Positions 1 through 64,000 of a stretch of 64,000 nt of DNA are shown piece after piece (within the stretch, counting starts at the first letter, position 1; every line of letters begins with the position of its first letter). The translations under genes and the position numbers were made by a program. This DNA is from Polaromonas sp. (lineage in GTDB: Bacteria; Pseudomonadota; Gammaproteobacteria; Burkholderiales; Burkholderiaceae_C), in assembly GCA_040400945.1 (NCBI GenBank), contig JBBAPG010000011.1:10400-74399 (forward strand). Reading direction: 5' to 3'. A model generated the notes under the pieces. The model did no database searches. It worked only from the letters and a program-made list of their open reading frames with translations, and was not told where the DNA came from.

Positions 1-564
1 CACGATATCGCCGCGGATGGCGCGCACGCCGCTGTTTTGCACTTGCATCAACATGGCCTGCAAGCGCTCGACCACCAGCTTGGGGTCGCCGCCGCCGCGC
101 AGCACCATGTCGCCAGTCAGCAGTCCGCCTTTGATTTGGCCGTCCAGAATAATTTGGGTTTTCCAGGTGAAGTCTGGGCCCAGCGTGTCCAGCGCGGCGT
201 AGGTCGTCACCAGCTTCATGACGGAGGCCGGACTCATCTGCGCGTCCGCACGGTGGTTCAGCCTTGGCGGCTGCTGGCCGTTGGCGTCTATCACCAGCAG
301 GCTCACGGCCTCGGGTGGAATTTGCGCGTGGGCTAGGATTTTTTGCAGGGCGGCTGGGACTTTGGCTGTGGGCGCGGACTTGACCGCCCTGACGGGCTTG
401 AACGCCGCCGCCTGAGCTTGCATGGGGGCCATGCCCCCGCACACGGCCAGCACCAGGGCCAGCAGCCAGCCGACAAACACCGTGCACTGCGTCGGCAGGC
501 GTGCTGCGCGGCCGCCGTGGCCCTTCCAGGCGGGCGGCGTACGCAAAGCGGGGCAACAAACCAT
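1..564 (-). CDS. dacB: D-alanyl-D-alanine carboxypeptidase/endopeptidase (PBP4/DacB family), N-terminal part; the gene runs off the window start
   Basis: I translated this minus-strand frame myself; it is open from the ATG at 564 to position 1 and is missing from the ORF track because it is partial. It has a signal-peptide-like N-terminus (VFVGWLLALVLAVCGG...AQA). The PBP4-like block is SPASVMKLVTTYAALDTLGPDFTWKT...GDMVLRGGGDPKLV. The start codon is uncertain; a TTG at 546 is also possible. Confidence 0.6.
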   Translation of the reverse strand, partial: MVCCPALRTPPAWKGHGGRAARLPTQCTVFVGWLLALVLAVCGGMAPMQAQAAAFKPVRAVKSAPTAKVPAALQKILAHAQIPPEAVSLLVIDANGQQPPRLNHRADAQMSPASVMKLVTTYAALDTLGPDFTWKTQIILDGQIKGGLLTGDMVLRGGGDPKLVVERLQAMLMQVQNSGVRAIRGDIV

Positions 565-652
565 TCGTCGATTATCACGGCTGGAGCGTGGCAACGCAGC
601 TGGCACCGCTTGCCCGGATAATCAACGCCATGCTTTTCTCGCCCTTTTTTGC

Positions 653-1465
653 ATGAACGCAGGCAGTCACCGCCCCCTGCGACTTCTCGCGTTTGACACC
701 AGCACCGACAGGATGTCGGTCGCGGTGGCTGATGGCGCGCGCCTGTGGCTGCGCGAAGGCGTGGGCGGCGCTCAGGCATCGACCACGCTGATTCCGGTGA
801 TCCTGCAGCTGCTGGCCGACGCCGGACTGCAACTGAGTCAGCTCGACGCGATTGCCTTCGGACGTGGGCCGGGCTCCTTCACGGGCTTGCGCACCGCTTG
901 CGCCGTGGCCCAGGGCTTGGCTGTGGGCGCGCGCGTCCCGGTGTTGCCGGTGGACACCTTGCTGGCCGTGGCCGAGGAGGCTCGCGTGCAACTGCCTGGT
1001 CACCATGGCGAAAGCCCGGACGCCGTCATCACCGCCTTGCTGGATGCGCGCATGGACGAGATGTATGTGCAGGAATTTAATCTGCAAGCCGGCGTGCTGA
1101 CCGCGCTGGCACCGGGCCGATTGCTGCGGCCCGAGGCCATGGCCGCCGAGCTGGCAAGCGCAGCTGCTGCAGGAAATGCTGGCGCGCACTTCTTGGCCGG
1201 CAATGTATTCGACGTCTACGCGGGGCGCCTGCCTGTGTGGCCAGACGAGCTAAGCCTGCGAGCCCTGCCCACTGCCGCCGCCATGGTGCGTCTGGCGCCG
1301 ACGCTGCTGGAGGCAGGCCACGCGGTGCCTGCAGCGCAAGCCCTGCCCTTGTACATACGCAACAAAGTAGCGCTGACCACCGCCGAGCGCGCGCAGGTCA
1401 AGGAAGACCAAGCCCAGGCGGTGCTGGCCTTGCAAGCGTCACAGGCCATGGATGCAGCGCCGTGA
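653..1465 (+). CDS. tsaB: tRNA threonylcarbamoyladenosine (t6A) biosynthesis protein TsaB (YeaZ family)
   Basis: Lies within ORF 422..1465. Motifs are LLAFDTSTDRMSVAV and FGRGPGSFTGLRTACAVAQGLA. The ATG at 653 (MNAGSHRPLRLLAFDTS) was chosen as the start; the longer N-terminal extension overlaps the divergent dacB region. rimI follows, as is usual. Confidence 0.8.
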   Translation: MNAGSHRPLRLLAFDTSTDRMSVAVADGARLWLREGVGGAQASTTLIPVILQLLADAGLQLSQLDAIAFGRGPGSFTGLRTACAVAQGLAVGARVPVLPVDTLLAVAEEARVQLPGHHGESPDAVITALLDARMDEMYVQEFNLQAGVLTALAPGRLLRPEAMAAELASAAAAGNAGAHFLAGNVFDVYAGRLPVWPDELSLRALPTAAAMVRLAPTLLEAGHAVPAAQALPLYIRNKVALTTAERAQVKEDQAQAVLALQASQAMDAAP

Positions 1466-1938
1466 ATGCCGTACTGCAACCCCAGGAAGTCCGGCTGGAG
1501 ACCATGACCGAGCCGTGGCTGTCCCAGGTGGCGCGCATTGAAAAGCTGGCTTACGCACACCCGTGGCACGAAGGCAATTTTGCGGATTCGCTGCGCGCCG
1601 GCTATCACGCGCAAATGCTGGTGGTGGGTGATGCGGAGCCCAGTTTGCTGGCTTACTTCGTGGCCATGAAGGGGGTGGACGAGGTGCATCTGCTCAACAT
1701 CACCGTCGCGCCCGAGCACCAGGGCCAGGGTCTGGCCCGGCTAATGCTTGATGCCCTTGTGCTGTGGTCGCGACAAGCGGTTGCCGAATGGCTGTGGCTG
1801 GAAGTGCGCATCAGCAACACGCACGCCCGCGACATTTACAAGCACTACGGTTTCAAGGAAGTCGGCACGCGGCGCAACTACTATCCGCTGTCGGCTTTTC
1901 GCCGCGAAGACGCGGTGGTGATGAGCCTGGCACTCTGA
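1462..1938 (+). CDS. rimI: ribosomal-protein-alanine N-acetyltransferase (GNAT family)
   Basis: Lies within ORF 1237..1938. GNAT-like sequence: VDEVHLLNITVAPEHQGQGLARLML...EVRISNTHARDIYKHYGF. The GTG at 1462 overlaps the tsaB stop (GTGA). An alternative start is the ATG at 1504. Confidence 0.75.
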   Translation: MNAVLQPQEVRLETMTEPWLSQVARIEKLAYAHPWHEGNFADSLRAGYHAQMLVVGDAEPSLLAYFVAMKGVDEVHLLNITVAPEHQGQGLARLMLDALVLWSRQAVAEWLWLEVRISNTHARDIYKHYGFKEVGTRRNYYPLSAFRREDAVVMSLAL

Positions 1939-1969
1939 CGCGCCCCATGACCTTCGCCCAACTATTCGC

Positions 1970-2746
1970 ATGAGCCTTGACCTCGACAACCGCCAACGCG
2001 CCATGCTGCGTGAAATGGGCATCCGCCTGTGGCAAGCGCCCAGCGACTACGCGGCTGCGCCTGAAGCGACATCGGCTGCGCCAGCACGCGTGGAGGCCCA
2101 GCGCCCATCCCAGTCGTCGCCTGTCGTCGCCGCCCCAGCCACGGCGCCCGCCCCAGCACCCGTTGCCAGATCGAGTCAAAGCACGGGCGCCAGCGCAAGC
2201 ACCGCCCCGGCTACAGAAGAGGCCGAACGCCAAACCGGGCCGGTTTGGCAACTGGGCAGTCCGCAGCCCATCTACCCTGCGGCAACCAGCCCCGATCCCA
2301 GCACATCCATTCGCTGGCTGTTGCTGGCTGAACTCCCCCACGGCGCTACGCAGCCACTGGAAGGCGAAGCCGGGCAACTGCTTGACAACATGCTGCGCGC
2401 CGCCGGCATGCACCTCGACGCAGGTTTGAAATTTGTGGCGGTTCAACGCGGGCGCGGCGCCGAGCCAGGATCTGAAGGCAATGACTTGCAAGACCAATTG
2501 GCCTCGCTCATTGACGCAGAGCAAGCCAGTGTGGTGCTGGTGATGGGCCGCCTGGCAGCGCAAGCCCTGCTGCCCTCACCCGAACCCTTTGCCAAGCGGC
2601 GCGGCCAAGCCTTGGTGCTGAATGGCCGCCCCTTGCTGCTAAGCAATGACGCCGCTTACCTGCTGCGCAACCTGCCAGAAAAAGCCAAGGCCTGGGAAGA
2701 CCTGTGCCTGGCGCGCACCATGGCCGTCCAGGCGACGACGCACTGA
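1970..2746 (+). CDS. uracil-DNA glycosylase superfamily-like protein (family 4-like C-terminal domain with a low-complexity Ala/Pro linker)
   Basis: ORF of 258 aa in the position after tsaB-rimI that is common in Burkholderiales. The C-terminal half (VVLVMGRLAAQALL...RRGQ...LLRNLPEKAKAWEDL) resembles UDG-family proteins. The call rests on recollection only. Confidence 0.45.
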   Translation: MSLDLDNRQRAMLREMGIRLWQAPSDYAAAPEATSAAPARVEAQRPSQSSPVVAAPATAPAPAPVARSSQSTGASASTAPATEEAERQTGPVWQLGSPQPIYPAATSPDPSTSIRWLLLAELPHGATQPLEGEAGQLLDNMLRAAGMHLDAGLKFVAVQRGRGAEPGSEGNDLQDQLASLIDAEQASVVLVMGRLAAQALLPSPEPFAKRRGQALVLNGRPLLLSNDAAYLLRNLPEKAKAWEDLCLARTMAVQATTH

Positions 2747-2779
2747 TCTCGCGCTAAAAACGCGGGGCTCGCCGCAGAC

Positions 2780-3679
2780 TCAGCGCACAGGCGAGCCCTG
2801 TGCAGCCTTGCCACCCGGCGCCAGAACCGAGGCGATGGCCGTGACCATCAAGCCCACTGCCGCCCAGTCCTGCCAGTGCAGCACTTCGCCCAGCCAAAGC
2901 GCCCCGGTGAACACACCCAGAATGGGAATCAACATCACGCTCAGCGTGGACGCCACCGGCGGCAAGCTGCGCGCCAAAAAGAACCAGGCGGCGTGGGCAA
3001 AGCCGAAGATCAGCACCGCGTTGTAGCCAATCGCGCCCCACACCGTGGGCGTGGGCATCTGCCACTGCGCGCGTTCAAAAACGAAGCTCAATCCGCTGAG
3101 TACGAGCGTGGTGAGCGCCGTCATCCAAAAAGAAATGGTCAGCGTGGCCACCGGCATGCGCGTGTTGCGCAGCATCTGCGTGCCCAGCGCCCAGACAGCC
3201 GCCGCCACCAGGGCCATGACCACACCCAGCGGCCGGCCCGACAAATTAGTCAGCTCATGCCACAGCAACAGCGACACGCCCAGCGCCGCCGCCGCCACAC
3301 CCATGCCATGTCGCGCACGCAGGCGATTGCCAAAGAACCACGCGCCAATCAGCGCCGAGAAGATCGGCATGGTGTAGCCCAGGATGGCCGAGCGGCCACT
3401 GGTCAAGCTCTGCACCGCCAAAATGATGAGTGCATGCCAGACAAACATATTGGCAAAGGCCAGCCAGAACAACTCCCGCCAGTGCGCACGCGGCACGACA
3501 AAAGGCACTCTCATCACCACCAGCGCCAGCCCCAACACGGGCAAGCCAAGCAGCATCGACAGCGCGCGAAATGTGAGTGGCGGATAGCCCGTCACGCCCA
3601 GCTTCATCACAGGCCAGTTCAAGCCCCACACCAGAGTGAGCAGCACCAGAAGGATCAGTTGTTGGCGGGTCAGTTGCAT
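2780..3679 (-). CDS. EamA/DMT family transporter
   Basis: 299-aa polytopic membrane protein. The N-terminus LLTLVWGLNWPVMKLGV is typical of EamA domains, and there are about 10 hydrophobic segments. Confidence 0.75.
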   Translation of the reverse strand: MQLTRQQLILLVLLTLVWGLNWPVMKLGVTGYPPLTFRALSMLLGLPVLGLALVVMRVPFVVPRAHWRELFWLAFANMFVWHALIILAVQSLTSGRSAILGYTMPIFSALIGAWFFGNRLRARHGMGVAAAALGVSLLLWHELTNLSGRPLGVVMALVAAAVWALGTQMLRNTRMPVATLTISFWMTALTTLVLSGLSFVFERAQWQMPTPTVWGAIGYNAVLIFGFAHAAWFFLARSLPPVASTLSVMLIPILGVFTGALWLGEVLHWQDWAAVGLMVTAIASVLAPGGKAAQGSPVR

Positions 3680-3719
3680 AAGAGTCAGATCGTAACGCCC
3701 GGCTTCTTACAATCCAAGG

Positions 3720-4544
3720 ATGACTTTTCTCGACATGCTCGCCGCGGCCGAAGGCCAGAACCAATCAATGCTCTGCGTGGGCCTGGACCCGGAGCCCAGC
3801 CGCTTTCCGGGCGGCATAAAGGGCGACGCGAGCAAGATTTATGACTTCTGCGCCGCCATCGTGGACGCAACGGCGGATCTGGTCAGCTCATTCAAACCGC
3901 AAATTGCTTACTTCGCCGCGCACCGCGCTGAAACCCAGCTTGAAAAGCTGATGGCCCACATGCGCCGAGCCGCGCCGCATGTGCCCATCATCCTGGACGC
4001 CAAGCGTGGTGACATAGGCAGCACCGCCGAGCAATACGCGATAGAAGCCTTTGAGCGCTACGGCGCCGACGCAGTCACGCTCTCGCCCTTCATGGGTTTT
4101 GATTCGGTGGCGCCGTATCTGAAGCACCACGGCAAAGGTGCGTTCTTGCTGTGCCGCACCTCCAATCCGGGTGGTGACGATCTGCAAAGCCAGCGCCTCG
4201 CGTCCGTCGAAGGTCAGCCCCTGATGTACGAACACATCGCGCGCCTGGCGCAAGGCCCGTGGAACCTGAACGGCCAACTGGGCCTGGTGGTGGGCGCGAC
4301 CTACCCGGCAGAAATCGAGCGCGTGCGCCAAGTCGCGCCCACACTGCCGCTGCTGATTCCGGGCGTGGGCGCCCAAGGCGGTGACGCGGTGGCCACGGTG
4401 CGCGCGGGCTACAAGGCAGGCGCACCCATCATCGTGAACTCGTCGCGCGCGGTGCTTTACGCGTCGGCGGCGGACGACTTTGCACAGGCCGCGCGTCGGG
4501 AGGCGATCAAGACGCGCGACCTGTTGCAGGCTGCGAAAAGCTGA
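3720..4544 (+). CDS. pyrF: orotidine 5'-phosphate decarboxylase (type 2)
   Basis: 274 aa. Motifs are [22 protein letters not shown] and [12 protein letters not shown]. Confidence 0.85.
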
Positions 4545-4560
4545 CCGGCTTCTCGGCGCG

Positions 4561-5007
4561 CTAAACCGTGTAGGTCGCGCGAGATGCGTCGAGTTGCCTT
4601 CGCGCGGAGGCGGCCAACGCTTTAGCCTCAGGCGTGTCCGGCATCCAGGCGGGTGCGGGCATAGGCCGGCCGTGCGAATCGACCGACACAAAGACGATCA
4701 GGCATTCGGTGGTCTTGGCCATTTCGCCGCCCTTCATGTCGCCGCTGCGCACCTCGACAGCGATGTTCATGCTGGTGCTGCCGGTGTACGCCATCTTGGC
4801 TTCAACCTCGACCAGATCACCGATCATGATGGGCCTGTGGAAGCGAATGCCGCCCACGTAAACCGTGACGCAGTAGCGCTTGGACCAGCTGGTGGCGCAG
4901 GCGTAGCCGGCTTCGTCGATCCATTTCATGACGGTGCCGCCATGCACTTTGCCGCCGAAGTTGACAGTGTTGGGTTCAGCGAGAAAGCGCAGGGTGATGG
5001 CGGACAT
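4561..5007 (-). CDS. acyl-CoA thioesterase (hotdog fold, YciA-like)
   Basis: 148 aa. The sequence PNTVNFGGKVHGGTVMKWIDEAGYACA is typical of 4HBT/acyl-CoA thioester hydrolases. Confidence 0.75.
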   Translation of the reverse strand: MSAITLRFLAEPNTVNFGGKVHGGTVMKWIDEAGYACATSWSKRYCVTVYVGGIRFHRPIMIGDLVEVEAKMAYTGSTSMNIAVEVRSGDMKGGEMAKTTECLIVFVSVDSHGRPMPAPAWMPDTPEAKALAASARRQLDASRATYTV

Positions 5008-5031
5008 GGGGACTTCTGGAAATAGCGATAT

Positions 5032-8169
<3,138 letters not shown>

Positions 8170-8326
8170 AACAGAACATCATAGACGGCCGGGCCTTTTT
8201 GGTCAGCTCAGCGGCGGCCGCCGTGGCGGACAATAGACCCTTCGAGCCCTGAACCCTGAGTTCTGAACCCGTACCGTGCGCACCTCCTCCCCTCCAAACC
8301 CGGCCCCCGTCCCCGCCGACATTCCC

Positions 8327-9556
8327 ATGACCGCCGCCGAGCGCCGGTCCAGCTTTTCGCTGTCGAGCGTCTTTGCATTGCGCATGCTGGGCTTGTTTTT
8401 GGTGCTGCCGGTGTTCGCGCTGGAAGCCGCGCGCTACCCGGGCGGGGACGATCCGGCCCGCGTCGGGCTGGCGATGGGCATTTACGGCCTCACGCAAGGC
8501 TTGTTGCAAATTCCTTTTGGCATGGCCTCGGACCGGCTGGGCCGCAAACGCGTGATCTTGTTTGGCCTGGTGGTATTTGCGCTTGGCAGCATGGTGGCCA
8601 TGACGGCCCAAGACCTGACTTGGCTCATCATCGGCCGGGCGCTTCAGGGCGCGGGCGCTATTTCGGCGGCCGTCTCGGCTTTGCTGGCCGACCAGACGCG
8701 CGACGAAGTCCGCACCAAGGCCATGACCTTGGTGGGCGTGAGCATCGGGCTCATGTTTGCCCTCTCGCTCATCGTGGCGCCGCTGCTGGCTGCGCATATT
8801 CATCTGGCGGGGCTTTTTGCGCTGACCGGCCTTTTTGCGCTGGGTGGCATGGCCGTGGTTATTTGGTGGGTGCCGGCCGAGGCCGCCCAGTCCGAGCATC
8901 GCCCGCGCGGCAGTCTGGCCCTGGTGCTGCACGACCCGGCCCTGCTCCGACTGGACCTGGGTGTGTTTGTGCTGCATGCGGTGCAACTGGCCATGTGGGT
9001 GGCCATTCCGGCGCTGCTGGTTCAAGCCGGGCTGCCCAAAGACGTGCATTGGCAGGTCTACGCGCCCGCCGTCGTGGCCTCCTTCTTCGTGCTGCGGGCC
9101 ACGCTGTATCCGCTGGAGCGGCGCGGCTACCTGCGTGCGGTGTTTTTGGCCTCGGTTGGCGTCATCGCACTGGTGCAACTGGGCTTTGCCTGGGTCGCGC
9201 ACCAGGCAGGCACAGGCAGCCCCAGCTTGACTCTGCTTTCCTGGCTGCTGTTTGCCTTCTTTTGCGGCTTCAACATCCTGGAGTCTTGCCAGCCCAGCCT
9301 AGCCTCCCGCCTGGCGCCCCGGCATGCGCGTGGGGCGGCGCTCGGCGTTTACAACACACTGCAGTCGCTGGGCTTTTTCGTCGGCGGCGCGGCCGGCGGC
9401 TGGCTGGCGAAGACCGCCGGACCCACCGCGCTGTTTGGCGCCTGCGCCGGCCTCATGCTGGTCTGGCTGGGGCTGGCCTGGCCCATGCGCGCGCCCGGCC
9501 GCTACGACGCGCCAGCCCCCGCAGGCGCTGTGCCCGCCCAGGCAGCCGCCAGTTAA
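8327..9556 (+). CDS. MFS transporter
   Basis: Lies within ORF 8276..9556. It has 12 or more hydrophobic segments and the motif [15 protein letters not shown] (MFS loop 2-3). It sits in the uvrA-MFS-ssb arrangement. The start is either the ATG at 8327 or the GTG at 8276. Confidence 0.7.
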
Positions 9557-9582
9557 ACTGCCCCCAATTCAGGAGAAAACAC

Positions 9583-10083
9583 ATGGCTTCAGTCAACAAG
9601 GTCATCATCGTCGGCAACTTGGGCCGTGACCCCGAAATGCGCGCCTTCCCGAGCGGCGACCAGGTCGCCAACGTCACCATCGCCACCACCGACAAGTGGA
9701 AAGACAAGCAGTCCGGCGAGATGAAAGAAGCCACCGAGTGGCACCGCGTCGTCTTCAACGGCCGCCTGGCCGAAATCGTGGGCCAGTACCTGCGCAAAGG
9801 CTCGCAAATTTACGTTGAAGGCAGCTTGCGCACCCGCAAGTGGACCGACAAAGACGGCATCGAGAAATTCACCACCGAGATCCGCGCTGACCAAATGCAA
9901 ATGCTCGGCAGCCGCGAAGGCATGGGCAACCGCAATGCAGGCGACGATGACGGCGGCTACAGCCAGCCCCAGCGCGCCCCGGCCGCACGCCCGGCAGCGG
10001 CCCCCATGCAGCAACGCCCAGCGCCGGCGCAAACCAAGGCCGCCAGCGGTTTCGATGACATGGATGACGATATTCCCTTCTGA
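9583..10083 (+). CDS. ssb: single-stranded DNA-binding protein
   Basis: [20 protein letters not shown]...TEWHRVV..., with the acidic tail [15 protein letters not shown] lies 7 nt upstream of the ATG at 9583. The remainder of ORF 8620..10083 is a spurious 5' extension. Confidence 0.95.
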
Positions 10084-10084
10084 A

Positions 10085-10264
10085 ATGGACCTTCCTAAGC
10101 AACAGTTGGAGTTATCGCGGAGCTCCTTAGCCGTTCAAAAGATGCGCGCCTTCATGCAGTCGCAACAAGAAGCAGGCGCTGGAGCCGATTTGGACCTTCG
10201 TTCAGTTATCGATGCCGGGCGCTACGGAAACCATGACCGGGACAGCCCCGTTAAGCCAACGTAA
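10085..10264 (+). CDS. hypothetical small protein (59 aa)
   Basis: The ATG lies 2 nt after the ssb stop, in the same frame as the tail of ORF 9815..10264 (MDLPKQQLELSRSSLAVQKMRAF...). It is visibly less GC-rich than its surroundings and is followed by a strong intrinsic terminator. No family was recognised. Confidence 0.25.
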   Translation: MDLPKQQLELSRSSLAVQKMRAFMQSQQEAGAGADLDLRSVIDAGRYGNHDRDSPVKPT

Positions 10265-10288
10265 GCACCAATTACCGGCCATCAGTCA

Positions 10289-10321
10289 AACCCACCTAGC
10301 TTCGGCTCGGTGGGTTTTTTT
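10289..10321 (+). terminator. Rho-independent terminator downstream of ssb and the small ORF
   Basis: AACCCACC-TAGC-TTCG-GCTC-GGTGGGTT hairpin with a UUCG-type loop, followed by a T7 run. Confidence 0.7.
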
Positions 10322-10419
10322 CATGGGCGGGTTCGTGCTCTTGTTAAGTAGTCAGGACTACGCCTCAATGGCGTGATGGAAAATGCGGCGTATTACTGCT
10401 AATCGCTAAAGGCACGCTC

Positions 10420-10536
10420 ATGTTGCTTACCAACATCCGATTGAAAAACTGGCGCAATTTTCAAGCGCTAGACGTTCCCTTGCGCGATGTGTCCTATGTG
10501 CTGGGCCCCAACGCATCGGGCAAGTCCAACCTGTTA
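10420..10536 (+). pseudogene. 5' remnant of an AAA/ABC-type ATPase gene (Walker A only; OLD/RecF-like N-terminus)
   Basis: The first 39 codons, MLLTNIRLKNWRNFQALDVPLRDVSYVLGPNASGKSNLL, are a typical SMC/OLD-family ATPase N-terminus. The reading frame then becomes nonsense sequence and runs into the 3' end of the convergent gene at 10569. Confidence 0.55.
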
Positions 10537-10568
10537 GCTCCGGCTGATCAAACCAATCGCCGCTCCGT

Positions 10569-11081
10569 TCAGTCGCGCTGCTGCATCAACTCCACCAGCT
10601 GCGCCAACGCCGCGCCCCACCCCGCCTCAAACCCCATCATCTCGTGCGCGATTTTTCCGGCTGCGTCGGTGTGGCGCACCACGGCTTGGTAGCGGGTACC
10701 GCCATTCGGCAGCGGGTCAAAGCGCAGCTCGCACAAAAAGCCGAAGCCTTGGCCCATGGGGATGGGCGCGTGGGGCCTGAAGCCGGGGCCGAGGAGGTTG
10801 GTCCAGATGAGGCGGTGCGGTGCCTCGACCAGCAAGAAGCTGCCTTCGTTGCGCGGCATGCGCGTGCCGTCGGGCCCCTGCATGACGTTGGCGAACACGC
10901 CGCCGGGTTGCAAATCAATGTCGCAGTCCACCACTAGCCAGGGCTTGGGGCAGAACCATTGCATGAGCACGTCAGGCACCGTCCAGCCTTCGAAGGCTTG
11001 CTCGGGCGTGATGGGCACTTCGCGCACCAGTTGCAGGTCGAGGGCGGGATCGAACTCGGCAGAGGCGTTGAATGGATTCAT
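10569..11081 (-). CDS. SRPBCC (AHSA1/START-like) domain protein
   Basis: 170 aa. The sequence [26 protein letters not shown]...GGVF...RLIWT is typical of Aha1-domain SRPBCC proteins. Confidence 0.65.
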
Positions 11082-12337
11082 GGCGTGACCTTTCGGGGCT
11101 GCGGTGTTTTAGGCGTCTTAGGCGTTCTTGGCGGTCGGGCCGCGCGCGGGCTGGAGGCAGGCAGCGTCGCCAGCAGTTCGGGCAAGGCCGGCACGTTGCT
11201 GCTGCCAATCACACCACCGCCCAGGCACACGTCGCCGTCGTACAGCACCGCAGATTGCCCCGGCGTGACGGCCCATTGCGGGTCAGCAAAACTCAGTTCA
11301 ACGTCGCTGGCCGTCGCGCTGGTCACTTCACAAGGCGCATCAAGCTGGCGGTAGCGCGTCTTGGCCGCAATAGGCCCGAGCGCAGGCGCGTGGCCTGCGA
11401 CCCAGCTGCAGTCTTGCGCAGTGAGTTTGGTGGCCAGCAGCCAGGGGTGGTCGTGGCCTTGCACCACCCATAGCGTGTTGCTCTGCATATCTTTGCGCGC
11501 CACAAACCAAGGCTCGTGCGCGCTGGCGCCGCGCTGGCCTTGGGCTTCAATGGCCTTGAGCTCGGCGCCCTTGGCCTTGACGCCGCCAATGCCTAAACCC
11601 TGCCGCTGGCCGAGTGTGTAAAAGCTCAGGCCCACATGCTCGCCCAGTACGCGGCCCTGGTCGTTCCTGATGGGGCCGGGCGCCTTGGCGATGTAGCGGT
11701 TGAGGAACTCGCGGAAGGGCCGCTCGCCAATGAAGCAGATGCCGGTCGAGTCTTTCTTGCGCGCATTCGGCAGGCCGATCTCGTCGGCGATGCGGCGCAC
11801 TTCAGTCTTGTGCAACTCGCCCACAGGGAACAGCGTCTTGGACAGCTGCGCCTGGTTCAGGCGGTGCAAAAAGTAGCTCTGGTCTTTGCCAGGGTCCAGG
11901 CCCTTGAGCAGCTCGTGCAGGCCGGTCGCCTCATTGCGCCGCACGCGGCAGTAATGGCCAGTCGCGATTTTTTCGGCGCCCAGGCGCATCGCGTGGTCCA
12001 AAAATGCCTTGAACTTGATCTCGGCATTGCACAAGATGTCAGGGTTGGGCGTGCGGCCGGCCTGGTATTCACGCAAGAACTCGGCGAACACGCGGTCCTT
12101 GTAGTCGGCCGCAAAGTTGACGTGCTCGATCTCGATGCCCAGCACGTCGGCCACGGCGGCGGCGTCCACAAAGTCGATGTTGGACGAGCAGAATTCGCTG
12201 TCGTCATCGTCTTCCCAGTTCTTCATGAAGATGCCGACGACCTCATGGCCCTGCTGTTTTAGAAGGTGCGCGGTCACGGCCGAGTCCACCCCGCCACTCA
12301 GGCCCACGACCACACGCATTTTTTTGACGGCTGACAT
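11078..12337 (-). CDS. mnmA: tRNA 2-thiouridine(34) synthase MnmA
   Basis: The PP-loop is [15 protein letters not shown]. Other matches are [20 protein letters not shown] and KDQSYFL. The protein carries a Pro/Lys-rich C-terminal tail ([14 protein letters not shown]). Confidence 0.9.
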
Positions 12338-12369
12338 GGGCTGGATTATCCCAGCGTCCCAGCGCAGGC

Positions 12370-13065
12370 TTAGCCAGCCGCCGGCGTCTGGAACTCAGGC
12401 GGCAGCGCCTCGTGAAACGGGTAGTACTGAAAGAAAGGCCTTGCCTCGTTCAATACCCGAGCCACTGAAGGCCGCTGCATCACCCGCACGGCGTAGGCAG
12501 CCAGCCGCTGCTGCGCAGGCATCAAAGGCAGCAGCGTCATGGCGTAAAACAGCGCAGGCGCCGCCGCGCAGTCCGCCAAACTGAACTCATCCCCTGCCAT
12601 CCAGTGGCGGTCAGCCAGCTTGTTGTCGAGCAAGTCATAAGCCATCGTCAGCGTCTCGCGCGCCTTGGCCACCGCCAGGGAGTCGCGGTCCTGTTCCGCA
12701 CGCAGCCGGTCGGCCACGATGGCCTGCATGGGCGTCATCACATACAAGTCCAGCAGCCGGTCCATCAGGCGCACTTCCAGGGCGTCCAAGGCCGCGTCTG
12801 CATCCGCAGGCAGCATCGAGCGTCCGGCTGGCGCGTGGCGCTGCGAAAGGTACTCAATGATGATGCTCGTCTCTGGCACGGCACGCGTGCCGTCGATGAG
12901 CAGGGGCATCTTGCCCGTGGGCCAGAGCGCCTTGAATTTCTCGCGCTCGTCAGCTGCGCCCAGATTCAGCAGCCGGGGCTCGAAGGCGATGTCCATCTCG
13001 TACAGGGCGATGAGCACCTTCCAGCAACATGAGGACAGCGGGTGGTAGTGCAAGCTCAGAGTCAT
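12370..13065 (-). CDS. glutathione S-transferase family protein
   Basis: 231 aa. The thioredoxin-like N-domain is [19 protein letters not shown]...GKMPLL, followed by a helical C-domain. Confidence 0.8.
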
Positions 13066-13101
13066 GACACCACTCTAAATCAACCCGAGGTTTTTAGCGC
13101 C

Positions 13102-13620
13102 TCAGGTCTGCAGCAACTGGCCATGTTCGTACACGCTGGCATCTGTGGTGATGAGCGCCAGCGGGTAGCGTTTGCCGGCCAAATAGTCGTCCATGCACTT
13201 GAGCAGCAGCGGGCTGCGGTGCCGCTCAGGGCAGGCGCGAATGTCGGCTTCGCTCATCCAGATCGCGCGCTCAATGCCTTCGTCCAGCGCCTGGCCGGGC
13301 ACAAAGGCGCCTAAGTCGCCGCAAAAGGCGAAGCGCAAGTAGGTGATGTCTTCCATCTCGCCGTTGACCAGCTTTTCAAAGCGCGAGAGGTACACACCCA
13401 CGAGGGCTGTGGGCTTGAAGTGAAAGGCGGTTTCTTCCAGCGCTTCGCGAGCGCAGCCTTCGATCGGGCTTTCGCCTGGGTCCAGATGGCCGGCCGGGTT
13501 GTTCAGGCGCAGGCCGTCCTGGGTGTGCTCTTCGACCAGCAAGAACTCCGTCGTGCCAGCAACTTCCCGGGCGATCACGGCGGCGACCGTGGCGCTGGGT
13601 TTCCATCGGGTAGTACTCAT
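13102..13620 (-). CDS. NUDIX hydrolase
   Basis: The Nudix box is GHLDPGESPIEGCAREALEETA. Confidence 0.8.
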   Translation of the reverse strand: MSTTRWKPSATVAAVIAREVAGTTEFLLVEEHTQDGLRLNNPAGHLDPGESPIEGCAREALEETAFHFKPTALVGVYLSRFEKLVNGEMEDITYLRFAFCGDLGAFVPGQALDEGIERAIWMSEADIRACPERHRSPLLLKCMDDYLAGKRYPLALITTDASVYEHGQLLQT

Positions 13621-13661
13621 CTTGGTAATTATCCCCTGCCCCGCCGCCCGTCCCGCGCTGG

Positions 13662-15374
13662 CTATTCGCGCGAGAAACGTACTTTGAGTTGCCAGCTGCC
13701 GTCAGACCCTGCCGGCGCCCGGGCAATCAGCTGTCGGGTGTTCGGGTTGGGACTGTCGTAGTCATTGCGCGGAGCCGCGATATCGGCCACCTCCAGTCGG
13801 ATGCCTGGCCCCTCGAAACGCACATGCAGGGTTTTTCCTTGCTGGGTCAAGTTGGCATGGGCACCTTCGATGCGCACGTCCGCTTCGGTTGTCATCGCCC
13901 AGCGCAAGGCACGACCAGGCGGCGCGCCCTGCACCTCGTCGTCCATCTGGACGGCGTCGCCGTCAAAGCGCACGCGCCGCGTCGCTTGCTTCAGGTCGAG
14001 CACGGGCGCGAGATTGATCACTGCCTCTTTTTCGGCAGGCTGGAGCAGCGTGGCCATGCCGGTGGCGCTGTGCGGCTTGCCGTCCACGCTCAAGGTGTTG
14101 TGCGCGTCGCTCGCGAGCCGGAAAACTTTCCAGCGTGGAGAGTTCTGCTTCATGTTCCACAGGTCAATTCCGCGGGACTCCAGTGACTCATAGGCCTGCA
14201 TGCCGAGATCTTTGGCCCAGCGCACACCATCAAGATCCAGTACAAAACTGCCGCCGTCCATGTGCCCATGGTTGTGGTTGGCACCGCCCGCCTTGATGGC
14301 GAGGTAAAGCGCATTCGCGTCGGTCCAGGAACTGCGCCAGATGGCTACCGGCTGCGGCCCTTGACCGGTAAAAGAAAGCGGCAGCGCTTGCTGCGCCTCT
14401 GCGGCGGGCCACCACAGGGCTGCCAGCGGCGCAAAGCGCTCGCTCAGTCCCTGCTTTTTGCGAATCATTTCGCGCTTGGCCAGAAGCAGGGCCGGCTGCC
14501 TGAGTTCTTTGGCCAAGTAAAAAAGCGGCACGCCTAAGTCCTGACCTTCGCCGCCGTCGGCAAAGTTAAAAGACTTGCCCGTCGGGCCGACCGCATGAAC
14601 GAAAAATTCCGCGCTTCGCTTGAATCCCGGCGAGTCGAGAACGCCCCAATCAGTGCCCTGGGTGCTGCGCAATGCAGCGGCCAGCAAAACCGAATAGGTG
14701 GTGCCGTAAGCCCAGTAGCCGGGGCCTTCGGGATAAACGCCATCGGGTTGGTAAACGTCCAGCGACACCGAGACATCTTTTTGTGCCGCCTTGAGCAAAC
14801 TGGCAGCCAGTTCGGGCTCGTCATCGTGTACCGCCAGCGCACCGAGCACCATGCCGCCAATGGTGACCTGACCCCAGTTGTTGGTGCGCTTGAAGGTGGG
14901 GTGCCCACGGCGGGCCTGACCGATGCCGTGCTTGACGATGGCTTGGCGAAGCGTCGTGCGGTCGGCGGGTGACATCTCTGGGTAGAGCCAGTTGTACGCC
15001 AAAGCCATGCCGGTGGTCATCTCGGCCACGTCCAGATAATGCGCGGGGTTCCAGTCAGAAAAGGCGGCTACCGCCAGCATTTCACTGCGGGCCCGCTCAA
15101 AGAATTCGCGCTCGCCCGTGGTCTTGAAGGCAAAGCTCCAAAGCAGTACGCGCCGGATGAACTCGCGCGACACGCCCAACAAGCGCCGGCCTTCAGGTTT
15201 TCGCTCAAGCGGCATTAGCTTGAGGTCGCGGCGAGCGCGGTCGAGCAGCAGCTCGGCCAGCAGGTTCAGGTCGGCATCGCTCTTGCGCCTTTCAGCCAGT
15301 TGCTGCCAGTCCGCTTGAGTGGCGATGAGGCGAGGATGGGCAATCACTGGCGGCGCAGGCTGGGCGCTTGCCAA
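13662..15374 (-). CDS. heparinase II/III family polysaccharide lyase-like protein
   Basis: 570 aa. The sequence NHNHGHMDGGSFVLDLDGVRWAKDLG is typical of the heparinase II/III C-terminal domain, and the N-terminal half is an alginate-lyase-like helical region. The true start is probably upstream of the TTG at 15374 (see finding). Confidence 0.7.
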   Translation of the reverse strand: MASAQPAPPVIAHPRLIATQADWQQLAERRKSDADLNLLAELLLDRARRDLKLMPLERKPEGRRLLGVSREFIRRVLLWSFAFKTTGEREFFERARSEMLAVAAFSDWNPAHYLDVAEMTTGMALAYNWLYPEMSPADRTTLRQAIVKHGIGQARRGHPTFKRTNNWGQVTIGGMVLGALAVHDDEPELAASLLKAAQKDVSVSLDVYQPDGVYPEGPGYWAYGTTYSVLLAAALRSTQGTDWGVLDSPGFKRSAEFFVHAVGPTGKSFNFADGGEGQDLGVPLFYLAKELRQPALLLAKREMIRKKQGLSERFAPLAALWWPAAEAQQALPLSFTGQGPQPVAIWRSSWTDANALYLAIKAGGANHNHGHMDGGSFVLDLDGVRWAKDLGMQAYESLESRGIDLWNMKQNSPRWKVFRLASDAHNTLSVDGKPHSATGMATLLQPAEKEAVINLAPVLDLKQATRRVRFDGDAVQMDDEVQGAPPGRALRWAMTTEADVRIEGAHANLTQQGKTLHVRFEGPGIRLEVADIAAPRNDYDSPNPNTRQLIARAPAGSDGSWQLKVRFSRE

Positions 15375-15463
15375 GGCGCTGGCTGCAGTGAGCAGCGCAG
15401 CCGCCGCCGACGGCAGAATTGCCCGCAGCCACCTGTGGCCGGCCTGGAGGTGGTTCTCGTGGC

Positions 15464-16750
15464 TCAGACCCCCACCTTGAGAAATAGATCGCGGTCAGGC
15501 GCGAAATTGGCATGCAAGGGCAGCAGCGCGCCGCCCAGGGCACGGGCGTCCGAGCCGATGCTGCCTTCTACCACCGGCGTGCGCCACAAGCCTTCCCAAT
15601 CGTAGGAATCCATGGCGCTGCGGGTGCGCTCAATCAAACGCTGCAAAAGTGGGCCATGCAAGGAGCCGTCAATGACCACGGCCTCGATGTCCAGCAGGGC
15701 GCTGCTTGTGACCACGCAATGCGCCAGCGCCGTGGCGGCGTTGGACAACCATTCTTCAGTCGCGGCGGCAAAAGGCGGGCTCAAGGCTCGCGCATCGTAG
15801 GCGGCGCTGGCTTCCAGGCCGCCCGCTACAAAACGCTGCTCCAGCTCCCAGAGCGATGCACGGGTGATGAGTTGCTCAGGCAGGCCGCGCACGCTCCCTG
15901 ACGATGGTGCCTGTGCCTCAGGCAGCCCCAGCGGCAGGGATGCCACCGCACCGGCATTGCCATGCAAGCCCCAATGCGGCTGCGAATTGATCACCAAGCC
16001 GCCGCCCACAAAGGTGTCGACGAACACATACAAAAAGCTCTTGAGGTCTTTGCCGCGGCCCGCCACCAGCTCGGCCACGCAAGCGGCCGAGGTGTCTTTG
16101 GCCATGCTCACGGGCACAGGCGCGTGCTGCTGCAAGGCCGCGCCCAGGTTCAGCGCGTTCCAGCGCTCGGACTGCCCGGCTGACAAACCCAGCAACCGGT
16201 GCCAGCCACCCAGCCGCAGCGGGGTGGCCACGCCCACACCCACCAAGCGCGGCGCCAGCCCGCCAAGGCCGTCGATCATGTGGGCCAGACGCTGGGCCAA
16301 GGTGGGCAACAGCGTCTCTGCATCGGGGAACAGGTAGTTGATACTTTCGCGCTGCCGCACCCGACCCGTGAAGTCCACCAGCAGCCAATCGGCGCTACGC
16401 CGGCCGACCTTGATGCCGATGGAAAACGCACCGTCCGGATTCAGCGCCAGCGGCACCGAAGGCTGGCCAATGCGGCCGCGCACCGGCGCATGGCGCAGCA
16501 GCAAGCCGTCTTCCTCCAGCCGGGTCGTGATGAGGCCAATCGTCTGCGCGGTCAGGCCCGTGACGCGCGCCAGTTCGGCCTTGGGCAGGCTGCCGTTGAG
16601 ACGAATCGCTTGCAACACCACGCGCTCGTTGAATTGGCGCATGCCGACATGGTTGGAGCCGCGCGGTCGCAACGGGGCCGGGCCATCGTTGGCTTGGGCC
16701 TCATCGGCAGGGATCAAGGTTTCGGCAACAGGCGCAGTCACATCGTTCAT
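15464..16750 (-). CDS. ROK family transcriptional regulator (NagC/XylR-like)
   Basis: The N-terminal wHTH is MRQFNERVVLQAIRLNGSLPKAELARVTGLTAQTI, followed by a ROK sugar-kinase-like domain. Confidence 0.8.
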   Translation of the reverse strand: MNDVTAPVAETLIPADEAQANDGPAPLRPRGSNHVGMRQFNERVVLQAIRLNGSLPKAELARVTGLTAQTIGLITTRLEEDGLLLRHAPVRGRIGQPSVPLALNPDGAFSIGIKVGRRSADWLLVDFTGRVRQRESINYLFPDAETLLPTLAQRLAHMIDGLGGLAPRLVGVGVATPLRLGGWHRLLGLSAGQSERWNALNLGAALQQHAPVPVSMAKDTSAACVAELVAGRGKDLKSFLYVFVDTFVGGGLVINSQPHWGLHGNAGAVASLPLGLPEAQAPSSGSVRGLPEQLITRASLWELEQRFVAGGLEASAAYDARALSPPFAAATEEWLSNAATALAHCVVTSSALLDIEAVVIDGSLHGPLLQRLIERTRSAMDSYDWEGLWRTPVVEGSIGSDARALGGALLPLHANFAPDRDLFLKVGV

Positions 16751-17220
16751 GGGCGCAGCGTGTCGCCGAGTGCGCCTTTGCGCAAGATGAAGTTACCAAA
16801 AGGTTGCAGCTCGCCCGTGACCACGATGGCGTAAGCCGCGCGGGTGCGCTCATAAAAGGCAAAGCGCTCCACCGGCTCGGCACTTTGGCCCGGCTGGAGG
16901 CTGGGGGCGATTTGCGCCAGCACTTCACGTTGCAGGGCTGACAAATAGCCGCGCGGGCGGTCGCTGACTTCCATGAAGGCCACTGGGTGCGGCACGTCAA
17001 CAGCCAGGGGAAACAGCGAATCTACGGCTTCGATGGCGCGCAGCATGGACACGCCAGGCAGGCGCAGCACGGGCTTGCCCTGGGCCAATTTGTGGGCGGT
17101 GAAGTTGGCGTCAGCCAGCACCAGGGCGTCGTCATGGCCCATTTCGGCCAGCAGTTTCAGGAGCTCAGGGGTCAGCAGGGGGTTGATGTTTTTCAGCATG
17201 CTCGGAGGGGACGGCGACAA
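16747..17220 (-). CDS. RbsD/FucU family sugar mutarotase
   Basis: MLKNINPLLTPELLKLLAEMGHDDALVLADANF is the RbsD_FucU signature. There is a 4-nt overlap with the downstream ROK gene. Confidence 0.75.
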   Translation of the reverse strand: MSPSPPSMLKNINPLLTPELLKLLAEMGHDDALVLADANFTAHKLAQGKPVLRLPGVSMLRAIEAVDSLFPLAVDVPHPVAFMEVSDRPRGYLSALQREVLAQIAPSLQPGQSAEPVERFAFYERTRAAYAIVVTGELQPFGNFILRKGALGDTLRP

Positions 17221-17311
17221 GGATCAGGCAATGGAAGGGGCAACCCGGCTTCACGCCGGGCACGCCCTGAACTATAGTGACGCGACCTTATTAAATCAAA
17301 CTGCTTTAGTT

Positions 17312-18358
17312 ATGGATAACCCTGATTCTGCCCAGTCCACCGCTGCCTTAACTGCTGGCGCTCCCTTCACGGTCGTTACCGCCGGCGAGGCGCTGATTGA
17401 CCTGATCGCCCAGCCCGACGGCAACCTGTCGCCTTGCCTGGGCGGTGCAGTTTTTAATTTCAGCCGCGCGCTGGCCCGCCAGGCCGTGCCCACACGCTAC
17501 CTCAACCCCCTGTCGCAAGACCGCTTTGGCCGGCAACTGGCCGCCAGCCTCACGGCCGACGGCGTGCAGCTGGCCCGGCCCGAGCCGGTGGCTGAAGTCA
17601 CGTCACTGGCCGTGGTGGCGCTGGACGCGCGCGGCGTGCCTGACTACGCCTTTTACCGCCAAGGCGTGGCCGACCGCGCCATCACCTTGCCCGGCTTCAT
17701 GGCCGCATGCGACAGCGCCGCTGCGCCGGCACTGCAAGTGGTGGCCACGGGCTGCCTGGCGCTGTCGCCCGACGACGGTGCGGTGTATTTGCCTTGGCTG
17801 CAAGCGCAGCGCAAAGCCGGCCGACTGGTGGCAGTTGACGCCAACTTGCGCCTGTCCGTCATGCCTGACCTCGCCGCTTACCGCGCGCAAGTGCTGGCCT
17901 CGCTGGCCGCAGCTGATCTGGTGAAAGCCAGTGACGAAGACCTGGCCGGCTTGCAAATGCCCGGCGCCACGCCGCTGGCGCAAGCGCAGCATTTGCTCTC
18001 AAGCAGCGGCGCGCAAGCGTTGGTGCTGACGCTGGGCTCAGAAGGCGCCATGCTGTTGTTAAAAGACGGCCGCCAATGGCGCGGGCGCGACGCCGCGCCC
18101 GTGACGGTGGTGGACACCGTGGGGGCGGGGGACTGCTTTTTTGCGGGCTTTTTGGCCGGGCTCTTGGCTGCGGCCGAGGCACGTGCCGTGGCGCCCGGCG
18201 CCTTGCTGCGCGACCTGCAGACGCAAGACGCCAGCGCTTGCCTGGCCAGCGCCATTGCCAGCGCCAGCTACTGCGTCATGCAGCGCGGCTGCGTGCCGCC
18301 CACGGCAGCAGATGTGGCGCAGCGCGTGCAGGGCGTTGAAGTCGTGCAGCTGGTCTAA
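17312..18358 (+). CDS. PfkB family carbohydrate kinase
   Basis: Lies within ORF 16973..18358, with the ATG at 17312 as start. The N-terminal sequence is VVTAGEALIDLI and the C-terminal PfkB signature is VVDTVGAGDCFFAGFLAGL. Confidence 0.75.
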   Translation: MDNPDSAQSTAALTAGAPFTVVTAGEALIDLIAQPDGNLSPCLGGAVFNFSRALARQAVPTRYLNPLSQDRFGRQLAASLTADGVQLARPEPVAEVTSLAVVALDARGVPDYAFYRQGVADRAITLPGFMAACDSAAAPALQVVATGCLALSPDDGAVYLPWLQAQRKAGRLVAVDANLRLSVMPDLAAYRAQVLASLAAADLVKASDEDLAGLQMPGATPLAQAQHLLSSSGAQALVLTLGSEGAMLLLKDGRQWRGRDAAPVTVVDTVGAGDCFFAGFLAGLLAAAEARAVAPGALLRDLQTQDASACLASAIASASYCVMQRGCVPPTAADVAQRVQGVEVVQLV

Positions 18359-18365
18359 GAGGCCT

Positions 18366-19406
18366 TCAAGTCGGCGGCAACTTGGCCGCCAGCCCCTGCG
18401 CAAAATGCCCGCGCAAAAAGTCCACCAAACACTCCACCGCTTTGGGCACTTGCGCTGACCAGGGCCGCAGCGCGTAAATGCGCTCACCAAAAAAGCCTTG
18501 CGCCTGCCAGTCGGGCAACACGCGCACCAGCGGCGCCTGGCCTTGGGCATCAGCGGGCGGCAGGCTGAAGTCGGGCAAGAGGCCGATGCCCAGGCCGGCC
18601 AGCAAAGCCTCACGCAAGACCTCGCTGTTGTTGACCTTGAGCGAGCCGCTGACTTGGACGCCGACTTGCTCGGCTGAGCTGCTAGCCGTGTTGCCGACTG
18701 CAGCCGAGCCTGCTGCCTTGCGCCGCGACTTCCCGTTCGCGGCCTGTCGCACAAAAGTCCAGTTCGCCGCGTTGCCGCCCGCATTGCCCCCGGCGCTGCC
18801 AGCGCCGCGCAAATACAACAGGCAGTCATGCGCCGCCAACTCAGAAGGATTCGCCGGCGCGCCGCGCCGCGCCAAATAAGCAGGGCTGGCCAGCAACACC
18901 GACTGCGTTTCGCACAGCACCCAGGCCACGTGCGTGTCCGGCGGGTTGTTGGTGTGCCGAATCGCCAGGTCAAATCCTTCGTTGGCCAGATTCACAAAGC
19001 GGTCGGTCAATTCCAGCTCAATGTGAATCTCTGGAAAGCGCTGCAAAAACGCCGCGACAGCGGGGCCGAGATGCTGCCGCCCCAGCGCCACCGGCGCCGT
19101 GACGCGCACCAAGCCGCGCGGCGTGCCCACCAAATCTTTCACGGCCGTAAAACTCTCGCCAATGCGGCCGAAGGCGGGCAGCATGTCGTTCACCAACTGC
19201 TGCCCGGCTTCGGTCAGCCCCACCGAGCGCGTGCTGCGCCGCACCAGCAGCACGCCAGCTTGCCGCTCCAACTCACTGATGCGCATGCTGGCCGAAGCTT
19301 TGGACACGCCCAGCCGCCGCGCTGCTTCGGTAAAGCTGCGGGTGGCGGCCAGCACCGTGAGCAGGTGCAGGTCGGCGAGGAGAGGGGAGAGTTGATCGGT
19401 GGCCAT
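18366..19406 (-). CDS. LysR family transcriptional regulator
   Basis: The HTH is LLTVLAATRSFTEAARRLGVSKASASMRISELE. The gene is divergent from mmsA. Confidence 0.85.
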   Translation of the reverse strand: MATDQLSPLLADLHLLTVLAATRSFTEAARRLGVSKASASMRISELERQAGVLLVRRSTRSVGLTEAGQQLVNDMLPAFGRIGESFTAVKDLVGTPRGLVRVTAPVALGRQHLGPAVAAFLQRFPEIHIELELTDRFVNLANEGFDLAIRHTNNPPDTHVAWVLCETQSVLLASPAYLARRGAPANPSELAAHDCLLYLRGAGSAGGNAGGNAANWTFVRQAANGKSRRKAAGSAAVGNTASSSAEQVGVQVSGSLKVNNSEVLREALLAGLGIGLLPDFSLPPADAQGQAPLVRVLPDWQAQGFFGERIYALRPWSAQVPKAVECLVDFLRGHFAQGLAAKLPPT

Positions 19407-19426
19407 TGTTCATATTATTGAACAAT
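19405..19426. promoter_or_regulatory. perfect 8-bp inverted repeat (ATTGTTCA-N6-TGAACAAT), a candidate LysR-type operator
   Basis: Read directly at the 5' end of the LysR gene in the LysR/mmsA divergent intergenic region. It is AT-rich and palindromic. Confidence 0.35.
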
Positions 19427-19530
19427 GAAGTCAATTGAGGGCGGCTTATCAAAGACAGGGGCGAGGCCTAGAGTCGCGGCATGGATTCTGGCCTTCGCCG
19501 GAATGACGTGCGTTATCCAAGGAGGCTTTC

Positions 19531-21066
19531 ATGACCCAACAACCCACCCCCGCCGCCGGCCAGGCGCACATCGCTCACTTCATCGGCGGCCAGGTCGTGC
19601 CAGGCACGTCCAAGCGCCAGCAAGATGTCTTCAACCCAGCCACCGGCGCCGTGACCGGCCAGGTCGCGCTGGCCAACAGCGCAGATGTTTCCGCCGCAGT
19701 GGCCGCGGCCAAAGCCGCCTTCCCCGCCTGGGCAGACACACCACCCATCCGCCGCGCGCGCGTCATGTTCAAGTTCTTGGAACTGCTCAACCAACACAAA
19801 GACACGCTGGCGCACATGATCACCGCCGAGCACGGCAAGGTGTTCACTGACGCGCAGGGCGAGGTCTCGCGTGGCATCGACATCGTCGAGTTCGCTTGCG
19901 GCATTCCGCAGTTGCTCAAGGGCGACTTCACCGACCAGGTGTCCACCGGCATCGACAACTGGACGCTTCGCCAGCCCCTGGGCGTGGTCGCAGGCATCAC
20001 GCCTTTCAACTTCCCGGTCATGGTGCCGATGTGGATGTTCCCGGTCGCGATCGCCGCCGGCAACTGCTTCGTCTTGAAGCCCAGCCCGATTGACCCAAGC
20101 CCCAGCCTCTTCATGGCCAGCTTGCTCAAGCAAGCCGGTTTGCCTGACGGCGTATTCAGCGTGGTGCAGGGCGACAAGGAAGCCGTTGACGCGCTGCTGG
20201 TGCACCCCGACGTGCACGCGATTTCCTTCGTCGGCTCCACCCCGATTGCCAATTACATCTACGAAACCGGCGCGCACCACGGCAAGCGCGTGCAAGCCCT
20301 GGGCGGCGCCAAGAACCACATGGTCGTGATGCCTGACGCCGACCTGGACCAAGCCGTTGACGCGCTGATTGGCGCCGGCTACGGTTCGGCCGGCGAGCGC
20401 TGCATGGCGATTTCTGTCGCGGTGCTGGTGGGTGACGTGGCCGAGCGCCTGCTGCCCAAGTTGCAGGCACGCGCTGAGCAACTGGTCATCAAAAACGGTG
20501 TCAACCTCGACGCGGAGATGGGCCCCATCGTCACGGCCGCAGCGCATCAGCGCATCACAGGCTACATCGACCAGGGCGTCAAAGAAGGCGCCAAGCTCTT
20601 GGTGGACGGCCGCAAATTTACCGGCGCCCACGCTGGCGACGGTTGCGAGCAAGGCTTCTGGATGGGTGGCACGCTGTTTGACAACGTCACGCCCGACATG
20701 CGCATTTACAAAGAAGAAATCTTCGGCCCCGTGCTGGGCTGCGTGCGCGTCAAAGACTTTGCAGAAGCGGTGAATCTCATCAACGCGCACGAATTTGGCA
20801 ACGGCGTGAGCTGTTTCACCCGCGACGGCAACGTGGCTAGAGAATTCGCGCGCCGCATTCAGGTCGGCATGGTCGGCATCAACGTGCCGATTCCCGTGCC
20901 CATGGCCTGGCACGGCTTTGGTGGCTGGAAGAAGAGCCTCTTCGGCGACATGCACGCCTACGGCGAAGAAGGCGTGCGCTTTTACACCAAGCAAAAATCC
21001 ATCATGCAGCGCTGGCCCGAGAGCATCGGCAAGGGTGCTGAGTTTGTGATGCCGACGGCGAAGTAA
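19531..21066 (+). CDS. mmsA: CoA-acylating methylmalonate-semialdehyde dehydrogenase
   Basis: 511-aa aldehyde dehydrogenase family protein. The N-terminal sequence is HFIGGQ...FNPATG, the catalytic region is GERCMA, and the C-terminal sequence [24 protein letters not shown] is typical of MmsA. Confidence 0.9.
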
Positions 21067-21096
21067 AACGGATTCGCGATCGGGCGGTGATGGGAG

Positions 21097-21492
21097 TCAG
21101 TCGGGGAAGCGCTCAAGGTGCGTATCGCCCCGGCGGCCCAGGTAAACCACATGACGGCCTGCAATCCAGACCGTATAGCCCACACAACCTGCGCGCTGTG
21201 TCAGCTGCTTGAACTCCGGGTACATCACCCGGCCCTGCTGCGCACCCAAAATGGCGGCTCGAACAGCGTCGCGATCAAAGGCATCGGCGATGCCATGAAG
21301 AGGTCGCTCGAAATTGAAATCGATCACCTCGCCATCGGGGAAGTAATAGGTGGTTCGGCCAGAGCGGTAGTCCACATGGTAGGACTCCACCCCGGCGCTC
21401 ACCAGTTGGCCAATCACTTGGCCGAAGTGGATGGTGCCTTGGTTGGAGGCATCAAAGGTGGATTCGATGGTGGTGCGGGTAGCTTCATTCAT
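21097..21492 (-). CDS. DUF1398-like protein
   Basis: 131 aa. The call rests on the pattern IHFGQVIGQLVSAGVESYHVDY...TYYFPDGE. It rests on recollection only. Confidence 0.45.
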   Translation of the reverse strand: MNEATRTTIESTFDASNQGTIHFGQVIGQLVSAGVESYHVDYRSGRTTYYFPDGEVIDFNFERPLHGIADAFDRDAVRAAILGAQQGRVMYPEFKQLTQRAGCVGYTVWIAGRHVVYLGRRGDTHLERFPD

Positions 21493-21542
21493 GGGGCCGT
21501 ACCGTAGAGCACGGCCGTCGGCCTGTCAAATGCAGGCCAGCC

Positions 21543-22226
21543 TTACTTGGCCACCGCCATCACCGGCGCGGGCGCGGTCAGCGAAGCGAGCAAGGTCTTC
21601 AACGGCCGTGTCTCAGGTAGTACGTAAATAACACCGGGCTGCTGGCCGAGCGAGGGCTGCACCACGGCGTCAAAAAACGCGGGGTTCAGCACGACGCAAC
21701 CGAAAGACACGCGCTGCGCATTGCCAAGCTGTGCAGCACCGGCCAGACGCTGCATGCGCCCTTCTTGTGCAGCGCCGGGTCGCACGCGGTGAATCGCCAG
21801 CCCCGCGGCATAGTCAAACCATACGATGGCATCGCCGTGCAGGCCACGACCCGGCTCGGTGGCGAAGCGACCCGCAGGTGTGATGCGCTCATCAGGCCTG
21901 ATTTGCGACACCGGCTTGAGCCCGTTGCCCGGCACGTCCACGTCGCCCGCGGCCATGCCCAAGAGCGCGGGCGCTGCGCCCAGCAATTGACCCCGCGCAT
22001 TGAACACGCTGACTTGCGCGGCGCGCTTGTCCACCACCATGAAAGGCTTGCCGCCGTGGTCCCGCGAGGCCAGCACCCAAGCCAGGGTTTCGCGCGTTTC
22101 GGCGCTGAGGGGCAAAACTGCTTGCGGCTGAGCCATTGCGCCGGTGCTCACAGCCGCGCTGGCCCACAACACAGCCTGCACTGTCGCCGCCATCCACCCG
22201 CTGATTTTTCGTTCTGTATGTCGCAT
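21543..22226 (-). CDS. putative periplasmic L,D-transpeptidase-like protein
   Basis: It has a signal peptide (WMAATVQAVLWASAAVSTGAMA). The C-terminal ...AIHRV...RVSFGCVVL resembles the YkuD His/Cys motif. Confidence 0.4.
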   Translation of the reverse strand: MRHTERKISGWMAATVQAVLWASAAVSTGAMAQPQAVLPLSAETRETLAWVLASRDHGGKPFMVVDKRAAQVSVFNARGQLLGAAPALLGMAAGDVDVPGNGLKPVSQIRPDERITPAGRFATEPGRGLHGDAIVWFDYAAGLAIHRVRPGAAQEGRMQRLAGAAQLGNAQRVSFGCVVLNPAFFDAVVQPSLGQQPGVIYVLPETRPLKTLLASLTAPAPVMAVAK

Positions 22227-22334
22227 TCATCCGTCCGTCAAAGCGTCCTTCACAGGCCAAGCGAGAGCTCAGCCAAAAGCTGGACGGATGTTACGAACGA
22301 ACGGCTGAGCCACCTAATCCGGGCAAGCTCATGC

Positions 22335-22371
22335 AAAAGGCCGGACGCTCCCGTTTAAGGAGCGCCCGGCC
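22335..22371 (-). terminator. Rho-independent terminator downstream of glcB
   Basis: The minus-strand RNA would form GGCCGGGCGCUCC-UUAAACG-GGAGCGUCCGGCC followed by UUUUG. One position pairs as G.U only on the minus-strand transcript. Confidence 0.55.
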
Positions 22372-22502
22372 TTGGCAAACTGGGGCCTGCGAGGCCGACT
22401 TAACACTAAGGCTGCAAGCGTCAGACCCGACTCAGCGTTACACACTGCTTCATGTCTGACGGGCCTGGCAGGCCTTGTCCTACAGCTTTGCTTACCGCTG
22501 GA

Positions 22503-24728
22503 TCAAGCTGTACCGGCTTTGACTTTCAAACGCCAGGCGTGCAGCAGCGGCTCGGTGTAGCCGCTCGGCTGCTCCAGGCCTTTGAACACCAAATCGCAAG
22601 CCGCCTTGTACGCAGCGCTCTTGGCAAAGTTGCCGGCCATCGGCTTGTAGAGCTTGTCGCCCGCGTTTTGCTTGTCCACCACGGCGGCCATGCGCTCGAA
22701 GGTTTCCTTGACTTGTGCCTGCGTGACGACACCGTGCAGCAGCCAGTTGGCGATGTGCTGGCTGGAGATGCGCAGCGTGGCGCGGTCTTCCATCAGGCCG
22801 ACGTTGTGGATGTCGGGCACTTTGGAGCAACCCACGCCTTGGTCGATCCAGCGCACCACGTAGCCCAAGATGCCTTGCGCGTTGTTGTCGAGTTCTTGCT
22901 GCTTTTCAGCGGCGCTCCAGTTGGGCGTGGTGGTCACGGGCACGGTCAGCAAGCCATTCAGCAGTGCAGCGCGCTCTTTGTTGACGTTGATCTTTTCCAT
23001 GTCCTTCTGAATCGCGCTGACCAGTACCTGGTGGTAATGCAACGCGTGCAACGTGGCGCCCGTGGGGCTGGGCACCCAGGCGGTGTTGGCGCCCGCCATG
23101 GGGTGCGCAATTTTTTGCTGCAGCATGGCCTTCATCAGGTCAGGCATGGCCCACATGCCCTTGCCGATTTGCGCCTTGCCGCGCAGGCCGCAGCTCAAAC
23201 CGACCAGCACGTTGTTACGCTCGTAAGACTGGATCCAGGCGCTGGACTTCATGTCGCCCTTGCGGATCATCGGGCCGGCCTGCATGGCGGTGTGCATCTC
23301 GTCGCCGGTGCGGTCCAGGAAGCCGGTGTTGATGAAAGCCACGCGGCTTTCAGCGGCGGCAATGCAGGCCTTCAGGTTGACGCTGGTGCGGCGCTCTTCG
23401 TCCATGATGCCGAGCTTGACGGTGCTGGCGGGCAGGCCCAGCATCTTTTCAACGCGGGTGAAAAGTTCTGCCGCAAAACCGACTTCAGCCGGGCCGTGCA
23501 TCTTGGGCTTGACGATGTAGACCGAGCCCTTGCGCGAGTTGCGGATGGCGTCGTCTTTGCTGCGCTTGAGGTCATGCAGGGCGATGGTGGTGGTGACCAC
23601 GGCGTCCAAGATGCCTTCAGGGATTTCGCGCACTTCACCTTTTTTGTCGGTGTACAGCACGGCCGGGTTGGTCATCAAGTGGCCGACATTGCGCAGGAAC
23701 ATGAGCGAGCGGCCGTGCAGCTTGACGGGCTTGCCCTTGCCAGCGGGTGGGGTGTAAACGCGGTCAGCGTTCAGGCCGCGCGTCAGGGTCTGGCCGCCTT
23801 TTTCAAAGCTCTCGGTCAGCGTGCCTTGCAAGATGCCCAGCCAGTTGCTGTAGGCCAGCACTTTGTCGTCAGCGTCCACCACGGCCACGGAATCTTCGAG
23901 GTCCAAGATCGTGGACAGCGCAGATTCCAGCACCAGGTCGCTCACGCCGGCCGGGTCGGTCTTGCCGATGGCGGTTGCGCGGTTGATTTGGATGTCGAGG
24001 TGCAAGCCGTTGTGCTGCAAGAGCACGCTGCTCGGGTCTTTGGCATCGCCTTGGTAGCCGACGAACTGCTTGGCGTCGGCCAGGCTGGTGTTGCTGCCGT
24101 CTTTGAGTTTGACGGCGAGCTTGCCGTCTTTGATGCGGTAGCCCACCGAGTCCACATGCGAGCCCTTGCGCAGCGGCGCAGTGCGGTCCAGCACGTGGCG
24201 TGCGTATTCGATGACCTTGGCGCCGCGCTTGGCGTTGTAGCCTTTGCCTCCATTGGCTTTGTCGCAGCCATTTTCTTCAGAGATCACGTCAGTGCCATAC
24301 AGCGCGTCATACAGCGAGCCCCAGCGCGCGTTGGCGGCGTTGAGCGCGTAGCGTGCGTTGAGCACGGGCACCACCAGCTGCGGGCCGGCTTGCACGGCCA
24401 GTTCGGCGTCCACGTTGGCGGTGGTGATGCGCACTTTTTTGGGCTGCTCAACGAGGTAGCCAATCTTGGTCAAGAAGGCTTGGTAAGCGGGCATGTCGGC
24501 AATCGGGCCGGGGTTGGCTTTGTGCCAGGCGTCCAGCTCGGTCTGCAAGCGGTCACGCTCGGCCAGCAGCAAGATGTTCTTGGGCGCCAGGTCGGCCACG
24601 ATGGCGTCAAAGCCTTTCCAGAAGGCGGCGCTCTTGATGCCCGTGCCGGGCAGCACTTTGTCTTCAATGAACTGGTGCAGCGAAGTGGCGACTTGAAGGC
24701 GGTGGCAAGTGGTACGGGCAGTGGACAC
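22503..24728 (-). CDS. glcB: malate synthase G
   Basis: 741 aa. The N-terminal sequence [15 protein letters not shown] is followed by typical MSG blocks: [47 protein letters not shown]. Confidence 0.95.
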
Positions 24729-24810
24729 AGATTTCTCCTGGCAGGGTCAAAAACTAAAAACTAAAAAGACGAAAGCGGAAAAGCGTGGAAGCGTAAGGGG
24801 CGAAGCTTAC

Positions 24811-25545
24811 TCAAAACGGAAAGAAGCCCAGCACATCGCGCAGCGTGCTGCCCGTGCGCGTGGGCTGCGTGCCGAGTTCTTCAAAAGGCAATTGATAGCG
24901 GTTGACCCACAGCGTCTGGTAGCCAAACCAGGTCGCGCCCAGCGCGTCCCAGCCGTTGCTACTGACAAACAGCACCTGCGCGGCCGGCAGCTTGAGCGTG
25001 CCGGTGCCCAGCGCGTAAGCGTCAGGGTGCGTCTTGTACTGGCGAATGCTGTCCACGCTGATGACGTGGTCCAACAAGCCGTCAAAGCCCGCGCTGCGCA
25101 CCGCAATGCCCAGCATTTCCGGGTCGCCATTGCTCAAGATGCCGGTGGCAATGCCGCGATCTTTCAAGGCCTGCAAGACCTCGCGGTTTTCCGGAAAGGC
25201 CGACAGGTGCCGGTACTGGTTCATCAGCCGCTGCTCGGCCTCGGTGGTCAGCGTCAAGTTCAGTCGCTTGCAGGCGTAGCGCAAGCCGGCCAGCGTCAAG
25301 TCCCAAAACGGCACATATACAGACTCACGCTGCGGCCCGCGCTTGCTGGTGGTCACCAGTCGGGTGTATTCAATCTGCTTGTCACGCCACAGCACGCCAA
25401 GGGCCTGACCCTGACCGGGGAACAACTGCTCCGCCAGCAGGCCGACGCTGTACACGTCAAACAGGGTGCCGTAGGCGTCAAACAGCACCGCGCGAGGGGG
25501 CGTGGTGGAAGGCGCAGGGGCTGGCCGAGGGCGGGAAGTGTCCAT
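24811..25545 (-). CDS. haloacid dehalogenase type II (HAD superfamily)
   Basis: Lies within ORF 24811..25707, with the ATG at 25545 as start. Motifs are LFDAYGTLFDV (the DxYGT nucleophile motif), ILSNG and FVSSNGWD. Confidence 0.8.
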   Translation of the reverse strand: MDTSRPRPAPAPSTTPPRAVLFDAYGTLFDVYSVGLLAEQLFPGQGQALGVLWRDKQIEYTRLVTTSKRGPQRESVYVPFWDLTLAGLRYACKRLNLTLTTEAEQRLMNQYRHLSAFPENREVLQALKDRGIATGILSNGDPEMLGIAVRSAGFDGLLDHVISVDSIRQYKTHPDAYALGTGTLKLPAAQVLFVSSNGWDALGATWFGYQTLWVNRYQLPFEELGTQPTRTGSTLRDVLGFFPF

Positions 25546-25693
25546 GGTATGAACTGTATTGCCAACTTGGACGGGGATTAATGTGGGCGGATGAGGTTTA
25601 TCTGTGACTTTTATGCGGAGATCGCCTCCCAGCACCAAATGCCAGCATTTGTATATAGTGCAGTCATTGATGTATTTTTGGGGAGATGAAGTC

Positions 25694-25951
25694 ATGGCAG
25701 TCCTCACCGTTAGAAATCTGCCCGACGCGGTTCACCGTGCGCTTCGCCTGCGGGCGGCGCATCACGGGCGCAGCACCGAGGCCGAAATCCGAGACATTCT
25801 GGAAAAGGCCGCCTTGCCGGTTGAGCGCGTCAAGCTTGGCTCTTTACTGGCGTCCATCGCCCGCGACGCAGGACCGCTTACCGAGGCTGAAGCAGAACAC
25901 TTCAACCAGCTCCGCGACACAACCCCGGCCGAGCCGATGAGGTTCGAATGA
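25694..25951 (+). CDS. vapB: type II antitoxin, FitA/VapB (Arc/RHH-like) family
   Basis: MAVLTVRNLPDAVHRALRLRAAHHGRSTEAEIRDILE. GGGAGA lies 7 nt upstream of the ATG. There is a 4-nt overlap with the PIN gene. Confidence 0.75.
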   Translation: MAVLTVRNLPDAVHRALRLRAAHHGRSTEAEIRDILEKAALPVERVKLGSLLASIARDAGPLTEAEAEHFNQLRDTTPAEPMRFE

Positions 25952-26373
25952 TCCTCATCGACACCAACGTCATTTCTGAGTTGTGGAAAGCCGAGCCGAA
26001 TCCCGACGTATTGAGCTGGATCGATGCGCAGGCCATTGAGACGCTGTATTTGTCTGCCGTCACGGTGGCAGAGCTGCGCTTTGGGCTGGCCGCCATGCCG
26101 GAAGGCAAGCGCCGCACCCTCTACCAAGATCGCTTGGAAAACGAAGTCTTGCCGACGTTCACAGACCGCGTGCTGCCCTTCGATCTGGCCGCTTCGCAGG
26201 CCTATGCCGACTTGATGGCCGGGGCGAGGTTAGCGGGCAAAGCCATTGGCAAGGCCGACGGCTACATCGCCGCCACCGCCTGCGCACGCGGCCTCATGGT
26301 GGCGACGCGCGACATCAACCCTTTCGAGGCAGCGAGGCTGAAATTTGTGAACCCCTGGGAGCGGCCCCTTTAA
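25948..26373 (+). CDS. vapC: type II toxin, PIN-domain ribonuclease VapC/FitB
   Basis: MILIDTNVISE..., followed by the later acidic residues of the PIN fold (...GYIAATA...ATRD). Confidence 0.85.
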   Translation: MILIDTNVISELWKAEPNPDVLSWIDAQAIETLYLSAVTVAELRFGLAAMPEGKRRTLYQDRLENEVLPTFTDRVLPFDLAASQAYADLMAGARLAGKAIGKADGYIAATACARGLMVATRDINPFEAARLKFVNPWERPL

Positions 26374-26431
26374 GCGGACTTCATCCGCGTCCCCGCCGTC
26401 TAGGCTGCAGGTGAAGACCACACCGGCGTGC

Positions 26432-26731
26432 TCATGTGTTGCCCCTTTGGAGCTTGGCCAGCGCGTACTGCGTGAGCGCCGGGTCGCGCTCTGGCGCCAG
26501 GACTTCATCGAGTTCACGCAGCATTTGCATCGCGTCCAGCACCCGGGCCAAAGTGCCCAGCGCCACGCCCGGATGCCCCTTTTCAAGCGCCACGATAGAG
26601 CTTGCGCCCACGCCCGCCCAATGCGCCAAGTCCCGCTGGTTCAAGCCACGCGCACGCCGAGCCGTCGCCACGCGGCGGCCTAGCGCTTCCAGCGCATTGG
26701 AGGGGAGTAGAGGGAAAGGGACTGAGCTCAT
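26432..26731 (-). CDS. XRE family HTH protein (HipB/Y4mF-like), with no cognate toxin gene adjacent
   Basis: The HTH is RRARGLNQRDLAHWAGVGASSIVALEKG. Only 58 nt separate it from the convergent vapC. Confidence 0.7.
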   Translation of the reverse strand: MSSVPFPLLPSNALEALGRRVATARRARGLNQRDLAHWAGVGASSIVALEKGHPGVALGTLARVLDAMQMLRELDEVLAPERDPALTQYALAKLQRGNT

Positions 26732-26801
26732 AAATTACTGAAATATCAATCTGAAAAATGGTTTCCAGGTTGATTTTGCAGTAATTTTGAGATTTAGTAC
26801 A

Positions 26802-27275
26802 TCAGGGCACTTGCCGCCCCAAGCCATCGCGCGCCGTCGCCAGTTGCCGCTTGGCATACCGCGCCATCCGGCCCGGCGTCCAGGCCCACGGCCTAGACAA
26901 GCCACTGGCGGCGGCCAAGGCCTCGCTGCAAAAGTACTTGCGGGCGCTGCCCAGCTTCCAGGGCAACACAAAAGTCAGCAGACCCACATAGTCATAGCCA
27001 GCGCTGTCGTGCTTCGCAAACCAGTCCGTTACCGCCGCTTCGTCAGCGCGCCAAGGCAACATGTCCCAGTGGCCATTTGCAAGATCAATGCGCTTGACGC
27101 GCACACCGCCATCTCGGCCGCTGCTGCTGTAGCAGGTAGACAAACCATCTGGCCCCACACCGCCAATGACAATCTCGACGTGGCTGTAAGGACTGAAAGT
27201 GCGGACGCAGACCGCCCAGTGGATCAGGCGATCCATGGGTTCTGTTGCCGGGCCTTTGTAGAGTGCTATTTGCAT
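26802..27275 (-). CDS. hypothetical protein, possibly a permuted papain-fold (NlpC/P60/YiiX-like) protein of phage origin
   Basis: 157-aa ORF. A His-containing motif (YSHVEIV) precedes a Cys motif (YFCSEA), which is the order seen in permuted NlpC/P60 proteins. The family call is weak. Confidence 0.4.
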   Translation of the reverse strand: MQIALYKGPATEPMDRLIHWAVCVRTFSPYSHVEIVIGGVGPDGLSTCYSSSGRDGGVRVKRIDLANGHWDMLPWRADEAAVTDWFAKHDSAGYDYVGLLTFVLPWKLGSARKYFCSEALAAASGLSRPWAWTPGRMARYAKRQLATARDGLGRQVP

Positions 27276-27384
27276 GAGGGGTCCTGCGGTAATGGGGTCG
27301 GCTTTTTACCGCAGGGGCTTCATTGGGGTGGGGGAAATTGACTTGGGGTGGGCATAACCCCACGCAAAACGAGGAAAGCTCGGC

Positions 27385-27409
27385 AAAAAAAACCCACGAG
27401 ATGTGGGCT
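27385..27409 (-). terminator. candidate intrinsic terminator at the distal end of the CRISPR array
   Basis: On the minus strand the sequence reads GCCCAC-AUCUC-GUGGGU followed by U8. The stem is short (5-6 bp). Confidence 0.4.
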
Positions 27410-27547
27410 TGAGTCAGGAAGGGCGCGACGCCTTCGTAATAACGGTGCCATGAGCATTGCGTCTGGCTGGTGCATTTCCAGTCCACTGACAAGCTTTAAT
27501 TCTAGATCCGCTTCCAATATTTTCATATTTCTAGTCCTTTTCCTGCT

Positions 27548-30500
27548 GCTATCGGGCACACAGCTTTGGGGAACACCAGCGCCTGGCCTTTGTCGAGTTG
27601 CGGCCGGACGGTTCATCCCCACGCACGTGGGGAACACCACCAGCACGGTGGAGTGCGTCAAGCTGGAGGCGCTTCATCCCCACGCGCGTGGGGAACACAG
27701 CAGCACATACGCACGGCCGCTTTTGACTTGCGGTTCATCCCAACGCGCGTGGGGAACACGCGATAGAGGAAGGCAAGCCGCAGTCCGAAGACGGTTCATC
27801 CCGCGCACGTAGGGAACACCTGCCATCGCGGTCAGGACGATAGACGTCGCCCGGTTCATCCCCACGCACGTGGGGAACACGCAGTCATGGCCGCCAACGC
27901 CCGCTCCGTCCTCGGTTCATCCCCACGCAGGTGGGGAACACCTTGACGCAAGGGGAGCGGCATAAATTCAGTCCGGTTCATCCCCACGCACGTAGGGAAC
28001 ACCCCTTGAGAACGTTGATACCCATGACGGGCTCCGGTTCATCCCCACACACGTGGGGAACACGAGGGATCGGATCACCGCCGCCGAAAGCCGGGACGGT
28101 TCATCCCCACGCACATGGGGAACACGCCCGCGATGCCGACTAGGCCCGCGCCGTGGTCCGGTTCATCCCCACGCACGTGGGGAACACTGCGGATCGAGGA
28201 AGAGCTGAGCGCTGCGCACCGGTTCATCCCCACGCACGTGGGGAACACGCCACCCGCGCCGGCTGCGCTGTCAAACCACGCGGTTCATCCCCACGCACGT
28301 GGGGAACACGCTCCGGGCTGCGCTCCGCGCCAGTCAGGGCGCGGTTCATCCCCACGCACGTGGGGAACACTGGTCTTCAGCCGTCATGCTGATCTGCTGA
28401 TACGGTTCATCCCCACGCACGTGGGGAACACTCATGCCGGGCAATGATCGTGTGCGCCCAGTTCGGTTCATCCCCACGCACGTGGGGAACACACAGAGGC
28501 TGAACTACCCACAATTATCAAAGCCGGTTCATCCCCACGCACGTGGGGAACACATGACGGGCGACTTCGCCGGGGCATCCACCGCCGGTTCATCCCCACG
28601 CACGTGGGGAACACCCATGCCGCGCGGTGGGCGTAGTAGAGGCCGTCGGTTCATCCCCACGCACGTGGGGAACACACTGCTGTTTTGGTTTACTCATGGC
28701 TTGGATCCGGTTCATCCCCACGCACGTGGGGAACACTGGCCTAAAGTTGCGTTGGCGTTGCCCGCAAACGGTTCATCCCCACGCACGTGGGGAACACAAT
28801 GTCAAAGAGTTCGTCGAGGATGCTCATGGCGGTTCATCCCCACGCACGTGGGGAACACAGGCGCCTTCGGCCTCTAGACCGAACGTTTCCCGGTTCATCC
28901 CCACGCACGTGGGGAACACGTGAATGTCCCACCCGGGAAAAAGGTAAGCGCCGGTTCATCCCCACGCACGTGGGGAACACCAAGCGAACACGCGCGGTAG
29001 CCGCTGGGTCTGCGGTTCATCCCCACGCACGTGGGGAACACGACCAGGCGCAGGCCGCTGAGCCCTTCAATCGCGGTTCATCCCCACGCACGTGGGGAAC
29101 ACCATGTCCAGGGTCGGTGATCCCGTGGGTATGGCGGTTCATCCCCACGCACGTGGGGAACACGCTGTGGCCACGTCTGCAAAGCTGCCTGTCGCCGGTT
29201 CATCCCCACGCACGTGGGGAACACCTTAACAAAGGCGGGCGCCAGGGCCCGGGTTCCGGTTCATCCCCACGCACGTGGGGAACACGGCTTGCCCAGGCCT
29301 TCAAGCGCCGGATCGTGCGGTTCATCCCCACGCACGTGGGGAACACATGACAGCAACAGTCGGCTTTACGTTGGGTTTCGGTTCATCCCCACGCACGTGG
29401 GGAACACCTTAACAAAGGCGGGCGCCAGGGCCCGGGTTCCGGTTCATCCCCACGCACGTGGGGAACACGGCTTGCCCAGGCCTTCAAGCGCCGGATCGTG
29501 CGGTTCATCCCCACGCACGTGGGGAACACATGACAGCAACAGTCGGCTTTACGTTGGGTTTCGGTTCATCCCCACGCACGTGGGGAACACCTTAACAAAG
29601 GCGGGCGCCAGGGCCCGGGTTCCGGTTCATCCCCACGCACGTGGGGAACACATGACAGCAACAGTCGGCTTTACGTTGGGTTTCGGTTCATCCCCACGCA
29701 CGTGGGGAACACTCCCCGGCTGCGCTTGGGCTTTCGCTTTGCGCCGGTTCATCCCCACGCACGTGGGGAACACAGGATGTCCAAGTAAGTCATCGCGATC
29801 ACCGTCGGTTCATCCCCACGCACGTGGGGAACACGCGGGCAAATGCCTGGGTGCCGTTCTCGATCAGCGGTTCATCCCCACGCACGTGGGGAACACCGTT
29901 CTGCGTGGTGCTGGTTCGATTGGTGCTACGGTTCATCCCCACGCACGTGGGGAACACACCGAAAGCCGCGGCGCCAACATCGAAGCCGACGGTTCATCCC
30001 CACGCACGTGGGGAACACACGAATCTCAGACTTGCGACCGGCGGTCGATACGGTTCATCCCCACGCACGTGGGGAACACTTGAAAATTCCAACGGCAATA
30101 TCCAACCCATCCGGTTCATCCCCACGCACGTGGGGAACACGGTCAGCGCCTGGAGTTTTACGAGCGTGGAGACGGTTCATCCCCACGCACGTGGGGAACA
30201 CGTGATCTTGCACAGCCACCGCAACGCTATCCGCGGTTCATCCCCACGCACGTGGGGAACACAGCTGGCGGCTGTTCTCGGTGGTCTGAAATTCCGGTTC
30301 ATCCCCACGCACGTGGGGAACACTCCTGACGCTGACTCAAGTACGCTGCTCATGGCGGTTCATCCCCACGCACGTGGGGAACACTTGCGACTGCCTATCC
30401 AATGCTCCGCCATAGCCGGTTCATCCCCACGCACGTGGGGAACACGGTGACCCCAGCCTTGACGGCGCGGTCTACTTGCGGTTCATCCCCACGCACGTGG

Positions 30501-32466
30501 GGAACACTTGGCCTGATTCGAGATTGAGGCCCTCAATGACGGTTCATCCCCACGCACGTGGGGAACACGATGCCGAAGCCGAGGGCACTCCGGGCTACCA
30601 GCGGTTCATCCCCACGCACGTGGGGAACACGGTTGGCCTCGATCTGGCGGATGTCTGAGAGCCGGTTCATCCCCACGCACGTGGGGAACACGCTGGGGAG
30701 GAACTGCCCAAGGCCGCGTTATCACGGTTCATCCCCACGCACGTGGGGAACACTCCGTGGCGAATCACGCGCAAGGCGTTGTCTACGGTTCATCCCCACG
30801 CACGTGGGGAACACCGGCAAAGCTAGAACGCGAACGACTGCGAGACCGGTTCATCCCCACGCACGTGGGGAACACCTAGGTTACCCAAGCATCAACATCC
30901 TGGGCCGCGGTTCATCCCCACGCACGTGGGGAACACCGCAGGATCAATGCTCTGGCAAAGCCCCACGACGGTTCATCCCCACGCACGTGGGGAACACGTG
31001 GTGGATGAGGGCGAGCGCGTCAAAGATGCCGGTTCATCCCCACGCACGTGGGGAACACAAACATGCCGTCATCACGGAGATAAACCGCGACGGTTCATCC
31101 CCACGCACGTGGGGAACACCAGTGCAAGCCAGCGGTGGAAGGCGCGATTTACGGTTCATCCCCACGCACGTGGGGAACACCAGATACAAAATCGGGGTCG
31201 TGTCGCCAGTGGCGGTTCATCCCCACGCACGTGGGGAACACACTGATTGGATAAAAGCCCTGAAGTCTGCGATCGGTTCATCCCCACGCACGTGGGGAAC
31301 ACGCCCAACCGGCGCGCTGCACGCCATCCCTCAGAGCGGTTCATCCCCACGCACGTGGGGAACACCTGTCACCTCCGGCGTGTACGTGGCTTTCAGGCGG
31401 TTCATCCCCACGCACGTGGGGAACACGTCCTGCCCACCACCGGCGGCTACACAAAGGACGGTTCATCCCCACGCACGTGGGGAACACCGCGGCGCCATGA
31501 CCACCGAAGACACCAGGGCCGGTTCATCCCCACGCACGTGGGGAACACTATCGAAGCGTCTCCCCCGATGGTCTGACTGACGGTTCATCCCCACGCACGT
31601 GGGGAACACCGCTCCCACACGGCCGCGAATCGCCCGGAGGCGGTTCATCCCCACGCACGTGGGGAACACACCGCGTCCGACAAGTCGGGCAAGCTGTCGT
31701 TCGGTTCATCCCCACGCACGTGGGGAACACTGCGGCGATTGTCGAGAGGCACGGTCACCACGTCGGTTCATCCCCACGCACGTGGGGAACACGGTGGTGG
31801 TGGACGGCGCGGCGGTGACAAGTACGGTTCATCCCCACGCACGTGGGGAACACGAGCGGGTGAACGATGGAGATGTGCCACCAAGCACGGTTCATCCCCA
31901 CGCACGTGGGGAACACCACACGTAAGCGGCAGTGTCAGGCCAGTGGCGCGGTTCATCCCCACGCACGTGGGGAACACGCCTCCCACGTGATAGCGATGAT
32001 CTGACCGTACGGTTCATCCCCACGCACGTGGGGAACACTCCTGTCCAGGACGGTCAATTGCAAGGGCGCACGGTTCATCCCCACGCACGTGGGGAACACA
32101 CCTCTGCGATCTTCGGCATCAAGAAGGTCCGCGGTTCATCCCCACGCACGTGGGGAACACGCGGTATGAATGCGGTGCAGGCTGGCAGTGGCGCGGTTCA
32201 TCCCCACGCACGTGGGGAACACCACTTGGCTGAGACGAAGAAGCTCAGATAGGCCGGTTCATCCCCACGCACGTGGGGAACACTTGCGTGGCCTGCAGCT
32301 GGTCTGCGGCGAATGCGGTTCATCCCCACGCACGTGGGGAACACGATGGCGTCAGGCAGTTGGTCGGGGGCGTCGTCGGTTCATCCCCACGCACGTGGGG
32401 AACACTCACGGCGGCGGCGGGCTCCGCTGCTGTGGCACGGTTCATCCCCACGCACGTGGGGAACAC
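27548..32466 (-). CRISPR. type I-E CRISPR array: 80 full repeats plus 1 degenerate terminal repeat, about 80 spacers
   Basis: On the plus strand the repeat is CGGTTCATCCCCACGCACGTGGGGAACAC. In the transcription sense (minus strand) it is GTGTTCCCCACGTGCGTGGGGATGAACCG, with the I-E hallmark hairpin and the ATGAACCG 5' handle. I located every repeat from 27609 to 32438. The period is 61 bp with mostly 32-nt spacers; eight spacers are 33 nt, two are 34 nt and one is 31 nt. Repeats are degenerate at the low-coordinate (trailer) end. The leader and cas2 lie at the high-coordinate end. Confidence 0.97.
29196..29683. repeat. tandem duplication of a 183-bp three-spacer block within the array (copies at 29196-29378 and 29379-29561; partial third copy at 29562-29683)
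   Basis: The spacers are A=CTTAACAAAGGCGGGCGCCAGGGCCCGGGTTC, B=GGCTTGCCCAGGCCTTCAAGCGCCGGATCGTG and C=ATGACAGCAACAGTCGGCTTTACGTTGGGTTT. They occur in the order A-B-C-A-B-C-A-C. Confidence 0.95.
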
Positions 32467-32551
32467 ACCAAATCTAACTCTTTGAATTTAAAGGATTATT
32501 CGAACAGGAAAAAACTCACCGAGTTTTCGCGCGGTCTGGAACCAAGCCTAG
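32467..32551 (-). promoter_or_regulatory. CRISPR leader (AT-rich, between the cas2 stop and the first repeat)
   Basis: This 85-nt AT-rich stretch (...TTTAAATTCAAAGAGTTAGATTTGGT on the minus strand) directly abuts the repeat at 32438-32466. Its position is canonical for I-E loci. Confidence 0.7.
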
Positions 32552-33745
<1,194 letters not shown>

Positions 33746-33749
<4 letters not shown>

Positions 33750-34438
33750 AAAGCCCGTTGAACCAGGAGCAAGCCGCAGCCCATGCCTTTCGCGCTGCCG
33801 ATGCCCTTAAACAGAGCGGGCATGAAAGCATCAACATCCGTAATCAAGAGTTGGCCAGCCAAGTCAATGGTGCTCATGGTGAGTGACCGGTCTTTGCGTT
33901 CTTGGTGCTGCTCGTAGCTGTTCACGACCAACTTTTCAGGCACTAACTCGAACCCCAGCCTTTCGCCTCGGCGAGCTAACCAGTGCTCGGTTGCCTTCTG
34001 CACCAAAGCATACGTGTCTGGCTTGTCGTCACCGGTCCAGTCTGACCATCGCTTCAAACCGCGTTGGTGCAAGAGCTGCTTTTTGGCCTCCATCACTACA
34101 TCGTGGCGCTTGGACTTGCCATCACGGCCATGGCGCACTGTGGGGTTAGCGCGCAGCTCGAATTGCAGAACATCACCCATCGCCAATTTGGGGGCATAGT
34201 GCTTGGTTTCGGAACGCCAATGACCCAAATGCGGGACGGGCATGCGTTCAGAGACCACATAAAACCGCACGGCACCATCAACTGAATGCCGCCTGAACAA
34301 ATAGTCCCGCTGCGTCCCTGGCTCTGAAGGAAACCAATGCCAAAGCCACTGATGGTCGTCATAGAGTTCGTCAGCATTCAGCGCTTGAAACGCAAGTCGG
34401 CTTTCGCCTTCCTTTGGCTTGATTTCACTCAGGTACAT
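33746..34438 (-). CDS. cas6e: CRISPR RNA endoribonuclease Cas6e (CasE/Cse3)
   Basis: Lies within ORF 33746..34540, with the ATG at 34438 as start (MYLSEIKPKEG...). The C-terminal sequence GIGSAKGMGCGLLLV is the Cas6e G-rich loop. Gene order supports the call. Confidence 0.85.
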
Positions 34439-35192
34439 GGTCGTCCTCTTTTTTGCAGAGATGGATGTGTTCCGTTCTGTCGCCAAACAGCCAGCCGCCT
34501 CGCCTGATAAGCCTGTCTTGCCGGCGCACCACCAAGTCACTGCTCACGCCCGCCTCAATGTGCTCGTCAAACGCTACGCGTTGAATGGCGGGCAAGGGCT
34601 CGATAACGGCTTTCCCGTTAAGTTGCCGAGCCTGCTCGTGCGCCGTCTTGAACTTGGCGAACGCTTCCGTTGCTGTTTCAGCAGCAAGCACTTGTGGCCA
34701 CAAGGGTGCGCTAGGTGCGCATGACTTGCGCCCCAGATAAAGAACATATTTCGGCTTTTTGAGAGCATCGGCCAACGCTTGCAGGGAATAGGCGGAGGCA
34801 ACACCCTGGCGGATGCACATGGCGACGAGGTATGCGCTGTTTTGCCGGTAATCGCGGGTCGACAAGATCGTGGACAAATCGTGCTTAGGCACAGAAAGTT
34901 CATGCCGCCGGGTGACATGGGGTCGACCTTTCAGCTTGTTCTCAGGGGGCACTTGCGCCGTCTGGTAATCACGCAAAAGACTGCCCGTGTCCAGCACAGC
35001 CACCGCAAACCCGAGGCTGCCCTGCAAGCTGGCATGGGCTTGCTCGTCTGCGCGGTCAAGCCCCAGCGCTGCGCCAAGCAAGCCAAGCAAGGCGGATTGC
35101 CCAGGAAATTCCGCAGTGCCTCGATGCCCGCCCACGGCGGGATCACCCCAAGAGCTCAGCTGGGCCTGGAGTTGAATGACCAGATAGTCCAT
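34425..35192 (-). CDS. cas5e: Cascade subunit Cas5e (CasD)
   Basis: MDYLVIQLQAQLSSWGD...FPGQSALLGLLGAALG is the Cas5e N-terminal signature. Confidence 0.88.
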   Translation of the reverse strand: MDYLVIQLQAQLSSWGDPAVGGHRGTAEFPGQSALLGLLGAALGLDRADEQAHASLQGSLGFAVAVLDTGSLLRDYQTAQVPPENKLKGRPHVTRRHELSVPKHDLSTILSTRDYRQNSAYLVAMCIRQGVASAYSLQALADALKKPKYVLYLGRKSCAPSAPLWPQVLAAETATEAFAKFKTAHEQARQLNGKAVIEPLPAIQRVAFDEHIEAGVSSDLVVRRQDRLIRRGGWLFGDRTEHIHLCKKEDDHVPE

Positions 35193-35197
35193 GAGGC

Positions 35198-36259
35198 TCA
35201 GCCGGCTACAAAAGAAGTGAGCTCGCTCAAGCTCCCTTCAGGCGTCTGCACGTTCATCACGTAATGGCTGTCTGCGCAGGCGCCATAGACCTTGTCAAAA
35301 CTGTCGCGCCGCAAAACAAGGGCTTTGACGGCTTCGTCCAGCATGTCTTGGTCGTCGAAGGGCCTCACGGGTTTGAGGAATGCCTGCGCCAAGGAGCGAG
35401 GTTGCTGGTCGCCTTTTTCTGCCAGCGCGAACGAGGCATAGGCTCTCGATGCGAAGCTGTTCTGCATGCCGGTTGGCGACACTTTGGTGATGGCATGAAC
35501 CAAGCCATTGAGCGCGCGCGTTGTCAGTGCGTCGTCGCCGCCCAAGTTGCTTTTCAGCAGCGCGCGGTCGATACAAACATAGATGTAAAAAAGGCCGGCA
35601 CCATAGCCGCGTTCACCGATATGGGAGGCGCCACTTTCACCCGGTTTCTGAAGGTCATCCACCGCGCTGAAGTAGTCATCTTCGACAGAGGCTTTGTGGA
35701 CTGTGATGGCATGGGCAACTTGGACGGCGGCTTCCATATTGAACTCAGGCGTATCAGCCAGCATGCGGCCGAACATCGCAATATCTACCGCACCGCGAGG
35801 GTTGCAAAGCAGTTTGAGGTCTTCTGCGCTGGGCGCAACTTTGTCCTTGGCTAGCTTGGCCACCAGGGCGGTTACAGCCGCCAGCTCTTCAGGACTGACG
35901 TGCGCCAGTTGCTCAATTTCCAGGTCCGAGTCATTGACAGGCTTCTTGTCCGATTTCAACTTGCCGAACTGACCGGCAATAGCTTTGGCCCATTCCCGAG
36001 CGGACTTTTCGTCAACCTTGCGAGCGATCAAGTCCTTGTAAACATCGCAGCCCAGGCGCTTTGTTCGGGTGCCGATATTGCCAGCCAATGCAGACTCAAA
36101 AATGTCAGAGGTTCGCCAAGCGCGTTTGTTGCTTTGCGATGAGACGCGTAAACGCGCCGCATTGCCCATCAACGCGGTTTTCGGGCGACCCGTGTCATCA
36201 CGGTTCAAGTTGGAAGGTGGGTAGCTGGTGAGCACATGCAGTTGAACGAAGCGGGACAT
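35198..36259 (-). CDS. cas7e: Cascade backbone subunit Cas7e (CasC/Cse4)
   Basis: Lies within ORF 35198..36358, with the ATG at 36259 preceded by GGAG. MSRFVQLHVLTSYPPSNLNRDDTGRPKTA is the Cas7e signature. Confidence 0.9.
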   Translation of the reverse strand: MSRFVQLHVLTSYPPSNLNRDDTGRPKTALMGNAARLRVSSQSNKRAWRTSDIFESALAGNIGTRTKRLGCDVYKDLIARKVDEKSAREWAKAIAGQFGKLKSDKKPVNDSDLEIEQLAHVSPEELAAVTALVAKLAKDKVAPSAEDLKLLCNPRGAVDIAMFGRMLADTPEFNMEAAVQVAHAITVHKASVEDDYFSAVDDLQKPGESGASHIGERGYGAGLFYIYVCIDRALLKSNLGGDDALTTRALNGLVHAITKVSPTGMQNSFASRAYASFALAEKGDQQPRSLAQAFLKPVRPFDDQDMLDEAVKALVLRRDSFDKVYGACADSHYVMNVQTPEGSLSELTSFVAG

Positions 36260-36300
36260 AAGGAGCTCCTGGTGGAAAGGACGGGTTGAAAAAGGGGAGT

Positions 36301-36828
36301 TCAGAGACTGGCGCCGTAATAGGCGTAGGCCCAGCGCCGCTTGACGCTGTCGCCCCAACCAAAAACGTCGTCCATCAATTCGGGAACATTGGCTGGGGCG
36401 CTGACGAGGGGAAGCACGCGACGTAAGCCATAAAAAAGCGAATCCATGTCAGGCGACTCCAAGATGCGGCGAAAGCGCAACTCGCTCACGGCCGCCTTGT
36501 CGCTGGCGCCAGACCGACCCATGACGGCTGGCAGACTGTCTTTAGCCGAGCCCACCACATGCACAAGCAAAGCGACCAACAGAGCAATGCGCTCTTGCTG
36601 GAATGGCCGCCAGGGGTCCCCCTCATGCGCGTCCGCCATTTTTTTATAAAGGCGTTGATAGGCTGAACTCTCGACGACCGCCTGCAGGTCATGGGCGCGC
36701 CTGAGCACTGCACGGTCGGCTTTCAGGGTGCCTGAAACCGAAGGACTCTGAAGTGCCTCAAACCACCTCAAGAGCTCGCCTTTGGCACCGGACGAAAGGC
36801 GGTATGAGTTACCTGCTGCTGAAGTCAT
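36301..36828 (-). CDS. cse2: Cascade small subunit Cse2 (CasB/Cas11e)
   Basis: 175-aa helical protein positioned between cas8e and cas7e. It contains ...ADRAVLRRA... and a Cse2-like Arg-rich surface. Confidence 0.8.
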   Translation of the reverse strand: MTSAAGNSYRLSSGAKGELLRWFEALQSPSVSGTLKADRAVLRRAHDLQAVVESSAYQRLYKKMADAHEGDPWRPFQQERIALLVALLVHVVGSAKDSLPAVMGRSGASDKAAVSELRFRRILESPDMDSLFYGLRRVLPLVSAPANVPELMDDVFGWGDSVKRRWAYAYYGASL

Positions 36829-36883
36829 GTGGCTATTCCTTGTGCGACGGTTAGGGGATTGGAAGGCGGGGTAAGTCGGGTTT

Positions 36884-38509
36884 TCAATTCACAGCTTTCT
36901 TGGGCGCCGCCGCCTTGGCAGTACGTTCTTCAGCAGGCAAGCCCAAGGCGGCACGCAGCTTGGGTGTGCTTGCCATCAGCCGTTTTTTGGCCTGAGCAAT
37001 GCGTGCAGGGTTTTCGCGCTCGATAGCGCCAGCCCCGATGAACTCTTTGTCGAACAGGTTTTGGATGGCTTTGTAGAGATAAGCGCACCAGCGCTCCGAC
37101 GCTTCTGTGCGGTCCACCACAACGCCCGCTTGCGCGGCGTGGATACGTTCTTCCAGAAGGCGGTAGAACGGAGCCTCGGTCGCGCTCCAAAAGGTTGCAT
37201 CAACAAAGCTGAAGTCACCTCGCGCGTCTTTTGAGAACCAACACGCTTTCACGGCATCCCGAAGCAATCGCATGGCCGTCTCTGCACCGGCCACCCAGCC
37301 TGCAACCTCTTGGCTTACCTCCGCGTACACATGGGGCTCACAATCAGCAAGCGCGTACAAGGGCACCGTTGACTCGTACCAGCAGCGTGCCTTAGCCGAA
37401 TCCATATCGAATCCAAAGGCCCAGATGCGAAGGCGTAGACCCGTGCGACGACCCATGCCGCTTTCCAAAAAGTGACTCACCGTTGTGGCGGCTTCTACTT
37501 GACGGTTTTCCGTCCTCAAGCCCACCGCCCACTCGGCCCAATGCCTGTAACCAAAACCGCCGGGCTGCGGATGCATCGGCAACAGCGCTTCTTTGGTCTG
37601 GTAGTAGGGCGACAAAGGGTGGCGCCACGGCCCTTTGTAGTTGAGGCCCTGGTTGCGAGTCATGTAACTGCGGACCACTTGGTCAGTCGGTCTTGCGCAT
37701 AAGTCACAGGTGCCCACATGCGCTTCGGCCTCCGCAAAGCGGATGCGGCGCGGCATGGCCCAAAACACATGCGTTGGATGCACCTGCTCGGGGGCTACCG
37801 TCCCTCCTTCAGCCTGAAGAGTCTGCTGCGAGGCCAGCCACGGAAAAGTTTCCCAAGGTGCGGTTCGCTCTGGTGAGCCACCGCCGGCTTCAAAGTGGGC
37901 GGTATCCATCACATTGAGCCAGAGCGAATGCCAGAGGCTGTTTTCGTTCGGATCACTTGAGGATGACAGCAGGAGCGTGGTCAAGGGTCCGCCGCCGCGC
38001 ACACTCGTGCGGTAGCCCACGCCACCGCTAGGCGCATTGATTTGAAGGGTGAACAGCGCCGTTACTGCGCAGTGCATGCACAACGCTTCGATGCCACCGC
38101 GCTTTACAAAATGGTCGGTGTTGTTCTTGAGGGCGTTACCACCGGGCCGCTCAATCAGGAGAGAGCCGATGTCGAGAAGCTCGTCCGGCGCCAAGGCCAG
38201 TTCCAAGTCCTGCATGAACCGTGGGCCATCACCTTCGCATTCAAAAAAAGCTTGCACAGGGGCAAACAAAGCTTTGAGCTCATCCGCACTTGGCGGCTGG
38301 GTCCAGCGCTTGCGGCTTTCGATGGGGTTGTTGGGTGCAAAAGTCGTCTGAAACAAGCCGATGACAAACTGGGCCAAGGCGCCGTTGAAGTCGGCACGGT
38401 CCGCGTCAAACGCGAGGATGTCCGGCCGGGTCAGCTCTGTTGGCGCTACCCAGGCTCTGCTTCCATCACGGAGTCGAACCGGCATCCAGTTATCAGTAAT
38501 AAGGTTCAT
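36884..38509 (-). CDS. cas8e: Cascade large subunit Cas8e (Cse1/CasA)
   Basis: 541 aa. MNLITDNWMPVR is the conserved Cse1 N-terminus. Its position after cas3 supports the call. Confidence 0.88.
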   Translation of the reverse strand: MNLITDNWMPVRLRDGSRAWVAPTELTRPDILAFDADRADFNGALAQFVIGLFQTTFAPNNPIESRKRWTQPPSADELKALFAPVQAFFECEGDGPRFMQDLELALAPDELLDIGSLLIERPGGNALKNNTDHFVKRGGIEALCMHCAVTALFTLQINAPSGGVGYRTSVRGGGPLTTLLLSSSSDPNENSLWHSLWLNVMDTAHFEAGGGSPERTAPWETFPWLASQQTLQAEGGTVAPEQVHPTHVFWAMPRRIRFAEAEAHVGTCDLCARPTDQVVRSYMTRNQGLNYKGPWRHPLSPYYQTKEALLPMHPQPGGFGYRHWAEWAVGLRTENRQVEAATTVSHFLESGMGRRTGLRLRIWAFGFDMDSAKARCWYESTVPLYALADCEPHVYAEVSQEVAGWVAGAETAMRLLRDAVKACWFSKDARGDFSFVDATFWSATEAPFYRLLEERIHAAQAGVVVDRTEASERWCAYLYKAIQNLFDKEFIGAGAIERENPARIAQAKKRLMASTPKLRAALGLPAEERTAKAAAPKKAVN

Positions 38510-38573
38510 TTTTCAGCCCGATTGAAAGTTATTCCGCCAAAAACCTACTTTTATTTACTACTTTATCATCACA

Positions 38574-38592
38574 AAGCTAAGTGGTGCTAATA
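38574..38592 (+). promoter_or_regulatory. candidate Cascade binding site: AAG PAM plus a 16-nt partial protospacer for the adjacent pseudo-spacer
   Basis: AAG (38574-38576) is followed by CTAAGTGGTGCTAATA. The pseudo-spacer is CTAAGCGGTGCAAAAA. They are identical at positions 1-5, 7-11, 13, 14 and 16, and mismatched at 6, 12 and 15. The site lies in the 29% GC part of the cas3-cas8e intergenic region, where the Cascade-operon promoter is expected. Confidence 0.4.
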
Positions 38593-38612
38593 AATTTCAA
38601 CTACAGTCCATT

Positions 38613-38685
38613 GGGTTCTCTACGCAGTGGAGATGAACCGCTAAGCGGTGCAAAAAAAGTTCCTCACGCGGTGGGGATGCAAGCG
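38613..38685 (+). ncRNA. CRISPR repeat-like mini-array (psiR1, 16-nt pseudo-spacer, psiR2), antisense to the cas genes; candidate CreR/CreA-like RNA
   Basis: psiR1 (38613-38640) is GGGTTCTCTACGCAGTGGAGATGAACCG. psiR2 (38657-38685) is AAGTTCCTCACGCGGTGGGGATGCAAGCG. The consensus is GTGTTCCCCACGTGCGTGGGGATGAACCG. Both hairpins are retained, through a compensatory C:G to T:A change and G.U pairs that work only in plus-strand RNA. The 8-nt 5' handle of psiR1 is perfect. Confidence 0.5.
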
Positions 38686-38699
38686 ACGGGCGCAAGAAA

Positions 38700-41525
38700 T
38701 CAAGTCACTTGCTTGGCAAGTAGCAATCCCGTGGTGCGGCTGTAGTGCCAGAGGACGGCCGATTTGGTCGGCTGCCCATTTGTGCTGGGTGCGCCAATGG
38801 CGCTTGCAGAGAATCCGGACGGCGTTGGCTCCATCGGGAGGAGCACCAGCCATTTGCCGCCTGACGGGAGCCCTGCCTTGATCGCCTCAATCGCGGCGCT
38901 ACGCGCAGGACGCACTTCTGGATCGGCTTCATTAATCAGCCGTCGCGCCACGCGGAGCGTGCTGTAAGCCCAGGGGTGGGCCACTTTGTCTTGGCGCAAA
39001 GGCTGAAGCTCGTCGCCATGCCACACACCCAGCAACACCTCAACGCTTTCTTCACCCAACCGGGACGGCGCCACGCTGTCGGCCGTCCAGTCGAAATTGG
39101 TCCGGGTGTAGCCACTGCCCTGCTTGATGCCATTCATACGGGCCTGGCTGACGTCGCTGTAATGCTTGCCCAGCGCTTTTGTTGAACTCAAGGTCAAGCC
39201 TTCTGGCTCGTCGATGTCGCTGCCGAAGACACCCTCGATGAGCTTGCGCGCATCGTCAGGCATGGAGATTTCTGAGGCTTGAAGCGCTTTGGCCGACAGC
39301 CACACTTGGGCATGGTTGGGGTACACAAAAGAGGCTTTTGGCAGCGCATCTTTCAGCCACGATACGCTCGGCTGCTCGGTCCACACGGGGCCGTAAACCC
39401 AGAGACAAGCAGGCCCGCGTTCGTCGGTCGCGCCCGGGTACGTCAGGCGTTCACCCGCAGCAGTACGGACGTGCCGGCGCAGCCGCCCTGCCCGCTGGAG
39501 AACCCGGTCAATTGGGGCTATGTCGGAGACCAGCCAATCGACATCGATATCGAGCGATTGCTCGACAACCTGAGTAGCAATCAACAGTTGCCCTCGCCGC
39601 AAGGCGGGTGTGCTTTCATTGCCAAATTTCTTTAGTACTTCGTCTTCAATATCAAGCCGGTCACCCAAGGCAAAGCGCGCGTGAAACAAGGTGATGGTTT
39701 CAAGGTCAACATAGGTCGAAAGCTCAGCTTGTGCATCAAGCGCATCGGCCACGGTGTTGCGAATCCAGGCTACGCACTGCCCGCGCTTGAGCGCTGCAAC
39801 GATCTCCTGCACAAGCAATGAACGGTCTGAAAAATAGCGGAGGCCCAAAGTACGCCGAACCGACTCGCGTGTGGCGATGGCTTGCTCCACCAGGCGCTGG
39901 GGCTGGGACGCCGCCCAAGTCGTGGCCAACGGGAAGGCGTCTAACGCCGGCTCTGGCGCTCGCGTTTTAGTTGGGGCTTGTGTCTGCGCTTGTGCCCCCT
40001 TTGCGAAGGCGTTCAGCAGCGCAGTGCGACTCGCCATCGGCAAGGTGGCCGACATGAGAATGGCGCTGCCGCCCGCGCGGGCATGAAACGTCAGCAGGTT
40101 TTCAAGTGTGCCCTGCATGTAGCTGTCGCAGGCGTGTACCTCGTCAACCACCAGTACCTTGCGCGCCAGCCCGAGTAAGCGCAGGGATTGGTGTTTGCTT
40201 TGGAGTACCGCGAGCAATGCTTGGTCAATGGTACCGACGCCAGCCGGACACAAAAGCGAGCGCTTGTTATGGTCTGCCAGCCAGCTCAGGCAACGCTGGG
40301 TCGCGCTCTCGTCGCCTTGTCGCTTGTCGTGCTCCGCAGGACCCGTTCGGATGATGGAGTTGGCAAAAGCCTCAACCAAAGTTCTTTGACCGTGCATAAG
40401 AGCCAAACTCGCGTCACTGCCGAACAAGACTTGATAGAACTCCGCCAAGCGCCCATACATCGCGTTGGCGGTGGCCATGCTTGGCAGGCCAAGAAAGAAT
40501 CCGTCAGCAGAGCCATTCGCCATCAGTCGATGGGTCAGGATCATGGCGGCTTCGGTTTTCCCGGCGCCGGTCACATCCTCAAGAATGTGGAGCTGCGGCC
40601 CAGTCTCCAGCGCCTGTTGATCCGTCCATAACTGCAATGGCGAGAGCTTTGCAATCCCAGGAAAGAGATCGCTGGATGAAAGCAACTTCTGCCGGGCTGG
40701 CATCACCACCCCCGTCAACGCCAGTGCCCGATGTGCCTTGGCCTGCGCCTCCAACCAATAGGTCGCAATGTCGGCTTCGGGGTCGTTCAGGTAGTTGAAA
40801 ACCTCCGTGTTCGAACCGATCCAATCGGCCAACACCGCGATGCCGGCCACCCACCATGAGACTACCTCGCTCGATGCCAAGAAATCGGCAGGGTCTAGCT
40901 TGGCAATGCGCTGACAAACGGTGTCCGGAAGCAGCCAGTCGCGCATCAATCGCGTGAAGCTCATCGCAGCTTCCACGTCTTGCTGCCTAAAGTGAGTCAG
41001 TCCTCTGCTGCTTCTGCTTGGAACGACTTGAGTAATAGGCCCATTGCTCGGCGGCTGGCCGTGGTGACCGGTGACCGCTTTCGCCCAGCAGCGCAGTCCG
41101 TAGTGAACATCCTCATCCGCTCCAAACCAAGCTTCGCTGCTGAGCGTGGGTTCAAACACATCGCACCACAGCGCGTAACCCAAGGTGTCGTGCCGCACCC
41201 CTGTCAGCGGCGAGCCATGAGGCGGGCCTTGCAGTGACGCCGCCAATTCTGGCAGTTGACCCTGAAAGCTAAAGGAGAACTTGCCAAGGTCGTGAATCGA
41301 CAACCAAAAAGTGACCCACGCGATGAGTTCTTCCCGGTCTGGAATACCCGTGGCCTCGCAGAGCCAGCCAGTCAGCGCGGGAGACTTTTCAAGGTACAAC
41401 TTTCCAACTGCGGCGACATCCAGCGCATGAAAAGCCAAGCAATGAAATTCAGGTCCACCGTTACTTGGCCTAGCCTTGCCCCAATAGCGCATGAAATCTA
41501 GGGTTCGCGTCGTGTATTGTTCCAA
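38700..41525 (-). CDS. cas3: CRISPR-associated helicase/nuclease Cas3 (HD plus SF2 helicase)
   Basis: 941 aa. The HD domain contains HCLAFHALDVAAV and HDLGKFS. The helicase motifs are VTGAGKTEA (motif I) and VVDEVHA (DEAH-like). The C-terminal domain is present. Confidence 0.93.
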   Translation of the reverse strand: MEQYTTRTLDFMRYWGKARPSNGGPEFHCLAFHALDVAAVGKLYLEKSPALTGWLCEATGIPDREELIAWVTFWLSIHDLGKFSFSFQGQLPELAASLQGPPHGSPLTGVRHDTLGYALWCDVFEPTLSSEAWFGADEDVHYGLRCWAKAVTGHHGQPPSNGPITQVVPSRSSRGLTHFRQQDVEAAMSFTRLMRDWLLPDTVCQRIAKLDPADFLASSEVVSWWVAGIAVLADWIGSNTEVFNYLNDPEADIATYWLEAQAKAHRALALTGVVMPARQKLLSSSDLFPGIAKLSPLQLWTDQQALETGPQLHILEDVTGAGKTEAAMILTHRLMANGSADGFFLGLPSMATANAMYGRLAEFYQVLFGSDASLALMHGQRTLVEAFANSIIRTGPAEHDKRQGDESATQRCLSWLADHNKRSLLCPAGVGTIDQALLAVLQSKHQSLRLLGLARKVLVVDEVHACDSYMQGTLENLLTFHARAGGSAILMSATLPMASRTALLNAFAKGAQAQTQAPTKTRAPEPALDAFPLATTWAASQPQRLVEQAIATRESVRRTLGLRYFSDRSLLVQEIVAALKRGQCVAWIRNTVADALDAQAELSTYVDLETITLFHARFALGDRLDIEDEVLKKFGNESTPALRRGQLLIATQVVEQSLDIDVDWLVSDIAPIDRVLQRAGRLRRHVRTAAGERLTYPGATDERGPACLWVYGPVWTEQPSVSWLKDALPKASFVYPNHAQVWLSAKALQASEISMPDDARKLIEGVFGSDIDEPEGLTLSSTKALGKHYSDVSQARMNGIKQGSGYTRTNFDWTADSVAPSRLGEESVEVLLGVWHGDELQPLRQDKVAHPWAYSTLRVARRLINEADPEVRPARSAAIEAIKAGLPSGGKWLVLLPMEPTPSGFSASAIGAPSTNGQPTKSAVLWHYSRTTGLLLAKQVT

Positions 41526-41624
41526 GTTGATCTCTCAAAGTGCCATGAAATAGTACTTTGGATTTATATGAACATCAATACGGACGGGCCGGCTTTGATG
41601 GTGCGCGTTTTGTCCAATGGAACA

Positions 41625-43832
41625 ATGAACACCATGCCCCAGCCATTCAAAGCCCTCGTCCCCCACATCCTCATCAGCGAAGTAGGCCCCCGCGACGGCT
41701 TGCAATCCGTCAAAGCCACCATGCCCACCGCCGACAAGCTGCGCTGGATCAGCGCGCTGCATGCGGCTGGCCTGCGTGAGATTGAGGTCGGCTCTTTTGT
41801 CCCTGCACACCTGCTGCCGCAGTTGGCTGACACGGCTGCTGTGGTGGCGCATGCGCGCACGCTGCCTGGCTTGCGGGTGATGGCGCTGGTGCCTAACTTG
41901 CGCGGTGCGCAGGCTGCTTGGGCGGCGGGGGTGCACAAGATCACGCTGCCGGTGTCTGCCAGCGCGGCGCATTCGCTGGCGAATGTGCGCAAGACGCGTG
42001 AGCAGATGGTGGCTGAGCTGCGTAGCGTGATGGACTGGCGGGCGAGTGTGGCGCCGGGCTTGGCGGTGGAAGTCGGTTTGTCCACCGCCTTTGGCTGCAC
42101 GCTGCAGGGCTTGGTGCCTGAAGACGAGGTGATCGCGCTCGCTGTGCAATGCGCCCAGGCGGGCGTTGACGAAGTCGGTTTGTCTGACACGGCGGGCCAT
42201 GCCAATCCGGCGCAGGTGCGGCGGCTCTTTAAGCGGCTGATGGCTGCACTGGGCAACAAGGCGGGTGCCGCGCACATGCACAACACGCGCGGCCTGGGCC
42301 TGGCCAATTGCCTGGCCGCTTATGAAGAAGGCGTGCGCACTTTTGATGCGTCGCTGGCCGGGCTGGGCGGCTGCCCTTATGCGCCGGGTGCGTCGGGCAA
42401 TGTGGTGACGGAAGACTTGGTGTTCATGTTCGAGGCCATGGGCGTGCGCACGGGCGTTGACCTGGAAAAGCTGTTGGCCGCACGCGCGCCGCTGGCCGCT
42501 GGCTTGCCGGGCGAGCCGCTGTACGGCATGACGGCGGAGGCGGGATTGCCCAAGGGCTGGGCGACAAGCGCGCAAGCAAACGACGGCGGGCAATCTGCGC
42601 CGCAAAGCACTGCAACCAAATCCCCCGCCACGCCACGCCGCCTCCCCTACGAAGGCCTGCGCGTGGTCGAGTTCACGCACATGGTCATGGGCCCGACCTG
42701 CGGCCTGGTGCTGGCCGACCTGGGCGCTGAAGTCATCAAGGTCGAGCCCATCGGCCATGGCCGTGAGGGCGATGGCACGCGCAAGCTGATTGGCTCGGGC
42801 GCGGGCTTTTACCCGCTGTTCAACCGCAACAAGAAAAGCCTGGCGCTGGACTTGCAAACGCCCGAAGGCCTGGCCGCCGTCAAAGCCTTGATCGCCACCG
42901 CTGACGTGGTGAGCGAGAACTTCAAGCCCGGCACCATGGCCAAGCTCGGCCTGGACTACGCCAGCCTCAAAGCCGACAACCCGCGCATGGTGTACGTGAG
43001 CCACAAGGGCTTTTTGCCGGGGCCGTACGACCACCGCACCGCGCTCGACGAAGTGGTGCAGATGATGGGTGGCTTGGCCTACATGACGGGCCGGCCCGGC
43101 GACCCGCTGCGCGCGGGCACCAGCGTGAACGACATCATGGGCGGCATGTTTGGCGCCATCGGCGTGATGGCCGCATTGGCCCAGCGCGACCACCCCACGC
43201 ACGGCACCGGCCTGGGCCAAGAGGTGCAAAGCGCGCTGTTTGAAAACAATGTCTTCCTCGTCGCGCAGCACATGATGCAGTTCGAAGTCACTGGCAAGGC
43301 CGCCGCGCCCATGCCGACGCGCATCTCGGCCTGGGGCGTGTACGACGTGTTCAAGGTCAAAGGCGACGAGCAGATCTTTTTGGCGGTGGTGACCGACACG
43401 GCCTGGGCGATTTTTTGTGAGGTGTTTGGCTTTGCTGACCTCAAAGCCGACGCACGCTTGCAAAGCAACAACGACCGCGTGCGTGCGCGGGACTGGTTGA
43501 TCCCGCTGCTGCGCGAGCGGCTGGCCACACGCAGCGCCAAGGAGCTTTCAGACCTGTTTGAAAAGAACGCGCTGCCTTACGCGCCCATCACCGCACCTGA
43601 CGCATTGCTGGACGACCCGCACTTGCTGGCCACGGGGGGCCTGGCGCCCATCACGCTGCCTGATGGCCGGCCGGGCAAGACGGTGCTGTTGCCCTTCACG
43701 CTGGGTGGCGCGCGGCCGGGGGTGCGCATGTCGGCGCCGCAACTGGGCGAGCACACGGCGGGCATTTTGCAAAGCCTGGGCTTTGACGACGCGGCCATTG
43801 CGGACCTCAAAGCGCGCGGCATCGCAAGGTAA
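41625..43832 (+). CDS. fusion protein: HMG-CoA lyase-like (HMGL/DRE-TIM) domain plus family III CoA-transferase (CaiB/BaiF) domain
   Basis: A single uninterrupted ORF (41517..43832). The N-terminal part is ISEVGPRDGLQS...EIEVGSFV...NTRGLGLANCLAAYEEG...GLGGCPYAPGASGN. A Ser/Ala/Pro-rich linker follows. The C-terminal part is GLRVVEFTHMVMGPTCGLVLADLGAEVIKVEP...FNRNKKS. The start could be the ATG at 41598, 41625 or 41634. Confidence 0.75.
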   Translation: MNTMPQPFKALVPHILISEVGPRDGLQSVKATMPTADKLRWISALHAAGLREIEVGSFVPAHLLPQLADTAAVVAHARTLPGLRVMALVPNLRGAQAAWAAGVHKITLPVSASAAHSLANVRKTREQMVAELRSVMDWRASVAPGLAVEVGLSTAFGCTLQGLVPEDEVIALAVQCAQAGVDEVGLSDTAGHANPAQVRRLFKRLMAALGNKAGAAHMHNTRGLGLANCLAAYEEGVRTFDASLAGLGGCPYAPGASGNVVTEDLVFMFEAMGVRTGVDLEKLLAARAPLAAGLPGEPLYGMTAEAGLPKGWATSAQANDGGQSAPQSTATKSPATPRRLPYEGLRVVEFTHMVMGPTCGLVLADLGAEVIKVEPIGHGREGDGTRKLIGSGAGFYPLFNRNKKSLALDLQTPEGLAAVKALIATADVVSENFKPGTMAKLGLDYASLKADNPRMVYVSHKGFLPGPYDHRTALDEVVQMMGGLAYMTGRPGDPLRAGTSVNDIMGGMFGAIGVMAALAQRDHPTHGTGLGQEVQSALFENNVFLVAQHMMQFEVTGKAAAPMPTRISAWGVYDVFKVKGDEQIFLAVVTDTAWAIFCEVFGFADLKADARLQSNNDRVRARDWLIPLLRERLATRSAKELSDLFEKNALPYAPITAPDALLDDPHLLATGGLAPITLPDGRPGKTVLLPFTLGGARPGVRMSAPQLGEHTAGILQSLGFDDAAIADLKARGIAR

Positions 43833-43930
43833 ATCAGGCCTGTAACCGCCTCTGCATCAGACTGTGTTGACTGTGTGAACTCACACGGTCACGCCACACT
43901 TTTTGAAAGCGCGACTCCTAGACTTTTGGG

Positions 43931-45316
43931 ATGTTGGCGTACATCGTCTTTTCTGCTTCTTTGATCTGCATGTGGGTCCTGTCCACCCGCGGGCTGGAGA
44001 AGGCTTTCTTGTGGGTATGGATTCCCTTCTTCTTGGGCATGCCCTTCAAGTTCTGGGTCAACATTCCGGGCCTGCCTGACCCGAACTTCATGCAGGCGGC
44101 GATCTTGCCGATCCTCTTTGTGCTGCTGCGTGACAAGCTGGGCCAGCTGCACTTTGGCCGCATGGAATTTTTGCTGGTCTGCTACGTGGTCTGGCGGGTG
44201 TTTTGCGACTTTCTGGGGCGCGGCTATTCAGACGCCCAGAACTACGCCTTCTTCATGCTGTCGGCGCTGATCGGCCCCTACTTGCTGGGCCGCTACGTCA
44301 TCACCAGCCGGCGCATGGACATCGAGACATCGCGCATGTTTGTGCTGATGTTCCTGATCTTTTTCCCGCCGTTCATCTATGAAATCAAGATGTGGGTCAG
44401 CCCGATCTATCAGCTGTTTTCGCCGTTTTTTCCGGGCACCTTCAGCGCGATATCGGTGCGCTGGGGCATGGCGCGCACCTTTGGCACGTTTGAGCATCCC
44501 ATCCTGGCGTGCCTGATCATCATCGCGGTGTACAGGCTGCATCGCTGGCTGAGCTGGATGGGCGCGTGGGACCAGCCGCAGACCGGCTTGCTGGGCTGGA
44601 TCGAAAGGCAAGGCAAGCGCTTTCCCTTCGCCTTCAAGCACCAGATCAGCCTCGTTTTGATATTGATGGCGGCCATGACCATGTCACGCGGGCCGTGGAT
44701 AGGCGGCTTCACGGGGGCGGCGCTGGTGATGGTTGGCAACGTCAAGAACCGCCGCAAGTGGCTGGCTGTGCTGGCGCTGGCGCTGGTGCTGGGCGGCCTG
44801 GGCGGCAAGGCTGCGCTGGACGCCTACATCACCCCCAACGAGGGCCAGGAACTGAGCGAAGAAGCGAACACCATGCTGTACCGCAAGGTCATGCTCGAAC
44901 GCTATGACAACTACCTGCAAGAAAAGCTCTGGGAAGGCTGGGGCCTGACGACGGTGCCCAAGGTCGAGGGCATGGAATCGGTGGACAACGCCTTCTTTTT
45001 GATGGCGCTGCAACACGGCGTGATTGCGCCGGTCATCTTTGGTTTGATCTTTATTTACGCCATCGTCTCGCAGCTCAAGTTCGGCCTGCAGGCGCCGCCG
45101 GGGGAGCCGCCCATCAGCTTTACCTTTGCGGGCATTTACCTGGTGTGTCTGGTGGCCTTCACCACCGTCTACATGGGCTCGCAGACGGAGCCCTTGATCT
45201 TTTTACTGCTGGGCTGGGGCGAGAGCATCAAGCGCAGGCAAGAACGCACCGTCACGACCGCAGGCGCTGCGCCCGTGCAGGTGCCGCGCCAAGCTTTTCA
45301 GCGGCTCCTGACCTGA
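43931..45316 (+). CDS. O-antigen ligase/polymerase (Wzy_C) family membrane protein
   Basis: 461-aa polytopic protein. It has a Wzy_C-like loop (...MTMSRGPWIGGFTGAALVMV...). Confidence 0.55.
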   Translation: MLAYIVFSASLICMWVLSTRGLEKAFLWVWIPFFLGMPFKFWVNIPGLPDPNFMQAAILPILFVLLRDKLGQLHFGRMEFLLVCYVVWRVFCDFLGRGYSDAQNYAFFMLSALIGPYLLGRYVITSRRMDIETSRMFVLMFLIFFPPFIYEIKMWVSPIYQLFSPFFPGTFSAISVRWGMARTFGTFEHPILACLIIIAVYRLHRWLSWMGAWDQPQTGLLGWIERQGKRFPFAFKHQISLVLILMAAMTMSRGPWIGGFTGAALVMVGNVKNRRKWLAVLALALVLGGLGGKAALDAYITPNEGQELSEEANTMLYRKVMLERYDNYLQEKLWEGWGLTTVPKVEGMESVDNAFFLMALQHGVIAPVIFGLIFIYAIVSQLKFGLQAPPGEPPISFTFAGIYLVCLVAFTTVYMGSQTEPLIFLLLGWGESIKRRQERTVTTAGAAPVQVPRQAFQRLLT

Positions 45317-45330
45317 GCAGCCCTCCTACT

Positions 45331-46488
45331 ATGACCACCCATCCCACGCCCACCATCGCGCCCTTTGCTCAGCCAGGCGCGAATCATTTGCCCACGCTGG
45401 ACGGCTGGCGCGCCATTGCGATTGGCTTGGTGCTTTTTTCGCATGGGCTGGACGGTTTCACGACTGGCCTGACGCACACGTGGCCTGCGCTCAAGCTGCT
45501 GGGCCTTTTGGGCGTGCAGATCTTTTTTGGCTTGAGCGGCTTTCTCATCACAAACCGCCTGCTGGCCGAAGAAGCTCGGCACGGCCGCATCAGTTTGCCG
45601 GGCTTTTACTGGCGGCGCAGTTTTCGTATCTTGCCTGCGGCTTTGGTGTTTCTGTCTGTGGTGGGCGTGTTGGCCACACTGGGCATGGTGCCCGTGAGCG
45701 CCGAGCGCTGGCTGGCTACGCTGCTGTTCACGGCCAACTACAGCCATGCTGAGCCCAGTTGGTACCTGGCGCATTTTTGGTCCTTGGCGGTCGAAGAACA
45801 TTTCTACCTGGTGTGGCCCGCCGTGTTCCTCGCTTTGCCGGCGCTGCGCAGGCGCTGCCTGCTGGTGCTGGCGGCCGCACTTGCCGTGACGCTGTGGCGC
45901 GTACTGGCCTTCAAGTTTCAACTGACCAGCGATTCGCCCGCGCAGTTCTGGGGCCGCACGGATATTCAGGCTGACGCCTTGCTGTGGGGTGTGTTGCTGG
46001 CGCTGGCCTGGGACGCGCCGGGCATGCGCCACTTTTTACGCGGCCTGCTCACGCACAGCGCCGCAGTGCCTTTGCTGCTGCTGACGCTCGCCGGCTTGCA
46101 GTGCCTGCCCACCCTGGACTGGAAGCTGGCCCTGCCGCTCATCACGCTCAAGGCTGTGCTGATTCCGCTGGCCTTGCTGGCCACGCAACTGCAGTCGCAA
46201 GGTCGCGTGGGCCGGCTGCTTGAAAGCCGTGCCTTCGTCGTTGTGGGGCGGCTGTCGTACAGCCTGTACCTGTGGCAGCAACTCTTTTTGGTGTGGGACG
46301 GCAAGCATGTGCCGGCGCTGGCCGGGCTGCAACACATGCCCTGGAACTGGCTGGCCTTGCTGGCCTGCGCAGCCCTGAGCTACCGATTCATTGAACAGCC
46401 CATGATCGCGCTGGGCCACCGCTGGCAGCAGCGGCGGCGGAAGGTGACCCGCGCGACAAGCGCTCGCGACATCGCTCTGGGGTCTTAA
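45331..46488 (+). CDS. acyltransferase family 3 (OafA/YrhL-like) membrane protein
   Basis: Lies within ORF 45145..46488, with the ATG at 45331 as start. Motifs are LPTLDGWRAIAIGLVLFSH, FFGLSGFLI and HFWSLAVEEHFY. Confidence 0.8.
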   Translation: MTTHPTPTIAPFAQPGANHLPTLDGWRAIAIGLVLFSHGLDGFTTGLTHTWPALKLLGLLGVQIFFGLSGFLITNRLLAEEARHGRISLPGFYWRRSFRILPAALVFLSVVGVLATLGMVPVSAERWLATLLFTANYSHAEPSWYLAHFWSLAVEEHFYLVWPAVFLALPALRRRCLLVLAAALAVTLWRVLAFKFQLTSDSPAQFWGRTDIQADALLWGVLLALAWDAPGMRHFLRGLLTHSAAVPLLLLTLAGLQCLPTLDWKLALPLITLKAVLIPLALLATQLQSQGRVGRLLESRAFVVVGRLSYSLYLWQQLFLVWDGKHVPALAGLQHMPWNWLALLACAALSYRFIEQPMIALGHRWQQRRRKVTRATSARDIALGS

Positions 46489-49400
46489 ACCGGAGGCACT
46501 GAAGGCTCGGCCGCAGGACGTTTCCCGCTTCCGCCCAGCTTGCTCTTGATGCGCCCGAAAAAGTGCTCCAGGTCGTCGATGTAAGTGAACACCGCGGGCA
46601 CCACCAAAAGGCTGAGCACGGTGGACGTGATCAAACCGCCGATCACCGCCACCGCCATGGGCGAGCGAAAGCTGGGGTCTGCCGCGCCAAAGCCGATGGC
46701 AATGGGCAGCATGCCTGCGCCCATGGCCAGCGTGGTCATGATGATGGGGCGGGCGCGCTTGTGGCAGGCGTCCAGCAGGGCGTCGCGTCGGCTCAGGCCA
46801 TGGTCACGCCGCGCCACGATGGCGTACTCCACCAGCAAGATCGAGTTCTTGGTCGCAATGCCCATGAGCATGATCAAGCCGATCAAGGACGGCATGGAAA
46901 AGCTCTTTTGCGCAATCAAGAGGCCGACGAAAGCGCCGCCCAGCGACAGCGGCAGCGCCGCCAAAATCGTGACCGGGTGCAGGAAGTCTTTGAACAGCAG
47001 CACCAGCACGATGTAGATGCACAGCACGCCCGTGAGCATGGCCAGGCCAAAGCTGGCAAAGAGCTCGCCCATCACTTCCGCGTCGCCAATCTCCACCACC
47101 TTCACGCCCGGTGGCAGGTTCTTGATGGCAGGCAGGTCTTGCACCAGGCGCGTCACGTCGCCCAGCGGCATGCCTGAAAGTTCGATCTCGAAGTTGACGT
47201 TGCGCGAGCGGTCATAACGGTCAATCAGCGCCGGGCCGGCGGCCACTTCCAGCGTGGCGACTTGACCCAGCATGACGGGCGCACCTTTGAGGCTGGGCAC
47301 TGCCAAGCGTTCCAGCACGCTCAGGTCTTGGCGCGCGGCATCGGCCAGCCTGACGACGATGGGGACTTGCCGCTCGGGCAGGTTGAGCTTGGCCAGCCCA
47401 ATGTCGTAGTCACCCAGCGTGGCGATGCGCAGCGTCTCGCCAATGACGGCGCTGGTCACGCCCAGGTCAGCGGCGCGCGCAAAGTTGGGGCGAACCGCAA
47501 TCTCGGGCCGCGTGAGGCTGGCGCTTGACGCCACATTGCCCAGGCCGGGAATGGTGCGAATGTCGCGCTCCACCGCGCGCGCGGCGCTTTGCAAGGCCAG
47601 CGGGTCTTCACCCGTGAGCACCAGCACGTATTTTTCGCCCGAGCCACCCAGGCCCACCTTGCTGCGCACGCCGGGCAACTGCTCCAGCTCTTTGCGCATG
47701 AGGTTTTCAATGCCTTGTTTGCGCGGGCGTTCACTGCGCGGCGCCAGCAACACCGTGAGCGTGGCCTTGCGCGCCTCAGCCGCGCCGCTCATGGCAAAGG
47801 GGTCGGTGCCGGCGCTGCCGCCGCCAATGGTGGTGTACACGTTGCGCACATGCGCCACCCGGCTGACCAGCACGCGCGCTTGCTCAGCCGCCACCAGGCT
47901 TTGGGCCAGCGTGGAGCCGGGTGGCAGTTCCAGATAAACCTGCGTTTGCGAGTTGTCGTCAGGCGGAATAAAACCGGTGGGCAAAAGTGGAATCAAGGCG
48001 ATGGAGCCAAAGAAGAAGAGCGTCGCGCCCACCATGGTCAGCACGCGATGCTTGAGGCACCAGGTGGCCATGCGCAGGTAGCGCTTCATCCAGCTCGGGT
48101 CTTCATGCGCGGTGACGATGGGCTTCAGGATGTACGCCGCCATCATGGGCGTGAGCGCGCGTGCCACGATGAGCGAGGCGAACACGGCGAGTGACGCCGT
48201 CCAGCCAAATTGCTTGAAGAACTTGCCGGCCACGCCACTCATGAAAGCCGTGGGCAAAAACACCGCAATCAACGTGAAGGTGGTGGCCACCACGGCCAGG
48301 CCGATTTCGTCGGCCGCTTCCATCGCGGCTTGATAGGGCGTCTTGCCCATGCGCAAGTGCCGCACGATGTTTTCGACCTCGACAATCGCGTCGTCCACCA
48401 AGATACCGATGACCAGCGACAGCGCCAAGAGCGTGACCACGTTGATGGAAAAGCCCAGCGAGTACATACCAATGAAAGCCGGAATGACCGACAGCGGCAG
48501 CGCCACGGCCGAGACCAAAGTCGCCCGCCAGTCGCGCAAGAAAATCCACACCACGATCACCGCCAGGATGGCACCTTCGTACAGCAGCTTGAGCGAGCCG
48601 TCGTATTCCTCGCGCACCGGTTCGACAAAGTTGAAGGACTCCTTGAGCACCAAGTCGGGGTGCTGCGCTTGCAATTCTTTGAGCGCCACTTGCACCGCGT
48701 CGCCCACCACCACTTCGCTTTCGCCGCGGCTGCGCGCCACTTCAAAGCCAACCACGGGCTTGCCGTCAAAAAGCGCAGCGGATCGTGCCTCGGCTGTGGT
48801 GTCGCTGACGCTGGCCACTTGGTCCAGCCGGATGCGGCGGCCGTCGCCGAGTGAGAGTTCAAGCTGCGCCAGCTCTTGCGCTGACTTGACGGTGGCCAGC
48901 GTGCGCACGGGTTGCTCGCCGCCGCCCAGGTCGGCGCGGCCGCCTGCGCTTTCGGCCTGCACCTGGCGCAACTGGCGCGAGATGTCAGCGGCTGTGGCGC
49001 CCAGCGCCTGCAGCTTGGCCGGGTCGATGGCGACGCGCACTTCGCGGTCCACGCCGCCCACGCGGTTGACCGCGCCCACGCCGCGCACAGCCAGCAGCTT
49101 GCGCGAGACTTCGTTGTCCACAAACCAGGACAGGGCCGCGGCGTCCATGCGCGGCGAGGCGATGGTGAAAGCCAGCACCGGCTGGCCCGCCAAGTCCACC
49201 TTGCTCACGATGGGGTCGCGTACGTCACCGGGCAAATCGGACCGCACGCGGGCCACGGCGGAGCGCACGTCGTCCACCGCTTCTTGCACTGGCTTTTCCA
49301 GGCGGAACTCGGCCGTGATGGTCACGCCGCCGTCTTGCACCTTGGTGTAGATGTGCTTGAGGCCTTGCACCGTGGCAATCGAGTTCTCTAACTTGCGGGC

Positions 49401-49589
49401 GACTTCAGTTTCAAGCTGCGCGGGCGCGGCACCCGGCAGCGAGGTGGACACGCTCACCGTGGGCAAATCAATGTCCGGAAAGTTCTGCACCTTCATGGCC
49501 TTGAAGGACAGCAGGCCGCCAAAGCTCAGCAGCACAAACAGCATCACCGCCGGAATGGGGTTCTTGATCGACCAGGTGGAGACGTTCAT
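46485..49589 (-). CDS. efflux RND transporter permease subunit (AcrB/HAE family)
   Basis: 1034 aa. The N-terminus is MNVSTWSIKNPIPAVMLFVLL. There are 12 TM segments and two large periplasmic loops. Confidence 0.9.
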   Translation of the reverse strand: MNVSTWSIKNPIPAVMLFVLLSFGGLLSFKAMKVQNFPDIDLPTVSVSTSLPGAAPAQLETEVARKLENSIATVQGLKHIYTKVQDGGVTITAEFRLEKPVQEAVDDVRSAVARVRSDLPGDVRDPIVSKVDLAGQPVLAFTIASPRMDAAALSWFVDNEVSRKLLAVRGVGAVNRVGGVDREVRVAIDPAKLQALGATAADISRQLRQVQAESAGGRADLGGGEQPVRTLATVKSAQELAQLELSLGDGRRIRLDQVASVSDTTAEARSAALFDGKPVVGFEVARSRGESEVVVGDAVQVALKELQAQHPDLVLKESFNFVEPVREEYDGSLKLLYEGAILAVIVVWIFLRDWRATLVSAVALPLSVIPAFIGMYSLGFSINVVTLLALSLVIGILVDDAIVEVENIVRHLRMGKTPYQAAMEAADEIGLAVVATTFTLIAVFLPTAFMSGVAGKFFKQFGWTASLAVFASLIVARALTPMMAAYILKPIVTAHEDPSWMKRYLRMATWCLKHRVLTMVGATLFFFGSIALIPLLPTGFIPPDDNSQTQVYLELPPGSTLAQSLVAAEQARVLVSRVAHVRNVYTTIGGGSAGTDPFAMSGAAEARKATLTVLLAPRSERPRKQGIENLMRKELEQLPGVRSKVGLGGSGEKYVLVLTGEDPLALQSAARAVERDIRTIPGLGNVASSASLTRPEIAVRPNFARAADLGVTSAVIGETLRIATLGDYDIGLAKLNLPERQVPIVVRLADAARQDLSVLERLAVPSLKGAPVMLGQVATLEVAAGPALIDRYDRSRNVNFEIELSGMPLGDVTRLVQDLPAIKNLPPGVKVVEIGDAEVMGELFASFGLAMLTGVLCIYIVLVLLFKDFLHPVTILAALPLSLGGAFVGLLIAQKSFSMPSLIGLIMLMGIATKNSILLVEYAIVARRDHGLSRRDALLDACHKRARPIIMTTLAMGAGMLPIAIGFGAADPSFRSPMAVAVIGGLITSTVLSLLVVPAVFTYIDDLEHFFGRIKSKLGGSGKRPAAEPSVPPV

Positions 49590-50785
49590 GGCTTGGCGCC
49601 CTCTGCAGCTGCAGCCGTCGCATCCACCACGCGCACCAGATCACCGTCATTCAAAAAGCCTGCGCCATTGACGACGACTGAAGCCTCGGGCGCCAGCCCC
49701 GACAGCAGCTCGACGCGCTCGCCCACCAGACGGCCGGTCTGCACCTTGACCTGACGCACGCGCTGGTCAGCTTGCAACTCGAACACGAAATTGAAACCGT
49801 CACGCACCACCAGCGCACGCTGCGGCACCAGCAGGGCCTGCGACTGGCCGATCTCGAATTCACCGCGTGCAAACATGCCGGGGCGCGCGCCGCCGGCCGA
49901 GGTGCTGTTGGCCGTCATGGCCGGTAAATCCACGTACACCAGCGCGTTGCGGGTTTGCGGGTCCACCGTGGGCGCGATCATGCGCACGCGGCCTGTCAAC
50001 TCAGCGCCGCCCGCCGCTTGCACATTGACGGGCGTGCCCGGCTTGAGCCGCGCGATTTCGGCTGAAGTCACTTCAGCCCGCCACTCGAGCCGGCCCTGGC
50101 GGATCAGGCGAAACAACTCCGTGCCGCCAGCTACCACCGAGCCCACGGTGGCCGTGCGCGCCGAGATCACGCCACTGTCTGGCGCCAGCACCTGGGTGTG
50201 TTTGCCGCGCAACTGCTGGGCCTCCAGCATGGCCTGGGCCGCTTCCACGCGGGCCTGCGCGGTTTGCGCGGCCGTCAGCAATTGGTTGATCTGCTGCGTG
50301 CTCAAGGCGCCCGAGCTTTGCAGGCTGCGCGCGCGCTCGGCGTTGGCCGCAGCGTCGGCCGCTGTGGCCTTGGCTTCCAGCAGCCCGGCACGCGCCTGGG
50401 CCACATCGGCCTGCACAGACTCAGGCGCAAAGCTGGCCAGCACCTGGCCGGCCTGCACGCGGTCGCCCACGCCGGCTTGCACCTGCGTCAGGCGCAAGCC
50501 GCTGGCTTCGCTGCCAATGATGGCTTCTTGCCAGGCCGCAATGTTGCCGTTGGCGGCGAGCTTGATGGGCACCGTGGCGCGCTCAGGCTTGGCCACAGAG
50601 ACAGTGAGTGCAGGGCGTGCGCCCGCAGCCGGTGCAGTGCCCGCGGTGGGCGCCGTGGCCGTGGTGCCCGCGCCAGCAGCCGGAGCGGTCTGCTTGCCAC
50701 GCAGCGACCACACGCCGACGCCAAGGGCCACCAGCAAGACGGCCGCGATGGCCAGCGGAATGGGTTTGAGCAAAGAGTTTTTCAT
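49586..50785 (-). CDS. efflux RND transporter periplasmic adaptor (membrane fusion protein)
   Basis: 399 aa with HlyD-like coiled-coil and beta-barrel segments. There is a 4-nt overlap with the RND permease gene. Confidence 0.85.
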   Translation of the reverse strand: MKNSLLKPIPLAIAAVLLVALGVGVWSLRGKQTAPAAGAGTTATAPTAGTAPAAGARPALTVSVAKPERATVPIKLAANGNIAAWQEAIIGSEASGLRLTQVQAGVGDRVQAGQVLASFAPESVQADVAQARAGLLEAKATAADAAANAERARSLQSSGALSTQQINQLLTAAQTAQARVEAAQAMLEAQQLRGKHTQVLAPDSGVISARTATVGSVVAGGTELFRLIRQGRLEWRAEVTSAEIARLKPGTPVNVQAAGGAELTGRVRMIAPTVDPQTRNALVYVDLPAMTANSTSAGGARPGMFARGEFEIGQSQALLVPQRALVVRDGFNFVFELQADQRVRQVKVQTGRLVGERVELLSGLAPEASVVVNGAGFLNDGDLVRVVDATAAAAEGAKP

Positions 50786-50843
50786 GGCGATGTCGGATAA
50801 AGCGATGTCTGTTGAGGCGATGTCAGTGGGTCAGCAAGCGAGA

Positions 50844-52379
50844 TCAAGGGGCGGCAGTTGAAGCGGCAGCGGAAGTTGCGGCGTCGCGCGTCCAGCCACC
50901 GCCCACGGCGCGGTACAGCGCCACCCAGGCGCTCTGGCGTTCTTGCAGCAAGCTGGTTTCAGTGAGTTGCGCCGCCAGCAGTGCGCGCCTCGCGTCTTCG
51001 AGTTCGACCAGACTGGCCAGGCCCGCCTTGTAGCGCGCCTCGGTACCGGCAAAGGAAGCGCGGTAGCCGGCCACCGCCGTTTGCACATCGGTGCTGCGTT
51101 CAGCCGTGGCTTGCAAGTTCACCAGCGCGTCTTCGACTTCCCGCACGGCTTGCCGCACCTTGGCGCGGTACACGGCCACGGACTCGGTGTACCTGGCCTC
51201 GGCGGCCTGCACATTGGCTGCGCGCCGGCCGCCATCGAAGAGCGGCAAGCTCAGCGTCAGCGGGCCGATGGACCAGGCGCCCTGGGTACTGGTGTCGCCG
51301 CCAGAACTCACACTGACCTTGCCGACCGAGCCATTCAGGCTCAGGCGAGGAAAGCGCTGGGCTTGCGCGGCGCCGGTGTCGGCGCTGGCAGCAGCCACGT
51401 CGCGCTCGGCCGCAAACACATCAGGCCGCTGCGCCAGCGCCTGGGCCGGCACGCTGGCCACCGGCAGGGCCGAGGCCAGGTTCAGGGCTGCAGCAGGCGT
51501 CTGCAGGGCTTGCAGCAAATCAGCTTCGGCCATGCCGGTCAGCGCGACCAAGGCCTTGGTGCCTAGCGCGCATTGGGCGCGTTGCTGCACCGCGCGCGCA
51601 TTCGCCTCGGCAGCACTGGCGCTGGCCAGCGCCACGGTGGCCGGCGGCGTGAATCCGGCGTCGCCGCTGAGCCGGCTCAGGCGTGCGGTTTCGGCGCGCG
51701 ATTGCGCGTCGGCGCGGGTCACGGCTTCAAGTTGCTGGCAGCTGCGCAGCGCGATGTACTGCGTCGCCACTTCGGCGGCGACCGACACCCGGGCTTCGTG
51801 CCAGCCGGCCTCGGCGCCCGCCAGCCGCTGGGCGGCCGCGTTGGCGCTGGCGCGGTTGCCACCAAACAGATCAATTTCCCAGCTGGCCTGCAAGCCGGCC
51901 TGGGCGGTGGTGGTGAGCGGATTGCCAGCCGTCTGGGTGGCCGGGCCGCGGTTGGCGATGACGGCCGCGTCCAGCGACGGCAAGCTGGCGGCGCCGGCCG
52001 CCGTGCGCGCGGCCTGCGCCGTGCTGATGCGCGCACGCGCCGAGGCCACGCTGGGGCTGACGGCCTGCGCCTGGCGAATCAGCTCGGCCAGCAGCGGGTC
52101 GCCTTGCGCGGCCCACCAGCGGCTGAGGTCGCCCAGGCTGCCCTGATGCGGCAGTGGGTGCGGCAGTGGGTGCGGCAGTGGGTGCGGCAACTGGGCACCG
52201 GCGGCTTGCAAAGGCACCTGCCATGCGGCCGCCACCTGGGACGGCGCCGTGGTCGGCGGCCCACTGACGGCGCAGGCGGTCAGCGCCAGCAAGGCCGGCA
52301 AAGCGCAGGCGAAGGCGGCGAATGGTCGAGCGCGAAAACGCTCGTGAACCCAGGATGTTGGTGATGACTCAAGGGGCAT
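50844..52379 (-). CDS. efflux outer-membrane factor lipoprotein (NodT/OprM family)
   Basis: Lies within ORF 50844..52466, with the ATG at 52379 as start. The lipobox is LLALTAC. OEP repeats are present. It is the first gene of the OMF-MFP-RND operon. Confidence 0.8.
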   Translation of the reverse strand: MPLESSPTSWVHERFRARPFAAFACALPALLALTACAVSGPPTTAPSQVAAAWQVPLQAAGAQLPHPLPHPLPHPLPHQGSLGDLSRWWAAQGDPLLAELIRQAQAVSPSVASARARISTAQAARTAAGAASLPSLDAAVIANRGPATQTAGNPLTTTAQAGLQASWEIDLFGGNRASANAAAQRLAGAEAGWHEARVSVAAEVATQYIALRSCQQLEAVTRADAQSRAETARLSRLSGDAGFTPPATVALASASAAEANARAVQQRAQCALGTKALVALTGMAEADLLQALQTPAAALNLASALPVASVPAQALAQRPDVFAAERDVAAASADTGAAQAQRFPRLSLNGSVGKVSVSSGGDTSTQGAWSIGPLTLSLPLFDGGRRAANVQAAEARYTESVAVYRAKVRQAVREVEDALVNLQATAERSTDVQTAVAGYRASFAGTEARYKAGLASLVELEDARRALLAAQLTETSLLQERQSAWVALYRAVGGGWTRDAATSAAASTAAP

Positions 52380-52468
52380 AGAGGCTCGGTTTTTTCTTGG
52401 GAAAGCGGAAAGCGGGAAGTCGGCGGCGTCGATCTGCTTGGCCCAGTGCCCTGTGGGCTGGGCCACAT

Positions 52469-55366
52469 TCAGGCCGACCCAAACACCTTGGCCACCAGCG
52501 TCTGCACAGCATCGCGCTCGACCTGCAGCTGTTCAGGACTGACCTCAGTGGGCTCTTCGTTCAGCCGGGCCTGATGCTGCACCCGGCGCAGCTCGCGGTA
52601 GGCGTCGGCCGCATGCTGGCCCACGCCGGCTGGCAACAGCCCGACCTGCTCGGTCCGCTGCAAGAGTGCGATATTGCCCACGTTGTCCACCAGCTCGAGG
52701 TGACGGGCGGACTCGGCCAGCACCAGATACTGCACGGCAAACTCGGCATCGACCATGCCGCCCGAGGCGTGCTTGACGTCAAACTGCTCGCCTTCAAACA
52801 TGGAGCGCGCGCCCTGGCTGCGGCGCGGCGGGTGGGCGCTGCGCACCTTGGCGCGCATGGCGGCGATCTCCTGGCGCAGGGCGTCGGCATCGCGCGGGGT
52901 GGTGATGACGGCGCGGCGCACCGCGTCAAAGCGCTCGCGCAAGGCCGGGCTGCCCAGCACGCAGCGGGCGCGCGTCATGGCCTGGTGTTCCCAGGTCCAG
53001 GCGGTGTTGCTGCCGCGCTGCTGCTGGTAGTTGGCATAGGCCTCAAAGCTGGTGACCAGCATGCCGGCGCTGCCGTTGGGGCGCAGCGCGGTGTCGATCT
53101 CGAACAAATCGCCTTCGCTGGTTTTGACGGTCAGCCAGTTGATGAGCTTGCGCACCAGCCCCGCATAAATTTCGCCAGCTTGTTCGTTAGCGTCGTCGTA
53201 CACAAAAACAATGTCCAGGTCGCTGCCGTAGCCCAGCTCTTTGCCGCCCAGCTTGCCGTAGGCAATGATGGCGATGTTCGGCACCTCTTGATGGCGGTTT
53301 TTCAGGCGCTGCCAGCACCAGTCGGTGGTCAGTTGTAGCACGGCCTCGGCCAGTGCGCTCAAGTCGTCAGCCACCTGCTCGACGCTCAGCACGCCTTCCA
53401 CGTCGCGCGCCAGCGTGCGGAAAACTTCAGCGTGGTGTGCGCGGCGAAGCAGGTTCAGACAGGCTTCTTCGTCGTCTTCACCGGTGCGCTTCAAGGCCAT
53501 CAGGCGCTGCGTCAATTCAGCGCTGAAGGCGGCCGAATCAAAGCGCTGCTGCAGCATGTCCGGGCTGGCGAGTTCGTCGATCACGCCGGGGTGTTGCAAC
53601 AAGTAGCGTGCTGGCCATCGCGCCGCGCCCAGGAGGCGCAGCAGCCGCTCGTGCACCGACGGCCGCTCAAGCAGCATGGCCATATAACTTTCGCGGCGCA
53701 GCAGCGGTTCGACCCAATCCATCAGGCGCAGTGCGGCGGTTTCAGACACGCGCCCTTCGACCAACCAGCCTCCTGTGCGCTGCACCAGCCTGACCAGGCG
53801 CGCACGCGATTCATCACGCAGGCCCAGCACGCGGGGATGCTCGGCCCAGGCCGTGATGCGGTCCCTGAAAGACGCTGGCCACGGCTCGGTGAGTTGCTCC
53901 AGCAACTCGTTCAAACCTTGCGGCGTGGCGCTGGCCTTGTTGCAGGTCTTGCACGCCTGGCCACCGCCCAGCAGCTTGTCAAACTCGCCGGCCACCAGTT
54001 CGCGGTGTGCGTCCAGCGCGCATAAAAACGGCCCGCAATTTTCAAACCCCATGGTGGCCGCGATCCAGCACAGGTCTTCGTCGTTGGTGGGCAGCACATG
54101 GGTTTGCTGGTCGTCCAGGTACTGGATGCGGTGCTCGACCTGGCGCAAGAATTCATAGGCGCGCGCCAGCGCGTCGGCGGTGTCTTGCGGCATCAGGCCC
54201 GCGTTAGCCACGCGTTGCAAGGCCTCCACCGTGGGGCGGCATCGCAACTCGGGGAACTGGCCGCCGCGCACCACTTGCAGCAGTTGCACGGTGAACTCGA
54301 TCTCGCGAATGCCGCCGCGTGACAGCTTGACGTCATTGGCGCGCTCGGGGTGACCGGCCGCACGGCGATGCGCTTGCTCCCGAATCTGGTGATGCAGGTT
54401 GCGCAGCGAATCGAAAACGTTGTAGTCCAGGTAGCGGCGAAACACAAAGGGCAACACAACGTTGCGCAGCGCTTGCGCCGAGCCATGCGGCAAGTTCTCG
54501 TCACGTTTGGCGTTTTCACGTTGGCCATTCAGGCAAGACAGCGGCGCCACCACGCGGCTCTTGAGCCAGGCAAAGCGCTCCCATTCACGGCCTTGCACCT
54601 GAAAATATTCTTCGAGTGCGCTGAGCGAGACCGCCGCCGGGCCGGAGTTGCCATTGGGCCGCAGCGCCAGGTCCACGCGGAACACAAAGCCGTGCTCGGT
54701 CACGTCGCCAATCAGGGCGTAGATGGCCTTGACCTGGTGCGCGAAATATTCGTGATTCGAAATGATGCCGCGCCCGTCGGCGCGGCCGGCGGTCTGGCCG
54801 TCCTGGTCATAGACATAGATCAAGTCGATGTCGCTGGAGACATTGAGCTCGCGCGCGCCCAGCTTGCCCATGCCGATGACCCACAGCGTGGCGCGACCGG
54901 GCGAAGGCTGGCCTTCGGCGGCGGGCGGCAGCATGGGTGCGCCAAAGCGCTCGTCGAGTTCAGGTTGGGTGTGGCGCAGGGCTTCGTCCAGGGCCAGTTC
55001 GGCCAGCTCCGTCATGGCGCTGGTGACCACGCTGAGCACAGCCGGGGTGGAGGCATTGCAGTCCAGCACCACCAGGCGCTCCATCACTGCTTGGCGCAGC
55101 ACGCGCAACGCCGCGCCCAGCGCCAGCCCCTGTGCGCGCAGCACGGCCAGGGTCTGCTGCATCGTCGCGCGTGTGGGTGCGCCGGCAGCCAACAGAGGCA
55201 AGGCATCGGGGTAGCGCCGGCGAATGCGCTGAACGAAACGCGAGTGTTCGGCGTGTTCAGCCGTGGCGGGTTTATCTGCGCAAGGGCCACAGCGATCTGC
55301 AAGATCCTGGGCTTTCGATTCGGGCAACTCGGCGCTGACAAAGCTAGACGACATCACGCTGATCAC
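52469..55366 (-). CDS. glnE: bifunctional glutamine synthetase adenylyltransferase/adenylyl-removing enzyme
   Basis: 965 aa with two nucleotidyltransferase modules (GKLGARELNVSSDIDLIYVY and GKLGGKELGYGSDLDIVFVY). Confidence 0.92.
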   Translation of the reverse strand: MISVMSSSFVSAELPESKAQDLADRCGPCADKPATAEHAEHSRFVQRIRRRYPDALPLLAAGAPTRATMQQTLAVLRAQGLALGAALRVLRQAVMERLVVLDCNASTPAVLSVVTSAMTELAELALDEALRHTQPELDERFGAPMLPPAAEGQPSPGRATLWVIGMGKLGARELNVSSDIDLIYVYDQDGQTAGRADGRGIISNHEYFAHQVKAIYALIGDVTEHGFVFRVDLALRPNGNSGPAAVSLSALEEYFQVQGREWERFAWLKSRVVAPLSCLNGQRENAKRDENLPHGSAQALRNVVLPFVFRRYLDYNVFDSLRNLHHQIREQAHRRAAGHPERANDVKLSRGGIREIEFTVQLLQVVRGGQFPELRCRPTVEALQRVANAGLMPQDTADALARAYEFLRQVEHRIQYLDDQQTHVLPTNDEDLCWIAATMGFENCGPFLCALDAHRELVAGEFDKLLGGGQACKTCNKASATPQGLNELLEQLTEPWPASFRDRITAWAEHPRVLGLRDESRARLVRLVQRTGGWLVEGRVSETAALRLMDWVEPLLRRESYMAMLLERPSVHERLLRLLGAARWPARYLLQHPGVIDELASPDMLQQRFDSAAFSAELTQRLMALKRTGEDDEEACLNLLRRAHHAEVFRTLARDVEGVLSVEQVADDLSALAEAVLQLTTDWCWQRLKNRHQEVPNIAIIAYGKLGGKELGYGSDLDIVFVYDDANEQAGEIYAGLVRKLINWLTVKTSEGDLFEIDTALRPNGSAGMLVTSFEAYANYQQQRGSNTAWTWEHQAMTRARCVLGSPALRERFDAVRRAVITTPRDADALRQEIAAMRAKVRSAHPPRRSQGARSMFEGEQFDVKHASGGMVDAEFAVQYLVLAESARHLELVDNVGNIALLQRTEQVGLLPAGVGQHAADAYRELRRVQHQARLNEEPTEVSPEQLQVERDAVQTLVAKVFGSA

Positions 55367-55443
55367 TTCTTCTGAATTGTTGTGGCTTGTTCTGCCGGGG
55401 CGCCCCGAGACCGGCCGTCATAATTCCACGAGTCCGAGAACCC

Positions 55444-58400
55444 ATGCTTTCACCCACCGCCGCCATCCTCCCATCGCCCTCCGGCCGCCTGCGCTTGTTT
55501 GCGCGAATGGCGCGCGCCTTGCTGTGGCTGCTGCTGGCATTTTGGGTGTTGGTGGGCATCAGCTGGGCCCTGCTCCATGGCTGGATTGTGCCGCGTATCA
55601 GCGAATTTCGCCCGCGGCTGGAGGCCGCCGCGAGTCAAGCCTTGGGCGTGCCCGTGCGGATCGGGCAACTCAGCGCTTCGTCCGTCGGTCTGAACCCTTC
55701 TTTCGAATTCAACGAGGTCACCCTGCTGGATGGCGCCGGTCGCCCCGCGCTGCGCCTGCCGCATGTGGTGGTCGGCCTGTCGCCGCTGGCAGTGTCGGGC
55801 TGGGGCATTGCCCAGCTGGTGGTCGAAGGCGCTGAGCTGGACATACGGCGCAACGCCGATGGCCGACTGGAAATTGCCGGGCTCGATCTGGCGCAGGATC
55901 CCAGCCAAGGCCCGAGCGCGCTGGCCGACTGGGCGCTGAGCCAGAAAGAGCTGGTGCTGCGCGGCGGCCAGCTGCGCTGGACTGACGACATGCGCGCCGC
56001 GCCACCGCTGGTGCTGAGCGACGTAGAGGCCGTGCTGCGCAACGGCGGCCAGCACCACCGCTTGCGCATAGACGCCACGCCGCCAGCGGCCTGGGGCGAT
56101 CGCTTTTCGTTGCGCGCGTCCTTGCGCGAGCCTTTTTCACTTGGCTTTTTCAAGCCGCGCCAGATGCCCTGGCAAAACGGTTCCGGCGAGTTGTTTGCAG
56201 AGTTCAGCCGCATCGACATTGCCGAACTGCGGCCTTTCCTGGGCTTGCTCGACCAGCTGACGGTGGGGGCAGACCTGGCCAGCGGAAGGGGCGCGCTGCG
56301 GCTGTGGACGGACATCAAAGACGGGCAGTTCAGCGCGGCCACGGCCGACCTGGCCCTCGAGGGCGTGCGGGCACGGCTGGCCAGCCATTTGCAGCCCCTG
56401 GCCTTGGCCAGCCTGTCGGGCCGCATCAGCGGGCAGCGGCTGGCCACGGGCTTTGAAGTGCGCAGCGAGGACCTTCGCTTTGAAACCGAGGACAAGCTGG
56501 CCTGGCCCGGCGGCAAGCTGAGCCTGGTGCACACCCAGGCCGAGGGCCAGCAAGCCAGCCGCACCGAGCTGAATGCCGACACGCTGGACCTGGCCACATT
56601 GGCGGCGCTGTCGGCGCGGCTGCCGCTGTCGGCGGCGCTGCACAGCGAGCTGTTGAGCCTGGCACCGCGAGGCCGGGTGGAGCAACTGACCGCGCGCTGG
56701 CAGGGGCCCGCCGCGCAGCCGCAGGCGCTGAGCGCACGCGGCCGGGTGCGAGGCCTGAGCTTGGCCCCCGGCACTGCGGACGACACAGCCCAACCTGGCC
56801 AATCAGTGCCACCGGGCCGGCCCGGCGTGGCGCAGCTGGACCTGGACTTCGAGCTGACCCCCCAAGGCGGACAAGCCAAGCTGGCCATGGCGGATGGCGC
56901 GATCAGCCTGCCCGGTGTATTGGCTCAGCCGCGTCTGCCCGTGACCCAACTGTCAGGCCAGATGGCGTGGACCCTGACGCCGAATGCGGCAACAAAGCCC
57001 GAAGCGCTTGCCCAAGCCGACGAGACCGCCCCAAGCGGCGGCTATCTGAACCGCATCAGCCAGCTGCGCTTGACAGGTCTTCGCTTTGCCAATGCCGACT
57101 TGGCCGGCCGCGCCGAGTTGGCCTGGCAGCCACCAGCCGCAGGCCAGAGCGGGCCGGGCCTGCTGGACCTGCAAGCGAGCCTGAGCCGGGGCCGCGCCAC
57201 TGCGGTGCACCGCTACCTGCCGCAAATACTGCCGCTGCCCGTGAGGCAGTACCTGGAAGGTGCACTGCGGGACGGTGAATTGGCCGACGTGAAGCTCACG
57301 CTCAAGGGTGATTTGCAGCATTTCCCTTTTGCTGATCCGCGCCAAGGCGACCTGGAACTCTCGGCGCGCCTGCGCCAAGTGCGACTGGCTTATGGGGCGA
57401 CCATGGCCCCGCCATCGACCTTGCCCTGGCCCGAACTCGAAGCGCTGGACGGCGAGCTGGTGATTCAGCGCAGCAGGCTGGAGGTGCGTCAGCTGCAAGG
57501 TCGCGCGACGGGACTGCCGGGCTTGCAACTGCTGCATGGCAAGGTCTTGATTGCCGACCTCGGGGCGCCGCTGCTGGACATCAGCTTTCAGGCCAAGGGC
57601 GCGCTGGCCCAAGGCCTGCAGTACGTCAACCGCTCACCCGTCTCGGCCATGCTGGGCGACGCATTGCGTCAAGCCAGCGCCACCGGCCCGGCCGACTACA
57701 GCATGCGGCTGACCCTGCCCCTGACCGGTAACGACAAGATGCGCTTGCAGGCCAGCTTGGTGCTGCCGGGCAATGACCTGCGCCTGGCACCCGAGCTGCC
57801 GCTGCTGGCCCGGGCGCGCGGCACGCTGAACTTCACAGAAGACAGCTTGCGTCTGGCCAATGCCCAAGCGCGCGTGCTGGGCGGAGACCTTCAGTTTGAA
57901 GGCGGCCAAAGCGCGCCCACCGCCGGCCGCACGGACAGCGAGCCACTGCTGCAGTTTCGCGGCCAGGGCACGCTGACCGCCGAAGGGCTGCGGCAGGCAG
58001 GCGAGGCGGGGGCATCGGCGCACTTGGCACCGCTGGCACAAATTGCCCAGATCGGCCAGGTGGCCAGCGGCAGCGCAGCCTACACCGTCGTGCTGGGCGT
58101 GCGGCGCGGCGAGATCGAGTTCAAACTCAACAGCCCCTTGACCGGCCTGGCGCTGGACTTGCCGGCGCCATTGAAGAAGTCCTTGACGGAAACCCTGCCG
58201 CTGCAAATCGAACGCAGCGTGCGGACAGCCGGTCTCAGCGGCCTTGATAGCCGCAACGGCTTGCAAGATCAGCTCTCACTGACCCTGGGCGACAAGGCCA
58301 GCGTGCGTTATGAACGCGCCCTGGAAACAAGCGCCACGCAGGCCGGCCGCGTGACGACGCCGCGCGTGCTGCGTGGCAGCCTGGCGCTGGGCCTGCCGCC

Positions 58401-59802
58401 CGGCGAGAGCGTGACACTGCCGGCGCAAGGCGTAGCGGCCAAGCTGCAACTCGCGCAGGCCGACCTGGATGCTTGGCAAAACTTGCTGGGCTTGCCTTTG
58501 GCTGCCTCAGCATCTGCAAGTTCAGCAGCTTCAGCTGCTACCCCCGCGCCGGCCTTTCCCCTGCAGCCCTACCTGCCAACGCAGCTGAACCTGCGCGCTC
58601 AAAGCCTGAGCTACCAAGGCTATCAATTGAACGACCTGGCGCTGATCGCCACGCGCGACGGCATGCTCTGGCACACAGACATCGAGGCGCGCGAGCTCAG
58701 CGGCTACGCCGAATTCGGGCAGGGCAGCACCGCCCGGGGCGACCGCCTCTACGCCCGGCTGACACGCCTGAACCTGGCAGCCAGCATGGCGCGCGACGTT
58801 GAGGCGCTGCTGGACCCCAGCGGCAGCAGCGTCAAAGCCGCATCCGGACGCCAAGGCAACCCCGGCCGGCAAGCCGTGCCCGCGCTGGATATCGTGGTGG
58901 ACGACTTCGAATTGCGGGGGCGCAAGTTGGGCCGGCTGGAGGTGGACGCCGTCAACCGCCCACTGCCGGCGCGCGACGGCAACCCGCGTGAATGGCGGCT
59001 CAACCGCCTGCTAATCAGCTCGCCCGAAGGTGTACTGACGGCCAACGGCAGCTGGGCTGTGGCGGTGCCCGCAGCGCCAAGCGTGGCTGCAAACGGGCGC
59101 GAGCCCCGGCGCATGGCCCTGGACTTTAGGCTTGACGTGGCGGACGCCGGCGGCCTGCTCAAGCGCCTGGGCATGGACGGCCTGGTGGGCCGCGGCGCAG
59201 GCAAGCTGGCCGGCGAGCTGCATTGGGCCGGCTCGCCGCTGGCGCTGGACTACCCCAGCTTGAGCGGGCAGCTCAATGTGAATATCGAGCGCGGACAGTT
59301 CCTGAAAGCCGACCCCGGCATTGCCAAGCTGCTGGGCGTGCTCAGCCTGCAGTCCTTGCCGCGCCGCCTGGCGCTGGACTTCAGGGATGTGTTTTCAGAG
59401 GGTTTCGCCTTTGATTTGCTGAGCGGCGATGTGCGCATCGACCAAGGCATTGCCAGCACGCGCAATCTGCAAATGAAGGGCGTGAACGCCGCCGTGATGA
59501 TGGAAGGCAGCGCCGACATCGCGCGCGAAACACAGCAACTGCAAGTGCTGGTGATCCCCGAGGTGAACGCTGGCACCGTGTCCTTGCTGGCGTCGATAGC
59601 CAACCCGGTAGTCGGCGTCGGAACTTTCCTGGCGCAAATGTTTTTGCGCGGCTCACTCAACAGCGCGGCCACGCAGGCCTTTACCATCGACGGCGCATGG
59701 ACAGAGCCGCGCATCACGCGCCTGGAGCGCCGACCGGAGCCCGCCCGTGACAAAACCCAGGCAGACAAGCCGGACAAGCCGGTCAAACCCACCAAGCCCT
59801 GA
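55444..59802 (+). CDS. YhdP/AsmA-like large membrane-anchored protein (DUF3971/TIGR02099-like)
   Basis: About 1450 aa. It has an N-terminal TM anchor (ALLWLLLAFWVLVGISWALL) and a long beta-rich body. The C-terminal sequence ...FTIDGAWTEPRI is typical of this family. The ATG at 55444 was chosen as the start. Confidence 0.7.
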   Translation: MLSPTAAILPSPSGRLRLFARMARALLWLLLAFWVLVGISWALLHGWIVPRISEFRPRLEAAASQALGVPVRIGQLSASSVGLNPSFEFNEVTLLDGAGRPALRLPHVVVGLSPLAVSGWGIAQLVVEGAELDIRRNADGRLEIAGLDLAQDPSQGPSALADWALSQKELVLRGGQLRWTDDMRAAPPLVLSDVEAVLRNGGQHHRLRIDATPPAAWGDRFSLRASLREPFSLGFFKPRQMPWQNGSGELFAEFSRIDIAELRPFLGLLDQLTVGADLASGRGALRLWTDIKDGQFSAATADLALEGVRARLASHLQPLALASLSGRISGQRLATGFEVRSEDLRFETEDKLAWPGGKLSLVHTQAEGQQASRTELNADTLDLATLAALSARLPLSAALHSELLSLAPRGRVEQLTARWQGPAAQPQALSARGRVRGLSLAPGTADDTAQPGQSVPPGRPGVAQLDLDFELTPQGGQAKLAMADGAISLPGVLAQPRLPVTQLSGQMAWTLTPNAATKPEALAQADETAPSGGYLNRISQLRLTGLRFANADLAGRAELAWQPPAAGQSGPGLLDLQASLSRGRATAVHRYLPQILPLPVRQYLEGALRDGELADVKLTLKGDLQHFPFADPRQGDLELSARLRQVRLAYGATMAPPSTLPWPELEALDGELVIQRSRLEVRQLQGRATGLPGLQLLHGKVLIADLGAPLLDISFQAKGALAQGLQYVNRSPVSAMLGDALRQASATGPADYSMRLTLPLTGNDKMRLQASLVLPGNDLRLAPELPLLARARGTLNFTEDSLRLANAQARVLGGDLQFEGGQSAPTAGRTDSEPLLQFRGQGTLTAEGLRQAGEAGASAHLAPLAQIAQIGQVASGSAAYTVVLGVRRGEIEFKLNSPLTGLALDLPAPLKKSLTETLPLQIERSVRTAGLSGLDSRNGLQDQLSLTLGDKASVRYERALETSATQAGRVTTPRVLRGSLALGLPPGESVTLPAQGVAAKLQLAQADLDAWQNLLGLPLAASASASSAASAATPAPAFPLQPYLPTQLNLRAQSLSYQGYQLNDLALIATRDGMLWHTDIEARELSGYAEFGQGSTARGDRLYARLTRLNLAASMARDVEALLDPSGSSVKAASGRQGNPGRQAVPALDIVVDDFELRGRKLGRLEVDAVNRPLPARDGNPREWRLNRLLISSPEGVLTANGSWAVAVPAAPSVAANGREPRRMALDFRLDVADAGGLLKRLGMDGLVGRGAGKLAGELHWAGSPLALDYPSLSGQLNVNIERGQFLKADPGIAKLLGVLSLQSLPRRLALDFRDVFSEGFAFDLLSGDVRIDQGIASTRNLQMKGVNAAVMMEGSADIARETQQLQVLVIPEVNAGTVSLLASIANPVVGVGTFLAQMFLRGSLNSAATQAFTIDGAWTEPRITRLERRPEPARDKTQADKPDKPVKPTKP

Positions 59803-59820
59803 ACACCCGATGCTCACCGC

Positions 59821-60627
59821 ATGAAAGTTGCCGCACTGCAAATGGTCTCGGGCATGGACTTGCCGGCCAACCTGCGCACCGCGCGCAACTTGCTGGCCCA
59901 AGCCGCAGGCGATGGCGCCGAGCTGGCGCTGCTTCCCGAATATTTCTGTCTGCTGGGGCCCCATGAGCGCAGCAAACTGGCCGTGCAAGAAGCGCCTGGC
60001 CACGGCCCCATACAAGACTTTCTGGCGCAAGCCGCCAGTGACTTCAAGCTCTGGCTGGTGGGCGGCACCCTGCCCTTGGCAACCAGCGATCCGGCGCACG
60101 CCCGCAATACGTCCCTGGCCTTTGACCCGCAAGGCCGCTGCGTGGCCCGCTACGACAAGATGCACCTTTTTCGCTTTGCCGACGGCAGCCAGGAGCACGA
60201 CGAAACCCGCACCCTCAGTGCTGGCAACACGCCGGTGACTTTTGATGTGCCTTCGTGCGACGGCCACACCTGGCGCGTGGGCATGAGTGTTTGCTACGAC
60301 CTGCGCTTTCCGGAGTTGTACCGCGCACTTGGCGCTGACTTGCTGCTGGTGCCCAGCGCCTTCACTTACACCACAGGCCAGGCGCACTGGGACGTGCTGC
60401 TGCGCGCCCGCGCCATCGAAAACCTGGCCTACGTGCTGGCGGCCGCGCAAGGCGGCGTGCATGAAAATGGCCGTCGTACCTGGGGCCACAGCCTGCTGCT
60501 AGACCCGTGGGGCCTGACACTGGGTGAACGCCCGGAAGACGCTGGCCTGGTGATGGGCGAGCTGGATGCTGCGCGCCTGGCTCGTGTGCGCGCCCAACTG
60601 CCTGCGCTGAGCCACCGCGTGCTTTGA
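59821..60627 (+). CDS. carbon-nitrogen hydrolase (nitrilase superfamily) protein
   Basis: Starts MKVAALQMV. The catalytic residues are E (LLPEYF), K (YDKMHLF) and C (MSVCYDLRFPE). Confidence 0.85.
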   Translation: MKVAALQMVSGMDLPANLRTARNLLAQAAGDGAELALLPEYFCLLGPHERSKLAVQEAPGHGPIQDFLAQAASDFKLWLVGGTLPLATSDPAHARNTSLAFDPQGRCVARYDKMHLFRFADGSQEHDETRTLSAGNTPVTFDVPSCDGHTWRVGMSVCYDLRFPELYRALGADLLLVPSAFTYTTGQAHWDVLLRARAIENLAYVLAAAQGGVHENGRRTWGHSLLLDPWGLTLGERPEDAGLVMGELDAARLARVRAQLPALSHRVL

Positions 60628-62828
60628 AACATCGACATCTGCAAGACACCGAGCCACCGCCCTTGAAGACCTGGAAACCCTTTTCTGCCGCCCCCGAGGC
60701 CGCTGACACCACAGGCACACTGCGACGTTGGCGCAAGCTGCTGCGCTGGAACCGCCGCTGGTCGCTCTGGATTTCGCTGGTGGCCTTGGTCGTGGCCATG
60801 TTGGGTACCCTGGTCTGGCTGGCCGGCCGTTACGAGGCCAGCCTGGTGCAAAGCCGGCTGGAGCGCGACGTGGGTGACATCGGCAGCGACATCCGCCTGG
60901 GCCTGACGCGCAACATCCAGTCATTGCAAGCGCTGACCGTCAGTGAGCCCAGCAGCAGCTTCTGGCAAGTCCAGGCCGGTGAGTTGATGCGCCGCCGCCG
61001 CGAGTTGATCCGCATCGAATGGCGTGACTCGAACATGACGCCGCTACAGGTCAGTGAGACGCCGTTCCGTCCGCCCGTCTTTGAACGCATGGGCCGCGCC
61101 AGCGCGCAGCTCGAAGTGAACCTGGCCTGCAGCAACGGCCTGCGCCTGAGCCGCCCGGCCTATGCGGGCAGTTACTTCATACCGCAGCGCGACGGTTTGG
61201 GCATCGAGCTCCTTGAGCTGTGCATACCCGAGATAGTGAACGGCGAGCTGGCCGGCTACACGGTGGCCACGTATTCGCTGCAAGAAATCCTGTCTGAGCT
61301 GGCCGCCAGCCAGGTGGCGCGTGGGCAAGGCCTGTCCTTCACTGAGGCCGACGGCACGCGCCTGGCCATCACCGGCACCTCCATGCGCGGCAGCCGCGTG
61401 TATACCGCGCAGCAACTGCTGGACCTGCCTGGCGTCACGCTGGTCTTGCGCCTGGACAGCTGGAAAGGCACGCCCGACTTTTTCCCCAACATGCTGACGG
61501 CCTTGGTCAGCGCGATGTCTCTGGCCTTGATTGCGGTGCTGCTGCTGCTGGGCCGCGACATGCGCCGCCGCCTGAAGGTTGAAAACGACCTGGCCGAGGC
61601 GCTGGCGTTTCGCAAAGCCATGGAAGACTCGCTCGTCACAGGCTTGCGTGCGCGCGACCTGCAAGGCCGCATCACCTATGTCAACCCGGCCTTCTGCCAG
61701 ATGGTGGGCGTGGAAGCCAAAGAGCTGCTGAACCACAGCTTTCCCAGCCCCTACTGGCCACCCGAGCTGGCCGGCATGTACCAGGACCGGCAAACGCTGC
61801 GACTGGCTGGCGGTAGCCTGCCGCGCAGTGGGCATGAGTCGGTCTTCATGCGGCGCGACGGCACGCGCTTTCCGGTGCTGATCATTGAAGCGCCTTTGAT
61901 CAACGCTGCCGGCAAGCACACCGGCTGGATGAGCGCGATCCTGGACATCAGCGAGCAAAAGCGCATTGAAGAAATGTCGCGCACCAGCCAGGACCGCCTG
62001 CAAGCGACGGCGCGTCTGGCCATGGTGGGTGAGATGGCATCGCTGCTCAGCCACGAGCTGAACCAGCCACTGGCGGCCGTGTCCAGCTACGCCACCGGTT
62101 CACTGAATTTGCTCGATGACGCGGCAGCCCATGCCAGCGCGCCGCCCTTGCACGCAGACTTGCGTCTGGCGCTCAAGCGCATTGCCGAACAAGCTGAGCG
62201 CGCAGGCCGAGTGATCAAGAGCGTGCATGACTTTGTGCGCAGGCGCGACCAGGTGCGCGAGCAGGTGCAGCCCGCCGCGCTCCTGGAAGCCATCATGCCG
62301 CTGGTCAGCTTGCAGGCACGCAAGTTGTCGGTGCGCGTGGTGATCCAGATCGATGCTGCCTGCCCCGACGTGCTGTGCGACCGCACCATGGTTGAACAGG
62401 TGTTGCTGAACCTCTCGCGCAACGGCATGCAGGCCATGCAGGAAGACGAGACGCTGCCCATCAGCCAGCGCGTGCTGACGCTGAACGTGCGTCCGGCCGA
62501 AGCCGGCCAAGCCAAGGGCTGGGTGGCCTTCAGCGTGACCGACCTGGGCGCGGGCATTGCGCCTGAAGTGGCTGAAAAACTTTTCACGCCCTTCTTCACG
62601 ACCAAGGTCGAAGGCATGGGCCTGGGCCTGAGCCTGTGCCGCACCGTGATCGAGCAGCACGGCGGCTACCTGGGTTTTGAGGCGGCCCAGCCACGCGGTA
62701 CCGTTTTCATGTTCACCTTGCCCACCGGGCGTGTACCGGGGCCTGCGCCAACGATGGCGCAAGGCAACCGCGAACCCCGGCTTGAGTCCACCGAGCCTTC
62801 TTTGACAGCCAGGGAGACGCAGCCATGA
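60624..62828 (+). CDS. sensor histidine kinase with periplasmic, PAS and HisKA/HATPase_c domains
   Basis: The H-box is MASLLSHELNQPL, the N-box is NLSRNGMQAM and the G-boxes are DLGAGI...GMGLGL. The PAS region is ITYVNPAFCQMVG. Confidence 0.85.
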   Translation: MKHRHLQDTEPPPLKTWKPFSAAPEAADTTGTLRRWRKLLRWNRRWSLWISLVALVVAMLGTLVWLAGRYEASLVQSRLERDVGDIGSDIRLGLTRNIQSLQALTVSEPSSSFWQVQAGELMRRRRELIRIEWRDSNMTPLQVSETPFRPPVFERMGRASAQLEVNLACSNGLRLSRPAYAGSYFIPQRDGLGIELLELCIPEIVNGELAGYTVATYSLQEILSELAASQVARGQGLSFTEADGTRLAITGTSMRGSRVYTAQQLLDLPGVTLVLRLDSWKGTPDFFPNMLTALVSAMSLALIAVLLLLGRDMRRRLKVENDLAEALAFRKAMEDSLVTGLRARDLQGRITYVNPAFCQMVGVEAKELLNHSFPSPYWPPELAGMYQDRQTLRLAGGSLPRSGHESVFMRRDGTRFPVLIIEAPLINAAGKHTGWMSAILDISEQKRIEEMSRTSQDRLQATARLAMVGEMASLLSHELNQPLAAVSSYATGSLNLLDDAAAHASAPPLHADLRLALKRIAEQAERAGRVIKSVHDFVRRRDQVREQVQPAALLEAIMPLVSLQARKLSVRVVIQIDAACPDVLCDRTMVEQVLLNLSRNGMQAMQEDETLPISQRVLTLNVRPAEAGQAKGWVAFSVTDLGAGIAPEVAEKLFTPFFTTKVEGMGLGLSLCRTVIEQHGGYLGFEAAQPRGTVFMFTLPTGRVPGPAPTMAQGNREPRLESTEPSLTARETQP

Positions 62829-63451
62829 AACCCAGCGTGAACGCCACCGTGTACATCGTTGACGACGACGCCAGCGTGCGTGAGGCGCTGGCCTGGCTGC
62901 TGCGTTCGCGCCGCCTGGCCAGCGAGACTTTTGACAGCGCCGAAGCCTTTGATGAACGCATCACCACCATCAGCCGCGTGCGCGAGCCGTCGTGCGTGCT
63001 GCTGGACGTGCGCATGGCCGGCCTGAGCGGCCTGGCCATGTTTGAAAAATTGATTGGCTACGGCCTGCTGCCCACGCTGCCCGTGATCTTCTTAACCGGC
63101 CATGCCGACGTGCCGACGGCGGTGGACGCCGTCAAGCGCGGGGCTTTTGATTTTTGCGAAAAGCCGTTTTCGGACAACGTGCTGGTCGACCGCATCGAGC
63201 AGGCGCTGGCGCAGTCCGCCGAAAAACTTGCGCTGCAAAACCAGGCCACGGGTTTGCAAGCCCGGCTTGAAGGCCTGACCGAGCGCGAACGCGATGTGAT
63301 GCGGCTGGTGGTGGGCGGCCTGCCCAACAAATTGGTGGCCGACCAACTGGATATCAGCGTGCGCACGGTGGAAGTGCACCGCGCACGCGTGTTTGACAAG
63401 ATGGGCGTGAAGTCAGCGGTGGAGCTGGCCAACCTGATGCGCCATGCGTGA
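62825..63451 (+). CDS. response regulator, FixJ/LuxR family
   Basis: The receiver domain contains VYIVDDD...LLDVRM. The C-terminal LuxR HTH is LTERERDVMRLVVGGLPNKLVADQLDISVRTVEVHR. There is a 4-nt overlap with the kinase gene. Confidence 0.9.
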   Translation: MKPSVNATVYIVDDDASVREALAWLLRSRRLASETFDSAEAFDERITTISRVREPSCVLLDVRMAGLSGLAMFEKLIGYGLLPTLPVIFLTGHADVPTAVDAVKRGAFDFCEKPFSDNVLVDRIEQALAQSAEKLALQNQATGLQARLEGLTERERDVMRLVVGGLPNKLVADQLDISVRTVEVHRARVFDKMGVKSAVELANLMRHA

Positions 63452-63466
63452 GCCTGACGTGCAGAC

Positions 63467-63613
63467 TCAGGCCGACGGGTCTTGCGGATTTTTAGGGGCC
63501 TCGGTCGCGTCCTTCTTCAGCTCGCCCCCTTCGCGGCCTGAAAACATGGTCCACCACACGATGAACACCAAGATCAACAAAGCCCCAAGGGCTTCGAGCA
63601 ACAACAACAACAT
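63467..63613 (-). CDS. hypothetical small membrane protein (48 aa)
   Basis: Lies within ORF 63467..63688. From the ATG at 63613 it reads MLLLLLEALGALLILVFIVWWTMF..., which gives one TM helix. There is no family call. Confidence 0.25.
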   Translation of the reverse strand: MLLLLLEALGALLILVFIVWWTMFSGREGGELKKDATEAPKNPQDPSA

Positions 63614-63638
63614 GCCAACGCCTCTTTGCGGGAACCTT

Positions 63639-64000
63639 ATGAAGCTCGCGATTATCAGCGTCGCTCTGGTGTTGGCGGGTTGCGCCACGCAGAGTCCCCG
63701 GCGCGCTTCGGGGACTTCCGGTACTGCGGGAACCTACAGCAGCTGGCCGGTGCTGAGCGCACCAGCAGACGCACCCGCCGAACCGCTGCCCGCTGGCACC
63801 CGCGTGTTGCAGCAAGCCAAGAGCCGCTGGGTGCCGGTGGCTTGGGCTGAGTTGCCGGGATTTGATGCCGATGCGCTGCACGAGGCCTGGAACGCCTGGA
63901 TCAAAAGCTGCGAACGGCCCGGCCCTGTGTTTGCACCGCTGTGCCCCGAAGTGCGGCAGTTGAGCATTGCCGATGCAGGCGCGCAACGCGCCTGGCTGCA
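63639..64000 (+). CDS. mltA: membrane-bound lytic murein transglycosylase A (lipoprotein), N-terminal part; the gene runs off the window end
   Basis: I translated this frame myself. MKLAIISVALVLAGC is a lipobox. It continues ...WVPVAWAELPGFDADALHEAWNAWIKSCE, which is MltA-like. The frame stays open to the window end. Confidence 0.65.
   Translation, partial: MKLAIISVALVLAGCATQSPRRASGTSGTAGTYSSWPVLSAPADAPAEPLPAGTRVLQQAKSRWVPVAWAELPGFDADALHEAWNAWIKSCERPGPVFAPLCPEVRQLSIADAGAQRAWL

Follow-up and report, generated by a model that had tools for sequence, protein, structure and literature searches.

What occupies the short gap that separates cas3 from cas8e in this type I-E CRISPR-Cas locus? The window, i.e., the whole stretch of 64,000 nucleotides that was analysed, encodes a complete I-E system on its minus strand, with cas3 (38700-41525), cas8e (36884-38509; Pfam PF09481, E = 5e-98) and cas6e, the presumed processing endonuclease (33746-34540; Pfam PF08798, E = 9e-42); cas6e and the Cascade genes are intact. 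The main array lies on the same strand (27609-32466) and contains 79 copies of a repeat that reads GTGTTCCCCACGTGCGTGGGGATGAACCG in its transcribed (minus) sense. The gap extends over 190 nt (38510-38699). A terminator-like hairpin marks the end of cas3 (38706-38722, minus strand), and the Cascade operon thus needs a promoter of its own in the gap. The only AT-rich stretch after this hairpin is the segment 38521-38600, with a GC content of 28.7% against 63.4% for the whole window, in agreement with the 29% that an earlier note on this DNA had given for it. We think it likely that the gap holds a creR (Cas-regulating RNA) of type I-E, i.e., a degenerate mini-CRISPR (psiR1-psiS-psiR2) that is oriented divergently from cas8e and guides Cascade to the promoter region of its own operon.

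The mini-array lies on the plus strand, antisense to the cas genes. Its first degenerate repeat, psiR1 (38613-38640, GGGTTCTCTACGCAGTGGAGATGAACCG), forms a stem between 38618-38623 and 38627-38632 (by the last two digits of the positions: C18-G32, T19-A31, C20-G30, T21.G29, A22-T28 and C23-G27) around the loop GCA, and ends in an 8-nt 5' handle (38633-38640, ATGAACCG) that is perfect with respect to the repeat. The second, psiR2 (38657-38685, AAGTTCCTCACGCGGTGGGGATGCAAGCG), keeps GTTCC and a hairpin (38662-38667 with 38671-38676, including the pair T64.G74, loop GCG), and the part corresponding to the handle is degenerate (ATGCAAGCG). Between them lies the 16-nt guide, or pseudo-spacer, psiS (38641-38656, CTAAGCGGTGCAAAAA). 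A partial copy of psiS, CTAAGTGGTGCTAATA, is found on the same strand at 38577-38592, 67 nt upstream of the cas8e ATG and within the AT-rich stretch, directly after an AAG PAM (38574-38576, given for the non-target strand). The two 16-mers are identical at positions 1-5, 7-11, 13, 14 and 16, and differ at positions 6, 12 and 15. The earlier note had described this arrangement from the letters of the window; we found it to be correct to the base, and re-inspection bore out the coordinates, the perfect handle, the two conserved stems, the 16-nt spacing and the positions at which guide and target agree.

These resemblances are not a product of chance. When we scanned about 5,900 chunks of 60 nt from both strands of the window, excluding the main array, for likeness to the repeat, the chunks covering the two pseudo-repeats scored 33.5 and 31.0 and the next best anywhere outside the array scored 25, i.e., the pseudo-repeats are the top two repeat-like matches of the window, psiR1 being the second. 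The motif AAG followed by CTAAGNGGTGC occurs a single time in the 64 kb when up to one mismatch is allowed, at the 38574 site, and of 2000 shuffled pseudo-spacers run against the 960-nt region none attained an AAG-flanked match at all ten core positions (1-5 and 7-11), which upholds the earlier claim that PAM and seed match exceed chance. The folding of the RNA also distinguishes the strands. The plus-strand hairpins fold at -9.7 (psiR1) and -9.0 kcal/mol (psiR2), against -7.3 (a different, poorer fold) and -4.6 kcal/mol for the minus strand, and this agrees with the observation that the G.U pairs exist only in plus-strand RNA. The folding of the whole 83-nt region was not significantly better than that of shuffled sequences (z = -1.4).

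The earlier note had proposed that homologous loci be compared for the hairpins and for the covariation of pseudo-spacer and target, and this comparison carries most of the weight of our interpretation. Among 146 related I-E loci, 36 (25%) have an antisense mini-array upstream of cas8e (counted without redundancy), and in 34 of these 36 an AAG-flanked target with at least 8 of 10 core matches lies between psiR1 and cas8e, the match being complete (10/10) in 26 of the 34. As a control, we swapped spacers and regions between loci: the resulting 1,214 foreign pairs mostly have 5-6 core matches, 13 reach 8 and one reaches 10. The 34 guide-target pairs also show where identity is maintained. Positions 1-5 match in 33-34 pairs and positions 7-11 in 30-34 (88-100%), against 8 pairs at position 6 (24%) and 13 at position 12 (38%); further along, position 13 matches in 29 pairs and position 14 in 21, and from position 18 onward identity is approximately random. 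In all loci, identity is confined to about the first 11-17 nt. This profile is the signature of type I-E sequence recognition, with positions 6 and 12 free and positions 1-5 and 7-11 kept. We also considered the possibility that selection favours a mismatch at position 6 and rejected it, given that this position matches in 8/34 pairs, which is about the random rate.

To avoid circularity, we picked handle-like 8-mers solely by their possession of a PAM-flanked target, and all 35 cases obtained lay on the antisense strand, with none on the sense strand; 33 of them adjoin a hairpin with 5 bp or more, against a background of 7.7%. The psiR1 helix covaries: five of its six pairs change on both sides, there are 28 compensatory cells against 7.7 in shuffles (0/500), and the covariation score of 0.88 falls to no more than 0.20 once the partners are slid. 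The pair counts were made on handle-anchored copies and the covariation on the ungapped 29-nt subset, the MAFFT alignment of all psiR1 copies being unfit for pair counting since it placed gaps at the 5' end and not in the loops. In 34 relatives we observed the same division of labour as in the window, i.e., psiR1 keeps the handle and psiR2 keeps the hairpin.

Guide and target have changed together among the nearest target-bearing relatives, L082 and L083, whose psiS (starting TTAGGCGGTCT and CTAGGCGGTCT, respectively) is homologous to that of the window. The cores shared by psiS and target are CTAAG.GGTGC in the window, TTAGG.GGTCT in L082 and CTAGG.GGTCT in L083, i.e., the two elements co-vary at positions 1, 4, 10 and 11, and the C/T mismatch at position 6 is kept across the three loci. 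The closest relatives were obtained by exact-protein look-ups; a metagenome scan for closer ones returned none above 55% Cas8e identity. Taken together, these comparative data support the earlier proposal of a guide RNA akin to CreR and CreA, processed by Cas6e, that would direct Cascade to the promoter region of its own operon, at a site with a PAM and a matching seed.

Which promoters would such a complex control? A standard promoter scan of both strands of the gap gave nothing that passes, and a relaxed scan gave only matches of 7-8/12, the positions of which are tentative. On the plus strand, the candidate -10 of creR is TACAGT (38602-38607), chosen by positional homology only: it ends 10 nt before the psiR1 stem, lacks the TG of the relatives and has no good -35. 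In the relatives, 15 of 34 loci have an extended -10 (TGnNAnnnT) whose end lies 9-12 nt ahead of the psiR1 stem, the background being 0.0023 per nt. For the minus strand, the relaxed scan (7/12) gave TTATTA-17-GATGAT with an upstream TG (38565-38593), a weak candidate for the cas8e promoter that would enclose both the target and the PAM. In the relatives, a TTGAC -35 sits just past the PAM, on the cas8e side; in 9 of 31 loci, where 0.6 would be expected, its start is 1-13 nt away from the first PAM base.

The mechanism that we consider most likely is the following. Under the E. coli Cas6e cleavage rule, a plus-strand transcript is predicted to be cut at the 3' base of both hairpins, between 38632 and 38633 in psiR1 and after 38676 in psiR2, which would release a crRNA-like CreR RNA of 44 nt (38633-38676, plus strand) made up of the 8-nt handle, the 16-nt guide and a 20-nt 3' hairpin. 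This RNA would then be taken up by a Cascade that contains a reduced number of Cas7 subunits. The complex would read the AAG PAM at 38574-38576 and pair with the strand opposite 38577-38592 through guide positions 1-5, 7-11, 13, 14 and 16, positions 6 and 12 being flipped out. Because the duplex would be too short for R-loop locking, Cascade would stay bound without cleavage by Cas3; it would simply occupy the AT-rich promoter region, at a distance of 67 bp upstream from cas8e, and thereby lower transcription of the Cascade operon. The creR gene itself would probably be repressed too, its candidate -10 lying 10-15 bp away. The crRNAs of the main array would compete with CreR for Cascade; abundant crRNAs from its 79 repeats would draw Cascade off CreR and lift the repression, as would anti-CRISPR proteins. 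The overall outcome would be a negative feedback.

The guide of the window is unusually short. It has 16 nt versus about 20 or 32 in the relatives, which makes it shorter than in any of the 35 others. Handle and psiR2 hairpin are 21 nt apart, versus 37/38 nt in about 25 other loci and 25/26 nt in about 9. The latter two classes fit whole numbers of Cas7 subunits. The mini-array of the window is 4 nt shorter than those of its sisters L082 and L083 and falls off the 6-nt Cas7 register. In E. coli, Cas6e processing is independent of spacer length and shortened crRNAs yield Cascade complexes with fewer Cas7; with a 14-nt spacer, primed adaptation is still seen and there is no interference (PMC5159557). 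We tentatively raise the possibility, which we would not yet favour, that the element is a working CreR with the shortest guide of the 36, and that it assembles an off-register mini-Cascade of three or four Cas7 that shuts off both divergent promoters, those of creR and cas8e, from one site. If this is true, the element would reveal how short a guide can become in a natural Cascade.

The same measurements could instead indicate that the element descends from a functional creR and is inactive in this genome, i.e., that it is a decaying pseudogene whose relic still looks intact. Its distance of 21 nt departs from the classes found in about 34 other loci, and no promoter in the gap passes the standard scan. 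Furthermore, the closest relative, L081 (Cas8e 94% identical), shares the 21-nt form and is degraded: it is without a 41-nt segment in which the -10 and the target lie, its seed is altered at positions 5 and 9, and its psiR1 stem is damaged. The loss of the target, the seed changes and the damaged stem indicate that the element is being lost in this lineage, and in slightly more distant loci (P0005-P0008) cas3 and cas8e overlap, leaving no gap at all. By eye, we also noticed in L081 an AAG followed by CTAAA on the other strand; given that only five seed bases match, we do not take it for an inverted copy of the target. We regard inactivity of the copy in the window as unlikely. In the window, the two hairpins are intact, the handle is perfect, and neither the PAM nor any of the ten core seed positions has been lost, whereas L081 indicates that decay is fast after target loss, at a Cas8e divergence of only 6%. 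The restriction of guide-target identity to about the first 11-17 nt means that a 16-nt guide retains the whole functional part. Moreover, E. coli Cas6e processes any spacer length, and Cascade tolerates a spacer shortened by 3 (29 nt), which is off the 6-nt register, and assembles with fewer Cas7 on crRNAs shortened down to a 14-nt spacer (PMC5159557).

A regulator of the cas operon is not the only function that has been assigned to this kind of RNA. The architecture of the mini-array is identical to that of CreA, the RNA of the CreTA addiction module, and the RNA might repress a toxin gene beside the target, instead of or besides the cas operon, in which case a cell that loses Cascade would die. 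Several related loci do have small ORFs between target and cas8e, e.g., a hydrophobic 63-aa ORF in L001, L003 and L007 and other ORFs in L074, L079 and L136/137, and toxin-antitoxin genes are enriched at that position (Shmakov et al., bioRxiv 10.1101/2023.03.03.530964). In the window, however, the PAM is only 64 nt from the cas8e ATG, and no ORF in the cas sense reaches 20 aa within this interval. The only ORFs that cover the gap are one of 54 aa on the plus strand, whose start precedes any plausible transcription start, and one of 32 aa on the minus strand, upstream of the target; neither is downstream of the targeted promoter. There was no match to an Rfam family: at a permissive threshold, the search of 38300-38900 gave noise only (best Chlorobi-1, E = 0.35, far below the gathering score). 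We consequently judge an addiction module very improbable here, a tiny RNA toxin being a formal possibility, and the suggestion of an addiction-type safeguard in the earlier note is not supported, as the window has no toxin candidate behind the targeted promoter. We attach equally little probability to the absence of any guide RNA, i.e., to a pair of palindromes left by chance or as a relic (e.g., an inverted array fragment), to cas3 terminator hairpins or to a minus-strand "anti-repeat" pairing with the pre-crRNA, because, although the repeats are palindromic, such that any fragment yields hairpins on both strands, and the hairpins are located just past the end of cas3, the handle and target combinations are completely strand-asymmetric, G.U pairs and better folding are restricted to the plus strand, the stems covary, PAM, seed and the free positions 6 and 12 make sense only for a plus-strand Cascade guide, and cas3 has a terminator-like hairpin of its own.

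The interpretation as creR has several implications. It adds a comparatively validated CreR for a type I-E system of the Burkholderiales (betaproteobacterial) with a very large array, and it lends weight to the idea that Cascade is commonly autoregulated by crRNA-like RNAs. The 34 independent guide-target pairs serve as a natural "mutational scan" for the requirements of binding without cleavage by type I-E Cascade: an AAG PAM, positions 1-5 and 7-11 and some of 13-14, and nothing at 6, at 12 or from 18 on. The short guide of the window and the decayed copy in L081 illustrate how such regulators shrink and vanish. The mechanism as such has been published since 2023, for the class of CreR and I-E regulatory mini-arrays (Shmakov et al. 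2023; Liu et al. 2023); in the mini-array literature that we examined, we did not find stated the length classes, the conserved extended -10 before psiR1 or the decay of identity after about position 17.

How does the element compare with known systems? Viral Cracr RNAs are anti-CRISPRs of phages and prophages that use a short guide (17-24 nt) to direct Cascade to the casA promoter (bioRxiv 10.1101/2024.10.29.618823). The element resembles them as a predicted short-guide crRNA-like RNA with a putative target in the cas promoter region; unlike these phage- or prophage-borne RNAs, it lies inside a host cas operon, within a complete I-E system of chromosomal type. Separately, a scan of viral contigs for phage mimics of CreR (handle plus seed) returned three matches, in the coding sequence of one phage and without hairpins, which we attribute to chance. 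In the CreTA module of a type I-B system, that of Haloarcula hispanica (Li et al. 2021, as related in bioRxiv 10.1101/2023.03.10.532045), the toxin gene creT is the main target of CreA and renders the cas genes addictive. Going by that account, CreA, too, is the RNA of a degenerate mini-CRISPR and brings Cascade to a PAM-flanked site that it matches in part, and its single site between two divergent promoters represses both, which here would be those of creR and cas8e; it differs from the present case in its subtype and domain of life, and in its toxin, for which the window holds no candidate.

Closer parallels are found among the I-E and I-F1 mini-arrays of Shmakov et al. (bioRxiv 10.1101/2023.03.03.530964), who described I-E mini-arrays located between cas3 and cas8 and transcribed opposite to cas3, with an AAG PAM and sixth-position mismatches. 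Maturation by Cas6 and a repression of the cas promoter that depends on Cascade and not on Cas3 have been shown for an I-F1 mini-array of P. aeruginosa, the only other such case being the Salmonella enterica CreR assayed in E. coli. The element of the window shares with the mini-arrays of Shmakov et al. the cas3-cas8 gap, the orientation opposite to cas3, the better conservation of the seed-side repeat, the target in what would be the cas8 promoter region, the canonical AAG PAM and the mismatches at every sixth position. Its distribution is patchy, as theirs is (36/146 loci, 25%, in our sample versus about 19% of bacterial I-E loci in theirs), and its gap of 190 nt is just below their "long gap" criterion (>200 bp).

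The closest counterpart is the CreR of Salmonella enterica, also of type I-E, which represses PcasA via Cascade and responds to the load of crRNAs and to AcrIE8, the Cascade-dependent repression having been shown in E. coli (Liu et al., bioRxiv 10.1101/2023.03.10.532045). The element of the window, a CreR predicted from sequence, differs from it by its 16-nt guide, its high-GC Burkholderiales host and its repeat. In Salmonella, 15 consecutive nt are common to the guide and a site that precedes casA by about 140 bp; here the site is 67 bp upstream of cas8e, and mismatches at positions 6, 12 and 15 break up the identity. In other respects the two correspond: each is a stand-alone degenerate mini-CRISPR upstream of casA/cas8e, free of an accompanying toxin gene, with a guide partly identical to a 5'-AAG-3'-flanked site upstream of the first Cascade gene, and each carries the 8-nt 5' handle in psiR1 and the 3' hairpin in psiR2, the division that Liu et al. 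described (bioRxiv 10.1101/2023.03.10.532045).

A complete type I-E system lies on the minus strand of the window; its Cas8e relatives place it among the Burkholderiales. As delimited by Pfam matches and ORFs, it comprises cas3 (38700-41525), cas8e (36884-38509), cse2, cas7, cas5, cas6e (33746-34540), and cas1 and cas2 (ending at 32552), with a CRISPR array of 79 repeats at 27609-32466 (transcribed-sense repeat GTGTTCCCCACGTGCGTGGGGATGAACCG). The array holds a perfect tandem duplication of 183 nt (29196-29378 and 29379-29561, 100% identical), i.e., three consecutive repeat-spacer units each present twice. Its cas-distal repeats (27670-27822) are degenerate, with one to two or more mismatches and one copy base-shifted, which fits a trailer end there and a leader next to cas2.

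The gap between cas3 and cas8e is 190 nt long. The earlier note had described in it a degenerate repeat-spacer-repeat mini-array on the plus strand, and all its coordinates and bases for the gap proved right when the sequence was read again. The first repeat, psiR1 (38613-38640, +), has a stem of six pairs, in which T-A replaces the C-G of the array repeat and one pair is T.G; its 3'-most eight bases are a perfect handle (the 5' end of a crRNA), ATGAACCG. The 16-nt pseudo-spacer, or guide, follows (38641-38656, +), and then psiR2 (38657-38685, +), whose stem also has six pairs, one of them T.G. The target (38574-38592, +), AAG and then CTAAGTGGTGCTAATA, shares the strand of the pseudo-spacer, starts 64 nt upstream and is identical to it at positions 1-5, 7-11, 13, 14 and 16. 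The segment 38521-38600 has 28.7% GC, against 63.4% for the window.

Within the window, these matches stand well clear of chance. When every 60-nt chunk outside the array was scored against the repeat on both strands (~5,900 chunks), those over psiR2 and psiR1 reached 33.5 and 31.0, and the next best 25. The motif AAG-CTAAG-N-GGTGC, with at most one mismatch, occurs once in the 64 kb, at the target site, and none of 2000 shuffled pseudo-spacers attained a 10/10 core match beside an AAG within the 960 nt that precede cas8e. The hairpins are stable as plus-strand RNA (-9.7 and -9.0 kcal/mol) and weaker or different on the minus strand (-7.3 and -4.6 kcal/mol), which upholds the earlier argument from G.U pairs for a plus-strand RNA. 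The structure of the whole 83-nt stretch is no more significant than that of shuffles (z = -1.4), and folding alone is therefore insufficient to carry the case.

We gathered 146 loci whose sequence extends upstream of cas8e (taken from one genome and one metagenome collection and from exact-protein look-ups; cited below by L numbers) and searched them for a handle-like 8-mer after a hairpin, followed 12-44 nt on by TT and a second hairpin. This matched 43 loci antisense to cas8e and 6 in the sense orientation. Curation and de-duplication left 36 non-redundant antisense mini-arrays (25% of loci), close to the ~19% of bacterial I-E systems given by Shmakov et al. (bioRxiv 10.1101/2023.03.03.530964). 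In 34 of these, the 17 nt directly past the handle have an AAG-flanked partner matching at 8 or more of the 10 core positions (1-5 and 7-11; 10/10 in 26 loci), in every case between psiR1 and cas8e. In a swap control comparing the spacer of one locus with the region of another (1,214 pairs), scores centred on 5-6, 13 reached 8 and one reached 10. Independently of the hairpin filter, handle-like 8-mers (at most one mismatch) number 73 on the antisense strand, 35 of them with a guide having a PAM-flanked target, and 84 on the sense strand, none with such a guide; 33 of the 35 adjoin a hairpin of 5 bp or more (background, 7.7%). In an ungapped subset of 16 psiR1 sequences, both sides of the stem change in five of six pairs, compensatory cells number 28 against 7.7 in shuffles (0/500 reach 28), and the covariation score of 0.88 falls to 0.20 or less with partners slid. 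Conservation in homologous loci and hairpin covariation, which the earlier note had named as checks, are thus both found. Individual loci vary: in L144, a single guide is matched by two tandem AAG-flanked sites ~375 nt upstream of cas8e, the target lies on the strand opposite to creR in L048, L053 and L074, and L047, judged by eye, apparently uses an opposite-strand ATG PAM.

Targets were chosen without use of positions 6 and 12-17, and the 34 guide-target pairs match in 33-34 cases at positions 1-5, 30-34 at positions 7-11, 29 at position 13, 21 at position 14 and ~15 at positions 15-17, but in 8 at position 6 and 13 at position 12; from position 18 onward matches are roughly random. Matching that drops at each sixth position is a known mark of type I Cascade, noted in such mini-arrays by Shmakov et al. 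(bioRxiv 10.1101/2023.03.03.530964). The pairs amount to a comparative 'natural mutational scan' of the requirements for Cascade binding. Since identity is limited to the first 11-17 nt in all of them, the short guide of the window still has the whole functional part.

Among the nearest relatives, L082 and L083 (Cas8e identity 68% and 66%) carry homologous elements. The guide/target pairs read TTAGGCGGTCT / TTAGGTGGTCT in L082, CTAGGCGGTCT / CTAGGTGGTCT in L083 and CTAAGCGGTGC / CTAAGTGGTGC in the window. The three differ at positions 1, 4, 10 and 11, where guide and target always change together, as the earlier note had anticipated, and all keep a C/T mismatch at position 6. Between cas3 and its mini-array, L083 also carries a two-gene cassette (2024-2721; genes for a 93-aa protein and for one with a PIN domain), which is probably a toxin-antitoxin pair. 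In four further relatives (57-61%), cas3 and cas8e overlap and leave no space for the element. The closest relative, L081 (94%), lacks at 2851-3000 the 41 nt corresponding to about 38567-38607 of the window, a stretch that includes the target and the putative creR -10. The L081 guide is altered at seed positions 5 and 9, and the psiR1 stem of L081 is damaged. This apparent decay after partner loss, and with it an apparent recent loss of CreR function, argues for selection maintaining the intact copy of the window, and indicates also that this lineage can do without the element.

In 15 of 34 loci, the psiR1 stem is preceded by an extended -10 (TGnNAnnnT) whose end lies 9-12 nt away; elsewhere this motif occurs at 0.0023 per nt. 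This points to a promoter of the mini-array's own, directed away from cas8e. At the commonest spacing, 10 nt, the window carries TACAGT (38602-38607), without TG or a good -35. In the cas8e direction, TTGAC starts 1-13 nt from the first PAM base in 9 of 31 relatives (0.6 expected), so bound Cascade would abut the -35 of the operon promoter. Candidates in the window are weak (e.g., TTATTA-17-GATGAT with an upstream TG, enclosing the target), and a standard promoter scan of the gap found none. A terminator-like hairpin (38706-38722, -) covers the last codons and stop of cas3, its T-rich tail entering the gap; the Cascade operon should therefore need a promoter in the gap, and the hairpin suggests that cas3 is transcribed here as a unit apart from the Cascade operon. 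In so short a gap, the one target falls within ~10-35 bp of the candidate -10s of both divergent promoters, and one bound Cascade would probably repress both, as already demonstrated for H. hispanica CreA.

The published CreR mechanism is the best-supported reading, its processing, binding and repression being predicted here. Cas6e would cleave after 38632 and 38676, giving a 44-nt RNA composed of handle (8 nt), guide (16 nt) and 3' hairpin; Cascade loaded with it would recognise AAG, pair at positions 1-5, 7-11, 13-14 and 16, and bind without Cas3 cleavage, lowering transcription of its operon. The crRNAs of the very large array, or anti-CRISPR proteins, would compete for Cascade and relieve repression, as described for CreR (Liu et al., bioRxiv 10.1101/2023.03.10.532045). 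In E. coli, Cas6e processing is independent of spacer length, shortened crRNAs form Cascade with fewer Cas7 subunits, a 14-nt spacer still gives primed adaptation but no interference, and a 20-nt spacer only weak interference (PMC5159557), which places a 16-nt guide within the 'bind, do not cut' range.

The main rival is that the window copy is turning into a pseudogene. From handle to psiR2 hairpin, the related loci measure 37/38 nt (~25 loci; as with a normal spacer of 32/33 nt), 25/26 nt (~9 loci; shorter by 12 nt, or by two Cas7) or 30 nt (one locus), and these quantised distances fit the removal of whole Cas7 units, the window's lineage excepted: the 21 nt shared, among the 36 related loci, by the window and L081 alone is 4 nt below the sisters L082 and L083 and off the 6-nt register. 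Weak promoters, and the decay seen in L081, point the same way, but every part decayed in L081 is intact in the window, and we therefore consider the pseudogene improbable.

Behind the CreR-targeted promoter, the first gene in L001, L003 and L007 is a conserved hydrophobic 63-aa ORF (MWRE[IV]FR...GGGH[VI][EQ]QIA[VI]LF...), placed from ~190 nt upstream of the cas8e start to overlapping it. It has no Pfam match and could be a Cascade-controlled protein, either cargo or a toxin resembling CreT. Unrelated small ORFs lie between target and cas8e elsewhere: 40-aa hydrophobic peptides (L074, L079), a 70-aa ORF with a sub-threshold SlyX match (L136/L137), a 93-aa weakly Cas2-like protein (L147) and a 98-aa protein (L056). 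In these loci, the putatively regulated promoter drives varied 'cargo'.

The addiction-type safeguard (CreTA) also raised in the earlier note finds no support, as the toxin candidate that defines such modules is absent behind the target in the window; nor does a viral Cracr/Racr RNA, the element lying off any mobile element, with no viral mimic found. The Cascade-guided regulator proposed there is sustained: at the level of sequence, the element has the features by which CreR or a type I-E regulatory mini-array is recognised. They share the cas3-cas8e position, the AAG PAM, the predicted orientation opposite to cas3, the division of labour between psiR1 and psiR2, and a seed-only match with sixth-position mismatches. 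Salmonella CreR, which has been tested by experiment, has a continuous 15-nt match, whereas that of the window is interrupted; the window target lies 67 bp upstream, against ~140 bp, and its guide is shorter. This kind of regulator is already known, and will not surprise the specialist, as both key papers date from 2023; the window very probably adds a further member, whose remaining interest is its very short, off-register guide.
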